Shown here piece after piece: positions 1 through 32,000 of a DNA stretch of 32,000 nt. The notes beneath the pieces are model-generated. The model did not search any database and was not told the origin of the DNA. It saw nothing but the letters and a program-made list of their open reading frames with translations. Positions within the stretch are counted from its first letter, which is position 1. Each line of letters starts with the position of its first letter. The DNA comes from Candidatus Baldrarchaeota archaeon (GTDB lineage: Archaea > Asgardarchaeota > Baldrarchaeia > Baldrarchaeales > DXJG01). Where the stretch lies: positions 150,001-182,000 of the forward strand of contig DXJG01000004.1 in the NCBI GenBank assembly GCA_019056805.1. The letters run 5' to 3'. The position numbers and the translations under genes were made by a program.

Positions 1-170
1 ATATGTTTATTTTCCCGCATTATATGCTTCTTAAAGATTCTTTTCTTAGATAAAGACTTTAAATAACCTCTTTACTAATTTTACTAGAGAAATAAAATAG
101 TTTAAACAGACATTAAAACATTTTATTAATAAAAATTTCAGAAATGTAAAAAATATTGGAAGGTGCTGGT

Positions 171-704
171 ATGGGTAAGATAGAAATTCCGTTTATAAAG
201 TATTCAGAAAAGACCATGGAAATAATGCAAAATCCAGGTCTTCTATTGGTTTCTGTTGGTAAAAATGGACAACCTAATGTTATGGCGATTGGTTGGGGTC
301 TAATAGGGGTTATTTGGCGTAAACCAGTGTTCATTGTTGCTGTCAGGCCCTCAAGATACACATATAAGTTAATTGAAGAAACTGGCGATTTCACGGTTAA
401 CGTACCATCTAAAGATATGAGTGATGTAGTAGAATATTGTGGTACGGTTTCTGGTAGAGATCATGATAAGTTTAAGGAGAAAAATCTTAAAGCAGTTCCA
501 AGTAAACACGTAAAATCTCCAATAATTGATCAATGTCCAATCAACTATGAATGCAAAGTAATATACAAGACAAAACTAGAACCTGCTAGCATACCAGAAG
601 ATGTAAAATCTCTATTCTACCCAGGGAATGACTATCATACACTTTACTTTGGCGAAATACTAATAGTACATGCAGATGAAGAAATGATAACCAAAAAACT
701 ATAA
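171..704 (+). CDS. Flavin reductase-like FMN-binding protein (DIM6/NTAB, COG1853 family)
   Basis: Motifs PNVMAIGW, VAVRPSRYTY, FTVNVP, CGTVSGRDHDKF and a C-terminal HTLYFGEI. Start moved from TTG 156 to ATG 171, which follows the SD-like GGAAGGTG. Confidence 0.85.
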   Translation: MGKIEIPFIKYSEKTMEIMQNPGLLLVSVGKNGQPNVMAIGWGLIGVIWRKPVFIVAVRPSRYTYKLIEETGDFTVNVPSKDMSDVVEYCGTVSGRDHDKFKEKNLKAVPSKHVKSPIIDQCPINYECKVIYKTKLEPASIPEDVKSLFYPGNDYHTLYFGEILIVHADEEMITKKL

Positions 705-832
705 ACTGAAATCAACATGAAGCTCTTCTAAACTCTTGTAAAATTTCTTTTTATAGCTTTACAATTCTGAATTGTTAAATAATGGTTCCATTTTCATATA
801 AAACCTAAAATACGGTTTAGATCAAAATAATG

Positions 833-860
833 AATAAAAATAGAAAATAAAAGAAAAATA
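833..860 (-). terminator. Putative archaeal oligo-U terminator of the for-moaD transcript
   Basis: Long T-rich tract on the minus strand (TATTTTTCTTTTATTTTCTATTTTTATTC) directly after the moaD stop codon. The local DNA is AT-rich, so this is weak evidence. Confidence 0.35.
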
Positions 861-861
861 T

Positions 862-1092
862 TTATCCTCCACCTATTACAGGCATAACCACAACGTTATC
901 ATTGTTTTTTACCTTTGTTTCTAATGTTGCTGGTTTACCATTTATTAATACTATTATTCTTTCCTCGTCTATTTCATCTATCTCTTTAATATTTAGTAGC
1001 TCCTTTACTTTGATAGGAAACTCTATTTTTATTTCTTTTTCTTTAAATTTAGCTAAATCAGCGATCCACCCTATCAACTTAATTTTTGCCAC
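862..1092 (-). CDS. moaD: MoaD/ThiS-family ubiquitin-like sulfur carrier
   Basis: 76 aa, beta-grasp pattern (IIVLING ... VKNNDNVVVMPVIGGG), C-terminal Gly-Gly. GTG start after a GGTGA SD, 14 bp downstream of the tungsten oxidoreductase gene. Confidence 0.85.
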   Translation of the reverse strand: MAKIKLIGWIADLAKFKEKEIKIEFPIKVKELLNIKEIDEIDEERIIVLINGKPATLETKVKNNDNVVVMPVIGGG

Positions 1093-1106
1093 CGATATTC
1101 ACCGTT

Positions 1107-2936
1107 CTAACTTAACTTAACATATTTCTCTAGTTCCGTAGCTACATAGCTTAAACCAAGTTTTTCGAAGGTTTCCTTGTGAGGTATACCTCTTTCATCC
1201 CATCCTCTACTCTCATAATACCAGGACAAGAGTTTTTGGAAACCGTCAAAGTCCAACTTTTTACCTGCAAACGGTCCTTTTGTTAAGGGCTCTTTGAACC
1301 ATCTGGCCGGTGGTGTATCCATGTTTCTATTCCATTTTCCTTCATACTCTCTTATCCAGAAGGCTCTGATAAGTGCATAGATTCTATCACCAACTGTGTA
1401 TAGATCATTTAATGTAAGTGTTACTCCTGTAGCGGCTTTAAGGAACTTTGCATACCATTCCAATTCAAATCCAAGTTCAATCCATGGAAGTCTACAGGTA
1501 ACAAGGCTTTCAAACATTCCTCCTCGGATCCTCTGGAACTCTATAACCTTATCAACCTTATCTTTGGTATAGGCATCTCTTCCAACCTTTATTTCCCATG
1601 AAATTACCCAAGCATCTTTATGATGTGCCCCTATTGGAGATGTACCAAATGACAGAGCCATACCTGGAGCATAGTGGCAATCGTACGCAGAGATTTCAAG
1701 GCCTTTTATGTGCATTGCCCAGTCTTTTGATTCTTCACCAATCTTTTCTGAAATTCTCTTTACTCCTTCAGCTAACAGGTCTCCGATTCCTTTTCTGAAG
1801 GCTATTTTTTCAACAAGTTCTTTTGCTTTTTCAAAGTCTCCCCATTCAACCTTCTCATCTATTAATCCTTTTTCTGAAGCTTCCATGGTGAAACCTATCA
1901 CACTTCCTAAAGATATTGTATCTATTCCATAGTTGTCAGCCATCCAAATTAATGTGGCTATTTGCTTTAGGTCTGCTAATCCAATATTTGATCCTAGTAA
2001 TCCAACATTTTCATAGTCCATCTCAGCTTGTCGTCCTTCAGTATCCGGGTTCATATTTCCACACTGCATGTTACAGTTGGGACAACCATATCTTGCAACT
2101 TTCAGTTTTTCCATGACATCTCCATTTATTTTATCTGCATATTCAAAGACACCTTCCCTAAAATTATACGTTGGCAATACGCTATTTTCTTGACACCAAA
2201 CATGAACAGCCATAGTTCCTTGTCTTATCCAGAAGTCATAGTTTGGTCTGCCTTTAATATCGTTGTAGGCTTCACGTCCAAGTTTTCTAAGCTCCTCGGG
2301 GTCTGCAAGAGGTATTTCTTTCGTGCCTTTAATTACGATGGCTTTAAGTTTTTTGGAGCCCATCACTGCTCCGATACCAGGTCTTCCTCCCGCTCTTCCT
2401 TCTTGAGATCTTATAACAGCGTAACGTACCAGATTTTCTCCTGCTTGGCCTATAGACAATATGCCTATGTTTTTGCCGTGTTTTTCTTTCAATTTTTTCT
2501 CCGTATCAAAGGTTCCAAGTCCCCATAAGTCTTCTGCAGACAAAATTTCAACTTTCTCGTCTTCCACATAAAGATAAACTGGTTTTTCAGCAGCTCCGTC
2601 AATTACAATGGCGTCGTAGCCTGCTCTTCTTAGATGGTTGGCGGCCATTGAACCAAGGTTTCCATCACCGTATCCTCCTGTTAATGGGCTTTTTGCTGCA
2701 ACTACAAGTTTACCGCTGCTAGGTAAAGGTAGACCTGTTAAGGGACCTGCTGCAACTACGAGCTTATTTTTAGGAGATAATGGATCAACACCAGGTTCTA
2801 ACTCGTCCCATAGAATCTTTATAGCGAAACCTCTTCCACCAATGAAATCTAAGGCAAGTTTCTCATCATATTCCTGTACTGTAACTTTATTTGCAGAAAG
2901 ATCTATTCTTAATATTTTGCCGTTCCATCCCTTCAT
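1107..2936 (-). CDS. for: Tungsten-containing aldehyde:ferredoxin oxidoreductase, FOR (formaldehyde:ferredoxin oxidoreductase) subfamily
   Basis: AOR-family motifs [27 protein letters not shown] and the Fe-S motif CPNCNMQC. The motifs [22 protein letters not shown] and CRLPWIELG match Pyrococcus FOR as I recall it, rather than the AOR GPEYE type. ATG 2936 follows GGATGTGA. Confidence 0.9.
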
Positions 2937-3095
2937 ATCTATCACATCCAAATACCAATTTTAGTCATATAGCTTTTCAAATTAAACTTTGACTAACTAA
3001 ATCTACTACTTGGAAATCGACGTCACCATAAACTATTGTCAACTTTCCCACTTAACGTAAACTAATTTGGCAATTTAACAGATTTAGATTTGTCG

Positions 3096-3109
3096 ATGAT
3101 ATATATCAT
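3096..3109. promoter_or_regulatory. Perfect 14-bp palindrome ATGATATATATCAT upstream of for
   Basis: Palindrome verified base by base; about 160 bp upstream of the for start. Function is inferred. Confidence 0.35.
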
Positions 3110-3246
3110 ACTAAGCTCGCAATTGCATTTAAAGATTTATCTACCTAAACTCTTGGTAATGCACTTACGTATAAGCAAATTTTAATAGAAAAACTGTTTA
3201 AAATGTTGAATTAATGAAAATGTCCAATTCATAGTAAAACGTACTA

Positions 3247-3789
3247 TTATTCTTTCTTCGATCCGATAGACTTCAATACGAACTCCCATTCACACCATCT
3301 GTCTTCCTCATGTTCATCTGGAGGACAAACAACACATTTCACTTCTATTTCCGGGTTAAATTCTTTGGCAAACTCTTTTAAGTAAGACCACCTAACTTGC
3401 TTACATGGAAATTCACCTAAGCCTTTTCTTATTCTTGCCTTTTGGGTCCGGCAACTAACTACTTTAAACACTGCCTTATCCGATTCAACTTTCCATTCTT
3501 TTGTTTCTTGATATAAGGCCCAACTTGTAGCTCTTAATGCTACCATAAAAGATTCTAAGCTGTTGTCTTTTAGTTCAAGCAGTTCTTTTAAAGCTCTAGC
3601 TTCTAATTTTGCTAAAATGCTCCAACAATTCCTATCTATAGTAGTAGCTGCTTCGGTACCAAATTTCTCCTCTATACCCAAGAAATAGAGACCGTCAACT
3701 CTCCAAATGTTTCTAATTTGCAAAAAAAGCAAATCTACCAGTTTCTCTTTTGGAAGACTTACCAACCAGTTTCTGTCATTGTCGTTCAT
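3247..3789 (-). CDS. DUF6125-family protein (Cys-containing, V4R/ATC-hydrolase-like)
   Basis: Pattern W..VDGLYFLGIEEKFG.EAA, CRTQKAR, FPCK, CVVCPPDEH, WCEWEF. ATG follows a GGTGA SD. Confidence 0.7.
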   Translation of the reverse strand: MNDNDRNWLVSLPKEKLVDLLFLQIRNIWRVDGLYFLGIEEKFGTEAATTIDRNCWSILAKLEARALKELLELKDNSLESFMVALRATSWALYQETKEWKVESDKAVFKVVSCRTQKARIRKGLGEFPCKQVRWSYLKEFAKEFNPEIEVKCVVCPPDEHEEDRWCEWEFVLKSIGSKKE

Positions 3790-3848
3790 TTGAATTCACC
3801 ATCCACTTAATAATCAGTTTCAAAATAAATATTTAACACATCTATTCT

Positions 3849-3876
3849 CGATGTCCATTGTGTTAATAGGACATCG
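3849..3876. promoter_or_regulatory. Inverted repeat CGATGTCC-N12-GGACATCG, candidate operator
   Basis: Perfect 8-bp arms in an AT-rich intergenic region, 60-87 bp upstream of the DUF6125 start. Confidence 0.4.
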
Positions 3877-4015
3877 TATAAAGTTTTTACAACATTTAAG
3901 CAATGTAAAGCTAAATTGAGAAATTACATTTAACTATCTTTATCCAACAATGCAGACACTTACTTCTAGAACGTCAAATAATAAAATTAAAAGAGAAGAG
4001 AGATTTATGAAAATA

Positions 4016-4258
4016 TTAGGTGCAAATTAGAGTCTCAGTATACTCTACCTCGGGGATTTTCCTTATCTTAGAAATCAAAGCACCAATTTCCCTAAAGTCG
4101 TTCACTTTAACCTTCACTATAAGATCCCAAGAACCATGAATAATTCTGACATCATCAACTCCCCGTATCCTTTTCAATCTCTCCGCAACTTCATGTTCCG
4201 CACCGATCGTGGTTACTACGAGTATGTAACCCTCTGTCTCAACAACTATTCTTTCCAT
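4016..4258 (-). CDS. Stand-alone Lrp/AsnC ligand-binding (RAM) domain protein
   Basis: GYILV...G.EHEVAERL..I.GV..V.IIHGSWDLIVKV...KIRKIPEV..TETLI pattern with no HTH. Start moved to ATG 4258 after AGGTGAGG; overlaps the upstream gene by 20 nt. Confidence 0.85.
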   Translation of the reverse strand: MERIVVETEGYILVVTTIGAEHEVAERLKRIRGVDDVRIIHGSWDLIVKVKVNDFREIGALISKIRKIPEVEYTETLICT

Positions 4259-4754
4259 TTCCCTCACCTGAATCATTTCTCAGATTAAAATTAGCATTGA
4301 TTGTTCCGCTGTCACCGTTTAGCAGCCCTTTTGCTATAATTTGACCAATATCGGTCAGACGCACATAGGTGCCTTTACTATTTACATTTCCTGCTATAAT
4401 TAGTCCCATGTTTCTGAATTCGCGGAGATTCCATTTCACGGTAGACTCTGACAATTTTAACTTAGAAGAAAGAATACGACCTATCGAAGTCAATGTTAAC
4501 CTTTTTCCATTATCCACGATCTTTGCTAACTCTTTCAAAAGCACTTTTTGTCTTTCATTTAGTCTGGCAGTAGCAAAAGTAAAAACAGATGCTTCCAATC
4601 TCCTTATCTTCTCAATCAAATAACAAAAAACTTCTTCCACAAATTTATTCTTTAAAATTTCTCTATTATTTCGGTAAAAACTTTCTAAGTCATATGTGAA
4701 AGATTTCACCTCCACCTCGTGTTTCACATCCACTCTCCTTGTAAACAGATTCAC
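4239..4754 (-). CDS. Winged helix-turn-helix protein, putative transcriptional regulator (true start uncertain)
   Basis: LSSKLKLSESTVKWNLREFRNMGLI recognition helix followed by a wing and LTDIG. The track GTG start lies inside an SD motif, so the real start may be GTG 4727 or ATG 4761 via a frameshift. Confidence 0.7.
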   Translation of the reverse strand: MNLFTRRVDVKHEVEVKSFTYDLESFYRNNREILKNKFVEEVFCYLIEKIRRLEASVFTFATARLNERQKVLLKELAKIVDNGKRLTLTSIGRILSSKLKLSESTVKWNLREFRNMGLIIAGNVNSKGTYVRLTDIGQIIAKGLLNGDSGTINANFNLRNDSGEGNGKNSC

Positions 4755-4761
4755 CTCCCAT
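4690..4761 (-). other. 23-codon upstream ORF MGGESVYKESGCETRGGGEIFHI overlapping the wHTH 5' end (leader peptide or frameshifted N-terminus)
   Basis: ATG at 4761 lies 6 nt after a perfect GGAGGTG; stop TGA at 4690-4692; the wHTH ORF is in the +1 frame relative to it. Confidence 0.35.
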
Positions 4762-4924
4762 TTCTTACACCTCCGAGATTTTGTTCCTTTAAAATTTTAC
4801 CCGAACATTTTAAATTTTTTGGTTAAATATACTTACACATTGTACATTAAGCTTTACAAAAGCCATATAAACCTCAATCATGCACAAAATTTTCTTCCTA
4901 ATAAAAATATGAAAAAATAGTAAT

Positions 4925-5839
4925 TTAGATACTTTTGGAGAATACTGCATCATCTGTGTCTTTTCTTTTCAATTTTGATGCAGCTATTTCTCTATATTCA
5001 AATTCAAATCCATTTTTAAGATAAAATAATATTGCAGGAAAATTATTAACATTAGTATCAACTTGAAGTCTAAGAATACCTTTACGCCTTGCATTCTCCT
5101 CCAATTTCTTCAATAAAAGAGTGCCCACATGATGTCCTTGAGCAGAATGAAGTACTGCTAAGAGATATATCCAAGCATTTTTAGGAGCCCATTCCCATGC
5201 AAAAATTCCACCCACAATTCTACCGTTTTTATCTAAAGCTATAAGATTTAATTCTGGATTATCTCTCGAAATTTCCTCAATAAGCTCAGCATCTTCAAAA
5301 GGATCTTCCCCAGGAAACGCATCTCTAGATAATTCCAAAATTTTACCGTAATCTTCGCTTCTATAAGGTCTTATGTGAAACCCTAGTGGCTCAAATACAT
5401 GCTTTGGAATTTTAGGTATATCTGGAGTCCATTTACACATAGAGATGGCATCAATAAGCTTTCCATCGACATTAAGCATAGACTTTCTTAGTCTACCCTC
5501 ATACTCAAAACCAAGTTTAGTGAGAGACATTTGTAAATCAATTCTATTAGCAGGTATAAAAGTCCTAACTTTAGTTGACCCTGTTTCGAAAGCATTATCT
5601 AACAAATATTTTGCTAATTCAACTAAAGTATCCCAGTCTTCAGCATTCATAAAATGAATAAAAGTCTCCTCCTCAAAGCTACAAAGAGCAGAACCCATTA
5701 ACCTTCCATTTTTCTCGACAACAACAATTTTGTTAACCCATTTTGAAAGCCAAGATAGCTCTATGTCCGGCCTATAATTTTTAGCAAAAACTAAAATTTT
5801 GCTTAATTCCTCTTCTTTAGCGATGCGAATCTTTGACAA
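4925..5839 (-). CDS. Tandem two-domain GNAT acetyltransferase
   Basis: N-terminal RimJ-like domain (LGFEYEGRLRK) and C-terminal RimI-like domain (IYLLAV..SAQGHHVG, N.PAILFYLKNGF). TTG start after GGCGGTG. Confidence 0.8.
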   Translation of the reverse strand: MSKIRIAKEEELSKILVFAKNYRPDIELSWLSKWVNKIVVVEKNGRLMGSALCSFEEETFIHFMNAEDWDTLVELAKYLLDNAFETGSTKVRTFIPANRIDLQMSLTKLGFEYEGRLRKSMLNVDGKLIDAISMCKWTPDIPKIPKHVFEPLGFHIRPYRSEDYGKILELSRDAFPGEDPFEDAELIEEISRDNPELNLIALDKNGRIVGGIFAWEWAPKNAWIYLLAVLHSAQGHHVGTLLLKKLEENARRKGILRLQVDTNVNNFPAILFYLKNGFEFEYREIAASKLKRKDTDDAVFSKSI

Positions 5840-6052
5840 CGAAATCGCACCGCCCGAAATGAAGTTCTCTTAAATCCAACAAATTTAAACAAAATAACTT
5901 AGTATTCAACCTTTAATTCACCGATTTCTAGTATTCACCATTTGTAGTATGAAAATACGCTATTGGTAATATTAAAATATCGCTTGGACGAACAAATTAA
6001 AACAAAGTTTTATTGTTTTTCAATAATTAAGTCAAAGATTGGAGGATTTGTT

Positions 6053-7522
6053 GTGTCTGAAATATTTTCAAATGATAGACCGGTTTTAGAACTGCTTTCT
6101 AGAGAAGAAATAGAGACCATACATGTCTCATCACTCAGAATTTTAGAAGATGTAGGTATAATGGTGGACAATAAAAATGCGCTTAAACTTTTTACTGAGC
6201 TAGGTGCCGACATAGACATAAATAAGAAAATTGTCCATGTCCCAGAATATTTGGTGAAAGAAGCTCTAAAGAGAGCTCCTTCTTCAATTAAAATGTATAG
6301 TAGAAATAGAAAATTTGACATGCTTCTAACCAGGAACAAGGTGTATTACAATCCGGGTTCCGCGGCTCTCTATATGCTTGATAGAGAAACTGGAGAGAGA
6401 AGAAAACCTTTATCCAAAGATTTCAGAGAATTTGTAAAACTCGTTGATGCAATGGAGAATATTCATGCTCAAAGTACGGCCATGGTTGTTTCAGATGTAC
6501 CAGAAATAGTTGCAGACAGATATAGACTCTACATAGTATTGAAAAACTCCACAAAAACCATAGTCACCGGAGCATTCACCATAGAAGGAATATACGATAT
6601 GAAAAAAATGCTAGAAGTAGTTGTCGGTGGAGAAAAAGAACTGAGAAAGAAACCACTGGCCATATTTGATGTTTGCCCATCTCCACCATTAAAATGGAGC
6701 GAAATAACATCACAAAACCTAATCGACTGCGCAAAATTTGAAATTCCAGCAGAAATAATACCAATGCCACAAGTTGGAGCCACAGGTCCAGCTACCCTAG
6801 CTGGATCTTTAGTACAATTTAACGCAGAATTCCTCTGTGGACTAGTTATGTCACAAATGACAAAACCAGGCGCACCCATAATTTACGGTGGATCACCGGC
6901 AATCGTAGATATGAGAACTGGAACAGGACGTCTAGCAGCCATAGAAGCTATCATGCTGTGCTGCGCCTATGCCCAAATAGGAAAATACTATAATTTACCA
7001 ACACATGCCTACTTAGGGCTCAGCGACGCAAAAATTATAGATGCACAAGCAGGCATGGAAGCGGCTCTAGGTCTAGTTCTAGGCGCATTAGCTGGCATAA
7101 ACAATATTGCTGGACCAGGAATGCTAAGTTTCGAAAACTGTCAAAGCTTCGAAAAACTTGTAATAGACAACGAAATCTGCGGTTATGCTCTAAGGCTTAT
7201 TAGAGGTATCCAAGTAAATGAAGAAACTTTAGCTTTAGATGTTATAGAAAAGGTTGGTCCGGGAGGACATTTCTTGGCACAAAAACACACGAATAAATGG
7301 TTTAGGATAGAGGAATACATGCCTTCAAACGTTATAGATACACGTAGTGAAAGAGACTGGCTTGAAAGAGGGAGAAAAGACATAGTACAAAGAGCTAAGG
7401 AAAGAGTAGATGAAATTCTTAAAGAGCATGAACCAGAACCTCTACCACCAGATGTAGAAAAAGAGCTAGACAATGTGGCCATGGAGTTCATGAAAAAACA
7501 CGGTGTAACCAAACTACCTTAA
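6053..7522 (+). CDS. mttB: Trimethylamine methyltransferase (MttB) superfamily protein, non-pyrrolysine type
   Basis: IH..SL.ILE.VG, GPATLAGSLVQ.NAE.L.G, PG.PIIYG, D.RTG, SDAK..DAQAG.E, GPGGHFL. No internal TAG; the residue before SDAK is Leu (CTC 7019-7021). GTG 6053 follows GGAGG. Confidence 0.92.
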   Translation: MSEIFSNDRPVLELLSREEIETIHVSSLRILEDVGIMVDNKNALKLFTELGADIDINKKIVHVPEYLVKEALKRAPSSIKMYSRNRKFDMLLTRNKVYYNPGSAALYMLDRETGERRKPLSKDFREFVKLVDAMENIHAQSTAMVVSDVPEIVADRYRLYIVLKNSTKTIVTGAFTIEGIYDMKKMLEVVVGGEKELRKKPLAIFDVCPSPPLKWSEITSQNLIDCAKFEIPAEIIPMPQVGATGPATLAGSLVQFNAEFLCGLVMSQMTKPGAPIIYGGSPAIVDMRTGTGRLAAIEAIMLCCAYAQIGKYYNLPTHAYLGLSDAKIIDAQAGMEAALGLVLGALAGINNIAGPGMLSFENCQSFEKLVIDNEICGYALRLIRGIQVNEETLALDVIEKVGPGGHFLAQKHTNKWFRIEEYMPSNVIDTRSERDWLERGRKDIVQRAKERVDEILKEHEPEPLPPDVEKELDNVAMEFMKKHGVTKLP

Positions 7523-7611
7523 ACCTCAAGTCAAAACTATGTATTTATAAGATTAACTTAATCATTTCGCCTTCTTTTTGCTTTTAATTAAAATAGGAGT
7601 GATTAGAAGTG

Positions 7612-8532
7612 TTAAAATATTTTGTAGAGTGGATGGCTTTTCACTTTTGGTCTAATTCCGTGTCTCATAGCTCTATATGCTATTATTGCATCAGTCATTG
7701 CGCATGCTGGAAAAGCAACCTCCGCGTATTTGATCGGTCCATAAAATATGAAGTCTGCACCTCCCATTTGCACCGTAATTAATGAACCAGCTGCACAAGC
7801 CTTTTTCGCAATTTTCCCATAGTCATTCGCCCTTTTCCACTCTAAAACCGCGTTGAGAGGAGCAGCTCCAGAAGGTAAACCAAAAGTGTTCTTAACTAAT
7901 TTAATAGCTTCCACCGTCAATCCGATGCTTGGTACATCTAAAACACTCACATCTATCAAAGGCTTCCTAATATTTGCCTCCTTCAATGCTCTATCCAAAA
8001 GTCCCTTTTCTTCTCCGTCTCCTTTCAGAAGCTTAATTCTTCCCTCTGGCCAAACATTTCTAGGATTATGTGCCAATATTATTGCTGCTTCTAATCCGCT
8101 TTCCTTAATAACTGTCAATTCCTCTTCTTTAACATAGACAGATATAGAATTATAAACTGTTTTCCCAAGTAGACCTGTCTCAGTTACGTATTTTAAAGCA
8201 GCTATCTTTACCTGCATAGTTGCGCTATCAATGAGAAATGGAGCATCAGTAACGTCGGCTACAAAATCTATGTATTTAATTATGGCCTTCTCGGATAATC
8301 CTACAATATCTGTCATGTGAGGATTTCCTGTAAGGTCAGATAGTTCTTCTTGCTTTTTAATCAATTCTTCAGCTTTCTCTTTATTAAAATCTCCTTTCAT
8401 CGGGTCCTTCACAATTTTATGTCCCTCATAAAATATAGTGCCTATAAGCACCGTTGGTAGTTCCCCGGGTTGTCCGCCGACCTTAACATTACCTATGGCA
8501 AATATTTCTTGATCCTTTCCAAATTTATTCAT
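7612..8532 (-). CDS. mtrH: Stand-alone MtrH/MtgA-family pterin:corrinoid methyltransferase
   Basis: N-terminal KF.KDQEIF.IG.VKVGGQPGELPTVLIGTIFY.GHKIV, PFLIDS, YNSI and GADFIFYGPI. GGAGG SD. No other mtr genes in the window. Confidence 0.92.
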   Translation of the reverse strand: MNKFGKDQEIFAIGNVKVGGQPGELPTVLIGTIFYEGHKIVKDPMKGDFNKEKAEELIKKQEELSDLTGNPHMTDIVGLSEKAIIKYIDFVADVTDAPFLIDSATMQVKIAALKYVTETGLLGKTVYNSISVYVKEEELTVIKESGLEAAIILAHNPRNVWPEGRIKLLKGDGEEKGLLDRALKEANIRKPLIDVSVLDVPSIGLTVEAIKLVKNTFGLPSGAAPLNAVLEWKRANDYGKIAKKACAAGSLITVQMGGADFIFYGPIKYAEVAFPACAMTDAIIAYRAMRHGIRPKVKSHPLYKIF

Positions 8533-8740
8533 AATTTTTCCTCCAAATTCATATCATAAATAATGTTTAAGAAATTGGTGAACTGCGTTATTCCATACAC
8601 TTTTATACATCTCTTTATATGCAAGAAATGATTCATTGAAACTATGTAATATAATAATAGATATAATATCTTAAAATAATGAAAGGTGATGGCACATATT
8701 ATCGTATGGTGTTCTCTAAAGGTCGTGGAGGGAATTGATT

Positions 8741-9403
8741 TTGAGTGGAGATGTAAAAGAAATTCTAAAAAAAGTACGAGACGCTATACTTGAATACAAC
8801 CCTGATAAAACAGTTGAGGCAGTGAACGAAGCCTTAAAAGTGGGTTTAAGTCCGATGAAAATCATGGAGAAGGGGGTAACCCAAGCACTTAAAGAAATAG
8901 GAAAAATGTTCGAAGAAGGAAAAGTATTCCTACCGGAACTCATAATGGCGGGAGAAGCAGGAAAAGCCGCACTAAAAATATTAGAACCAAAAATAAAAGA
9001 AAGAAAAGAAAAAATAAAAAGCTACGGCAAAGTTCTACTGGCGACAGTTGAAGGAGATATACACGACATCGGTAAAAGCTTAGTTGGAGCAGTTCTAATG
9101 GCAAATGGATTTGAAGTAATAGACCTCGGTGCGGATGTACCAACTGATAAATTAATTGAAAAAGTTAAAGAACTTAAGCCAGATGTCGTAGGTCTCTCAG
9201 CACTCATGACAACAACAATGTTAAACCAGGAAAAAGTTATTAAAAAGCTAGAAGAAACAGGACTTAGAGGAACAGTTAAAGTAATTGTTGGAGGAGCCCC
9301 TGTGACCGAAGAATGGGCAAAAAGAATAGGGGCTGATGCATATGGTGCCGACGCCATGGATGCTGTTAAAAAAATAAAAGAACTACTCAATATCAAAGAA
9401 TAG
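8741..9403 (+). CDS. mttC: Methyltransferase cognate corrinoid (B12-binding) protein, MttC/MtgC/MtbC family
   Basis: Cap domain (GKMFEEGKVFLPELIMA), cobalamin motif EGDIHDIGK (DxHxxG), GLSALMTTT and VGGAP. TTG 8741 has better spacing from GGAGGG than TTG 8735. Confidence 0.93.
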   Translation: MSGDVKEILKKVRDAILEYNPDKTVEAVNEALKVGLSPMKIMEKGVTQALKEIGKMFEEGKVFLPELIMAGEAGKAALKILEPKIKERKEKIKSYGKVLLATVEGDIHDIGKSLVGAVLMANGFEVIDLGADVPTDKLIEKVKELKPDVVGLSALMTTTMLNQEKVIKKLEETGLRGTVKVIVGGAPVTEEWAKRIGADAYGADAMDAVKKIKELLNIKE

Positions 9404-9639
9404 AATCAAAAGAGAAAGCTCATTTTTCACTGTTGTTTTCGTTTAGTTTTTATAAATAAAAAAGTTCTCAACAATCTCCGTGTAATCACATAAACTAGCA
9501 CCACTAAAAGAAGGAGAAAAGAAGTTCTCATTAGTATATTTTATTATTTTAACGTTAATTATATTTGTGAAGTCCTTTACTACAAAAAATTTAAGTTAAA
9601 ATTCTGTTTCTTACTGTTAATGCTCAGGTAGTGTTTAAT

Positions 9640-10494
9640 ATGTCAGAACATTCTTCTGAAAAAACATCGTTTAAAGCCTTAACTCGCAAATATGCCTTAA
9701 AAGGGGAAAAAGCCCGCATTTACGGCCCCATTGATCATAAAGGATATTCATATTGGGCAATTTACTATGAAATGAAAAAATTGTTTAAAAAACCAGTGGG
9801 AACATGCATTATCGTCGTTGATACAAATCAAAGAATTATAACTGACAAAGATATTTTCAGAGCAGTTTCACAAACAATCTTGCTACCTCGTCCAACCAAC
9901 TATTTTCAAAAAATCTACGAGGAGGAAATGAAGGAATTCTCCAATATTCATGATTTTTTTTCACGATCAGAGAAATATGTTTTACAATCAGATATTTCAA
10001 CACTTCTAGAAGAAGCTAAGGAACTGGACTTTCCAGAAATTTCTGAAGCTTTAGAGAACATTATAAAGCAATCTGAAAGAATAGCTGAAATAACTGGCAA
10101 AATATTGGAGAAGAAAGAAAAAATGAAAGACTTAATAAAATTTTTGCAAGAAAAGATTGATCAAGAACGTGCTAACGTATTTCTCAAAGTGGTGGTAAAT
10201 GAAGAAGGAAACCTAATTAAAGATTTATTAGAAGCTTTTCATGAAAGGAAAAAATTACTGCAAGATCTCGAAGATGCTATCATGACAAGGAAAAATATCG
10301 AATCGTTACCTAAAGACTTTGATTTATTATTAAAAGACACTAAATTTGAAATCAAAGCTCTAAGCAACATTGACACGGTTTTTAATAATCTTATAAAGAT
10401 GCGAAAAGATATCCAAGAATTATATGATCGATGCCAGGGTACTATTGAAGAATTTTATGAAAAAATGCTGAAAAGAATAAAAACAATAATTTAG
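9640..10494 (+). CDS. Hypothetical protein with an N-terminal alpha/beta domain and a long helical/coiled-coil C-terminus
   Basis: 284-codon ORF with normal composition and no recognised motif; E/K/L-rich helical C-terminal two thirds. Start GTG 9631 or ATG 9640. Confidence 0.75.
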   Translation: MSEHSSEKTSFKALTRKYALKGEKARIYGPIDHKGYSYWAIYYEMKKLFKKPVGTCIIVVDTNQRIITDKDIFRAVSQTILLPRPTNYFQKIYEEEMKEFSNIHDFFSRSEKYVLQSDISTLLEEAKELDFPEISEALENIIKQSERIAEITGKILEKKEKMKDLIKFLQEKIDQERANVFLKVVVNEEGNLIKDLLEAFHERKKLLQDLEDAIMTRKNIESLPKDFDLLLKDTKFEIKALSNIDTVFNNLIKMRKDIQELYDRCQGTIEEFYEKMLKRIKTII

Positions 10495-10601
10495 ATCGCA
10501 AGAAAAGAACTTTAAAACATGAACAAAAAGTCTTTCGCATTTTGTTAAATTTACAACTTATTTTTAATTAATTTTATATGTCTCTATCTTTTAAAATAGG
10601 A

Positions 10602-11504
10602 ATGGTGGAAGACGTGGAGGAAGTCGTTATTAGAGAACTAAAAAATATAGAAGAGTTTGCTAGATGTGAAGAGATTCAAAGACAAGCATGGGGCATGAAA
10701 GATATAGAAATAGTTCCCCTTCATCTCCTAGTTACAGTTCCAAAAGCCGGAGGAATCGTGCTTGGTGCATTTAACAAAAAAGAGGGGTCCCTTATCGGGT
10801 TTTGCTTTGGCTTCATCGGACATGACGGTAAAAGATTTTATCTCCATTCTCATATGAATGCTGTTATACCAGAGAAACAGAACAAGGGCGTAGGACGCCT
10901 CTTAAAATTGAAACAGAGGGAATGCGCATTACAAAGAGGATTTAACCTGATAAAATGGACTTTTGACCCTCTAGAAGGACTAAATGCAAATTTAAACTTT
11001 AGAAAATTAGGAGTCATAAGCAGGACATACATTCGAAATTGTTATGGAGAGATGAGAGACGAACTTAATATAGGCTTAGAAACAGACAGACTTTTAGTTG
11101 AATGGTGGATAAAATCAAAACACGTTGAAGAACGAATAAAAGGAAACTTCCCAAGCTATTCTATAGAAGAACTTTTATCAGAAAATGCAAGTATAGCCAA
11201 TGAAACAATACCTATAAAACCGAACTTTAGAAAAATTACAAAAATAAACACAGATTTAACTTCAGAAACAGTATTAATTGAAATTCCTGAAAGCATTCAA
11301 AAAATAAAAACTATGAATATGAAGTTAGCAAGGGACTGGAGATTGAAAACAAGAGAACTATTTGAAGCCTATTTCAGAAAAGGTTATGTTGCAATAGATT
11401 TTTTGTCTGAGAAAATAGACGGTCAAAGAAGAAACTTCTACATACTAAGCAAAAAACCAGTCTGGAAAACGAAAATTTCCCATAATTTTATTGAAAGAAA
11501 TTGA
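10602..11504 (+). CDS. GNAT-family acyltransferase (COG3375 type; probable D-amino-acid N-succinyl/acyltransferase)
   Basis: IQRQAWG, GG.VLGAF, YLHSHM.AV.P..Q.KGVG..LK..QR, WTFDPL...NA.LNF.KLG, NCYG.M.D.LN.G..TDRLLVEW. Start uncertain (10578/10602/10614). Confidence 0.85.
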   Translation: MVEDVEEVVIRELKNIEEFARCEEIQRQAWGMKDIEIVPLHLLVTVPKAGGIVLGAFNKKEGSLIGFCFGFIGHDGKRFYLHSHMNAVIPEKQNKGVGRLLKLKQRECALQRGFNLIKWTFDPLEGLNANLNFRKLGVISRTYIRNCYGEMRDELNIGLETDRLLVEWWIKSKHVEERIKGNFPSYSIEELLSENASIANETIPIKPNFRKITKINTDLTSETVLIEIPESIQKIKTMNMKLARDWRLKTRELFEAYFRKGYVAIDFLSEKIDGQRRNFYILSKKPVWKTKISHNFIERN

Positions 11505-11519
11505 TGGAGATAGTAACCT

Positions 11520-12638
11520 ATGTTTATTGAAGAAGTAGAGTTGAGACTAATTAATATGAAACTTGTATCGCCGTTTGAGACAAGTTTTGGACGTGAAACA
11601 GAAAGAAAAACAATTATCGTAAAAATAGTAAGCGAAGAGCTTGAAGGTTACGGTGAATGTGTAGCTATGGATGGTCCATGGTATTCTTATGAAACCATTG
11701 AAACAGCTTGGATCATTCTACAAAAATTTATGATTCCCATGATACTAGGTAAAGAAATTAGTCAGCCAAGTGAATTGATGAAACTTTTAGGTAGAGTACG
11801 TGGTCACAATATGGCTCGTGCATCTCTTGAAGAAGCTTTCTGGGACCTATATGCAAAGTCTCTAGGAAAATCATTATCAAAATTGCTGGGAGGAGTAAAA
11901 GATAAAATTGAAAGCGGTGTAAGCATCGGAATACAGAAAGACATTCAACAATTACTAAAGGTGATTGGTAGTTATTTATCCGAGGGATATAGGAGAATTA
12001 AGCTGAAAATTAAACCTTCTTGGGACATCGAGGTTCTTCGAGAAGTTAGAAAACACTACTCAGATATACCTTTAATGGTTGATGCTAACGCAGCATATAC
12101 AATAAATGATGCACATCACATTAAGAAGCTAGATGAGTTTAATTTACTTATGATTGAACAACCTCTAAGTTACGATGACCTTGTTGACCATGCAAAACTG
12201 CAAAGCACATTAAAAACACCAATCTGCCTCGATGAAAGCATTAAAACAGTCAGTGATGCACGAGCTGCACTTAAACTTGGAAGCTGCAAAATAATTAATA
12301 TCAAAGTCGGTAGAGTTGGCGGTCTACTCAATGCAAAAGAAATTCATGATTTATGTCAAGAAAATAATATTCCAGTTTGGTGCGGTGGCATGCTTGAAAC
12401 AGGTATAGGTAGAGCTATAAACATTGCAATAGCAAGTCTTCCAAACTTTAAATTACCAAATGACATATCTGCAAGCAAAAGATATTATCATGAAGATATA
12501 ATCGACCCTCCATTTGAATTAAACCCAGATGGAACAATCACCGTACCTAAAAAGCCAGGCATAGGTGTCGAGGTTGTTGAAGAAAGATTAAACAAAAGAA
12601 CAATAAAGAAAATTACACTAAAACATAAAAATGGCTGA
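11520..12638 (+). CDS. menC: o-Succinylbenzoate synthase / N-acylamino acid racemase (enolase superfamily, NSAR/OSBS subfamily)
   Basis: PFETSFG, KLK catalytic motif, metal ligands DAN/EQP/DES, NIKVGRVGG, CGGMLETGIGRA and DISAS. Context favours racemase over menaquinone function. Confidence 0.9.
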   Translation: MFIEEVELRLINMKLVSPFETSFGRETERKTIIVKIVSEELEGYGECVAMDGPWYSYETIETAWIILQKFMIPMILGKEISQPSELMKLLGRVRGHNMARASLEEAFWDLYAKSLGKSLSKLLGGVKDKIESGVSIGIQKDIQQLLKVIGSYLSEGYRRIKLKIKPSWDIEVLREVRKHYSDIPLMVDANAAYTINDAHHIKKLDEFNLLMIEQPLSYDDLVDHAKLQSTLKTPICLDESIKTVSDARAALKLGSCKIINIKVGRVGGLLNAKEIHDLCQENNIPVWCGGMLETGIGRAINIAIASLPNFKLPNDISASKRYYHEDIIDPPFELNPDGTITVPKKPGIGVEVVEERLNKRTIKKITLKHKNG

Positions 12639-12671
12639 GCAAAAGTTAATACTGTTGATTTAAGGTTTCAA

Positions 12672-13334
12672 ATGGTGAGAAAAATTACAGCCTGGGAAAA
12701 AATATATGGTGAAAGAGGAAAAGTTTTTGAAGAAGTTGATGAAAGGGTAAAAAAGTTCACAAACAGTTTTATGACATGGAAATGCTGTAGAGTTTTAGAT
12801 ATTGGTTGTGGAAACGGTAGGCATTGCATATATCTTGCTAAAGAAGGCCATCATGTTATCGGTTTAGATGTTTCCGCCCATGGTTTAAAAATAGCTAAAA
12901 AATGGATGCTTGAAGAAAAGTTAATTGTGCATTTGGTGCTGGGAGATATGGCATTTCAGCCATTCAAGAACCTTTCTTTTGATTTTCTTATTTGTATGTA
13001 CACCATCTATCATGCTCCAATAAAGAAAATAATGAAAACCATTAATGAGAACTATCGCATTTTGAAAGAAAATGGAGTAGGTTTGTTTACACTTTTATCA
13101 ACAAATGATCAACATTACGGTAAGGGCAAGGAAATTGAGAAGAACACTTTTCTGCAACCTGAACGAGTACTAGGAACGGAGACGCAACATTTCCAATATC
13201 ATCACTATTTTAACGAAGAAGAAACTAGGCAAGTATTTTCAAAATTTGAAATAATACGCTTAAAGGAATTTAAAATAATGGAGAAAAACACTCTACGTTT
13301 TTATTGGGAAATAATCATTAAACAAAAGAAATAG
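12672..13334 (+). CDS. Class I SAM-dependent methyltransferase
   Basis: Motif I VLDIGCGNGRH, VIGLDVS, GDM...PF....FD and YRILK.NG. Confidence 0.9.
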   Translation: MVRKITAWEKIYGERGKVFEEVDERVKKFTNSFMTWKCCRVLDIGCGNGRHCIYLAKEGHHVIGLDVSAHGLKIAKKWMLEEKLIVHLVLGDMAFQPFKNLSFDFLICMYTIYHAPIKKIMKTINENYRILKENGVGLFTLLSTNDQHYGKGKEIEKNTFLQPERVLGTETQHFQYHHYFNEEETRQVFSKFEIIRLKEFKIMEKNTLRFYWEIIIKQKK

Positions 13335-13412
13335 GCGAATAAACAAATTTTATTTAAGTCAAAACAGGATGTTTATGGATTTAAAATATAAATTTAGGAG
13401 GTTCTGTGCAAC

Positions 13413-13943
13413 TTATCCTTGTTTAAACTCATTTTGAAGTATACTCATCAATATAGTGTCATGCCATTCTCCGTTTCTCCAGAATGCTTCTCTCATAACA
13501 CCTTCTTTCTTGAATCCTGCTTTCTCATAGCATCTTAGGGCTCTCTTATTAAAGTCGTAAACCCGTAGATAAACTCTATGAAGGTTTAATTCGTGGAATG
13601 CGTATTTTAAAAGCGTTTTTATGGCGTCGGTTCCATATCCCCTTCCCCAGTATTCCTTTTTCCAAATAGCTATGCCAAGTTCAGCATTTCTATTTTTCCA
13701 ATCAACCTTGTGTAAACCAATAGTACCTATAAGCTGTCCGCTTTCTTTTTCACAAATTCCGAAAATGAAGTCAGTTCCGTTCTTTCTTCTCTCCCAACTA
13801 TTTTTCACAAATTCTTCCTCTTCGATTTCAGAAAAGGGATAAAACATACCTAAATATTGTCTAACTTCCCAATCATTAACATATTTGTGTAGTTCTTTAG
13901 CATCATGTAGTTCTAATCCTCTTAGAACAACTTTTTCTCCCAT
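13413..13943 (-). CDS. RimJ/RimL-family GNAT N-acetyltransferase
   Basis: LIGTIGL..VDW.NRNAELGI.I....YWGRGYGTDA, LHRVYLRV..FN.RA..CYEKAGFKKEG.MR, W.D..LMSIL. ATG 13943 (track TTG 13949). Confidence 0.92.
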   Translation of the reverse strand: MGEKVVLRGLELHDAKELHKYVNDWEVRQYLGMFYPFSEIEEEEFVKNSWERRKNGTDFIFGICEKESGQLIGTIGLHKVDWKNRNAELGIAIWKKEYWGRGYGTDAIKTLLKYAFHELNLHRVYLRVYDFNKRALRCYEKAGFKKEGVMREAFWRNGEWHDTILMSILQNEFKQG

Positions 13944-14119
13944 AAGCAAGAAGAAACCCCCAACCTAACAGATCTCTATGTTTCCTTTTTAATGGTATTT
14001 AAAATCCAAAGGGTAATAAAACGTTTGGTCTTAATTAGAGCTAAGTATTTTCTTTTATTTTTATGAAAACAATTTTAAGCATCTGCTAGCATAGCTTTAC
14101 GATGATTGGAGGTGCTGAG

Positions 14120-14527
14120 ATGGTTGGCTGGGAGGAAATTAAAGATTTCTTTAGCAGCTTTGGTAAAGATTTCATGGACATATTGCAAGTTGGAGCTACA
14201 TGGGAGTACCGTGTCTTAGATAGACCTGATCTTGTATGGCATATTGTTAAAGGTGAAGACGGGTTACCGAAAGTTAAAGAAGGACCAGCTGAAAAACCAG
14301 ATGCAATATTATTTTACAGCGAGAAAGCATTAGAATGGATTATTAAAAATACAGCTAGAGATCAAGATGGTAGACCTATTGCACAAGACTTCTATAAAAA
14401 ATGGAAGGAAATTCATGATCATCCTAGACCAGGTTTTGATACTTACTGGGAGCTTAAAATAAGTCTTGGAAGACTTAAAAGAAAAGGCTACATGGAGTTT
14501 GCCAAGAAATATGGATTATTAACATAG
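14120..14527 (+). CDS. Small protein with probable SCP2 (sterol carrier protein 2)-like lipid-binding fold
   Basis: Signature-like KVKEGPAEKPDAIL segment after a beta-meander and a closing GRLK. ATG 14120 follows GGAGGTG. The fold call is by eye. Confidence 0.5.
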   Translation: MVGWEEIKDFFSSFGKDFMDILQVGATWEYRVLDRPDLVWHIVKGEDGLPKVKEGPAEKPDAILFYSEKALEWIIKNTARDQDGRPIAQDFYKKWKEIHDHPRPGFDTYWELKISLGRLKRKGYMEFAKKYGLLT

Positions 14528-14531
14528 GAGA

Positions 14532-16106
14532 GTGAACCTTTTGAACGAGTTACCGATAATTGAAAGAAAATATTTTGAAAGTGACGAGAAACCTGAAAAG
14601 GAGTTGTTTATTGGAGGAAAATTCATTTACAGTGAAAGTGGAAAGTCACTTCAAATAGTTAATCCTTACAATGGTGAAATTGCTGGTTCTGTTCCTTCAG
14701 CTACTCCCAAAGAACTAAAACTTGCAGTAGAAGCTGCGAAAAAAGCAGCGGGAAATATGAAAAATATGCCTTTAGCTGAACGACAACAATTACTTAATGC
14801 GGTTGCAAAGGAAATTGAGAAGAGAATAGATAAAATTGCTAAAACAATAACACTAGAAACTGGAAAACCGATTGAACAAGCATTTATTGAAGCTATGTAT
14901 GGTGCTGCAACTTTCCAAATAATGGCAGCTTCCCTAAGCGAATTAAAGGGAAGTTTTGTTGAAAGTATAGTTGATCCCCATAGGAAATTTGCATTAGAAA
15001 TTTGGGAACCTATGGGCGTTGCAGCAATAATAACACCTAACAACTTTCCATTCCTCCTACCTTGTTACATAGTTAGTGCGGCTATTGCAGCTGGAAACGC
15101 TGTGGTTTTAAAACCTGCAAGCGATGCTCCTCTGAGCGCTATTCATCTTGCTGAGTGTTTTGCAAGTGCTAGCGCAGCTTTTCCTGTTTCGGAAAGGACA
15201 CCTATGCCAACAACAATGTTAAAGGTTATTAGGCTTCCTGAAGGCGCTTTAAACGTTATAACTGGGATAGGCTTAGGTGAGTTTCTTGCAACACATCCAG
15301 ATGTGGATGTTGTCTCTGTTACTGGTGCAATTGAAACAGGTATGAAAGTTTATGAAGCAATAGGTAGGAACGTAATATCAAGTAAGGCTCCGAAACATAT
15401 TTTGCTCGAGCTTGGAGGCTGTGATCCTGCAATAGTTTTTGCAGATGCAGATCTTGAAGAGGCTGTTAACAAACTTGCTTATGGTGCATTTTGTTGGAAT
15501 GGTGAAGTTGCTTTAAGTACTCAAAGAATCTATGTTGAAAAAGAAGTGTATGAAGACTTTTTGGATAGGTTCATAAAATTAGCTAAAGAGATTAAGTGGG
15601 GAGATCCGTTGGACGAAGAAACAGAGATAGGGCCGCTCATAAATAAGGAAACGCTCGATAAAAATCTTGAAACAATAAAAGATGCTAAATTGAAGGGAGC
15701 AGAGATCGTGGGAGGAGTGTATCATGGAATGATACTTGAGCCAACGGTAATTTACCCTATGAAGCCTGAAATGCTTGTCAGCTATGAAGAATCCTTTGGT
15801 CCAGTAGCGGGAATAGCGTCTTTCACAAGTGAGGAAGAGGCTTTAAAAGAGGCAAATAAAACTAGGTATGGTTTAATGGCTGCTGTTTTCACAGAAAATC
15901 TTAGAAAAGCGTTTGATATGGCTAAAAAACTTGAGTCTGGAACTGTGATAATTAATGATAGTACAGAATGGTTCGAGCCGCATATAGCTTTCGGAGGATA
16001 TAAGTGGAGTGGAACGAAAGGACGTGAAGGAGGAATACATGCTATAAAAGAATTTTCAAAAATAAAAACCATAGTAATAGACTACGAAAGACGTAAACAA
16101 ACATAG
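14532..16106 (+). CDS. Aldehyde dehydrogenase superfamily protein lacking the catalytic cysteine (probable pseudoenzyme)
   Basis: ITPNNFP, GNAVVLKPAS, LELGG, EESFGPV and FGGYKWSG are present. The GQxC nucleophile motif reads GEVA (GCT at 15510-15512). Start GTG 14532 or TTG 14541. Confidence 0.88.
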   Translation: MNLLNELPIIERKYFESDEKPEKELFIGGKFIYSESGKSLQIVNPYNGEIAGSVPSATPKELKLAVEAAKKAAGNMKNMPLAERQQLLNAVAKEIEKRIDKIAKTITLETGKPIEQAFIEAMYGAATFQIMAASLSELKGSFVESIVDPHRKFALEIWEPMGVAAIITPNNFPFLLPCYIVSAAIAAGNAVVLKPASDAPLSAIHLAECFASASAAFPVSERTPMPTTMLKVIRLPEGALNVITGIGLGEFLATHPDVDVVSVTGAIETGMKVYEAIGRNVISSKAPKHILLELGGCDPAIVFADADLEEAVNKLAYGAFCWNGEVALSTQRIYVEKEVYEDFLDRFIKLAKEIKWGDPLDEETEIGPLINKETLDKNLETIKDAKLKGAEIVGGVYHGMILEPTVIYPMKPEMLVSYEESFGPVAGIASFTSEEEALKEANKTRYGLMAAVFTENLRKAFDMAKKLESGTVIINDSTEWFEPHIAFGGYKWSGTKGREGGIHAIKEFSKIKTIVIDYERRKQT

Positions 16107-16119
16107 CATACATATAACA

Positions 16120-16755
16120 TTATTTTAACACTTCTCCTGTTTTCATGTACCATAAAAATAAATCTAACTTTGATAAAGTTAGTTGTGTTTTTCTAGCCAG
16201 TTCTTCAAGAATTTTTTCTATCTTAAGATATTTTTTCCTTGACAGACTCTTAGGAATTTCATCAATTAACCCATATTCATGTAAAATTTTAAGGATATGC
16301 CTATCAAGTATTGCAACATTATCAAACCCTACATTACGAAGAAAATGACTTGCTTCCTTGTATCCTAAGCCCTTAATATTCTTAACCAACCATTCTCGTG
16401 CATCTTTTTCATCAGAAAACTTCTCTATGATTTCCTTTATGTTCTTATATTTCCTTGCTTTCACGATATATTCTGCCCTCTTATTGTAAAATCTATGACC
16501 AAGTTCCTTTAGTTTCTGGGAAAGTTGTTCTACTGAAAGCGTTAGAAAACCTTCTACTCCCACTTTTCCTTGAATTCTTATGCCTAGTTTTGCTGAAGAA
16601 TTAGCAGTTAGTATGCAGAAACATAGTTCCGAAAACCAAGCATCATTGTTTTTATTTTTAAATTCTTTAAATTCCTTAATTCTTTGCTCAACAATTCTTC
16701 CTATCTTATTTTTCTTTAATTCATAAACTTTTCTCGATAAATCATTTAATGTCAT
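16120..16755 (-). CDS. ogg: 8-oxoguanine DNA glycosylase/AP lyase (archaeal/Thermotoga Ogg2 type)
   Basis: FSELCFCILTAN.SA, GHRF...RA.YI, HhH motif IKGLGYKEASHFLRNVG, AILDRHIL, Y..IE and LDL.LWY..TG.VLK. Confidence 0.93.
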   Translation of the reverse strand: MTLNDLSRKVYELKKNKIGRIVEQRIKEFKEFKNKNNDAWFSELCFCILTANSSAKLGIRIQGKVGVEGFLTLSVEQLSQKLKELGHRFYNKRAEYIVKARKYKNIKEIIEKFSDEKDAREWLVKNIKGLGYKEASHFLRNVGFDNVAILDRHILKILHEYGLIDEIPKSLSRKKYLKIEKILEELARKTQLTLSKLDLFLWYMKTGEVLK

Positions 16756-17049
16756 TGAACTCGCCGGATCAGTTAAATTATGTTTTTAATCATTGTTAGA
16801 TGAAATATTTTGACTAAATATTTATATTTATGGTGGACTATGCGGATTTCATTCGGATTATGCTTGGAAGATAAAAATTTGCTCTCATTGATTTCTCAGA
16901 AAGAAGTGTTGTTTCTTCTCATGCAAATTATGATGGTGAAGAAAGAACATCTGAAAATATCTATATTGATGTTTTAAACTGGAAAAGTAGAATATTGAAT
17001 CATTGTCGGTATACTATTTAACTCGCTAAGAGTTTTCGCTTTTCTTTTA

Positions 17050-17400
17050 CTATTTTTTGGTAAATGTTTTTGGAAAATCCGCTATATCTTTGAAAAATAG
17101 ATCAAAACATTTGTTAAAGACTTCTTTAAAATGTTTTAATGCATTTAAGCCTTTATCTGTAATTCTATAGAGTTTTATTCTTTTTCTTTTCGTTTTTTGC
17201 TCCCATTCTCCACTAATTAATCCTATTTCTTCCAATTGATAAAGGATTGGATAAACGGTGCCAGGGCTAAATTTGTGTCCAGTCATCTCAGTTAATTGAT
17301 TTACGATTTCATATCCATGCATGGTTTTTTTCAAAAGAAACCATAAGATTAAAGGTTTTGCTAGGCCTCTTACTATAGTTCTAAGTATTTCACTTTCCAT
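17050..17400 (-). CDS. PadR-family transcriptional regulator
   Basis: IL..L.K..MHGYEI...L, SPGTVYPILYQLE..GLI, RIKLYRITDKG. Start moved to ATG 17400 after GGAGTGA; overlaps the upstream stop by 11 nt. Confidence 0.92.
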   Translation of the reverse strand: MESEILRTIVRGLAKPLILWFLLKKTMHGYEIVNQLTEMTGHKFSPGTVYPILYQLEEIGLISGEWEQKTKRKRIKLYRITDKGLNALKHFKEVFNKCFDLFFKDIADFPKTFTKK

Positions 17401-18901
17401 AGATGAAATCACTCCTTCCATGCAATTGTGTTGGTAACACCTCATATTTATACATTTCACTTCTAAGATTTTCCCACGCAAACCTATTATTTATACAGCC
17501 AGGGTCTGGAGCAAGATAATCTCCAAAATACCCATACCCTCTTGCTCTACAGCCTCCACAAACATATTTAAACTCACATTCACCGCAGTGTCCCTTTAGT
17601 TTCTCTCTATTTCTTAAATCCCAAAACACAGGATGATTATCCCAAATTTCTTCAAAATCGTCTTCTCTAATATTTCCAACAGGTAATGGGAAGAACACGC
17701 AAGGGGTAATTGTACCGTCGGGATCTAGGGCGCAGTAGAATCGTCCAGCACCACAACCACCAATAAACTCACTTAAATTTAACAATTGACCATGAAGATG
17801 CGGATTGTAAAAATGTGTTGGAACAACTATCTCTTTACTCTCTTTCCCGTATTGTTCTTCCATTTGCAGCGCTACTCTTGCGAATTGTGGAGCAGTGGAT
17901 AACACTTGCATTCTTCTACCTTCTCTCAATCTTTTCCATAAAAATTTCAAAAGTTCCTCTCTTTCTTTCGGTGTAAGGTCATTTTCAATTATGAATCGAC
18001 CTCTACCAGTTGGAACAAAGTTATACATCATCCACCAATTTACGCCAAGTTTTTCACAAAGATCAATAACCTCTGGAATTTCTTTATATGTGAATTTTGT
18101 CGCTGTCGTAGAAACTTCTACAAAAATTCCTTCTTCAACACAATTTTTAATACCCCTAATAGTTTTCTCAAAAACTCCTAGTATGCCTCGGAAGTTATCA
18201 TGAGTCTCAGGCCTTGCTCCATCTAAACTTATTTGAACATATCCTATGCCAGTCTCCTTTAGCTTCTTCGCAATTTCTTTGGTGATTAGAGTTGCATTTG
18301 TTGCAACGGCCGTAAAAATTCCGTGGTCACGCGCCAGTTTAGCTATTTCGTAGAAATCTTTTCTCATCAGAGGTTCGCCGCCAGAAAAAGCTATGATATT
18401 AACACCTGCATCTGCAAATTTTTCCACAACTTTCTTTGCCTCTTCTGTTGTAAGTTCGTTTGGATGAGGTTTTCCTGCTGAAGCATAACAATGTTTACAT
18501 CGAAGGTTACATAAATACGTGTAGTTCCAAACAACTAGGAAAGGTGCACCGGGCACGAAAGGTTTTTGTATTCCAAATTTTGCTATACCTCGGATAACGT
18601 TGACAAGTCCTCTTCTCCAGTAAACATTCTTAAATTTCTCTTTGAAATCTTCTTCGTTTACTTCAAATGCTTTTGCACCTTTTCTTGCTACCCACTCTAC
18701 GATAGGAGCAACTATATGTGTACATGCCCAACATGCACTATTTCTCTCCTTAACGTAGAGTTCCAAAGCTACTTCAAGCCTATTTTTATTGTCCTTTTTA
18801 CAGAACCCAGAGAATTGTCTTAGAAGGAATCTTAAAGGCTTTTTATCAGCTGTAAACTTTAGTAATTCAATGCTTTTTATGGTTGAAGACCTTTCACACA
18901 T
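17390..18901 (-). CDS. Radical SAM/SPASM-domain protein (PqqE/AhbC-like) with a long N-terminal extension
   Basis: CNLRCKHC (18488-18511), FSGGEPLMR, VQISLDG, SPASM motifs GCGAG...C.L.PDG.ITPC and CGEC....VCGGCRAR....C. ATG 18901 follows GGAGG. Confidence 0.93.
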   Translation of the reverse strand: MCERSSTIKSIELLKFTADKKPLRFLLRQFSGFCKKDNKNRLEVALELYVKERNSACWACTHIVAPIVEWVARKGAKAFEVNEEDFKEKFKNVYWRRGLVNVIRGIAKFGIQKPFVPGAPFLVVWNYTYLCNLRCKHCYASAGKPHPNELTTEEAKKVVEKFADAGVNIIAFSGGEPLMRKDFYEIAKLARDHGIFTAVATNATLITKEIAKKLKETGIGYVQISLDGARPETHDNFRGILGVFEKTIRGIKNCVEEGIFVEVSTTATKFTYKEIPEVIDLCEKLGVNWWMMYNFVPTGRGRFIIENDLTPKEREELLKFLWKRLREGRRMQVLSTAPQFARVALQMEEQYGKESKEIVVPTHFYNPHLHGQLLNLSEFIGGCGAGRFYCALDPDGTITPCVFFPLPVGNIREDDFEEIWDNHPVFWDLRNREKLKGHCGECEFKYVCGGCRARGYGYFGDYLAPDPGCINNRFAWENLRSEMYKYEVLPTQLHGRSDFIYGK

Positions 18902-20460
18902 TCTGACCACCCTCCTTCAACCATTGTAAATGTTTCCTTTTTGACGCGGCATTCCTCTATTTTTCCGTAGATTATCTTTCTTATCTTGTTATTTGCTTTC
19001 TTGACAATGTAGTTTATGAAACGCATCATGAATGTTCTTGCAGCCCAATTCATTTTACGGAAATAGTCTTGAGCAAGTTCTGTTAACCAACGTATACCGT
19101 GATCCCAACAAGCCAGCATTAACTCCCAATGATATTCATTCATATTTTGTACTCCAAACCGTTCCTTGTTTCTCAAGGTTCCTAATGGAACGAAAAATAG
19201 CGGTACAATCAAGCTTTTGTAGTCTTTAAGTCGATCTAAGAGTTCAATAGTCTTCACTACATCATCTTCTGTTTCATCTGGTAAACCTAGTATTAAAGTG
19301 GCACAGGGAACCCAATTACTATCTTTACAAATTCCAAAAGCTTGTTCAACTATGTCAGGCCATTCTTCAGGCTTAAATGGAAGAACCTTACCACGCATAT
19401 GCTTACTCATTATCTTATGGCTTCCAGTTTCAATTCCAGTTTGACCTGCAATCCAAGGTTTATCCTTTGTACCAACACCGACAATATTAGATAATTCCTC
19501 CAGTAAAGTTGGCTCAGAAACCACAGACGAAAGGGCAAAATGGCTCGGACCTATACCGATAACATCATCCATTTTCATTATAGCTTCCCAAAGCTCAATA
19601 ACAGCTTGCCGATTAACCCTAATTCCATTAGCTTTGTAACGTAGAATGTCTTCAGCATGCAAATTTATCCATCGAGGTCCATATCTAAGATTAACTTCAA
19701 CTTCCTTCAAAATATGCTCTAAAGGTCTAGAACGAAGCTTCCTAAGAGTCGGGACACAAAATCTGCAACCACGACCACAACCCCTAGCGATTTCAACCAG
19801 AGAGCAAACAGTAGGATTTTTAATAATATGCATATCATCTACTTCAACAACATCTCCATAAACAACCTCAGGTACATTTTCTCCTTGAATAATCTTCTCA
19901 AATAATGGTGGAACTACATTTTCTCCTTCTCCAATAACAACAAAATCTATACCAAGTTCATGACGAGGTCCAGGATCTTCAAGCTGCCAAGCTCCTGGAC
20001 CCCCCACAACTATTTTTGCACCCCATTTTTTAAGATAAGGATCTGTTACAAGTTCTCTAAATTTCCATTTTGTGTAAGATTCCTCATTAACAAGTCCTAA
20101 AGGACCCGAAAAAGTAGTTGAAGCAGGACCTAATCCCAAAGGATCATTTGATGAAATTCCAATAATTTTCGTATTAGGCCCAACAAATTTTCTTATTCTA
20201 TCTGGAACTACAACTGCAACTTCATCTTCATCAAAACCATAATCTAAGAGCGCAGCTTCTATTTTACGTAAACCGTAAGGCGCCATCTTAGCTATTCCAT
20301 TATTATAGAATGGCACAGGTGGACAAACGAATCTAAAGTAGAAGAATGGATTAATAAGGTTCTTTGGTCCGCATGCAGTGAATCCTAGGAAGAGAGCATT
20401 GTGATAATTACTCATTAAGCATCTCTCTGCGGTCAAAACAATCTTATATCCTTCCCTCAT
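18877..20460 (-). CDS. B12-binding-domain radical SAM protein, Grs/Gms-like (GDGT ring synthase / GMGT synthase family)
   Basis: EIARGCGRGCRFC (Cys at 19756-19779), KIVVGGPGAWQL, VIGEGE, TGIETGS. The N-terminal IVLTAER.LMSNYH..FLGF and APYGLRKIEAAL segments match the Grs family as I remember it. ATG 20460 follows GGGGG. Confidence 0.8.
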   Translation of the reverse strand: MREGYKIVLTAERCLMSNYHNALFLGFTACGPKNLINPFFYFRFVCPPVPFYNNGIAKMAPYGLRKIEAALLDYGFDEDEVAVVVPDRIRKFVGPNTKIIGISSNDPLGLGPASTTFSGPLGLVNEESYTKWKFRELVTDPYLKKWGAKIVVGGPGAWQLEDPGPRHELGIDFVVIGEGENVVPPLFEKIIQGENVPEVVYGDVVEVDDMHIIKNPTVCSLVEIARGCGRGCRFCVPTLRKLRSRPLEHILKEVEVNLRYGPRWINLHAEDILRYKANGIRVNRQAVIELWEAIMKMDDVIGIGPSHFALSSVVSEPTLLEELSNIVGVGTKDKPWIAGQTGIETGSHKIMSKHMRGKVLPFKPEEWPDIVEQAFGICKDSNWVPCATLILGLPDETEDDVVKTIELLDRLKDYKSLIVPLFFVPLGTLRNKERFGVQNMNEYHWELMLACWDHGIRWLTELAQDYFRKMNWAARTFMMRFINYIVKKANNKIRKIIYGKIEECRVKKETFTMVEGGWSECVKGLQP

Positions 20461-20486
20461 ACAAAGCCCCCTAGCCACGTGAACCA

Positions 20487-20498
20487 TTACATATGTAA
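20487..20498. promoter_or_regulatory. Perfect 12-bp palindrome TTACATATGTAA, candidate repressor site
   Basis: Verified palindrome 27-38 bp upstream of the B12 radical SAM start, downstream of the predicted TATA box. Confidence 0.4.
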
Positions 20499-20507
20499 AT
20501 ATTTTAA

Positions 20508-20526
20508 TTTTCGAATATTACGAAAA
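20508..20526. promoter_or_regulatory. Inverted repeat TTTTCG-N7-CGAAAA containing the shared 10-mer TTCGAATATT
   Basis: Arms at 20508-20513 and 20521-20526. A second TTTTCG-TT-CGAAAA lies at 20539-20552, and the same 10-mer occurs at 21807-21816. Confidence 0.45.
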
Positions 20527-20528
20527 CT

Positions 20529-20547
20529 CATATAAACTTTTCGTTCG
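20529..20547 (-). promoter_or_regulatory. Putative BRE + TATA promoter of the radical SAM-PadR operon
   Basis: The minus strand reads ...CGAAAAAG-TTTATATG, matching the archaeal BRE (cRnaAnt-like) + TATA consensus, about 70 bp upstream of ATG 20460. Confidence 0.5.
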
Positions 20548-20588
20548 AAAATCGACGAAATCAAAATAAAAGTGTTTTTAAATCCATT

Positions 20589-21743
20589 TTACCTTAAAAT
20601 TGTCATAACTTCCTCATAAACTTCCAAAATTCTAAAAACCAGCTTATTCCAATCATATACTTCTTCGACCTTTTTCCTAGCATTCCTACCTATTCTATTC
20701 ATTTCCCTTTTATCGGAAAGTAATCTAATTATAGCATTCCTCAATTCCCCTGTGTCATTTGGCTCAACTAAAAGACCATTTACTTCATGATCTATTATTT
20801 CAGGTATACCACCCACTTTGGTTGCAATCACCGGCTTTCCAGATGCCATTGCTTCAAGAATAACTATTCCAAAAGCTTCAGCAAAAATAGAAGGACAAAC
20901 AAAAATGTCCGAAGCAGCATAGAGTTTAATAAGCTCATCATCCGAAATATAACCCAAAAACTCTACTTTATCCGCTATGTTATTTGCTCTAACCTTATAT
21001 CTCAGGTATTCTCTAAGAAAACCTTTTCCCGCAATTAATAGTTTTGCTTCAGGAAATTCCTTAACAACATGCTTAAAAGCATCAACCAGAATATGAATAC
21101 CTTTTCTAATACTAAGTCTTCCAACAAAGAGTATTATGGGAACATCTAAAGGAAGATTAAGCTCTTTACGCAATTTTCTAGTATTTGAAGGGAAAATAAA
21201 TCGTTCAAGATCTACTCCGTTTGGTATTACCTCTATTTTCTTTGGATGAGAAACTATATGCGACATAAACTGCTTAACAGCTTTGCTTACAGCAATTATT
21301 TTATCTGCTTTGTCAAAAGCTCTTTTCATTGGGTACAAAACAGGTTTTAACGTTTTCCATATTACGCCGTGACGGTACCCTATACCTAAAGAATGGGCCG
21401 TTAAAACCGTAGGGAAACCATGTTTTGAAGCTAGTGAAATAGAATAGAGAGATACAGGGGTAAAAGCATGATGACCATGTACAATATCAAATTTTCCTTC
21501 TAATATTACCTGTTTAATCTGTTTCAAGTCTAACGGTGATAAAACTTGAATTCCAGGGATCGTGAAGCCCTCTAATCGAACCACATTAGTTATAGGATTA
21601 TCAACATTTTCTTCAAAAGTTTTAATTGTAATTATTTGAACTTCGTGCCCCAACTTAGAAAGAGATCTAGCTAATCCTTTGATGTGAGTTGCGATCCCCC
21701 CAACTTTAGGATAATACCAGTCACTACACATGGCAATTTTCAT
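20589..21743 (-). CDS. Glycosyltransferase family 4 (GT-B, PimA/RfaB-like)
   Basis: YYP.VGGIATH, HGHH, DKIIAVS, VIPNGVD, ILFVGRL..RKG and the EX7E motif EAFGIVILEAMASG. ATG follows GGTGA. Confidence 0.95.
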   Translation of the reverse strand: MKIAMCSDWYYPKVGGIATHIKGLARSLSKLGHEVQIITIKTFEENVDNPITNVVRLEGFTIPGIQVLSPLDLKQIKQVILEGKFDIVHGHHAFTPVSLYSISLASKHGFPTVLTAHSLGIGYRHGVIWKTLKPVLYPMKRAFDKADKIIAVSKAVKQFMSHIVSHPKKIEVIPNGVDLERFIFPSNTRKLRKELNLPLDVPIILFVGRLSIRKGIHILVDAFKHVVKEFPEAKLLIAGKGFLREYLRYKVRANNIADKVEFLGYISDDELIKLYAASDIFVCPSIFAEAFGIVILEAMASGKPVIATKVGGIPEIIDHEVNGLLVEPNDTGELRNAIIRLLSDKREMNRIGRNARKKVEEVYDWNKLVFRILEVYEEVMTILR

Positions 21744-21794
21744 AACAATGTCACCATATTCCCCCGATACTAATCATCATATGCTGCTTTAAAT

Positions 21795-21832
21795 TATCGT
21801 ATAAAATTCGAATATTTTATAGCAATACGATA
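21795..21832. promoter_or_regulatory. Nested inverted repeats in the divergent GT4/UbiA promoter
   Basis: Outer arms TATCGTAT (21795-21802) / ATACGATA (21825-21832), inner arms ATAAAAT / ATTTTAT (21801-21807, 21814-21820), centred on TTCGAATATT. Confidence 0.45.
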
Positions 21833-21918
21833 TTTAAGTACTTCAACTTTACGTGATACTGATCTTAAAACTAATAAATAAAAATGTTTTACAATTATGT
21901 TATACCTTTATCGGTGGA

Positions 21919-22812
21919 ATGAATTTGAAGGAAATACCCAGAGCATTTTTATCACGTTTATTTGGAGTTAAATTTTATTTCCTTAATTTTCGAATTACAA
22001 ATTGGAGAGCTTATCTGGGTCTATCGCTTCTTCCCTTTATAGAAAATATGCCGGAATTCTTTACTAATGTATCAAGGATCAAAATAATTCTCATTAGTCT
22101 TGCAACAATTTCATGTTTTCTTGCCTTCACATTTGGGCTAAATAACTGTTTCGATATCGAAACAGACATAAATGAAGGAGATCTAAGTAAAAATCCTATA
22201 GCGGCTGGAAAACTTTCCTTTAAGGGCGCTTTGGTTACATCACTCTTAATGGGGTTTTTAGGCGTCATGGTACTTACATTTCTTATACCATTTAATACTA
22301 TAATTCTCATTTACCTAACTTTGCTTTTCCTAGGTGCATTTTACTCCGCTCCGCCATTTAGATTTAAGTCAAAACCATTTTTGGACGTCATATCTCATGG
22401 ATTGTTCTTTGGATCATTACTTTACATCTATGGGCATCTTCTTCAAGGAACTAAACTTTCATCAATTATTACAAACCCTCTAGTTTTCCTAATATTTACT
22501 TATAGTGTCGTTTTGAATATGCGGAATCATTTTGAAGACTATAAATATGATTTAGAAGCAAATATCAGCACTACTGCAACATATTTAGGATATAATAAAA
22601 CTAAAAAAGCCATATTTTTATTAATTCAAGTACATTGGACGATGTTAACAATAGTTTGCTTAATTACCAGTATTTATCTTTTCATAGGTATTTTAACACT
22701 TTTTCTTGTAAGCAATATGTTATTTCTTTCAAAATTGTTTAAATTTGAGAAATGGCTAAAAACTATAGATATATTTACGATAATATCTTACATATTACTT
22801 GCTCTTCACTAA
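21919..22812 (+). CDS. UbiA-family intramembrane prenyltransferase
   Basis: Multiple TM segments, aspartate motifs NNCFDIETD and NHFEDYKYD, NPIAAG, YSAPPFRFK..P..D. Start ATG 21919 or TTG 21925 (track GTG 21853 is unlikely). Confidence 0.9.
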   Translation: MNLKEIPRAFLSRLFGVKFYFLNFRITNWRAYLGLSLLPFIENMPEFFTNVSRIKIILISLATISCFLAFTFGLNNCFDIETDINEGDLSKNPIAAGKLSFKGALVTSLLMGFLGVMVLTFLIPFNTIILIYLTLLFLGAFYSAPPFRFKSKPFLDVISHGLFFGSLLYIYGHLLQGTKLSSIITNPLVFLIFTYSVVLNMRNHFEDYKYDLEANISTTATYLGYNKTKKAIFLLIQVHWTMLTIVCLITSIYLFIGILTLFLVSNMLFLSKLFKFEKWLKTIDIFTIISYILLALH

Positions 22813-22901
22813 ATATTCGGATTTGAAACAAATTTACTCTAAAATAGGCTCGACAACTTTCATAAGTAGCTAACTTAAATATTTGAGATTGGAGAGAGGA
22901 T

Positions 22902-24470
22902 ATGATGACAAAAGAGAAAGGCTATTTTGCAGATTTGGTCTTAATAAACGGAGAAATAATTTCGTTGGATACTGAAAACACGATCTATGAGGGAATAGCG
23001 GTAAAAGATGGGAAAATCATAGAACTCGGAAGCAATAGCGATGTAAAATATTGGATAGGGACCAAAACTCATGTAGTAGATTTAAAGGGTAAAGTTGTTA
23101 TTCCAGGGTTTATTGATGCTCATACACATTTTGTTGGCATGGGTCTTAAATTTACTCATTTAGAACTTTACAATACTAAATCTCTTAAAGAAGCTTTAGA
23201 GCTTGTTAAAAAAGAAGCCGAGAAAAAGAGAAGCGATGAATGGATTATGGGATCAAGTTGGGATGAAAGCAGATGGATTGAAAACAGATATCCTACAAGA
23301 TGGGATTTAGATAAAGTAGTACCTGATAAACCCGTTTATCTTGTTAGAATTTGTGGTCATATGGCTGTAACAAACACCATAGGCTTAAAATTGTTAAATG
23401 TTCCAAAAGGAACAAGAGGTTTTGAAATAGATGAGAAAACAGGAGAGCCTACTGGTATATTGAAAGAAGATGCCTTGGAATATGCTGAAAGAGTGTTAAA
23501 ACCTTCTATAAATGAATGTCTTAAAGGTATCAAGTTGGCTGTTGACTACTCTTTGAAATGCGGTGTAACTTCTGTTCACGACACAGTTATGGTTAACCAT
23601 CTTTCCGCTTATCAAATAAGTATGCTAGAAACGTGGCTCAAAGTTAGGATATATGCTCTTCCATGGTATACCAACCTTGAATATCTTTCTGCTCTAGGTT
23701 TGAGAAGAGGGTTTGGAAACAACTGGCTTAAAATCGGCGGAATAAAACTTATGGTTGATGGATCCATAGGTGCTAGAACAGCGGCCCTAACGGAACCTTA
23801 CAATGATGATCCATCAACTAAGGGAATGCTTTTAATGAATAAAGGTCAACTAGTGGAGATCATTAAGAAAGCGGATGAAAACGGGCTTCAAGTAGCTGCA
23901 CACGCTATAGGAGATATGGCTATCGAAGTTTTACTAAATGCTTTCGAAGAAGCATTAAAAGGAAAAGATTCTAAAAAGAATAGACATAGAATCGAGCATT
24001 GCGAACTTCCTACTGAAGATCAAATTGATAGAATGAGGAAACTGGGTTTAATCGCTTCTATGCAGCCAAATTTCGTTGGTAACTGGGGTATGCCTGGTGG
24101 AATGTATGAACAAAGATTTGGAAAGGGAAGATGGCGTAGAAATAATCCATTTAAAATAATGTTAGAAAAAAATGTGGTTTTAGCCTTTGGAAGCGATTGT
24201 ATGCCTTTCGGTCCCTTGTATGGCATTTGGAGTGCTGTAAATCATCCCGTTGAAGAAAGTAAACTCAATGTTGAGGAAGCTTTACGAGCGTATACAAATG
24301 GTAGTGCTTATGCATCTTTTGAAGAAGATATTAAGGGATCCCTTGAAGTAGGTAAGCTGGCAGACATGGTGGTCTTAACTAAAAATCCTCTTAAAACACC
24401 GCTAAAAGATATTAGAAACATAAACATTTATATGACAATAGTTGACGGGAAAATAGTCCACAAAATATAA
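22902..24470 (+). CDS. Amidohydrolase 3 family metallo-hydrolase (YtcJ/NfdA-like)
   Basis: PGFIDAHTH, GHMAVTN, TGILKE, IKLMVDGSIG.RTA, HAIGD, RIEH, FGSD, GSLEVGKLAD. Confidence 0.93.
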   Translation: MMTKEKGYFADLVLINGEIISLDTENTIYEGIAVKDGKIIELGSNSDVKYWIGTKTHVVDLKGKVVIPGFIDAHTHFVGMGLKFTHLELYNTKSLKEALELVKKEAEKKRSDEWIMGSSWDESRWIENRYPTRWDLDKVVPDKPVYLVRICGHMAVTNTIGLKLLNVPKGTRGFEIDEKTGEPTGILKEDALEYAERVLKPSINECLKGIKLAVDYSLKCGVTSVHDTVMVNHLSAYQISMLETWLKVRIYALPWYTNLEYLSALGLRRGFGNNWLKIGGIKLMVDGSIGARTAALTEPYNDDPSTKGMLLMNKGQLVEIIKKADENGLQVAAHAIGDMAIEVLLNAFEEALKGKDSKKNRHRIEHCELPTEDQIDRMRKLGLIASMQPNFVGNWGMPGGMYEQRFGKGRWRRNNPFKIMLEKNVVLAFGSDCMPFGPLYGIWSAVNHPVEESKLNVEEALRAYTNGSAYASFEEDIKGSLEVGKLADMVVLTKNPLKTPLKDIRNINIYMTIVDGKIVHKI

Positions 24471-24561
24471 AAATAACTGTTTATTTTGGCATTTCATTGT
24501 TAAATTACATTCCCTTAACCTTTATTAGTCTGTTACATAAAAAGTACTTGAGGTGTTATTC

Positions 24562-25101
24562 TTGCCGAGAATAGAAGATGTAATAAAATCGGTTTTGATG
24601 AGCGTTAAAAACCTTTTAGGGGACGTCTATGATTGGACAAGCCAATATGAAAGTCTACCAAATCGTGAAGAAATTCTTAATGAATTAAATGAAATAAAAT
24701 ACATTACAGATAGAATATTTACTACGCTTTCACCTCCCATTCAAGAACCGTCGGAAGAGAAAATTGTCGAGCCATCTCCTTCCTCAGTGGAAGAAAAACC
24801 TCCTGAATTAATGCATGTTGAGAAGCCCTTCTTAGAAGTTAGACTGGAAGACGAGATTACACCACCATTTGATATGGTGTTGGATGTTTTAAAACCAGGT
24901 ATTGAGGGTGCCGAAGTCGCTGAGACGCTTGAAAAAGTAAAAACAGCTCTTGGCGAGAAGATTAAAGGTCTTCATCCGGTCTTCTTTAAAATGACAAAAG
25001 CAATAGCAATGATAAGAAGAAAAAGTAAATTAACTCAGCAAGATATAGACGATCTTAAACAACTAGTTTATCAATGGTCCATTCAAACAAAATCAACCTA
25101 A
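24562..25101 (+). CDS. Hypothetical helical protein: helical hairpin, Pro/Glu/Ser linker, predicted four-helix bundle
   Basis: 179 aa; TTG 24562 follows GAGGTG (the track GTG lies inside the SD). Low-complexity linker PPIQEPSEEKIVEPSPSSVEEKPP. Confidence 0.75.
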   Translation: MPRIEDVIKSVLMSVKNLLGDVYDWTSQYESLPNREEILNELNEIKYITDRIFTTLSPPIQEPSEEKIVEPSPSSVEEKPPELMHVEKPFLEVRLEDEITPPFDMVLDVLKPGIEGAEVAETLEKVKTALGEKIKGLHPVFFKMTKAIAMIRRKSKLTQQDIDDLKQLVYQWSIQTKST

Positions 25102-25273
25102 TCTAGCTAAAACATTTTATTTGCACTTCTACTTTTCAAAATACATGAGTCTAGTGATTCCAAAGTTCAAAATTATTTTGATCGGGTAATTAAAAATTAG
25201 CTGCAATAAAGATAAAATAGAAGGAAATTTCAATAGTTACCTCTGTCACTTATTTAACAAGGAGTAGTTTATT

Positions 25274-26305
25274 GTGAAAATCGCAGAAAAACCTCTTAAA
25301 ACAGATATTAAGACAAAAACATCTTCAATTTATTCGGAAAATGTTAAGTCTAAAGCTTTGATTTGCGCTCACGGGGATGGACATGGTTTAATTTGTGCAG
25401 TAATTTCAAAGAAATTCTTGGAGGAGGAAGGATTCATAGTTGAGATACTTTGTGGATTTAAAACAGGCGATGTAAAAAATTTTTGGGAAAAAACAATAGA
25501 TAACATCAAAGATGAATACAGTAAAGTTGTAATTGTTGATATACCTCTTCATAAAGATTCGTCCCTAAGTTTTTCGAAATTAAAAAAGCTTAGCGAAAGA
25601 GTTAAAGAAGTCTGGTATATTGATCATCATCCTAAAAACGATGTGGAACCTCCTATTGAAAATTTTTACATTGTTGACAATCCAGGACGATGTTATTATG
25701 GATTTAATAAAAAGGATAAATGTTTGGATGATAAAGTGAAATTGTTGATTAGACTTGGTCAAATAACTGATAGAGATCCTCGAGTAATTCCTAGCAAAGA
25801 AGAACAAGTAGTTGCTGATGGCATAAGTTTCAGCTTGTTTTCAGAAAAATATTCTATGGACGAGATTATAAGTAAATTAGAAAATATAAATTCTGACGAG
25901 AACTGGAATTTCTTTAAAAAACTGGGACAAGAATTCTATGAGAAATACTGTTCTCTGGATAGAGTTAAACGTGCAGGAACCGTAGCCATTGTAGATGTAT
26001 CAAATGTTGAATTTAAACTTGTGTGGAATATTTTACATCGAGTGATAGATACATTCAAAATTGATTATGCAATCGGAATCCGCGAATTTGAACACTTCAC
26101 ACAAATAAACATAGTTAGAAACCCCCAAAGAAACCTTCCCTCTCTTAAACAAATCGTTCCACACATTCCTTACAATGTGCTTATAGTAGGAGACGGAGCA
26201 ATATCCTATAGAATAAGAGGAAAAACACGTGAAGAAATTTCAAAAGAAGTAGAACAATTAATAGAAAGATTAAACCAAATCTCCAATGTTCTTGGAGATG
26301 ATTAA
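25274..26305 (+). CDS. DHH-family phosphoesterase-like protein with a degenerate motif I
   Basis: AHGDGHG (motif I DxD appears as DxH), VVIVDIP and WYIDHHP (25622-25630), with a DHHA1-like C-terminus. GTG start after AAGGAG. Confidence 0.7.
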   Translation: MKIAEKPLKTDIKTKTSSIYSENVKSKALICAHGDGHGLICAVISKKFLEEEGFIVEILCGFKTGDVKNFWEKTIDNIKDEYSKVVIVDIPLHKDSSLSFSKLKKLSERVKEVWYIDHHPKNDVEPPIENFYIVDNPGRCYYGFNKKDKCLDDKVKLLIRLGQITDRDPRVIPSKEEQVVADGISFSLFSEKYSMDEIISKLENINSDENWNFFKKLGQEFYEKYCSLDRVKRAGTVAIVDVSNVEFKLVWNILHRVIDTFKIDYAIGIREFEHFTQINIVRNPQRNLPSLKQIVPHIPYNVLIVGDGAISYRIRGKTREEISKEVEQLIERLNQISNVLGDD

Positions 26306-26306
26306 T

Positions 26307-26549
26307 ATGCCCGAAATCACCATAAAAATACCCGAAGATGTTTTTAAAGAAATGAAGAACTTTAGCGGCGTAGACTGGTCTGAAGTTTGTGTAAATGCTA
26401 TAAAAGCTAAAATTTACGGGTTAAAAGTAGCAAAAAAGGTCGAAGAAATGTTAGAAGGGAAAACATTTGCAGATTTATCCGAAAAAGAAAAAAGAAAATT
26501 AATATTGAAGATTTTACGTGAAATAGAGAATAAAAAATCTAATTTTTAA
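26307..26549 (+). CDS. Ribbon-helix-helix (CopG/VapB-like) DNA-binding protein
   Basis: MPEITIKIPEDVFKEMK....VDWSEV....AI pattern typical of archaeal RHH antitoxin-like proteins. ATG 26307 follows GGAGATGA, 1 bp after the DHH stop. Confidence 0.7.
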   Translation: MPEITIKIPEDVFKEMKNFSGVDWSEVCVNAIKAKIYGLKVAKKVEEMLEGKTFADLSEKEKRKLILKILREIENKKSNF

Positions 26550-26552
26550 TGG

Positions 26553-27197
26553 TTAAGGTGGTAATTTCTCCCCTCTTAGAACTGTAAGTTTTAGCATCAA
26601 TGTTGTCATTGTTCCAGCTATAAATCCCCCTACGTGAGCTGTATGAGCAACTCCACCATAGGGTCCAAGCATAATAGCATAAAGGGTTTCAATTAAAGCA
26701 TAGAAAAGAGCAAAATGTAATGCCCTAACTCTGAAAACACCGTAATAACTCCATATTCTTAAAGGTCTCCTTGGGAATAAAAAGGCGTATGCAGCTATTA
26801 CTCCAAAGATAGCTCCTGAAGCACCCAGACAAGGTATGTCTCCTCCACCGAAAACAAATACCGACAAATAAGAGTGGAATATTCCCGCGAAAACACCGCA
26901 GACCAAATAAAATGTTAGAAATGTTATTCTTCCAAATATGTTCTCACAGTCGTCTCCAAAAACCCAGAGAGCATACATATTCATGAAAATATGGAGAATA
27001 TCTGCGTGCAAAAACATGTGAGTAATAAGTGTATGTAAATCGTGTCCTTGAACAACTAATATCGGAACAAGAGAATATTCAAAGATAATTTGAGGGTCTG
27101 CAAGCTCAGCAAGGAACACGAGGGCGTTTAAAACTATTAACATATATGTAATCCAAGGAGTTTTTGGAACATATTCGTATTCTTCCATTATAACCAT
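26553..27197 (-). CDS. Rhomboid-family intramembrane serine protease
   Basis: THMFLHADILHIFMNM..LW.FG, catalytic GASG (Ser codon 26817-26819) and AHTAHVGGF. Start uncertain (27212/27197/27188). Confidence 0.93.
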   Translation of the reverse strand: MVIMEEYEYVPKTPWITYMLIVLNALVFLAELADPQIIFEYSLVPILVVQGHDLHTLITHMFLHADILHIFMNMYALWVFGDDCENIFGRITFLTFYLVCGVFAGIFHSYLSVFVFGGGDIPCLGASGAIFGVIAAYAFLFPRRPLRIWSYYGVFRVRALHFALFYALIETLYAIMLGPYGGVAHTAHVGGFIAGTMTTLMLKLTVLRGEKLPP

Positions 27198-27291
27198 AAC
27201 TCCACCATCCAAATTTGTATATCAAGTCAACTTAATTTAAAGTGCGCAGGCACAGTTAAATAAAATAATATGCTGATAAATAGTGTTTAAG

Positions 27292-27774
27292 TTAAGTTTT
27301 TTCAAGTTTTCTGCCACAATTTGGACAGAATATAGCTCCTGGAGGAAGTCTGGCTCCACAGTCAGGACAGTATTGTAAGACTGCCGTCTCTTCTGTTTTT
27401 ACTATTGGTTTGGTAGGTATGACAGTTGATGGTGGTGTTATCGGCTTTGGTGGCGGCGGAGAAGGGACGGGTCTAACGGGTGGCGGTCTGTATTGCGGAA
27501 TACCTGTTAATTCTTTTATTGCTTCTTCAATTGTAAATTTAATTAAGGAGGCATAGAAACCTAGAGCTGCTACAACTGATCCTATAATCACAAAAATTAG
27601 CGATCCAAACATTAGCCCTACCATAGCATTTGGATTGTTCATATAATATTGAGGATTTGTCATCATGGGTAGAAGTAGCCCTATTACAATTATTATAATT
27701 CCAACTATTCCCCAAAGGATGCCAAAAATAATAGTTTTTAAAGCTAGGACAAAGGACCGTCCCCAAGTAGGCAT
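27292..27774 (-). CDS. Membrane protein with two TM helices, a Pro-rich linker and a C-terminal double zinc ribbon
   Basis: Two hydrophobic segments, RPPPVRPVPSPPPPKP linker, CPDCG...CPNCG. GGTGAG SD before the ATG. Confidence 0.85.
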   Translation of the reverse strand: MPTWGRSFVLALKTIIFGILWGIVGIIIIVIGLLLPMMTNPQYYMNNPNAMVGLMFGSLIFVIIGSVVAALGFYASLIKFTIEEAIKELTGIPQYRPPPVRPVPSPPPPKPITPPSTVIPTKPIVKTEETAVLQYCPDCGARLPPGAIFCPNCGRKLEKT

Positions 27775-27971
27775 TTAACTCACCTTTTCACTTTACATTA
27801 AGGTAATTATTATCTAGCTATCTAAGTATAAGTTCTTAAAAGTTTTTCCACTTAATCCAAAATTTTGAAGTGTTTCCAAACGCTGCTTTCTCTTAGAATG
27901 TTTTTAATTCGTCGTGGCGTTTTACCAAAATATTAAAAATAAAATGTGTGGAATTTTGATTTTAAAACCGG

Positions 27972-30900
27972 TTATTTTCTTCTTTTAAGGGTTAAAATGA
28001 CTGTTATTCCTATGACCGCGACGATAGAACCGACTATTAATGCTAATTTGCCACCAAAAGGCGTTGTTGGCTCTGTAACAGTTACCTCTTGTTCTTCACT
28101 ATAGGCAACGTTTCCAGCTAGGTCTGATACATAGATTTTATATCTTATAGTTCCTTCACTGTCCATTGGAGGTAGTATTGCGGAATATAATCCTTCTTCC
28201 CCGCTCATTGTAATATTGATCCATTTATCTCCATAATTATAGCTGAGGATTACTGAACTAATTCCTGATTCATTGTCCTGAACTTGTACTTCAACTACAA
28301 TTTCTTGTCCAACGCGAGGTTTTTCAGGAGATATGACAATATTCATTATAGTAGGAGGCGTATCATCTACCCAGAATTCATAGATTTTCTGAATTTCGCC
28401 ATACGTTACATTTACGTAATAAATACCTTCTGTTGCATTCTCAGATAAATCTACTTCTAACGTAAAGTATCCTGTTCCGTTTGTAGCCTTTAGCTCCTTT
28501 GCTATGATTTCTTCCGCTGGACCACGGACTTCAATGCTCACGAAAACGTTTACTAGTGGGGAGCCTTCTCTTGTTACGTTACCCCATATGATAACTCTAC
28601 TTCCACTTCGATAGGCAGGACGATCCGTAGCAATGTAAATGTTAAATAGTTCAGGTGGTGGAGAAGTCTTTACATCAATAGTATAATATTCTCCATTGTT
28701 ATCAGAAATAAAGAAGCCATATCTACCATTTGTAACCGTCGAAACAATGAAGCTAACATTTACAGGCTGCATAAAGGGATTTAACATACCACCATAAATA
28801 TTACTTCCCTCACTCTCTGCTATAAAAAGCACCTTTCTCTGACTATCATACATGTAAAAAACAGCAATCGAAAAGATCTCTGTTTCCGAGTCTCCAAGTT
28901 TAACGCTTATTGCGATATAATCATGAGCAAGAGGACTCTCTGGAAGATACCAAACCTTATTAACTGTTATCCCAGGCTTTATATTGATATTTAAAGTGTT
29001 TTGAGATGTAACACATGCAAGCTCTCCGCTGCTGCTTTCAACAATTAACATTAATCGGACTGATCCCTTCATCCACTTAGCAAACCTTACAGTAGTGTCA
29101 AGAATGGTGAAGGAGTTATTTTCTACATATGGTACGCTAGCAGGTAGCAGGTATAAGTCATTTGTTCCATATTCCCACAAAACAACTTTCCCTGTACTAT
29201 AGTTCGCTACATTTGTCACGTTAATGGAAAGTACAGCTGGTTCATCAATAAGTCCACTAATATTATCCTGAAGAATGCTTATTTCCATATTCTCAGCATA
29301 TGTAAAGTTAGGTGCATAAGGTCTACCATTAACGATCACTATTGGAACAAAAAAGTTCATAATGCTAGTTGTTCCAAACGATATAGTGATATTTGGCAGA
29401 ATATAGTGAACTCCTTCGGTAAGTCCGCTTTTTTCCATTTTTATCACTGAAACGTCTCCTGTTTGTATTACGCTTTGTGAGATAATATAGGGAGGCTGTA
29501 CATTTTTGATGCGAGCATCGGAGACACCAATATTCTGTACGTAAATATCTAAAGCTGTAGATGTAGTTTCATTTGATACTAAAATTTCTGTACCGTCCCT
29601 GATCCTTACAAGGTCTATCAAAACTTTCATAGAAACTTCAACGTAATGAACACCCCAATTGCTTCTTATAACTATGAAACTGTGATAAACTCCGGAAGTA
29701 CAGTTTTCTGCATTTAATTCGAATTCTATTGAACCAACCCATGAGGATGGTATTTCCGAAGGATTATAGCTTAGAATGTTAACCCATGGATCGAGACCTT
29801 CTACACTTGCTATTTCAAGCGTGTCATTCCCCAAGTTTTGAATTGTAATAATGTCACTTTCTTGATCTCCAGAAGTAAGCAGTAAAGGCTCGTCTTGTAG
29901 TACTACATTTATCCATGAAAAGTTATAATCATCTACAATAACTTCAAAAGAGAATTTCGTGGTTTCAATACTGTAAAGCTCCAGTTTCCAAACACCCGGC
30001 AATGGATCTTCAAATATTAAATCTTCTAATGTTGTACCCCCAGCTGAATATTGCATCTCACCCTTTGGATCTATCAGCGTCCATTCTATTATTCCAGTGG
30101 AAGAACCATTTATAGCGAATCTTTCTGTATCAGTAGGGATGTAAAATCTGAATACTTGAAGATTTTCACCTTCAAGTCTCCCAGTTACTTGAAGCGGCGG
30201 AGTTCCAAGTAATTTACCAATTACTTCATCTACGGTTAATGTAAAGGTTACGTTATCACCTGCTTGGATGAAAAGCGACCATACCCCATGTTCAGGGCTT
30301 CTTATTAAATTAATCTCTGACAGTGAATATTCTTCGCCATAAGGACTTTTAATAGTACAATCAATAGAACCATTTGCATCCAAATTGAGTGGAATTGCTT
30401 CAACTCCAGGTGGTACATAGAATTTGAAAATTTCTGTTTCCCCGCTTCTAAGGAAATCTGTAGTAATTACAGGTATCTCGCTAAATTCCTCTATAGATAA
30501 TGTTTCAATTTCCATAAAGAACGCTATATTTTGAATATCTCCTGGGTTTTGAGCTATTATTCTGAGCATGTAGATTCCATGTAGAGGTTCGAAAAGAGGC
30601 TCTATCAAGGGTAATGTTCCAATGTAATTTCCTAACGGGTCATATAGTTCAATTGAAAAGTCTATTAATTCTTCTGTAAATATGCTTAGTGAAGATACTC
30701 CAGGTGGTACATAGAAGTGTAGAATTTTTTCCTCACTGCCCAATAAGTCACCTTCTACTATAAGTTTCTCTTTAAGGAGATCAGTACCTCCAATTAAGTC
30801 AGGCGCTGAAACTAAAACTTTTAGAGTAACATTAACTGTCGAATCTGACGCTGTATTGTTTAATAGTACCTGCCATGTTCCTGGCATGGGATCTCTTACT

Positions 30901-31874
30901 GCAAATTTGACAAAAACTCCACCTATAGTGGTAATTGGAGTATTAGTGGGGTCATACAATATCCATTCCGGATAATCTGTTAAGTTAGCTTCTCCTCCTA
31001 CGATAAGTTGATGAATACCCACTGGAACACTAAAATTAACGGTGACCATGGAATTATTTTCTACGATGATACTGTTATTTTCTAAAATTACATGTTTTTC
31101 AAGAAGTGTATAGTTTTGAATGTTCAACGTGTCATGTGGCACTATGACAACTGGTACACGCCAAGTTTGAGAAACGGGATTTATAACTGTGAAATTTATT
31201 TCTTCAATAATAAGTTCTGAAGTTTTCCACGTTTTTATTAAGAGAGGGAACTCTGCGTGTCCCCTAGGTGGAATTACATCTTTATCTTTGAGTGGTATAC
31301 AAATCTCATTAAGCTCATTAGGCAGTTGAAGTAAAACTGTGAGATTTGTATCTGTTAAACTCTCTACAACAATTTTTACAAGACTTTCTTCATAGCTTAA
31401 ACCTTCGAAGTAGAAATATGGGGGATTAATACGTATTAATGGATTAGATGGCTGAACTATGATAGAATAGTCTATCGTATTAATAATCTCTCCTGATGAA
31501 CTTTCGAAGGTAAAGTTTACCCATCCATGATAGGTAGCAGGTTCTAACGCTGATGTGTTAATTAATATGAAAGCCCAAGTTTCATTGGAGGGCATAAGCC
31601 ATTTAAGAGGATGCGTTGTATTGATAATTTGAGTTATATCAGATCTTTGAACATCAATTTTTTTTAGCCGAATGGTTTCGGTACCATTATTTGTTATGTT
31701 TGCTTTTAAAATGTAATATTCGCCTTTCTGCAATGTTATTCCTACATTGTCTGGTTCGATTACCACAGTATCATTTCCCTGGGCTTTTACAGTTATTTTT
31801 GATTGTAATGGTATTTGAATAAGTATTGTCAGAATTATGATGAGCAGCAAGCAACATACTTTTGTTTTTTGCAT
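27972..31874 (-). CDS. Large membrane-anchored cell-surface glycoprotein (Ig-like, PPC-like repeats, MG2-like domain, C-terminal TM anchor)
   Basis: N-terminal signal peptide (KTK + hydrophobic core), about 35 N-x-S/T sequons by manual count, four FxVPxG...DPxPGxW repeats, IATDRPAYRSG (macroglobulin-like), C-terminal TM + KRRK. No catalytic motif seen. Confidence 0.88.
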   Translation of the reverse strand: MQKTKVCCLLLIIILTILIQIPLQSKITVKAQGNDTVVIEPDNVGITLQKGEYYILKANITNNGTETIRLKKIDVQRSDITQIINTTHPLKWLMPSNETWAFILINTSALEPATYHGWVNFTFESSSGEIINTIDYSIIVQPSNPLIRINPPYFYFEGLSYEESLVKIVVESLTDTNLTVLLQLPNELNEICIPLKDKDVIPPRGHAEFPLLIKTWKTSELIIEEINFTVINPVSQTWRVPVVIVPHDTLNIQNYTLLEKHVILENNSIIVENNSMVTVNFSVPVGIHQLIVGGEANLTDYPEWILYDPTNTPITTIGGVFVKFAVRDPMPGTWQVLLNNTASDSTVNVTLKVLVSAPDLIGGTDLLKEKLIVEGDLLGSEEKILHFYVPPGVSSLSIFTEELIDFSIELYDPLGNYIGTLPLIEPLFEPLHGIYMLRIIAQNPGDIQNIAFFMEIETLSIEEFSEIPVITTDFLRSGETEIFKFYVPPGVEAIPLNLDANGSIDCTIKSPYGEEYSLSEINLIRSPEHGVWSLFIQAGDNVTFTLTVDEVIGKLLGTPPLQVTGRLEGENLQVFRFYIPTDTERFAINGSSTGIIEWTLIDPKGEMQYSAGGTTLEDLIFEDPLPGVWKLELYSIETTKFSFEVIVDDYNFSWINVVLQDEPLLLTSGDQESDIITIQNLGNDTLEIASVEGLDPWVNILSYNPSEIPSSWVGSIEFELNAENCTSGVYHSFIVIRSNWGVHYVEVSMKVLIDLVRIRDGTEILVSNETTSTALDIYVQNIGVSDARIKNVQPPYIISQSVIQTGDVSVIKMEKSGLTEGVHYILPNITISFGTTSIMNFFVPIVIVNGRPYAPNFTYAENMEISILQDNISGLIDEPAVLSINVTNVANYSTGKVVLWEYGTNDLYLLPASVPYVENNSFTILDTTVRFAKWMKGSVRLMLIVESSSGELACVTSQNTLNINIKPGITVNKVWYLPESPLAHDYIAISVKLGDSETEIFSIAVFYMYDSQRKVLFIAESEGSNIYGGMLNPFMQPVNVSFIVSTVTNGRYGFFISDNNGEYYTIDVKTSPPPELFNIYIATDRPAYRSGSRVIIWGNVTREGSPLVNVFVSIEVRGPAEEIIAKELKATNGTGYFTLEVDLSENATEGIYYVNVTYGEIQKIYEFWVDDTPPTIMNIVISPEKPRVGQEIVVEVQVQDNESGISSVILSYNYGDKWINITMSGEEGLYSAILPPMDSEGTIRYKIYVSDLAGNVAYSEEQEVTVTEPTTPFGGKLALIVGSIVAVIGITVILTLKRRK
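30403..30716 (-). repeat. Exact 20-bp direct repeat (ACTCCAGGTGGTACATAGAA at 30403-30422 and 30697-30716) within tandem domain repeats
   Basis: Both copies read directly from the sequence; they encode FYVPPGV in adjacent repeated domains. Confidence 0.85.
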
Positions 31875-32000
31875 TACACATCACCCTAGACCTATATTTG
31901 GTCAGTTTCTTCCTTTCCACAATACATTGTAATAATAATTATTATAACAAATTGTAGTGATAGTAAGTAATATATTTTTTGGATTTGAATAACTTTACAA

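What the first reader, a model, noticed from the sequence alone, without database searches (positions are those of the whole stretch)
6053..9403. Pyrrolysine-free MttB + stand-alone MtrH + corrinoid protein: a complete three-component demethylation module without methanogenesis genes
Seen: MttB has Leu (CTC 7019-7021) immediately before SDAK, where Methanosarcina MttB has pyrrolysine, and no in-frame TAG. MtrH occurs without mtrA-G. The corrinoid protein has an intact DxHxxG. Known: this MT1/corrinoid/MT2 set parallels MtgB/MtgC/MtgA of Desulfitobacterium (glycine betaine to methyl-THF), and non-Pyl MttB proteins demethylate quaternary amines (glycine betaine, proline betaine, carnitine, choline derivatives). 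Inference: this archaeon feeds methyl groups from a quaternary amine into a pterin C1 pool (non-methanogenic methylotrophy or methyl-group acetogenesis). The substrate and carrier (H4MPT or H4F) are unknown. No RamA/RACE activator is in the window.
Basis: partly seen in the sequence, partly recalled or inferred. Interest (0 to 1): 0.65.

Follow-up and report, generated by a model that had tools for sequence, protein, structure and literature searches.

The report
Pyrrolysine-free B12 methyl-transfer module, Asgard archaeon
A non-methanogenic Asgard (Baldrarchaeia) archaeon has three adjacent genes for a vitamin-B12-dependent system that takes a methyl group from an unknown small methylated compound and passes it to its one-carbon carrier; similar gene sets are already published for other Asgard archaea, and its binding-pocket residues argue against glycine betaine as the substrate.

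Summary
Window 6053-9403 encodes a pyrrolysine-free MttB-family methyltransferase (Leu323, CTC 7019-7021, at the pyrrolysine position), a stand-alone MtrH and an MtmC-type corrinoid protein with DxHxxG. The 91%-complete genome has no McrA, MtrA, PylS or RamA.

- **Carrier:** probably H4MPT. Ftr, Mch, Mtd, Mer and CdhD/E are present, and FolD and formyl-THF synthetase were not found.
- **Substrate:** the quaternary-amine inference is weakened. None of the four glycine-betaine-binding residues of MtgB is kept. The arginine conserved in all characterised quaternary-amine enzymes is His here.
- **Subfamily:** the protein belongs to a large uncharacterised subfamily with a conserved pocket signature (Ser103, His318, Leu/Met323, Glu361). 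It occurs in Asgard archaea, Bathyarchaeia and five bacterial phyla.
- **Partners elsewhere:** in the relatives' loci examined, the gene beside it is more often a homocysteine methyltransferase (7 loci) than MtrH (2 loci plus a contig-end fragment).
- **Possible second role:** this is the genome's only small corrinoid protein. It may therefore also serve the separate metF-core metE-mtrH2 methionine operon.

MttB-like + corrinoid protein + MtrH clusters in Asgard archaea were published in 2024, and this scan has found similar clusters before on other DNA. Verdict: a new member of a known kind, with substrate unknown.

The parts
6053..7522 (+). MttB-superfamily methyltransferase (MT1), 489 aa, pyrrolysine-free. 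Pocket residues: Ser103 (6359-6361), His318 (7004-7006), Leu323 (7019-7021), Ala353 (7109-7111), Glu361 (7133-7135).
   Evidence: PF06253 at 351 bits. TIGR02369 at 465 bits, below the 525 cut-off. PDB MtgB E=6e-81, MttB E=1e-78. Codons. Only copy in the genome.
7612..8532 (-). Stand-alone MtrH-type methylcorrinoid:pterin methyltransferase (MT2), 306 aa, convergent with MttB.
   Evidence: PF02007 at 322 bits. TIGR01114 310 > 271 and NF002142 322 > 287. Best PDB match is D. hafniense MtgA, E=3e-76. Pterin-ring residues T32, D75, D102, N128, D194, N227 are kept. No MtrA in the genome.
8735..9403 (+). MtmC/MttC/MtgC-type corrinoid protein, 222 aa, His-on motif DIHDIG at 9056-9073. It is the only small corrinoid protein found in the genome.
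   Evidence: PF02607 + PF02310. TIGR02370 240.7 > 215.3. The genome search for PF02310 gave this plus three hits inside 433-547-aa frames.
5840..6052 (.). Divergent intergenic region between the GNAT gene and mttB, with GGAGG 8 nt before the GTG start.
   Evidence: Sequence. It shares no motif beyond chance with the mtrH/corrinoid intergenic region.
8533..8734 (.). Divergent intergenic region between mtrH and the corrinoid-protein gene.
   Evidence: Sequence. No shared 9-mer with 5840-6052; 8-mers are fewer than in shuffles.
4925..5839 (-). 304-aa protein with a C-terminal GNAT domain, divergent from mttB. It is a syntenic neighbour in another Baldrarchaeota MAG; a functional link is not shown.
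   Evidence: PF00583. L016 keeps AOR-DUF6125-wHTH-GNAT-MttB at 69-92% identity.

Best explanation
The three genes form a corrinoid-dependent methyl-transfer relay in a non-methanogenic Baldrarchaeia (Asgard) archaeon. The MttB-family enzyme methylates the Co(I) form of the adjacent corrinoid protein using a small methylated compound. That compound is probably a cationic methylated amine, but it is not glycine betaine and probably not any of the known carboxylate-bearing quaternary amines. The stand-alone MtrH then exchanges the methyl group between the methyl-Co(III) protein and tetrahydromethanopterin. From methyl-H4MPT the group can enter acetyl-CoA synthesis through CODH/ACS or be oxidised through Mer, Mtd, Mch and Ftr. 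This is the genome's only small corrinoid protein and its only recognisable substrate methyltransferase, so the same methyl-corrinoid probably also supplies the core MetE methionine synthase encoded 65 kb away with MetF and a second MtrH. Shown: gene identities, catalytic motifs, the pocket substitutions, genome inventory and neighbourhoods. Inferred: substrate class, direction of flow, H4MPT as acceptor, and sharing of the corrinoid protein.
For: The three families are identified above curated cut-offs. Leu is at the Pyl position and there is no PylS. The MtrH pterin-ring residues are all kept. MtrH-1 passes the mtrH equivalog cut-off, whereas MtrH-2 and the bathyarchaeial MT2 do not. The H4MPT methyl branch and CdhD/E are present, and FolD and FTHFS were not found. 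No McrA or MtrA was found. The convergent MttB/MtrH pair recurs in a second Baldrarchaeial lineage at 77% identity, and MttB + RamA + MttB paralogue + corrinoid + MtrH clusters occur in Bathyarchaeia (L028, L037). The pocket signature is kept in 44 of 47 orthologues across Asgard, Bathyarchaeia and bacteria. Genome inventory: one MttB, one corrinoid protein, two MtrH, one core MetE, no URO-D-type methyltransferase and no MtaB.
Against: No reductive activase (RamA/RACo or MetH activation domain) was found, although 129 of 151 Asgard genomes at least 90% complete have RamA. The three genes are separate transcription units with no shared promoter motif. No MtrH lies within 8 kb of the MttB orthologue in any of 20 other Asgard loci. 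The THF-tail residues of MtgA are all replaced, and the basic tail patch of methanogen MtrH matches at only 1 of 3 positions, so acceptor specificity is not shown by sequence. No expression data could be obtained. The genome is 91% complete.
Confidence: 0.55

Rival explanations
1. The module is mainly anabolic, a corrinoid hub for methionine synthesis. MtrH (either copy) loads the corrinoid protein from methyl-H4MPT, and MttB loads it from an external methyl donor. The core MetE then transfers the methyl group to homocysteine. The pterin link here runs towards the corrinoid, not away from it.
For: Orthologous MttB + corrinoid pairs lie beside a core MetE (L092, L093, L026) or a MetH-type homocysteine methyltransferase plus activation-domain protein (L109-L111, L041). 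That is 7 loci, against 3 with MtrH including the window. G000's single core MetE is 51% identical to the one beside MttB in L092. It sits in a metF-metE-mtrH2 operon that has no corrinoid gene. The window's corrinoid protein is the only small one in the genome. Core MetE enzymes are predicted to use corrinoid proteins as donors (PMC7857596). A methionine synthase fed by an MttB homologue was proposed for bacteria (PMC9324843).
Against: Core MetE could take its methyl group from the CODH/ACS corrinoid iron-sulfur protein (CdhD/E), as predicted for MesB and MesC, so the window's protein is not required. In this genome metE is 65 kb from the module. MtrH-1, not a homocysteine methyltransferase, is the conserved neighbour in two Baldrarchaeial lineages.
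Confidence: 0.3
2. One reading: a true MtgB/MtgC/MtgA-type system that demethylates glycine betaine or another known carboxylated quaternary amine (proline betaine, carnitine, gamma-butyrobetaine).
For: The best PDB sequence match is MtgB (276 bits), marginally above MttB (268 bits), and Leu occupies the Pyl position as in MtgB. MtrH is most similar to MtgA among solved structures.
Against: None of the four glycine-betaine-binding residues is kept (Y97->S103, R312->H318, H348->gap, F356->E361). R312L abolishes MtgB activity, and R312 is reported as conserved in MtgB, MtcB, MtpB, MthB and MtyB. The protein is about equally distant from MtgB and MttB. MtgA (NF047990) scores 295 bits against a 550 cut-off. 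No betaine transporter is in the window.
Confidence: 0.07
3. The module is a decaying or poorly functional remnant. Without an activase, oxidised Co(II) corrinoid cannot be rescued, so the system is inactive or only marginally active.
For: RamA and the MetH activation domain were not found in G000. Relatives carry RamA inside clusters that G000 lacks (G005 cluster).
Against: All three frames are intact with catalytic motifs kept. MttB is 92% and 77% identical to two other Baldrarchaeial copies with the pocket signature retained. The missing 9% of the genome could hold the activase. A cultured Bathyarchaeia enrichment with an active O-demethylase system also lacks a recognisable activase (PMC10989822).
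Confidence: 0.05

Closest known systems
MttB-like (non-Pyl) + MtbC-like corrinoid protein + MtrH gene neighbourhoods of Atabeyarchaeia and Freyarchaeia (Valentin-Alvarado et al., Nat Commun 2024, PMC11291895); similar predictions exist for Brockarchaeia, Culexarchaeia and Sifarchaeia
   Same: The same three families lie close together in Asgard archaea that lack Mcr and the full Mtr complex. The MttB is pyrrolysine-free and placed in 'a previously uncharacterized group'. The methyl group is proposed to enter the THF or H4MPT branch of the Wood-Ljungdahl pathway.
   Different: The lineage differs (Baldrarchaeia). There is no MtrA-like or MtrAH fusion and no gcvH nearby. New in this report: the pocket signature, the evidence for H4MPT, the single-corrinoid inventory and the link to methionine synthesis.
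MtgB / MtgC / MtgA of Desulfitobacterium hafniense (glycine betaine to methyl-THF; PDB 2QNE, 9YCE, 6SJ8)
   Same: MT1 (MttB superfamily, Leu at the Pyl position), an MtmC-type corrinoid protein and an MtrH-fold MT2. The pterin-ring-binding residues of MtgA are all kept.
   Different: None of the four glycine-betaine-binding residues is kept. All 5 THF-tail residues that differ between MtgA and this MtrH are replaced, while Tyr35 and His38 are kept. The organism has an H4MPT rather than a THF C1 pathway. No RamA was found. The genes are not co-transcribed.
MttB / MttC of Methanosarcina barkeri (pyrrolysine-dependent trimethylamine methyltransferase; PDB 7XCL)
   Same: The same fold and family (E=1e-78), the SDAK motif after the Pyl position, and a cognate corrinoid protein of the same family.
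   Different: Pyl334 is Leu, Tyr364 is Ala and Gly110-Thr111 is Ser-Ala. There is no PylS. The score is below the TIGR02369 cut-off. The methyl acceptor is a pterin, not CoM.
[quoted passage not shown]
   Same: Members of the same orthologous clade (L041, L109-L111) have exactly this cluster. The methyl donor is unknown in both cases.
   Different: In this window the adjacent MT2 is MtrH. The homocysteine methyltransferase (a core MetE, not MetH-type) is 65 kb away, and no activation protein was found.

Membership tests
MttB superfamily (PF06253 / COG5598) | Full-length match to the family profile | tested here: met
   351 bits over residues 36-504 of the long frame. E=6e-81 to MtgB and 1e-78 to MttB structures.
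Pyrrolysine-dependent trimethylamine methyltransferase MttB (TIGR02369 equivalog) | In-frame UAG/pyrrolysine at position 334, with a Pyl system in the genome | tested here: not met
   CTC (Leu) at 7019-7021, no internal stop. PylS not found; best hit 25.9 bits against a 178 cut-off.
Pyrrolysine-dependent trimethylamine methyltransferase MttB (TIGR02369 equivalog) | Score above the curated cut-off, and the Pyl-activating residues Tyr364 and Gly110-Thr111 | tested here: not met
   465.5 bits against a 525 cut-off. Unrelated non-Pyl paralogues score 417-504, so the score is not diagnostic. Tyr364 is Ala353 and Gly110-Thr111 is Ser103-Ala104.
MtgB glycine betaine methyltransferase | Glycine-betaine-binding tetrad Y97, F356 (cation-pi) and R312, H348 (carboxylate) | tested here: not met
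   S103, E361, H318 and a one-residue gap, read from the HMMER alignment to 9yce/2qne. Residue roles are from PMC13080624.
Characterised quaternary-amine methyltransferases MtcB, MtpB, MtyB, MthB | Arginine equivalent to MtgB R312, reported as conserved in all of them | tested here: not met
   His318 here. A direct phylogeny with these proteins could not be built, because their sequences were not obtainable with the tools.
MtrH family (PF02007, TIGR01114) | Profile match above cut-off, and pterin-ring-binding Asp/Asn residues | tested here: met
   310 bits against 271. T32, D75, D102, N128, D194 and N227 are kept.
Membrane Mtr complex (MtrA-H) | MtrH encoded with, or accompanied by, MtrA-G | tested here: not met
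   No MtrA in the genome. The neighbours are MttB and the corrinoid protein.
MtgA methylcorrinoid:tetrahydrofolate methyltransferase (NF047990 equivalog) | Score above cut-off, and THF-tail residues Y230, R236, F243, F251, W272 | tested here: not met
   295.6 bits against a 550 cut-off. The five residues are L230, N236, K243, L251 and V272.
Methyltransferase-cognate corrinoid proteins (TIGR02370; MtmC/MtbC/MttC/MtgC) | B12-binding_2 cap plus Rossmann B12 domain with DxHxxG | tested here: met
   240.7 bits against 215.3. DIHDIG at 9056-9073.
Complete MT1/CP/MT2/activase system | RamA/RACo-type ATP-dependent reductive activase in the genome | tested here: not met
   No PF14574 candidate in G000 and no PF02965. 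The genome is 91% complete, so absence is not proven.
H4MPT-dependent Wood-Ljungdahl methyl branch (as sink) | Ftr, Mch, Mtd, Mer and CdhD/E present; THF enzymes absent | tested here: met
   (present). (FTHFS and FolD not found).

The most novel reading that the evidence does not exclude
The conserved His318/Glu361 pocket with Leu or Met at the pyrrolysine position marks a widespread enzyme subfamily that demethylates a non-carboxylated methylamine. Candidates are trimethylamine or dimethylamine, or a methylated lysine-, arginine- or polyamine-derived amine. The enzyme would hold or protonate the amine with an acid/base pair instead of using pyrrolysine. It would feed that methyl group to methionine synthesis or to H4MPT in Asgard archaea, Bathyarchaeia and several bacterial phyla. 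Supporting hints are the recurrent neighbours in relatives: DDAH/ADI-like hydrolase, amidohydrolase, M20 peptidase, class-III aminotransferase, saccharopine-dehydrogenase-like and DAO-type oxidoreductases, and amino-acid permease.
Probability: 0.12. Interest if true: 0.7.

Novelty: new member of a known kind. Interest (0 to 1): 0.35.

Why it matters
Non-pyrrolysine MttB homologues are among the commonest unassigned enzymes in anoxic-sediment archaea, and their substrates decide which methylated compounds are diverted from methanogens. This instance is useful as an unusually minimal case: one MT1, one corrinoid protein, two MtrH, one core MetE and a complete H4MPT Wood-Ljungdahl pathway in a 1.9-Mb genome. 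Three results narrow the experiments. The pocket signature rules out a glycine-betaine-type site. The subfamily keeps that signature from Asgard archaea to Chloroflexota. Its partners are more often homocysteine methyltransferases than MtrH. Together these suggest that part of what is called 'non-methanogenic methylotrophy' in Asgard genomes may be methionine synthesis. The gene set itself is not new.

Tried and rejected
1. **Betaine racemase next door.** The enolase-superfamily gene at 11520-12638 is an N-succinylamino-acid racemase/OSBS type (370 bits to 1sja). It is not the hydroxyproline-betaine epimerase HpbD (about 80 bits to 2pmq/4h2h). Rejected.
2. **Link to the Bathyarchaeia lignin O-demethylase 'MtgB'** (mLife 2023). 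That MT1 is about 300 aa and unrelated to the MttB family. Rejected.
3. **The two unassigned genes after the corrinoid gene as novel MT1s** (9631-10494 and 10578-11504). They are not paralogues. One is weakly GNAT-like and the other has no family or Atlas hit. They follow a 228-nt gap. Rejected.
4. **A shared operator in the two divergent promoters.** Nothing above shuffled expectation.
5. **The high TIGR02369 score as a sign of special closeness to Pyl-MttB.** Unrelated paralogues score as high or higher. Rejected.
6. **RamA missing because of an assembly gap at a syntenic site.** Relatives carry RamA in clusters that G000 lacks altogether, so this is not resolved.
7. **Pterin-tail residues as a test of H4MPT against THF.** Inconclusive.

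One Pfam call failed on wrong coordinates. Named sequences of MtcB, MtpB, MtyB and MthB could not be fetched, so no tree with characterised enzymes was built.
Full report
**1. Observation**

The window is G000:C11:150001-182000, in a 1.92-Mb, 18-contig genome that is 91% complete.
- **MttB-family protein**, 6053-7522 (+). Pfam PF06253 scores 351 bits. The GTG start lies 8 nt after a GGAGG, and close homologues of 489 aa cover it end to end.
- **MtrH**, 7612-8532 (-). PF02007 scores 322 bits. It is also above the curated cut-offs of TIGR01114 and NF002142.
- **Corrinoid protein**, 8735-9403 (+). It has PF02607 + PF02310 and is above the TIGR02370 cut-off, with DIHDIG at 9056-9073.

The codon at 7019-7021 is CTC. 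In HMMER alignments to solved structures, this Leu323 aligns with pyrrolysine 334 of M. barkeri MttB and with the Leu of D. hafniense MtgB. The frame has no internal stop. The genes are not an operon. mttB and mtrH converge across 89 nt, and mtrH and the corrinoid gene diverge across 202 nt. The two promoter regions share nothing above chance.

**2.

The nearest MttB homologues come from 'Candidatus Baldrarchaeota' MAG Yap30.bin4.67 (92% and 77% identity). One of its contigs keeps the upstream synteny AOR-DUF6125-wHTH-GNAT-MttB. This agrees with earlier scan notes that call the genome Baldrarchaeia.

| Searched for | Result |
|---|---|
| McrA, MtrA, PylS, RamA/RACo, MetH activation domain, URO-D-type methyltransferases, MtaB | not found |
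| MttB | one copy |
| MtrH | two copies |
| MtmC-type corrinoid protein | one (the other three B12-domain hits lie in 433-547-aa frames) |
| H4MPT methyl branch on contig C6: Ftr, Mch, Mtd, Mer (above equivalog cut-off), CdhD/E | all present |
| Formyl-THF synthetase, FolD | not found |

The one-carbon carrier is therefore most probably H4MPT. This fits MtrH-1 passing the mtrH equivalog threshold (310 bits). MtrH-2 (230 bits) and a bathyarchaeial MT2 (215 bits) do not pass it.

**3. The substrate pocket**

Picking et al. 2026 defined the glycine-betaine site of MtgB: Y97 and F356 (cation-pi), and R312 and H348 (carboxylate). They report that R312 is conserved in MtgB, MtcB, MtpB, MthB and MtyB. 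The paper's residue numbers equal the 9yce chain index plus 2; I checked this on all four residues. Mapped through the alignments:

| MtgB / MttB residue | Residue in this protein |
|---|---|
| MtgB Y97 | Ser103 |
| MtgB R312 | His318 |
| MtgB H348 | a one-residue gap |
| MtgB F356 | Glu361 |
| MttB Tyr364 | Ala353 |
| MttB Gly110-Thr111 | Ser103-Ala104 |

The last two rows are the Pyl-activating residues of MttB. The protein is thus neither an MtgB nor an MttB by its active site. It is about equally distant from both in sequence (276 and 268 bits).

**4. A coherent uncharacterised subfamily**

The signature G102-S103 / H318 / (L,M)323-S-D / (S,A)353-G / F360-E361 is kept in almost all 120 database homologues of at least 58% identity. 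It is also kept in relatives at 43-49% identity from Chloroflexota, Acidobacteriota, Gemmatimonadota and WOR-3. Neighbouring paralogues (36-40%) and an alphaproteobacterial group (about 30%) differ.

A 55-sequence maximum-likelihood tree recovers one orthologous clade of 47 rows (SH-aLRT 100), and 44 of its rows keep the signature. Within it the Baldrarchaeial sequences nest with Bathyarchaeia (support 97) rather than with other Asgard families. This suggests lateral exchange.

MttB-family genes occur in 274 of 400 Asgard genomes searched. The high score to TIGR02369 (465 bits) is not special, since unrelated non-Pyl paralogues score 417-504.

**5. What the subfamily is wired to**

I examined 52 loci: the window, 31 named contigs and 20 Asgard regions fetched with 8-kb flanks.

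| Gene near the MttB orthologue | Loci | Which |
|---|---|---|
| Corrinoid protein | 19 | |
| MetH-type homocysteine methyltransferase plus activation-domain protein | 4 | L041, L109-L111 |
| Core MetE | 3 | L026, L092, L093 |
| URO-D/MtaA-like methyltransferase | 6 | Asgard f12 and f17 |
| MtrH | 3 | window, L028, L037 |
| RamA | 3 | L026, L028, L037 |

None of the 20 other Asgard loci has MtrH within 8 kb. A second Baldrarchaeial lineage (G006:C208, MttB 77% identical) does have a convergent MtrH fragment (77% identity) at the contig end. The MttB/MtrH pairing is therefore conserved within Baldrarchaeia.

Other recurrent neighbours each occur in only 2-5 loci: amidohydrolase, M20 peptidase, class-III aminotransferase, saccharopine-dehydrogenase-like and DAO oxidoreductases, amino-acid permease and a DDAH/ADI-like hydrolase. 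They hint at modified basic amino acids or their amines, but they are hints only.

**6. The methionine link in this genome**

The second MtrH (42% identical) lies at C11:91180-92103. It overlaps the stop of a 304-aa core MetE (Meth_synt_2), which follows an MTHFR-family gene. That operon has no corrinoid gene, and no MetH-type homocysteine methyltransferase exists in the genome. Core MetE enzymes use methylcobalamin in vitro and are predicted to take methyl groups from corrinoid proteins (PMC7857596). The only candidates here are the window's corrinoid protein and the CODH/ACS corrinoid iron-sulfur protein.

G000's core MetE is 51% identical to the one that sits beside MttB and the corrinoid gene in the nearest non-Baldrarchaeial Asgard orthologues. 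A methionine synthase fed by an MttB homologue was proposed for bacteria in 2022 (PMC9324843).

**7. MtrH acceptor site**

The residues that bind the pterin ring in MtgA (S32, D75, D102, N129, D194, N227) are T32, D75, D102, N128, D194 and N227 here. The residues that clamp the THF tail in MtgA (Y230, R236, F243, F251, W272) are L, N, K, L and V. Tyr35 and His38 are kept. The basic patch proposed to hold the H4MPT tail in M. mazei MtrH (R239, K242, K243) matches position for position only once, although the stretch is lysine-rich. Sequence alone does not settle the acceptor. The genome's pathway content does most of that work.

**8. Mechanism proposed, with status**

| Step | Status |
|---|---|
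| MttB methylates the Co(I) corrinoid protein from an unknown cationic methyl donor | inferred from family and pocket |
| MtrH-1 exchanges the methyl group with H4MPT | family shown; acceptor and direction inferred |
| Methyl-H4MPT enters CODH/ACS or is oxidised by Mer/Mtd/Mch/Ftr | enzymes shown present; flux inferred |
| The methyl-corrinoid also feeds core MetE | inferred from inventory and from neighbourhoods in relatives |

How Co(II) is reactivated is unexplained. RamA is present in 129 of 151 Asgard genomes at least 90% complete. In the same-order genome G005 it sits in a corrinoid-UROD-MFS-UROD-MtrH-RamA-MtrH cluster that G000 lacks.

**9. Comparison with the literature, and novelty**

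Valentin-Alvarado et al. 2024 describe MttB-like (non-Pyl), MtbC-like and MtrH genes in close proximity in Atabeyarchaeia and Freyarchaeia. They place the MttB in an uncharacterised group shared with Njord-, Hel- and Odinarchaeia, Brockarchaeia and Thermoproteota. They propose quaternary-amine methyl transfer to THF or H4MPT.

This scan has reported similar clusters several times on other DNA, in Bathyarchaeia, Thermoplasmata, Thor- and Hodarchaeales. The finding is therefore a new member of a known kind.

What this analysis adds:
- Active-site evidence against glycine betaine and the other known carboxylated substrates.
- Delineation of a pocket-conserved subfamily spanning two domains.
- The H4MPT assignment.
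- The single-corrinoid-protein inventory that ties the module to methionine synthesis.

**10. Limits**

There are no expression data and no neighbourhoods from the large protein collection. No tree with the characterised quaternary-amine enzymes could be built. The genome is 91% complete, so every 'not found' is provisional.

Noticed in passing
L090:529-9510 (G005:C62, same order as the window's genome): A cluster of corrinoid protein, URO-D-type methyltransferase, MFS transporter, second URO-D-type methyltransferase, MtrH, RamA/RACo and a second MtrH. It resembles methoxylated-aromatic O-demethylase (Mto-type) systems. G000 has no URO-D-type methyltransferase and no RamA.
   Followed up: partly
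L095-L102, L098, L105 (Asgard families f12 and f4): A 289-336-aa Arf/Roc-like small GTPase is encoded directly beside the MttB orthologue in 8 of 20 Asgard loci. In f12 it forms the conserved array PALP enzyme - corrinoid protein - MttB - GTPase.
   Followed up: no
L020:694-1767 and L025 (Bathyarchaeia): An arginine-deiminase / dimethylarginine-dimethylaminohydrolase-like gene sits directly upstream of the MttB orthologue. Such an enzyme would release methylamines from methylated arginine, which is a possible hint to the substrate.
   Followed up: no
Tree; L015, L016 (MAG Yap30.bin4.67 = G006): Baldrarchaeial MttB sequences nest within Bathyarchaeia (SH-aLRT 97) rather than with other Asgard families, which suggests lateral transfer. 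G006 (3.2 Mb, 9% contamination) carries two MttB copies (92% and 77% identical to the window's) and looks like a mix of two Baldrarchaeial populations.
   Followed up: partly
G000:C11:136511-137518 (about 13 kb before the window): A Mer-like luciferase-family paralogue (157 bits to the F420-Mer model, far below the cut-off) exists in addition to the true Mer on contig C6.
   Followed up: no
window 9631-10494: A 287-aa helix-rich, Lys/Glu-rich protein after the corrinoid gene has no Pfam, NCBIfam or Atlas match.
   Followed up: partly
window 10578-13334: A weakly GNAT-like 308-aa protein, an N-succinylamino-acid racemase/OSBS-type enolase-superfamily enzyme (370 bits to 1sja) and a class I SAM methyltransferase form a separate same-strand array. 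It is unrelated to betaine metabolism.
   Followed up: partly
window 4016-4754: An 86-aa Lrp/AsnC ligand-binding-domain-only protein overlaps the end of a 171-aa winged-helix regulator (weak TK0271-family match). They lie two genes upstream of mttB, and the winged-helix gene is syntenic in the other Baldrarchaeota MAG.
   Followed up: no

Follow-up and report, generated by a model that had tools for sequence, protein, structure and literature searches.

A gene for a protein of the aldehyde dehydrogenase (ALDH) superfamily that lacks the catalytic cysteine adjoins a small gene in the window, which is the whole stretch of 32,000 nucleotides of a Candidatus Baldrarchaeota archaeon that was analysed here. 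ALDHs need the catalytic Cys for their thiohemiacetal and thioester intermediates, and the locus raises the question of what such a protein does once this residue has been replaced, and what the neighboring gene contributes.

Gene layout and identity of the two proteins

Two ORFs were called on the plus strand of the window, the first at 14102/14120-14527 and the second at 14532-16106. The sequence supports ATG 14120 over 14102 as the start of the small gene because a Shine-Dalgarno-like site precedes it (Table 1) and orthologues begin with MVSW there, in agreement with the start chosen in the preliminary description. The ALDH gene probably starts at TTG 14541, 13 nt past the small-gene stop, and not at GTG 14532, because orthologues begin with LNELP or MDELP at the TTG; the 4-nt spacing given earlier is correct for GTG 14532 and does not apply to the likelier TTG. 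The two genes adjoin in all orthologous loci, the flanking genes differ between loci, and 14120-16106 is most likely a two-gene operon of this Baldrarchaeota (Asgard) archaeon.

Table 1. Features of the gene pair and of its ALDH-like product, with window coordinates.
Feature	Coordinates	Strand	Basis or remark
Shine-Dalgarno-like GGAGGTG	14107..14113	+	Read from sequence; 6 nt before ATG 14120
Gene for 135-aa protein of predicted SCP2 fold, zero Cys, unannotated family	14120..14527	+	Predicted fold
ALDH-superfamily gene without catalytic Cys	14532..16106	+	524 aa from GTG 14532, probably 521 aa from TTG 14541
AAC, Asn171 (PNNFP), oxyanion-hole Asn, kept	15042..15044	+	Invariant in 116 relatives and query clade
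TGT, Cys178 (LLPCYIV), clade-specific gain	15063..15065	+	Alignment; beside ALDH2 Trp177 equivalent
Lys194...Ser197 (KPAS), cofactor-binding strand	15111..15122	+	Sister clade has Glu at 197
Cys209, clade-specific gain	15156..15158	+	Alignment
Surface insertion, residues 218-231, PVSERTPMPTTMLK, clade-specific	15183..15224	+	Alignment; disordered in model, pLDDT <50
GAG, Glu293 (ELGG), general-base Glu, kept	15408..15410	+	Alignment
TGT, Cys297 (ELGGC), clade-specific gain	15420..15422	+	Sister clade has Asn, others mostly Lys
TGT, Cys321 (FCWNG), clade-specific gain	15492..15494	+	Alignment; position of ALDH2 Phe296
GCT, Ala327, nucleophile position	15510..15512	+	Alignments to 3pqa and 6te5; ALDH2 Cys302, ALDH1A3 Cys314
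Glu420-Ser-Phe422 (EESFGP), nicotinamide-ribose binding motif, kept	15789..15797	+	Alignment

The 135-aa protein is SCP2-like in its predicted structure, which upholds the earlier assignment. The AF2 model of the protein has a pLDDT of 94.5, the best PDB matches in Foldseek are all SCP2 domains (E 8e-5, probability 1.0), and VIA aligned 98 residues at 3.0 A with AF1534 (Z 8.4) and returned Z 7-8 for many SCP2 entries. A VIA Z of about 8 is moderate, yet the list of matches is homogeneous. The fold of AF1534, human SCP2, MFE-2 SCP2L, UbiJ-SCP2, and the alkylsulfatase C-terminal domain is matched over most of the length (Z 7-8.4), whereas TM-scores are just 0.45-0.53, Pfam SCP2 sequence similarity is not detectable, and the carrier role is putative. 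Neither the window protein nor any of three relatives matched a Pfam or NCBIfam profile at E <= 0.01-0.1, Pfam SCP2, Alkyl_sulf_C, and related families included, and a PDB sequence search with the 135-aa protein gave no match.

The large ORF was assigned to Pfam PF00171 (Aldedh), which residues 34-514 match over profile positions 4-461 (E 3.6e-133, 444.9 bits); this is the only domain, and Pfam found nothing after residue 514 of the 524 aa. The best NCBIfam profile matches are non-acylating ALDH families, with the methanogen-type lactaldehyde dehydrogenase NF040648 on top at 382.8 bits, which is under the 650-bit equivalog cut-off. The AF2 model has a pLDDT of 86.5. The best match of solved structure is MJ1411 of Methanocaldococcus jannaschii (3pqa/3rhd, NF040648; E 5e-78, residues 25-517), with which the window protein has the fold and the cofactor motifs in common; MJ1411 has the Cys, whereas Ala takes its place in the window protein, which also carries an N-terminal extension and an insertion of about 20 residues.

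Replacement of the catalytic cysteine

In HMMER alignments to solved ALDHs, Ala327 stands opposite the catalytic Cys of both MJ1411 (GQVCIS, against GEVALS in the query) and ALDH1A3 (GQCC(314)T), so that the Ala at the nucleophile position reported in the preliminary description was confirmed and the G-[QE]-x-C nucleophile motif of a competent ALDH is absent. All 116 of the nearest non-orthologous relatives have Cys here; among the 120 best database relatives, 117 do, and the other three are the orthologues. Every other feature of competence that was looked for is present, namely the oxyanion Asn, the general base, the cofactor Lys, Glu-x-Phe, and the Gly motifs (N171, E293, K194, E420, F422, G245, G249, G295, G324, R332, P424, and N475), in line with the earlier reading that PNNFP, KPAS, ELGG, and EESFGP are kept and that the protein preserves the rest of its active and cofactor site. 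In a comparison with 108 other ALDHs, only about 4-5 of the 150 columns conserved there are lost in the query clade alone. The preference of ALDHs for NAD or NADP is read from the residue at the position of ALDH2 Glu195, and Ser197, where the sister clade has Glu, suggests that the query clade may prefer NADP.

The full Cys set of the protein consists of C178, C209, C297, and C321, all of which were gained in the clade without the canonical Cys; the two extra Cys codons noticed earlier, at 15420 and 15492, are indeed both TGT, and that of Cys297 is unchanged in all orthologues. The four gains go together with the absence of two other Cys, Cys327 and the Cys323 that the sister clade has, a pattern that, to judge from the alignment, looks more like compensation than simple loss.

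The possibility that the gene was recently inactivated and is decaying, or that the Ala is a sequencing or assembly error, was weighed against its distribution and rate of change. The Cys-less state is limited to one narrow Baldrarchaeota lineage, and no copy of the gene was seen in two of the four genomes of the genus, which are only 82-84% complete; a search for the locus in these two (G002 and G003) recovered just the GNAT gene, at the end of a 1.9-kb contig. Both facts would fit decay. Against it, Ala327 is shared by all orthologues found, which are 89-94% identical and come from several independent assemblies, although they cover only about 11% protein divergence and within-clade conservation says little on single residues. 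The GCT codon is the same in five orthologous loci that were assembled independently from different samples (the window, L004/L023, and L024/L025), and it is also present in a contig from an independent sequencing study that has 0 differences over 15054-15632. Two base changes separate GCT from any Cys codon (TGT/TGC), which agrees with the original view that this is not a simple read error. The reading frame is intact in all orthologous copies, dN/dS is 0.065-0.09 for the ALDH-like gene and 0.02-0.05 for the SCP2-like gene (each at dS 0.27-0.96), and no acceleration was seen on the branch (0.56 for the stem branch and 0.55-0.83 for the sister side). The fixation of the Ala and the strong purifying selection rule out both an error and a decaying ALDH-like gene; the substitution is not unique to this genome or under relaxed selection, the outcome named beforehand as fatal to a functional reading. 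Decay or error is scarcely credible as an explanation, being effectively refuted by GCT conservation, dN/dS, branch lengths, and the independent run.

SCP2-like genes beside ALDH genes in Asgard archaea

The SCP2-like family was found in 138 of 400 Asgard genomes and, in the searches made, not outside Asgard-type archaea. A Cys-bearing ALDH gene directly adjoins the SCP2-like gene in 23 of the 28 Asgard loci examined. In such loci (e.g. L031 and L045-L070) the SCP2-like protein is 37-41% identical to that of the window, and the ALDH, which is of a different clade and about 30% identical, keeps the Cys (TNSGQQCFSMKR) and is encoded before the SCP2-like gene; the order is reversed in the window pair, where the SCP2-like gene comes first. 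A second version occurs in the same genome, on contig C9, as an operon of a Cys-bearing ALDH, a GlcD-like protein, and a GlcF-like::SCP2 fusion, the SCP2-like domain of which belongs to the same family as the small protein of the window. The C9 ALDH and the window ALDH are about 31% identical and fall into different, well-separated clades.

With a Cys-bearing ALDH in 23 of the 28 loci, the pairing is a module found across Asgard archaea and is not peculiar to ALDHs without the Cys. The preliminary description had treated it as a feature of the pseudoenzyme, which was not borne out. Its proposed check, joint conservation of Cys-to-Ala and the SCP2 neighbor, holds within a single lineage whose orthologues are at least 89% identical; there the neighbor is conserved beside the ALDH in every orthologous locus, as expected, and is itself under the purifying selection given above. 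The nearest Cys-bearing relatives of the window ALDH subfamily have no SCP2 neighbor, and the genes upstream of two of them (P0004 and P0005) showed no similarity to the small protein in BLASTP. No Cys-bearing paralogue of this subfamily was found in the genome. A general rule linking SCP2 with Cys-less ALDHs was considered and rejected: the second ALDH of locus L068 (Cys to Asn), which lies downstream of the SCP2-like gene, is a singleton whose nearest relatives have Cys and, in one case, Ser.

Function of the pair and its relation to known systems

The ALDH-like protein is most likely no conventional dehydrogenase, because Ala replaces the thiol and neither a thiohemiacetal nor a thioester can be formed. 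Binding of NAD(P)(H) and of an aldehyde-like ligand is most likely preserved, because the NAD(P) site is intact, the oxyanion Asn and general-base Glu are present, and the constraint is strong. The SCP2-like family probably carries a hydrophobic alcohol- or aldehyde-type ligand for the adjoining ALDHs, and like UbiJ and the alkylsulfatase domains the SCP2-like protein accompanies an enzyme that possibly acts on hydrophobic substrates. Tentatively, and with confidence that stops a little short of even, we infer that the ALDH-like protein binds NAD(P) and a hydrophobic aldehyde without oxidising the latter and is fed by its SCP2-like partner: the partner would solubilise and present the ligand, and the ALDH-like protein would bind it together with NAD(P)(H) and hold, buffer, sense, or scaffold it without turnover. 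This would presume physical contact of the two proteins, for which complex prediction gave a score of 0.00 and no verdict either way.

Glu293 and Asn171 would not be needed by a pure binder, and their retention, like the very small number of family-conserved positions lost, would fit continued catalysis equally well. That the protein is still an oxidoreductase with non-canonical chemistry, either through a relocated Cys nucleophile (C178, the tunnel-wall C321, or C297, which follows ELGG) or through oxidation, with no need of an enzyme thiol, of a substrate that already bears a second O or S (a lactol, a gem-diol, or the hemithioacetal of CoA or a similar small thiol), is unlikely but has a limited, real chance of being right. 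It is favored by the retained Lys194, Glu420, Phe422, and glycine motifs as well as the two residues just named, by the very low dN/dS, and by the four Cys gained as Cys327 and the sister clade's Cys323 were lost; the change from Glu to Ser at 197 suggests a cofactor site that was re-tuned and not abandoned. Catalysis without the canonical Cys is not known to us from any member of the ALDH superfamily, nor did the literature searched contain a case. To our knowledge the residue after ELGG is not an active-site residue, which speaks against C297. Cys321 takes the place of ALDH2 Phe296, which lines the aldehyde tunnel and contacts ligands there (PMC8908493, PMC12006823), but this position is six residues, or about two helical turns, from the nucleophile, and suitable geometry for hydride transfer and the oxyanion appears unlikely. 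A particular form, to which we give a small chance, is a working ALDH that receives a hydrophobic aldehyde from the SCP2-like protein and either uses a relocated thiol (C321, C297, or C178) or oxidises a pre-formed hemithioacetal (e.g. with CoA) directly to the thioester; if true, an Asgard archaeon would have provided the first ALDH-superfamily mechanism of catalysis that does not depend on Cys302. There is also a slight chance that the protein has a non-catalytic role as a subunit or regulator, in assembly with the active ALDH of the C9 operon or another enzyme, and would then be similar to the Cys-less second AldDH of bacterial GRM1 loci. A pseudoenzyme accompanied by an active paralogue is a documented pattern among ALDHs (PMC4207490), and the genome does encode a second, Cys-bearing ALDH in an operon with an SCP2-like domain of the same family; the low identity of the two ALDHs and their separate contigs and clades make hetero-oligomers improbable, and a Cys-bearing paralogue of the same subfamily is lacking.

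The preferred reading, a non-oxidising binder, has parallels among known proteins. ALDH16 is a protein of about 800 aa with an extra C-terminal domain, whereas the archaeal protein is one Aldedh domain of 521-524 aa without ALDH16-type architecture, falls into another subfamily, nearest to the methanogen-type lactaldehyde dehydrogenase, and has an SCP2-like operon partner. ALDH16A1 resembles it as an ALDH-superfamily protein that lacks the catalytic Cys; PMC8160307, citing Liu and Tanner 2019, considers human ALDH16 inactive and gives binding protein as its proposed role. The second AldDH of GRM1 loci is likewise a prokaryotic member of the superfamily in which the catalytic Cys is replaced; there Ser or Pro is conserved in its stead and a scaffold or regulator role was proposed (Axen et al. 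2014, PMC4207490). The GRM1 AldDHs are of the acylating PduP/EutE type and lie in bacterial microcompartment loci beside an active copy, in contrast to the window protein, which has Ala, an SCP2-fold partner, and no active copy of the same subfamily in its genome. The general idea is consequently not new, Cys-less ALDH paralogues having been described in prokaryotes in GRM1 loci. The literature searches yielded no archaeal Cys-less ALDH of the present kind, nor any paper linking Baldrarchaeota to ALDH or Asgard archaea to both SCP2 and ALDH, which accords with the earlier statement that no such archaeal module had been described.

Neither the Cys-less ALDH nor the SCP2-like family overturns current knowledge. 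The locus provides a natural case of a family member that has lost its nucleophile and is nevertheless strongly selected, with an active site that is nearly whole and four new Cys, and it could reveal either the reuse of the ALDH scaffold as a ligand and cofactor binder or new ALDH chemistry. Carriers of the SCP2 type are otherwise associated with peroxisomes and eukaryotes. Here an unannotated family of SCP2 fold is a regular partner of ALDHs in about one-third of the sampled Asgard genomes and also occurs fused to a GlcF-like protein, and this linkage suggests that the archaea most closely related to eukaryotes handle hydrophobic aldehydes or alcohols in soluble form.

Paired genes and fold of the small protein

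The window (GC ~35%; source genome 1.92 Mb in 18 contigs) carries two co-directional ORFs flanked by a divergent GNAT acetyltransferase gene and a convergent 8-oxoguanine glycosylase gene. Because GGAGGTG precedes ATG 14120 and MVSW is the N-terminus in all orthologues of the small protein, this codon is most likely the start of the small gene. For the large gene, the preliminary description had placed the start 4 bp after the small gene, which corresponds to GTG 14532; this is possible, but TTG 14541, which agrees with the LNELP/MDELP starts of the orthologues and has an AGGAGAG site upstream, is more likely. Next to the pair, here as in loci L024 and L025 of the orthologues, is a block in which a PadR-family regulator gene extends over the beginning of a radical SAM/SPASM gene (506 aa); another large radical SAM-like gene (536 aa) comes after the SPASM gene.

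Coordinates of the paired genes and of related features and loci
Feature	Location	Strand	Remarks
SCP2-like gene	window 14102/14120-14527		135 aa
ALDH-like gene	window 14532-16106
Surface insertion of the ALDH-like protein	window 15183-15224		14 residues, Pro/Thr-rich (PVSERTPMPTTMLK), clade-specific, disordered in AF2 model
Codon of Ala327	window 15510-15512		GCT
PadR/radical SAM block	window 17050-20487	-
Second ALDH locus of the same genome	contig C9, L002 41-2910 and L039 1498-3123	-	ALDH 480 aa, GlcD-like FAD-linked oxidase 473 aa, Fe-S/2xCCG protein 541 aa
Cys-bearing ALDH with SCP2-like gene	L031 3480-5408
Locus with Cys-to-Asn ALDH	L068 1981-3405 (G180:C116)	+
Sister-clade ALDH loci	L026 228-3800; L028 1892-11323; contig of P0006
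Locus of P0122	L030 1451-3029

The small protein had no sequence match in Pfam, NCBIfam or PDB, and only 7 relatives were found with HMMER among 1.8 billion representatives; the alignment of these was used for an AF2 model (pLDDT 94.5). The leading Foldseek PDB matches were uniformly SCP2 domains (AF1534, human SCP2, MFE-2 SCP2L, UbiJ-SCP2 and alkylsulfatase C-termini; E from 8e-5, probability 1.0, TM 0.45-0.53). VIA-align gave Z 8.4 against AF1534 (98 residues at 3.0 A) and Z 7-8 against many other SCP2 entries, and the top AlphaFold-DB cluster match (TM 0.74) was the C-terminal 113 residues of a 521-aa protein. An SCP2-like fold, originally proposed from sequence alone, is supported by these model comparisons. 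The closest non-orthologous relative, P0122 (45% identity, 179 aa, Lys/Arg-rich tail), is encoded after a luciferase-like (F420/FMN-dependent) oxidoreductase gene on a Guaymas Basin sediment contig that ends right past it.

Replacement of the catalytic cysteine

The large protein is a full-length Aldedh domain (Pfam, E 3.6e-133), and its top NCBIfam match was methanogen-type lactaldehyde dehydrogenase at 382.8 bits, far under the 650-bit cut-off. HMMER comparison with solved structures aligned Ala327 exactly with the catalytic Cys (GEVA327LS against GQVCIS in MJ1411 and GQCC314T in ALDH1A3), and direct reading of the sequence confirmed the codons and coordinates first reported for Ala327, Cys297 and Cys321. 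The nucleophile column was Cys in 117 of the 120 closest database proteins, the remaining 3 (Ala) being orthologues. All other hallmark residues were kept (N171, K194, G245, G249, E293, G295, G324, R332, E420, F422, P424, N475). The AF2 model was confident (pLDDT 86.5) except at the clade-specific insertion (residues 218-231) and a few loops. This insertion lengthens one already found in the sister clade, the nearest Cys-bearing archaeal ALDHs, and could serve as a docking site. At position 197, Glu of the sister clade is Ser in the Ala clade; under the rule generally applied to ALDHs, this suggests that cofactor preference has moved towards NADP. The protein has four Cys (C178, C209, C297, C321), every one gained in the Ala clade only; these positions are Ala, Ile/Leu, Asn and Thr in the sister clade, which instead carries Cys at 323 and 327. 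By alignment, C321 is equivalent to ALDH2 Phe296, which lines the aldehyde tunnel (PMC8908493, PMC12006823).

Orthologues with 89-94% identity came from a same-genus MAG and from metagenomes of hydrothermal vents, the subsurface and marine sites, all with GCT at the nucleophile codon and TGT at C297 and C321. A contig from an independent study was identical to the window over 15054-15632 (0 differences), and in a run with diverged variants none of the differences listed fell in the Ala327 codon. Pairwise Nei-Gojobori dN/dS was 0.065-0.09 for the ALDH-like gene (dS 0.27-0.96) and 0.02-0.05 for the small gene. The maximum-likelihood tree placed the Ala clade as sister (support 100/100) to Cys-bearing archaeal ALDHs at 43-48% identity, on a stem (0.56) no longer than the sister side (0.55-0.83). 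Among 150 alignment columns at least 80% conserved in 108 other ALDHs, ~4-5 were lost by the Ala clade alone (L174F, A182S, P183A, C327A) and 8 by the sister clade. A decaying gene or a read error, either of which was initially allowed for, and general erosion are therefore ruled out by the orthologous codons, the independent contig, the low dN/dS, the unaccelerated stem and the few lost columns. The loss is confined to the nucleophile.

Candidate roles of the ALDH-like protein

In ALDH chemistry the Cys thiol forms thiohemiacetal and thioester intermediates, which Ala cannot do. The most economical reading, adopted tentatively, is a non-oxidising protein: the SCP2-like partner would hand over a hydrophobic aldehyde-like ligand, which the ALDH-like protein would still bind, together with NAD(P)(H), without oxidation. 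Cys-less ALDH paralogues have been described before, from vertebrates and from microcompartment loci of bacteria; precedents are human ALDH16 (PMC8160307) and the second AldDH of GRM1 loci (PMC4207490). The literature search found no report of a Cys-less ALDH in archaea, in agreement with the preliminary description, or of an ALDH/SCP2-like module in Asgard archaea.

A non-canonical catalytic mechanism would fit three observations: the other residues for catalysis and cofactor binding are almost perfectly retained, ω is very low, and four Cys were gained simultaneously, one of them in the tunnel. This mechanism is considered unlikely, though a serious candidate. The more radical reading, an ALDH mechanism independent of Cys302, appears distinctly improbable. 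A role as partner of the active ALDH of the same genome is possible but less probable, since that ALDH and the window's ALDH-like protein share only ~31% identity and fall into separate clades.

SCP2-like genes beside aldehyde and alcohol enzymes

Throughout the Ala lineage the two genes lie side by side at each orthologous locus, and their flanks differ: L023 has an inserted 438-aa gene upstream, and the downstream OGG and methyltransferase genes are present or absent. The expectation that the Cys-to-Ala change and the SCP2 neighbour are conserved together thus held within this lineage but not family-wide: of the 28 best loci from outside the genus of the window, 23 have a ~139-aa SCP2-like gene directly downstream of a Cys-keeping ALDH (TNSGQQCFSMKR). 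Cys-bearing ALDHs paired in this way (L045-L070; L031) are of the FECAGN / TNSGQQCFSMKR type. Of 400 Asgard genomes searched with a profile of the small protein, 138 have the SCP2-like family; the small protein of this conserved ALDH/SCP2-fold gene pair is without a Pfam family.

A more distant SCP2-like form is attached C-terminally to a GlcF/HdrD-like Fe-S/CCG protein. The operon concerned comprises ALDH(Cys), GlcD-like FAD oxidase and GlcF-like::SCP2; contig C9 of the window's own genome carries it, as do several further Asgard families. The C9 ALDH keeps Cys (NAGQQCISFKR), the C9 Fe-S/2xCCG protein ends in ~130 residues that are paralogous to the SCP2-like protein of the window, and the same fusion (~520-545 aa) is present in many Asgard genomes. 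Another subtype (L033-L036, L043; P0125-type homologue) stands alone, divergent from an operon of MBL-fold hydrolase and Zn-dependent alcohol dehydrogenase.

At L068, ALDH(Cys) and SCP2-like genes are followed by a second ALDH with Cys-to-Asn (GQQNFSMKR). This case was set aside as a singleton, its close relatives having Ser (P0132) or Cys (P0131), and nucleophile losses appear sporadic in the clade of this paralogue.

In the inspected loci of the Cys-bearing ALDHs closest to the window protein, no SCP2-like neighbour was present. These sister ALDHs (43-48% identity; one cluster of them labelled Altiarchaeota) lie repeatedly near genes for GGR-like flavoproteins, LplA-type lipoate ligase, several radical SAM proteins, DUF8155 and a GcvH-like carrier; the subfamily may be linked to lipoate or octanoate supply. 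The family-wide linkage to ALDHs and the absence of SCP2-like genes beside the nearest Cys-bearing relatives indicate that, in Asgard archaea, SCP2-like proteins of this family are general partners of enzymes acting on aldehydes and alcohols, and that in the Ala lineage the family has been combined with a Cys-less ALDH of a different subfamily.

Follow-up and report, generated by a model that had tools for sequence, protein, structure and literature searches.

The window, that is, the whole 32,000-nt stretch of DNA analyzed here, probably contains a grs-gms-padR operon for the tailoring of tetraether lipids (at a rough probability of 0.75), in which ring and cross-link formation would be fed by Tes, PadR would repress its own operon, and a UbiA–GT4 gene pair would make up a separate module. 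The five genes lie between positions 17050 and 22812, and their open reading frames and domains agree with the original prediction. The minus strand carries grs (18877–20460, 527 aa), the first gene of the putative operon, which codes for a Grs-family B12-type radical SAM protein and putative GDGT ring synthase; gms (17390–18901, 503 aa), coding for a radical SAM/SPASM protein assigned as GMGT synthase; and padR (17050–17400, 116 aa), the last gene, coding for a PadR-family regulator. Coordinate arithmetic bears out the proposed overlaps of 25 nt between grs and gms (18877–18901) and of 11 nt between gms and padR (17390–17400), and the three overlapping genes do look like a single operon. The coordinates also agree with the proposed arrangement of the two other genes: the retaining glycosyltransferase GT4 (20589–21743, 384 aa) is upstream on the same minus strand, and the UbiA-superfamily prenyltransferase paralog (21853–22812) is divergent from it, on the plus strand. 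As 128 nt separate GT4 from grs, GT4 need not share the operon transcript. In a search of sequencing runs, the DNA of the window was found in subsurface and marine metagenomes, with no RNA run among the matches.

Clusters of grs and gms have already been published (Garcia 2024, PMC11214058), and the two genes are adjacent in T. guaymasensis (PMC11214058) and in four of the loci recovered here (L020, L021, L034, and L079). T. kodakarensis, according to the cited papers, produces GDGT-0 and has neither gene. Against the preferred reading, Baldrarchaeum yapensis, Ferroglobus, and further Archaeoglobales have an orthologous Grs that is not accompanied by Gms or PadR. The grs-gms(-gmm) cluster of T. 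guaymasensis (Garcia et al. 2024, PMC11214058) resembles the window in having a Grs-family B12 radical SAM gene beside a SPASM GMGT synthase gene, both products acting on GDGTs made by Tes. In contrast with that cluster, the window lacks the methylase Gmm, has a PadR gene translationally coupled to gms and a UbiA–GT4 pair upstream, and comes from an Asgard, Baldrarchaeia-like metagenome-assembled genome (MAG).

By its identities and its place in the tree, the product of 18877–20460 (the 527-aa database form P0003) is a member of the Grs family. The original prediction had named a position outside the Grs/Gms clade as the result that would speak against it; both tree and identities put the protein inside the Grs family. 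It matches GrsA of S. acidocaldarius with 36.6% identity (299 bits) and GrsB with 35.3% (274 bits). These are its sole matches in S. acidocaldarius, their positions (1.354 Mb and 0.200 Mb) fit Saci_1585 (GrsA) and Saci_0240 (GrsB), and the window protein is in turn their reciprocal best hit in its genome. The likeness to GrsA and GrsB is of near-full-length identity, the domain order is the same, and the N-terminal APYGLRK motif is shared. The motif APYGLRKIEAAL, pointed out in the original prediction, is indeed present and corresponds to APYGLRKVEASL in GrsA and APYAIRKIEALL in GrsB of S. acidocaldarius. The cysteines of the radical SAM motif CX3CX2C (C228, C232, and C235) are invariant. The structural model (pLDDT 91.8) has a Rossmann-like domain at the N-terminus, a barrel, and long C-terminal helices. 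A search of Swiss-Prot folds with this model returns only distant methylthiotransferases and MJ1620 (13%–19% identity), GrsA and GrsB not being among the matches. The PF02310 domain is recorded on many homologs, but not on the window protein itself.

In the tree, the Grs family is monophyletic with respect to other B12 radical SAM proteins (support 98/99). The window protein is in neither the GrsA (98/92) nor the GrsB clade (98/97), but belongs to a separate subclade of 11 sequences (100/99) without any characterized member, together with sequences of Baldrarchaeum, Hecatellales, and Ferroglobus/Archaeoglobales. Formation of cyclopentane rings in the biphytanyl chains is the most likely activity of the enzyme. 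Since it falls outside the characterized subclades, in a tree with an unresolved backbone, the position of the ring, and even ring formation, are extrapolated. One might consider a Grs-family enzyme with a different tetraether chemistry (another ring position or size, or C–H functionalization) rather than a cyclopentane synthase of the GrsA/GrsB type. Its place outside both characterized subclades is in line with this idea, as are the unexpected activities harbored by related families of lipid radical SAM enzymes, such as Ted, a desaturase among the Gmm homologs (10.1101/2025.10.20.683597), and the three to five Grs-family paralogs of several genomes, which suggest diversification. However, GrsA and GrsB share only 32% identity and are each nearer to the window protein than to one another, the latter keeps both the APYGLRK and the radical SAM motifs, and it is the only family member of a genome that also encodes Tes. 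A different chemistry is unlikely. A further point in favor of the Grs identity is that 377 of 401 near-complete Thermoproteota genomes have one to three Grs-family genes.

Judging from sequence and structural model together, the product of 17390–18901 is Gms, the GMGT synthase, and not a relative of Gmm, Tes, or Ahb. Its best structural match in Swiss-Prot is the GMGT synthase of M. okinawensis (F8AME3; TM 0.83/0.89, 45% identity), with residues 9–479 aligning to residues 4–465 and the N-terminal domain of about 120 aa included. A protein listed among the Gms homologs in the source data of PMC11186832 (RLF15027.1) is 62% identical to it. The radical SAM cysteines (CX3CX2C: C131, C135, and C138) are invariant, and so are six of the seven conserved SPASM cysteines (C383, C401, C442, C448, C451, and C469), the seventh, C439, being nearly so. 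The protein thus resembles the M. okinawensis Gms (Li et al. 2024, PMC11186832) in its full-length fold, radical SAM motif, SPASM cysteines, and N-terminal helical domain, differing in being about 40 residues longer and in being known from sequence and model. The top NCBIfam matches are AhbD (313 bits) and NirJ2 (294 bits), as might be expected if the gene coded for a haem enzyme of the AhbC/AhbD/NirJ type or a peptide maturase instead of Gms. Yet these scores are far below the cut-offs (≥500) and cover only residues 125–474, and the structural alignment with AhbD is likewise limited to the core (residues 118–470), whereas the match to Gms takes in the N-terminal domain and runs over the entire protein. 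Moreover, there is no gene for a peptide substrate at the locus, where the partner gene is grs. The AhbD/NirJ identity was rejected on the low scores and the core-only coverage, set against the full-length match to Gms, and a haem enzyme or peptide maturase is here extremely improbable.

The original prediction erred in describing Gms as a B12-domain relative of Grs: Gms is a SPASM/Twitch radical SAM protein (PMC11214058), encoded here by the second gene of the operon. Nor is there anything similar to Gmm in the locus to account for the proposed methylation, as neither radical SAM protein is of the PF02310 MoeK5/HpnP type. The sole gene of this type in the genome, combining PF02310 and radical SAM domains, is outside the locus (C9:437200–438609).

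The third gene codes for a clear PadR protein (Pfam PadR 68.4 bits, cut-off 27), one of only three in the genome, and its N-terminus (MESE...), common to its relatives, supports the ATG at 17400. It is 37%–44% identical (77–94 bits) to the PadR proteins adjoining grs in loci of Bathyarchaeia and Nitrososphaerota, against 33 bits for its own paralog, and on these similarities the window PadR and the grs-linked PadRs are one subfamily. Seven of the 80 loci recovered with a Grs query have a PadR gene within about 1 kb. These span at least four Grs clades, and their genomes have only 4–14 PadR genes each; the collection search with the Grs alignment returned only MAGs and no cultured reference. 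The converse search, with a narrow PadR alignment, the broader one being too diverse, gave 32 Bathyarchaeia-like metagenomic loci with enough flanking sequence. Grs and/or Gms are present in 28 of these and UbiA in 18, counts that are not of independent events, as the loci are mutually related (67%–92% identity to the query PadR). Neither a link between PadR and grs or gms nor any named regulator of ring or cross-link genes was found in the papers searched. As it adjoins these genes in another phylum as well, PadR may be the first candidate switch for changes in tetraether rings and cross-links.

The conserved promoter block of grs (20485–20545, minus strand) contains TATA-like boxes and two palindromes. 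Five relatives share about 55 nt of it nearly unchanged, but diverge in the remainder of the spacer. One palindrome, AATATTCGAAAATT (20506–20519), is imperfect; the other, TTACATATGTAA (20487–20498), is a perfect 12-nt palindrome with a single occurrence in the 1.92-Mb genome. Both are candidate PadR operators. Bacterial PadR operators have the form ATGT-N8-ACAT, which the window palindromes do not follow. The window PadR resembles B. subtilis PadR and L. lactis LmrR in its short winged-helix domain, in its probable autoregulation, and in the palindromic candidate operator over the promoter, and differs from them in being linked to genes for lipid-tailoring radical SAM enzymes. The palindrome associated with the PadR pairs of Bathyarchaeia, TTGATATATCAA, immediately precedes grs in at least five loci and is absent from the window. 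That the candidate operators vary by lineage, with TTACATATGTAA in that of the window and TTGATATATCAA in Bathyarchaeia, counts against the preferred reading.

The UbiA and GT4 proteins are less easily assigned. The UbiA reading frame opens at a GTG (21853), but the likely start is the ATG at 21919, giving a protein of 297 aa, compared with 295–296 aa in its relatives. It scores 81 bits on Pfam UbiA and reaches no NCBIfam cut-off. The original prediction pointed to the formation of ether bonds by UbiA-family enzymes, but this protein is not the ether-forming DGGGP synthase (PRK12882 30.9 bits, cut-off 296). Like DGGGP synthase and other members of the superfamily, it has both Asp-rich motifs, which are invariant (N97/D101/D105 and D229/D233), and the YSxPPxRxK motif. 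Unlike them, it stays below the NCBIfam cut-offs, is paired with a GT4, and is a rare second paralog (16 matches at E ≤ 1e-20) next to the genome's only other UbiA gene, which scores twice as high on Pfam. GT4 matches Glycos_transf_1 and Glyco_transf_4 in Pfam, without reaching an NCBIfam cut-off either. Among the models, BshA, MshA, and glycosyltransferases of lipid headgroups come nearest, and among solved structures Tll1590, BshA, and PimA/PimB'.

GT4 and UbiA could be neighbors of the operon by descent alone, and PadR a generic local regulator, in which case no membrane-remodeling system would extend beyond grs-gms. In relatives with a 59%–65% identical UbiA, the region is indeed collinear throughout, including unrelated genes for an ALDH, an amidohydrolase, and a rhomboid protein. 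Furthermore, GT4 has a separate promoter, and GT4, UbiA, and PadR are missing from most of the 80 Grs-query loci. On the other hand, the UbiA–GT4 pair recurs in four lineages, and GT4 orthologs are paired with the same type of UbiA (36%–41% identity) in L155, L029, and L115. In L029, grs, UbiA, and GT4 are on one strand, and in L155 the pair adjoins a PadR pair. In 18 of the 32 PadR-query loci, a UbiA of a second type separates the PadR pair from grs, and this PadR subfamily nearly always adjoins grs or gms. Association by descent alone, with a generic PadR, is a real possibility, but less likely than not.

The original prediction went further, and described one PadR-inducible system of five genes, in which cross-linking, cyclization or methylation, prenyl transfer, and glycosylation would yield an undescribed lipid. 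The five-gene synteny as such is confined to close relatives, in which the unrelated flanking genes are also collinear. What does stand is that another phylum also has PadR, the UbiA paralog, and less often GT4 as neighbors of grs or gms, differently arranged, and that all five gene types are found close together in a second phylum. The exact 10-mer TTCGAATATT might also speak for a single system, as the window has just two copies of it, one in the grs promoter and one (21807–21816) in the divergent GT4/UbiA promoter region (21744–21918). However, four relatives have no copy, or only a degenerate one, at the GT4/UbiA promoter, and sites with one mismatch occur elsewhere in the genome too, so that TTCGAATATT at most weakly suggests an operator common to both promoters. 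Given also the lack of a Gmm-type methylase and a UbiA that is not a DGGGP synthase, a single five-gene system is quite improbable.

The reading we prefer, an autoregulated operon with a separate UbiA–GT4 module, may be set out as follows. The gene for Tes is on another contig of the genome (G000:C17:107892–109445; NF045702 679 bits, cut-off 450), and hence the GDGT substrate is available. Tes would make GDGT by joining two archaeol-type lipids, the Grs-family enzyme would then most likely add cyclopentane rings to the biphytanyl chains, and Gms would link both chains by a C–C bridge, giving an H-shaped GMGT, as homology to the characterized enzymes indicates. For PadR, made from the grs-gms message, the conserved palindromes overlapping the TATA/start region of grs are the most likely binding sites; it would repress its own operon until released by a hydrophobic or amphiphilic ligand, a step suggested by the behavior of the family, by gene position, and by comparative genomics. 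GT4 and the divergent UbiA would be a separate two-gene module, found again next to grs or PadR in further lineages; it probably transfers a prenyl group to, and glycosylates, a membrane lipid or a lipid carrier.

The number of rings and the H-shaped cross-links of tetraethers underlie widely used proxies of past temperature and pH, and matter for membrane adaptation. The Grs and Gms proteins of the window belong, as expected, to published families, and contribute an example from an Asgard archaeon. What is useful as a lead is instead the conserved genomic link of one PadR subfamily, with defined palindromes, to grs and gms, together with a rare UbiA paralog. This link makes the control of GDGT cyclization and cross-linking addressable by a simple experiment of DNA binding with ligands, and it fits the recently reported response of tetraether modification to amphiphilic and aromatic stressors (10.1101/2025.10.20.683597). 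We tentatively suggest, without regarding it as the likelier outcome, that the PadR subfamily serves specifically to regulate tetraether-tailoring genes (grs, gms, and the linked UbiA paralog) in response to a ligand in Bathyarchaeia, some Nitrososphaerota, and Baldrarchaeia, and that the linked UbiA, alone or together with GT4, performs an undescribed step on tetraethers. If true, this would open a first approach to how the amount of rings and cross-links in archaeal membranes is determined.

The ORF and domain check recovered all five predicted genes with their claimed domains in the source genome of the window (contig 11, 150001–182000), a metagenome-assembled genome (MAG) of 1.92 Mb in 18 contigs. 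On the reverse strand lie padR (17050–17400), gms (17390–18901), grs (18877–20460), and, upstream of grs and ending 128 nt from it, the GT4 gene (20589–21743); the UbiA gene (21853–22812) is divergent from GT4, as expected, and its start is likely ATG 21919. Because grs, gms, and padR start at ATG 20460, ATG 18901, and ATG 17400, grs overlaps gms by 25 nt and gms overlaps padR by 11 nt, the values originally predicted. The PadR N-terminus (MESE...) is common to its relatives. For grs, a longer ORF can be called from ATG 20487 (20487–20489), a start that lies within the palindrome TTACATATGTAA; both the database form (527 aa, identical to entry P0003) and the relatives support a start at 20460.

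Neither a curated model nor a Swiss-Prot entry represented Grs in the profile and fold searches. We therefore turned to Sulfolobus acidocaldarius, whose genome was recognized via its Sac7d genes and confirmed by the names of two matching proteins. The window B12-type protein has exactly two matches there, AAY80898.1 and AAY79657.1, at 1.354 Mb and 0.200 Mb, positions that fit Saci_1585 (GrsA) and Saci_0240 (GrsB), the locus tags being inferred from position. It is 36.6% identical to GrsA (299 bits) and 35.3% to GrsB (274 bits), which are only 32% identical to each other (217 bits), and its gene is the reciprocal best hit of both within the source genome. In a maximum likelihood tree of 53 rows, the Grs family is monophyletic against the other B12 radical SAMs of that genome (98/99), which, with these matches, bears out the predicted kinship with Grs. 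GrsA and GrsB form separate, supported clades, and the window protein falls in another clade of 11 rows (100/99), with sequences of Baldrarchaeum, Hecatellales, and Ferroglobus/Archaeoglobales. Because the tree places it inside the family and outside these two clades, its sequence assigns it to Grs, in a subclade without a characterized member. Nearly all Thermoproteota carry the family, with a match in 377 of 401 near-complete genomes.

The original prediction took Gms for a B12-domain radical SAM, which is the wrong way round: the paper describing Gms gives it as a SPASM/Twitch radical SAM, with Gmm and Grs as the B12-type enzymes, and reports gms clustered with grs and gmm in T. guaymasensis (PMC11214058). 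The AlphaFold model of the window SPASM protein (pLDDT 87.5) has as its top Swiss-Prot structural match the characterized GMGT synthase of M. okinawensis (TM 0.83/0.89, 45% identity), with residues 9–479 aligned on 4–465. For AhbD, AhbC, and NirJ, which we rejected, the structural alignment begins only at residue ~118. The protein is 62% identical to RLF15027.1, itself listed among Gms homologs at 51.7% identity to MoGms (Li et al. 2024, PMC11186832), and the radical SAM motif and SPASM cysteines are kept in it and its relatives. By sequence and model, the SPASM gene is thus gms, encoding a putative GMGT synthase.

All five genes co-occur in four related loci (proteins 59–89% identical), as the prediction required, but this synteny carries little information because unrelated flanking genes are kept there too. 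The grs-gms pair alone recurs in four further loci, and grs stands alone in Baldrarchaeum yapensis, Ferroglobus, and other Archaeoglobales. In two Baldrarchaeia contigs (L015/L016:6056–7273), a geranylgeranyl reductase gene (GGR_cat) lies ~700 nt upstream of the orthologous grs, which is another lipid context. Near relatives of the locus bear the names Baldrarchaeota or Baldrarchaeia, and the window DNA is found in subsurface and marine metagenome runs. Tes is encoded on contig 17 of the source genome.

In the literature searched, we found no link of PadR to grs or gms. Among 80 Grs-query loci from species-representative genomes, mostly archaeal, a PadR gene lies within ~1 kb of grs in seven, spread over at least four Grs clades, in genomes with only 4–14 PadR genes each. 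These PadRs are 37–44% identical to that of the window; a PadR paralog in the source genome scores only 33 bits. A PadR-centered scan of metagenomes gave 80 loci, with a second, mostly divergent PadR in 68 of the 71 with room for it. Where the relevant side spans 3.3 kb or more (32 loci), Grs and/or Gms is present in 28 and a UbiA-family gene in 18, including all four that lack Grs and Gms; these metagenomic loci are interrelated, so the counts do not represent independent events. A perfect 12-nt palindrome, TTGATATATCAA, lies in the spacer that separates the two PadR genes; it is kept in most of 59 distinct spacers, also stands directly 5′ of grs in five or more loci, and is otherwise nearly confined to such spacers (66 sites in 460 kb, one mismatch allowed). 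In the lineage of the window, ~55 nt 5′ of grs hardly vary among five relatives; this block holds TATA-like boxes, AATATTCGAAAATT, and TTACATATGTAA, a perfect palindrome that occurs only once in the source genome.

The window UbiA, one of two in its genome and of a rare family, keeps both Asp-rich motifs and reached no cut-off of the curated models. In three other settings, its orthologs (36–41% identical) have a GT4 partner: in a Bathyarchaeon, where grs-UbiA-GT4 share a strand (L029); adjoining a PadR pair (L155); and without grs in a Thermoproteota/Brockarchaeota contig (L115). Many loci have a UbiA of another type, with PRK12884 as its best match, between the PadR pair and grs. The window GT4 resembles BshA, MshA, and PimA-type retaining transferases.

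Grs homologs also occur in other contexts. One in an Acidobacteriota MAG contig of 70–75% GC (L096:5998–7602; 37% identical to the window Grs, on a long branch) is divergent from a 1200-aa AMP-binding, carrier-protein, and acyltransferase fusion (Aas-like lipid enzyme) and is a possible candidate for a tetraether ring synthase in bacteria; bacterial Grs homologs have already been discussed in the literature. Another, in a contig binned as Acidiferrales (L089:5878–7527), adjoins a class-B B12 radical SAM and groups in the tree with a nearly identical homolog from a Euryarchaeota MAG, likely reflecting bin contamination or recent transfer. Outside the window, several radical SAM genes cluster on contig 9 of the source genome (429000–438700), including a class-B B12 radical SAM of BchE/HpnJ/HpnR type (437200–438609) whose product could be a relative of Gmm/GDGT-methylase/Ted. 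A Nitrosopumilales MAG has ~5 Grs paralogs (35–39% identical to the window Grs), two in tandem (L095:4363–5988 and 5992–7566), which may bear on how crenarchaeol gets its extra rings.

The core of the locus represents another instance of a gene cluster already published; what it adds is a conserved PadR subfamily and the linkage to UbiA, as leads rather than proof.
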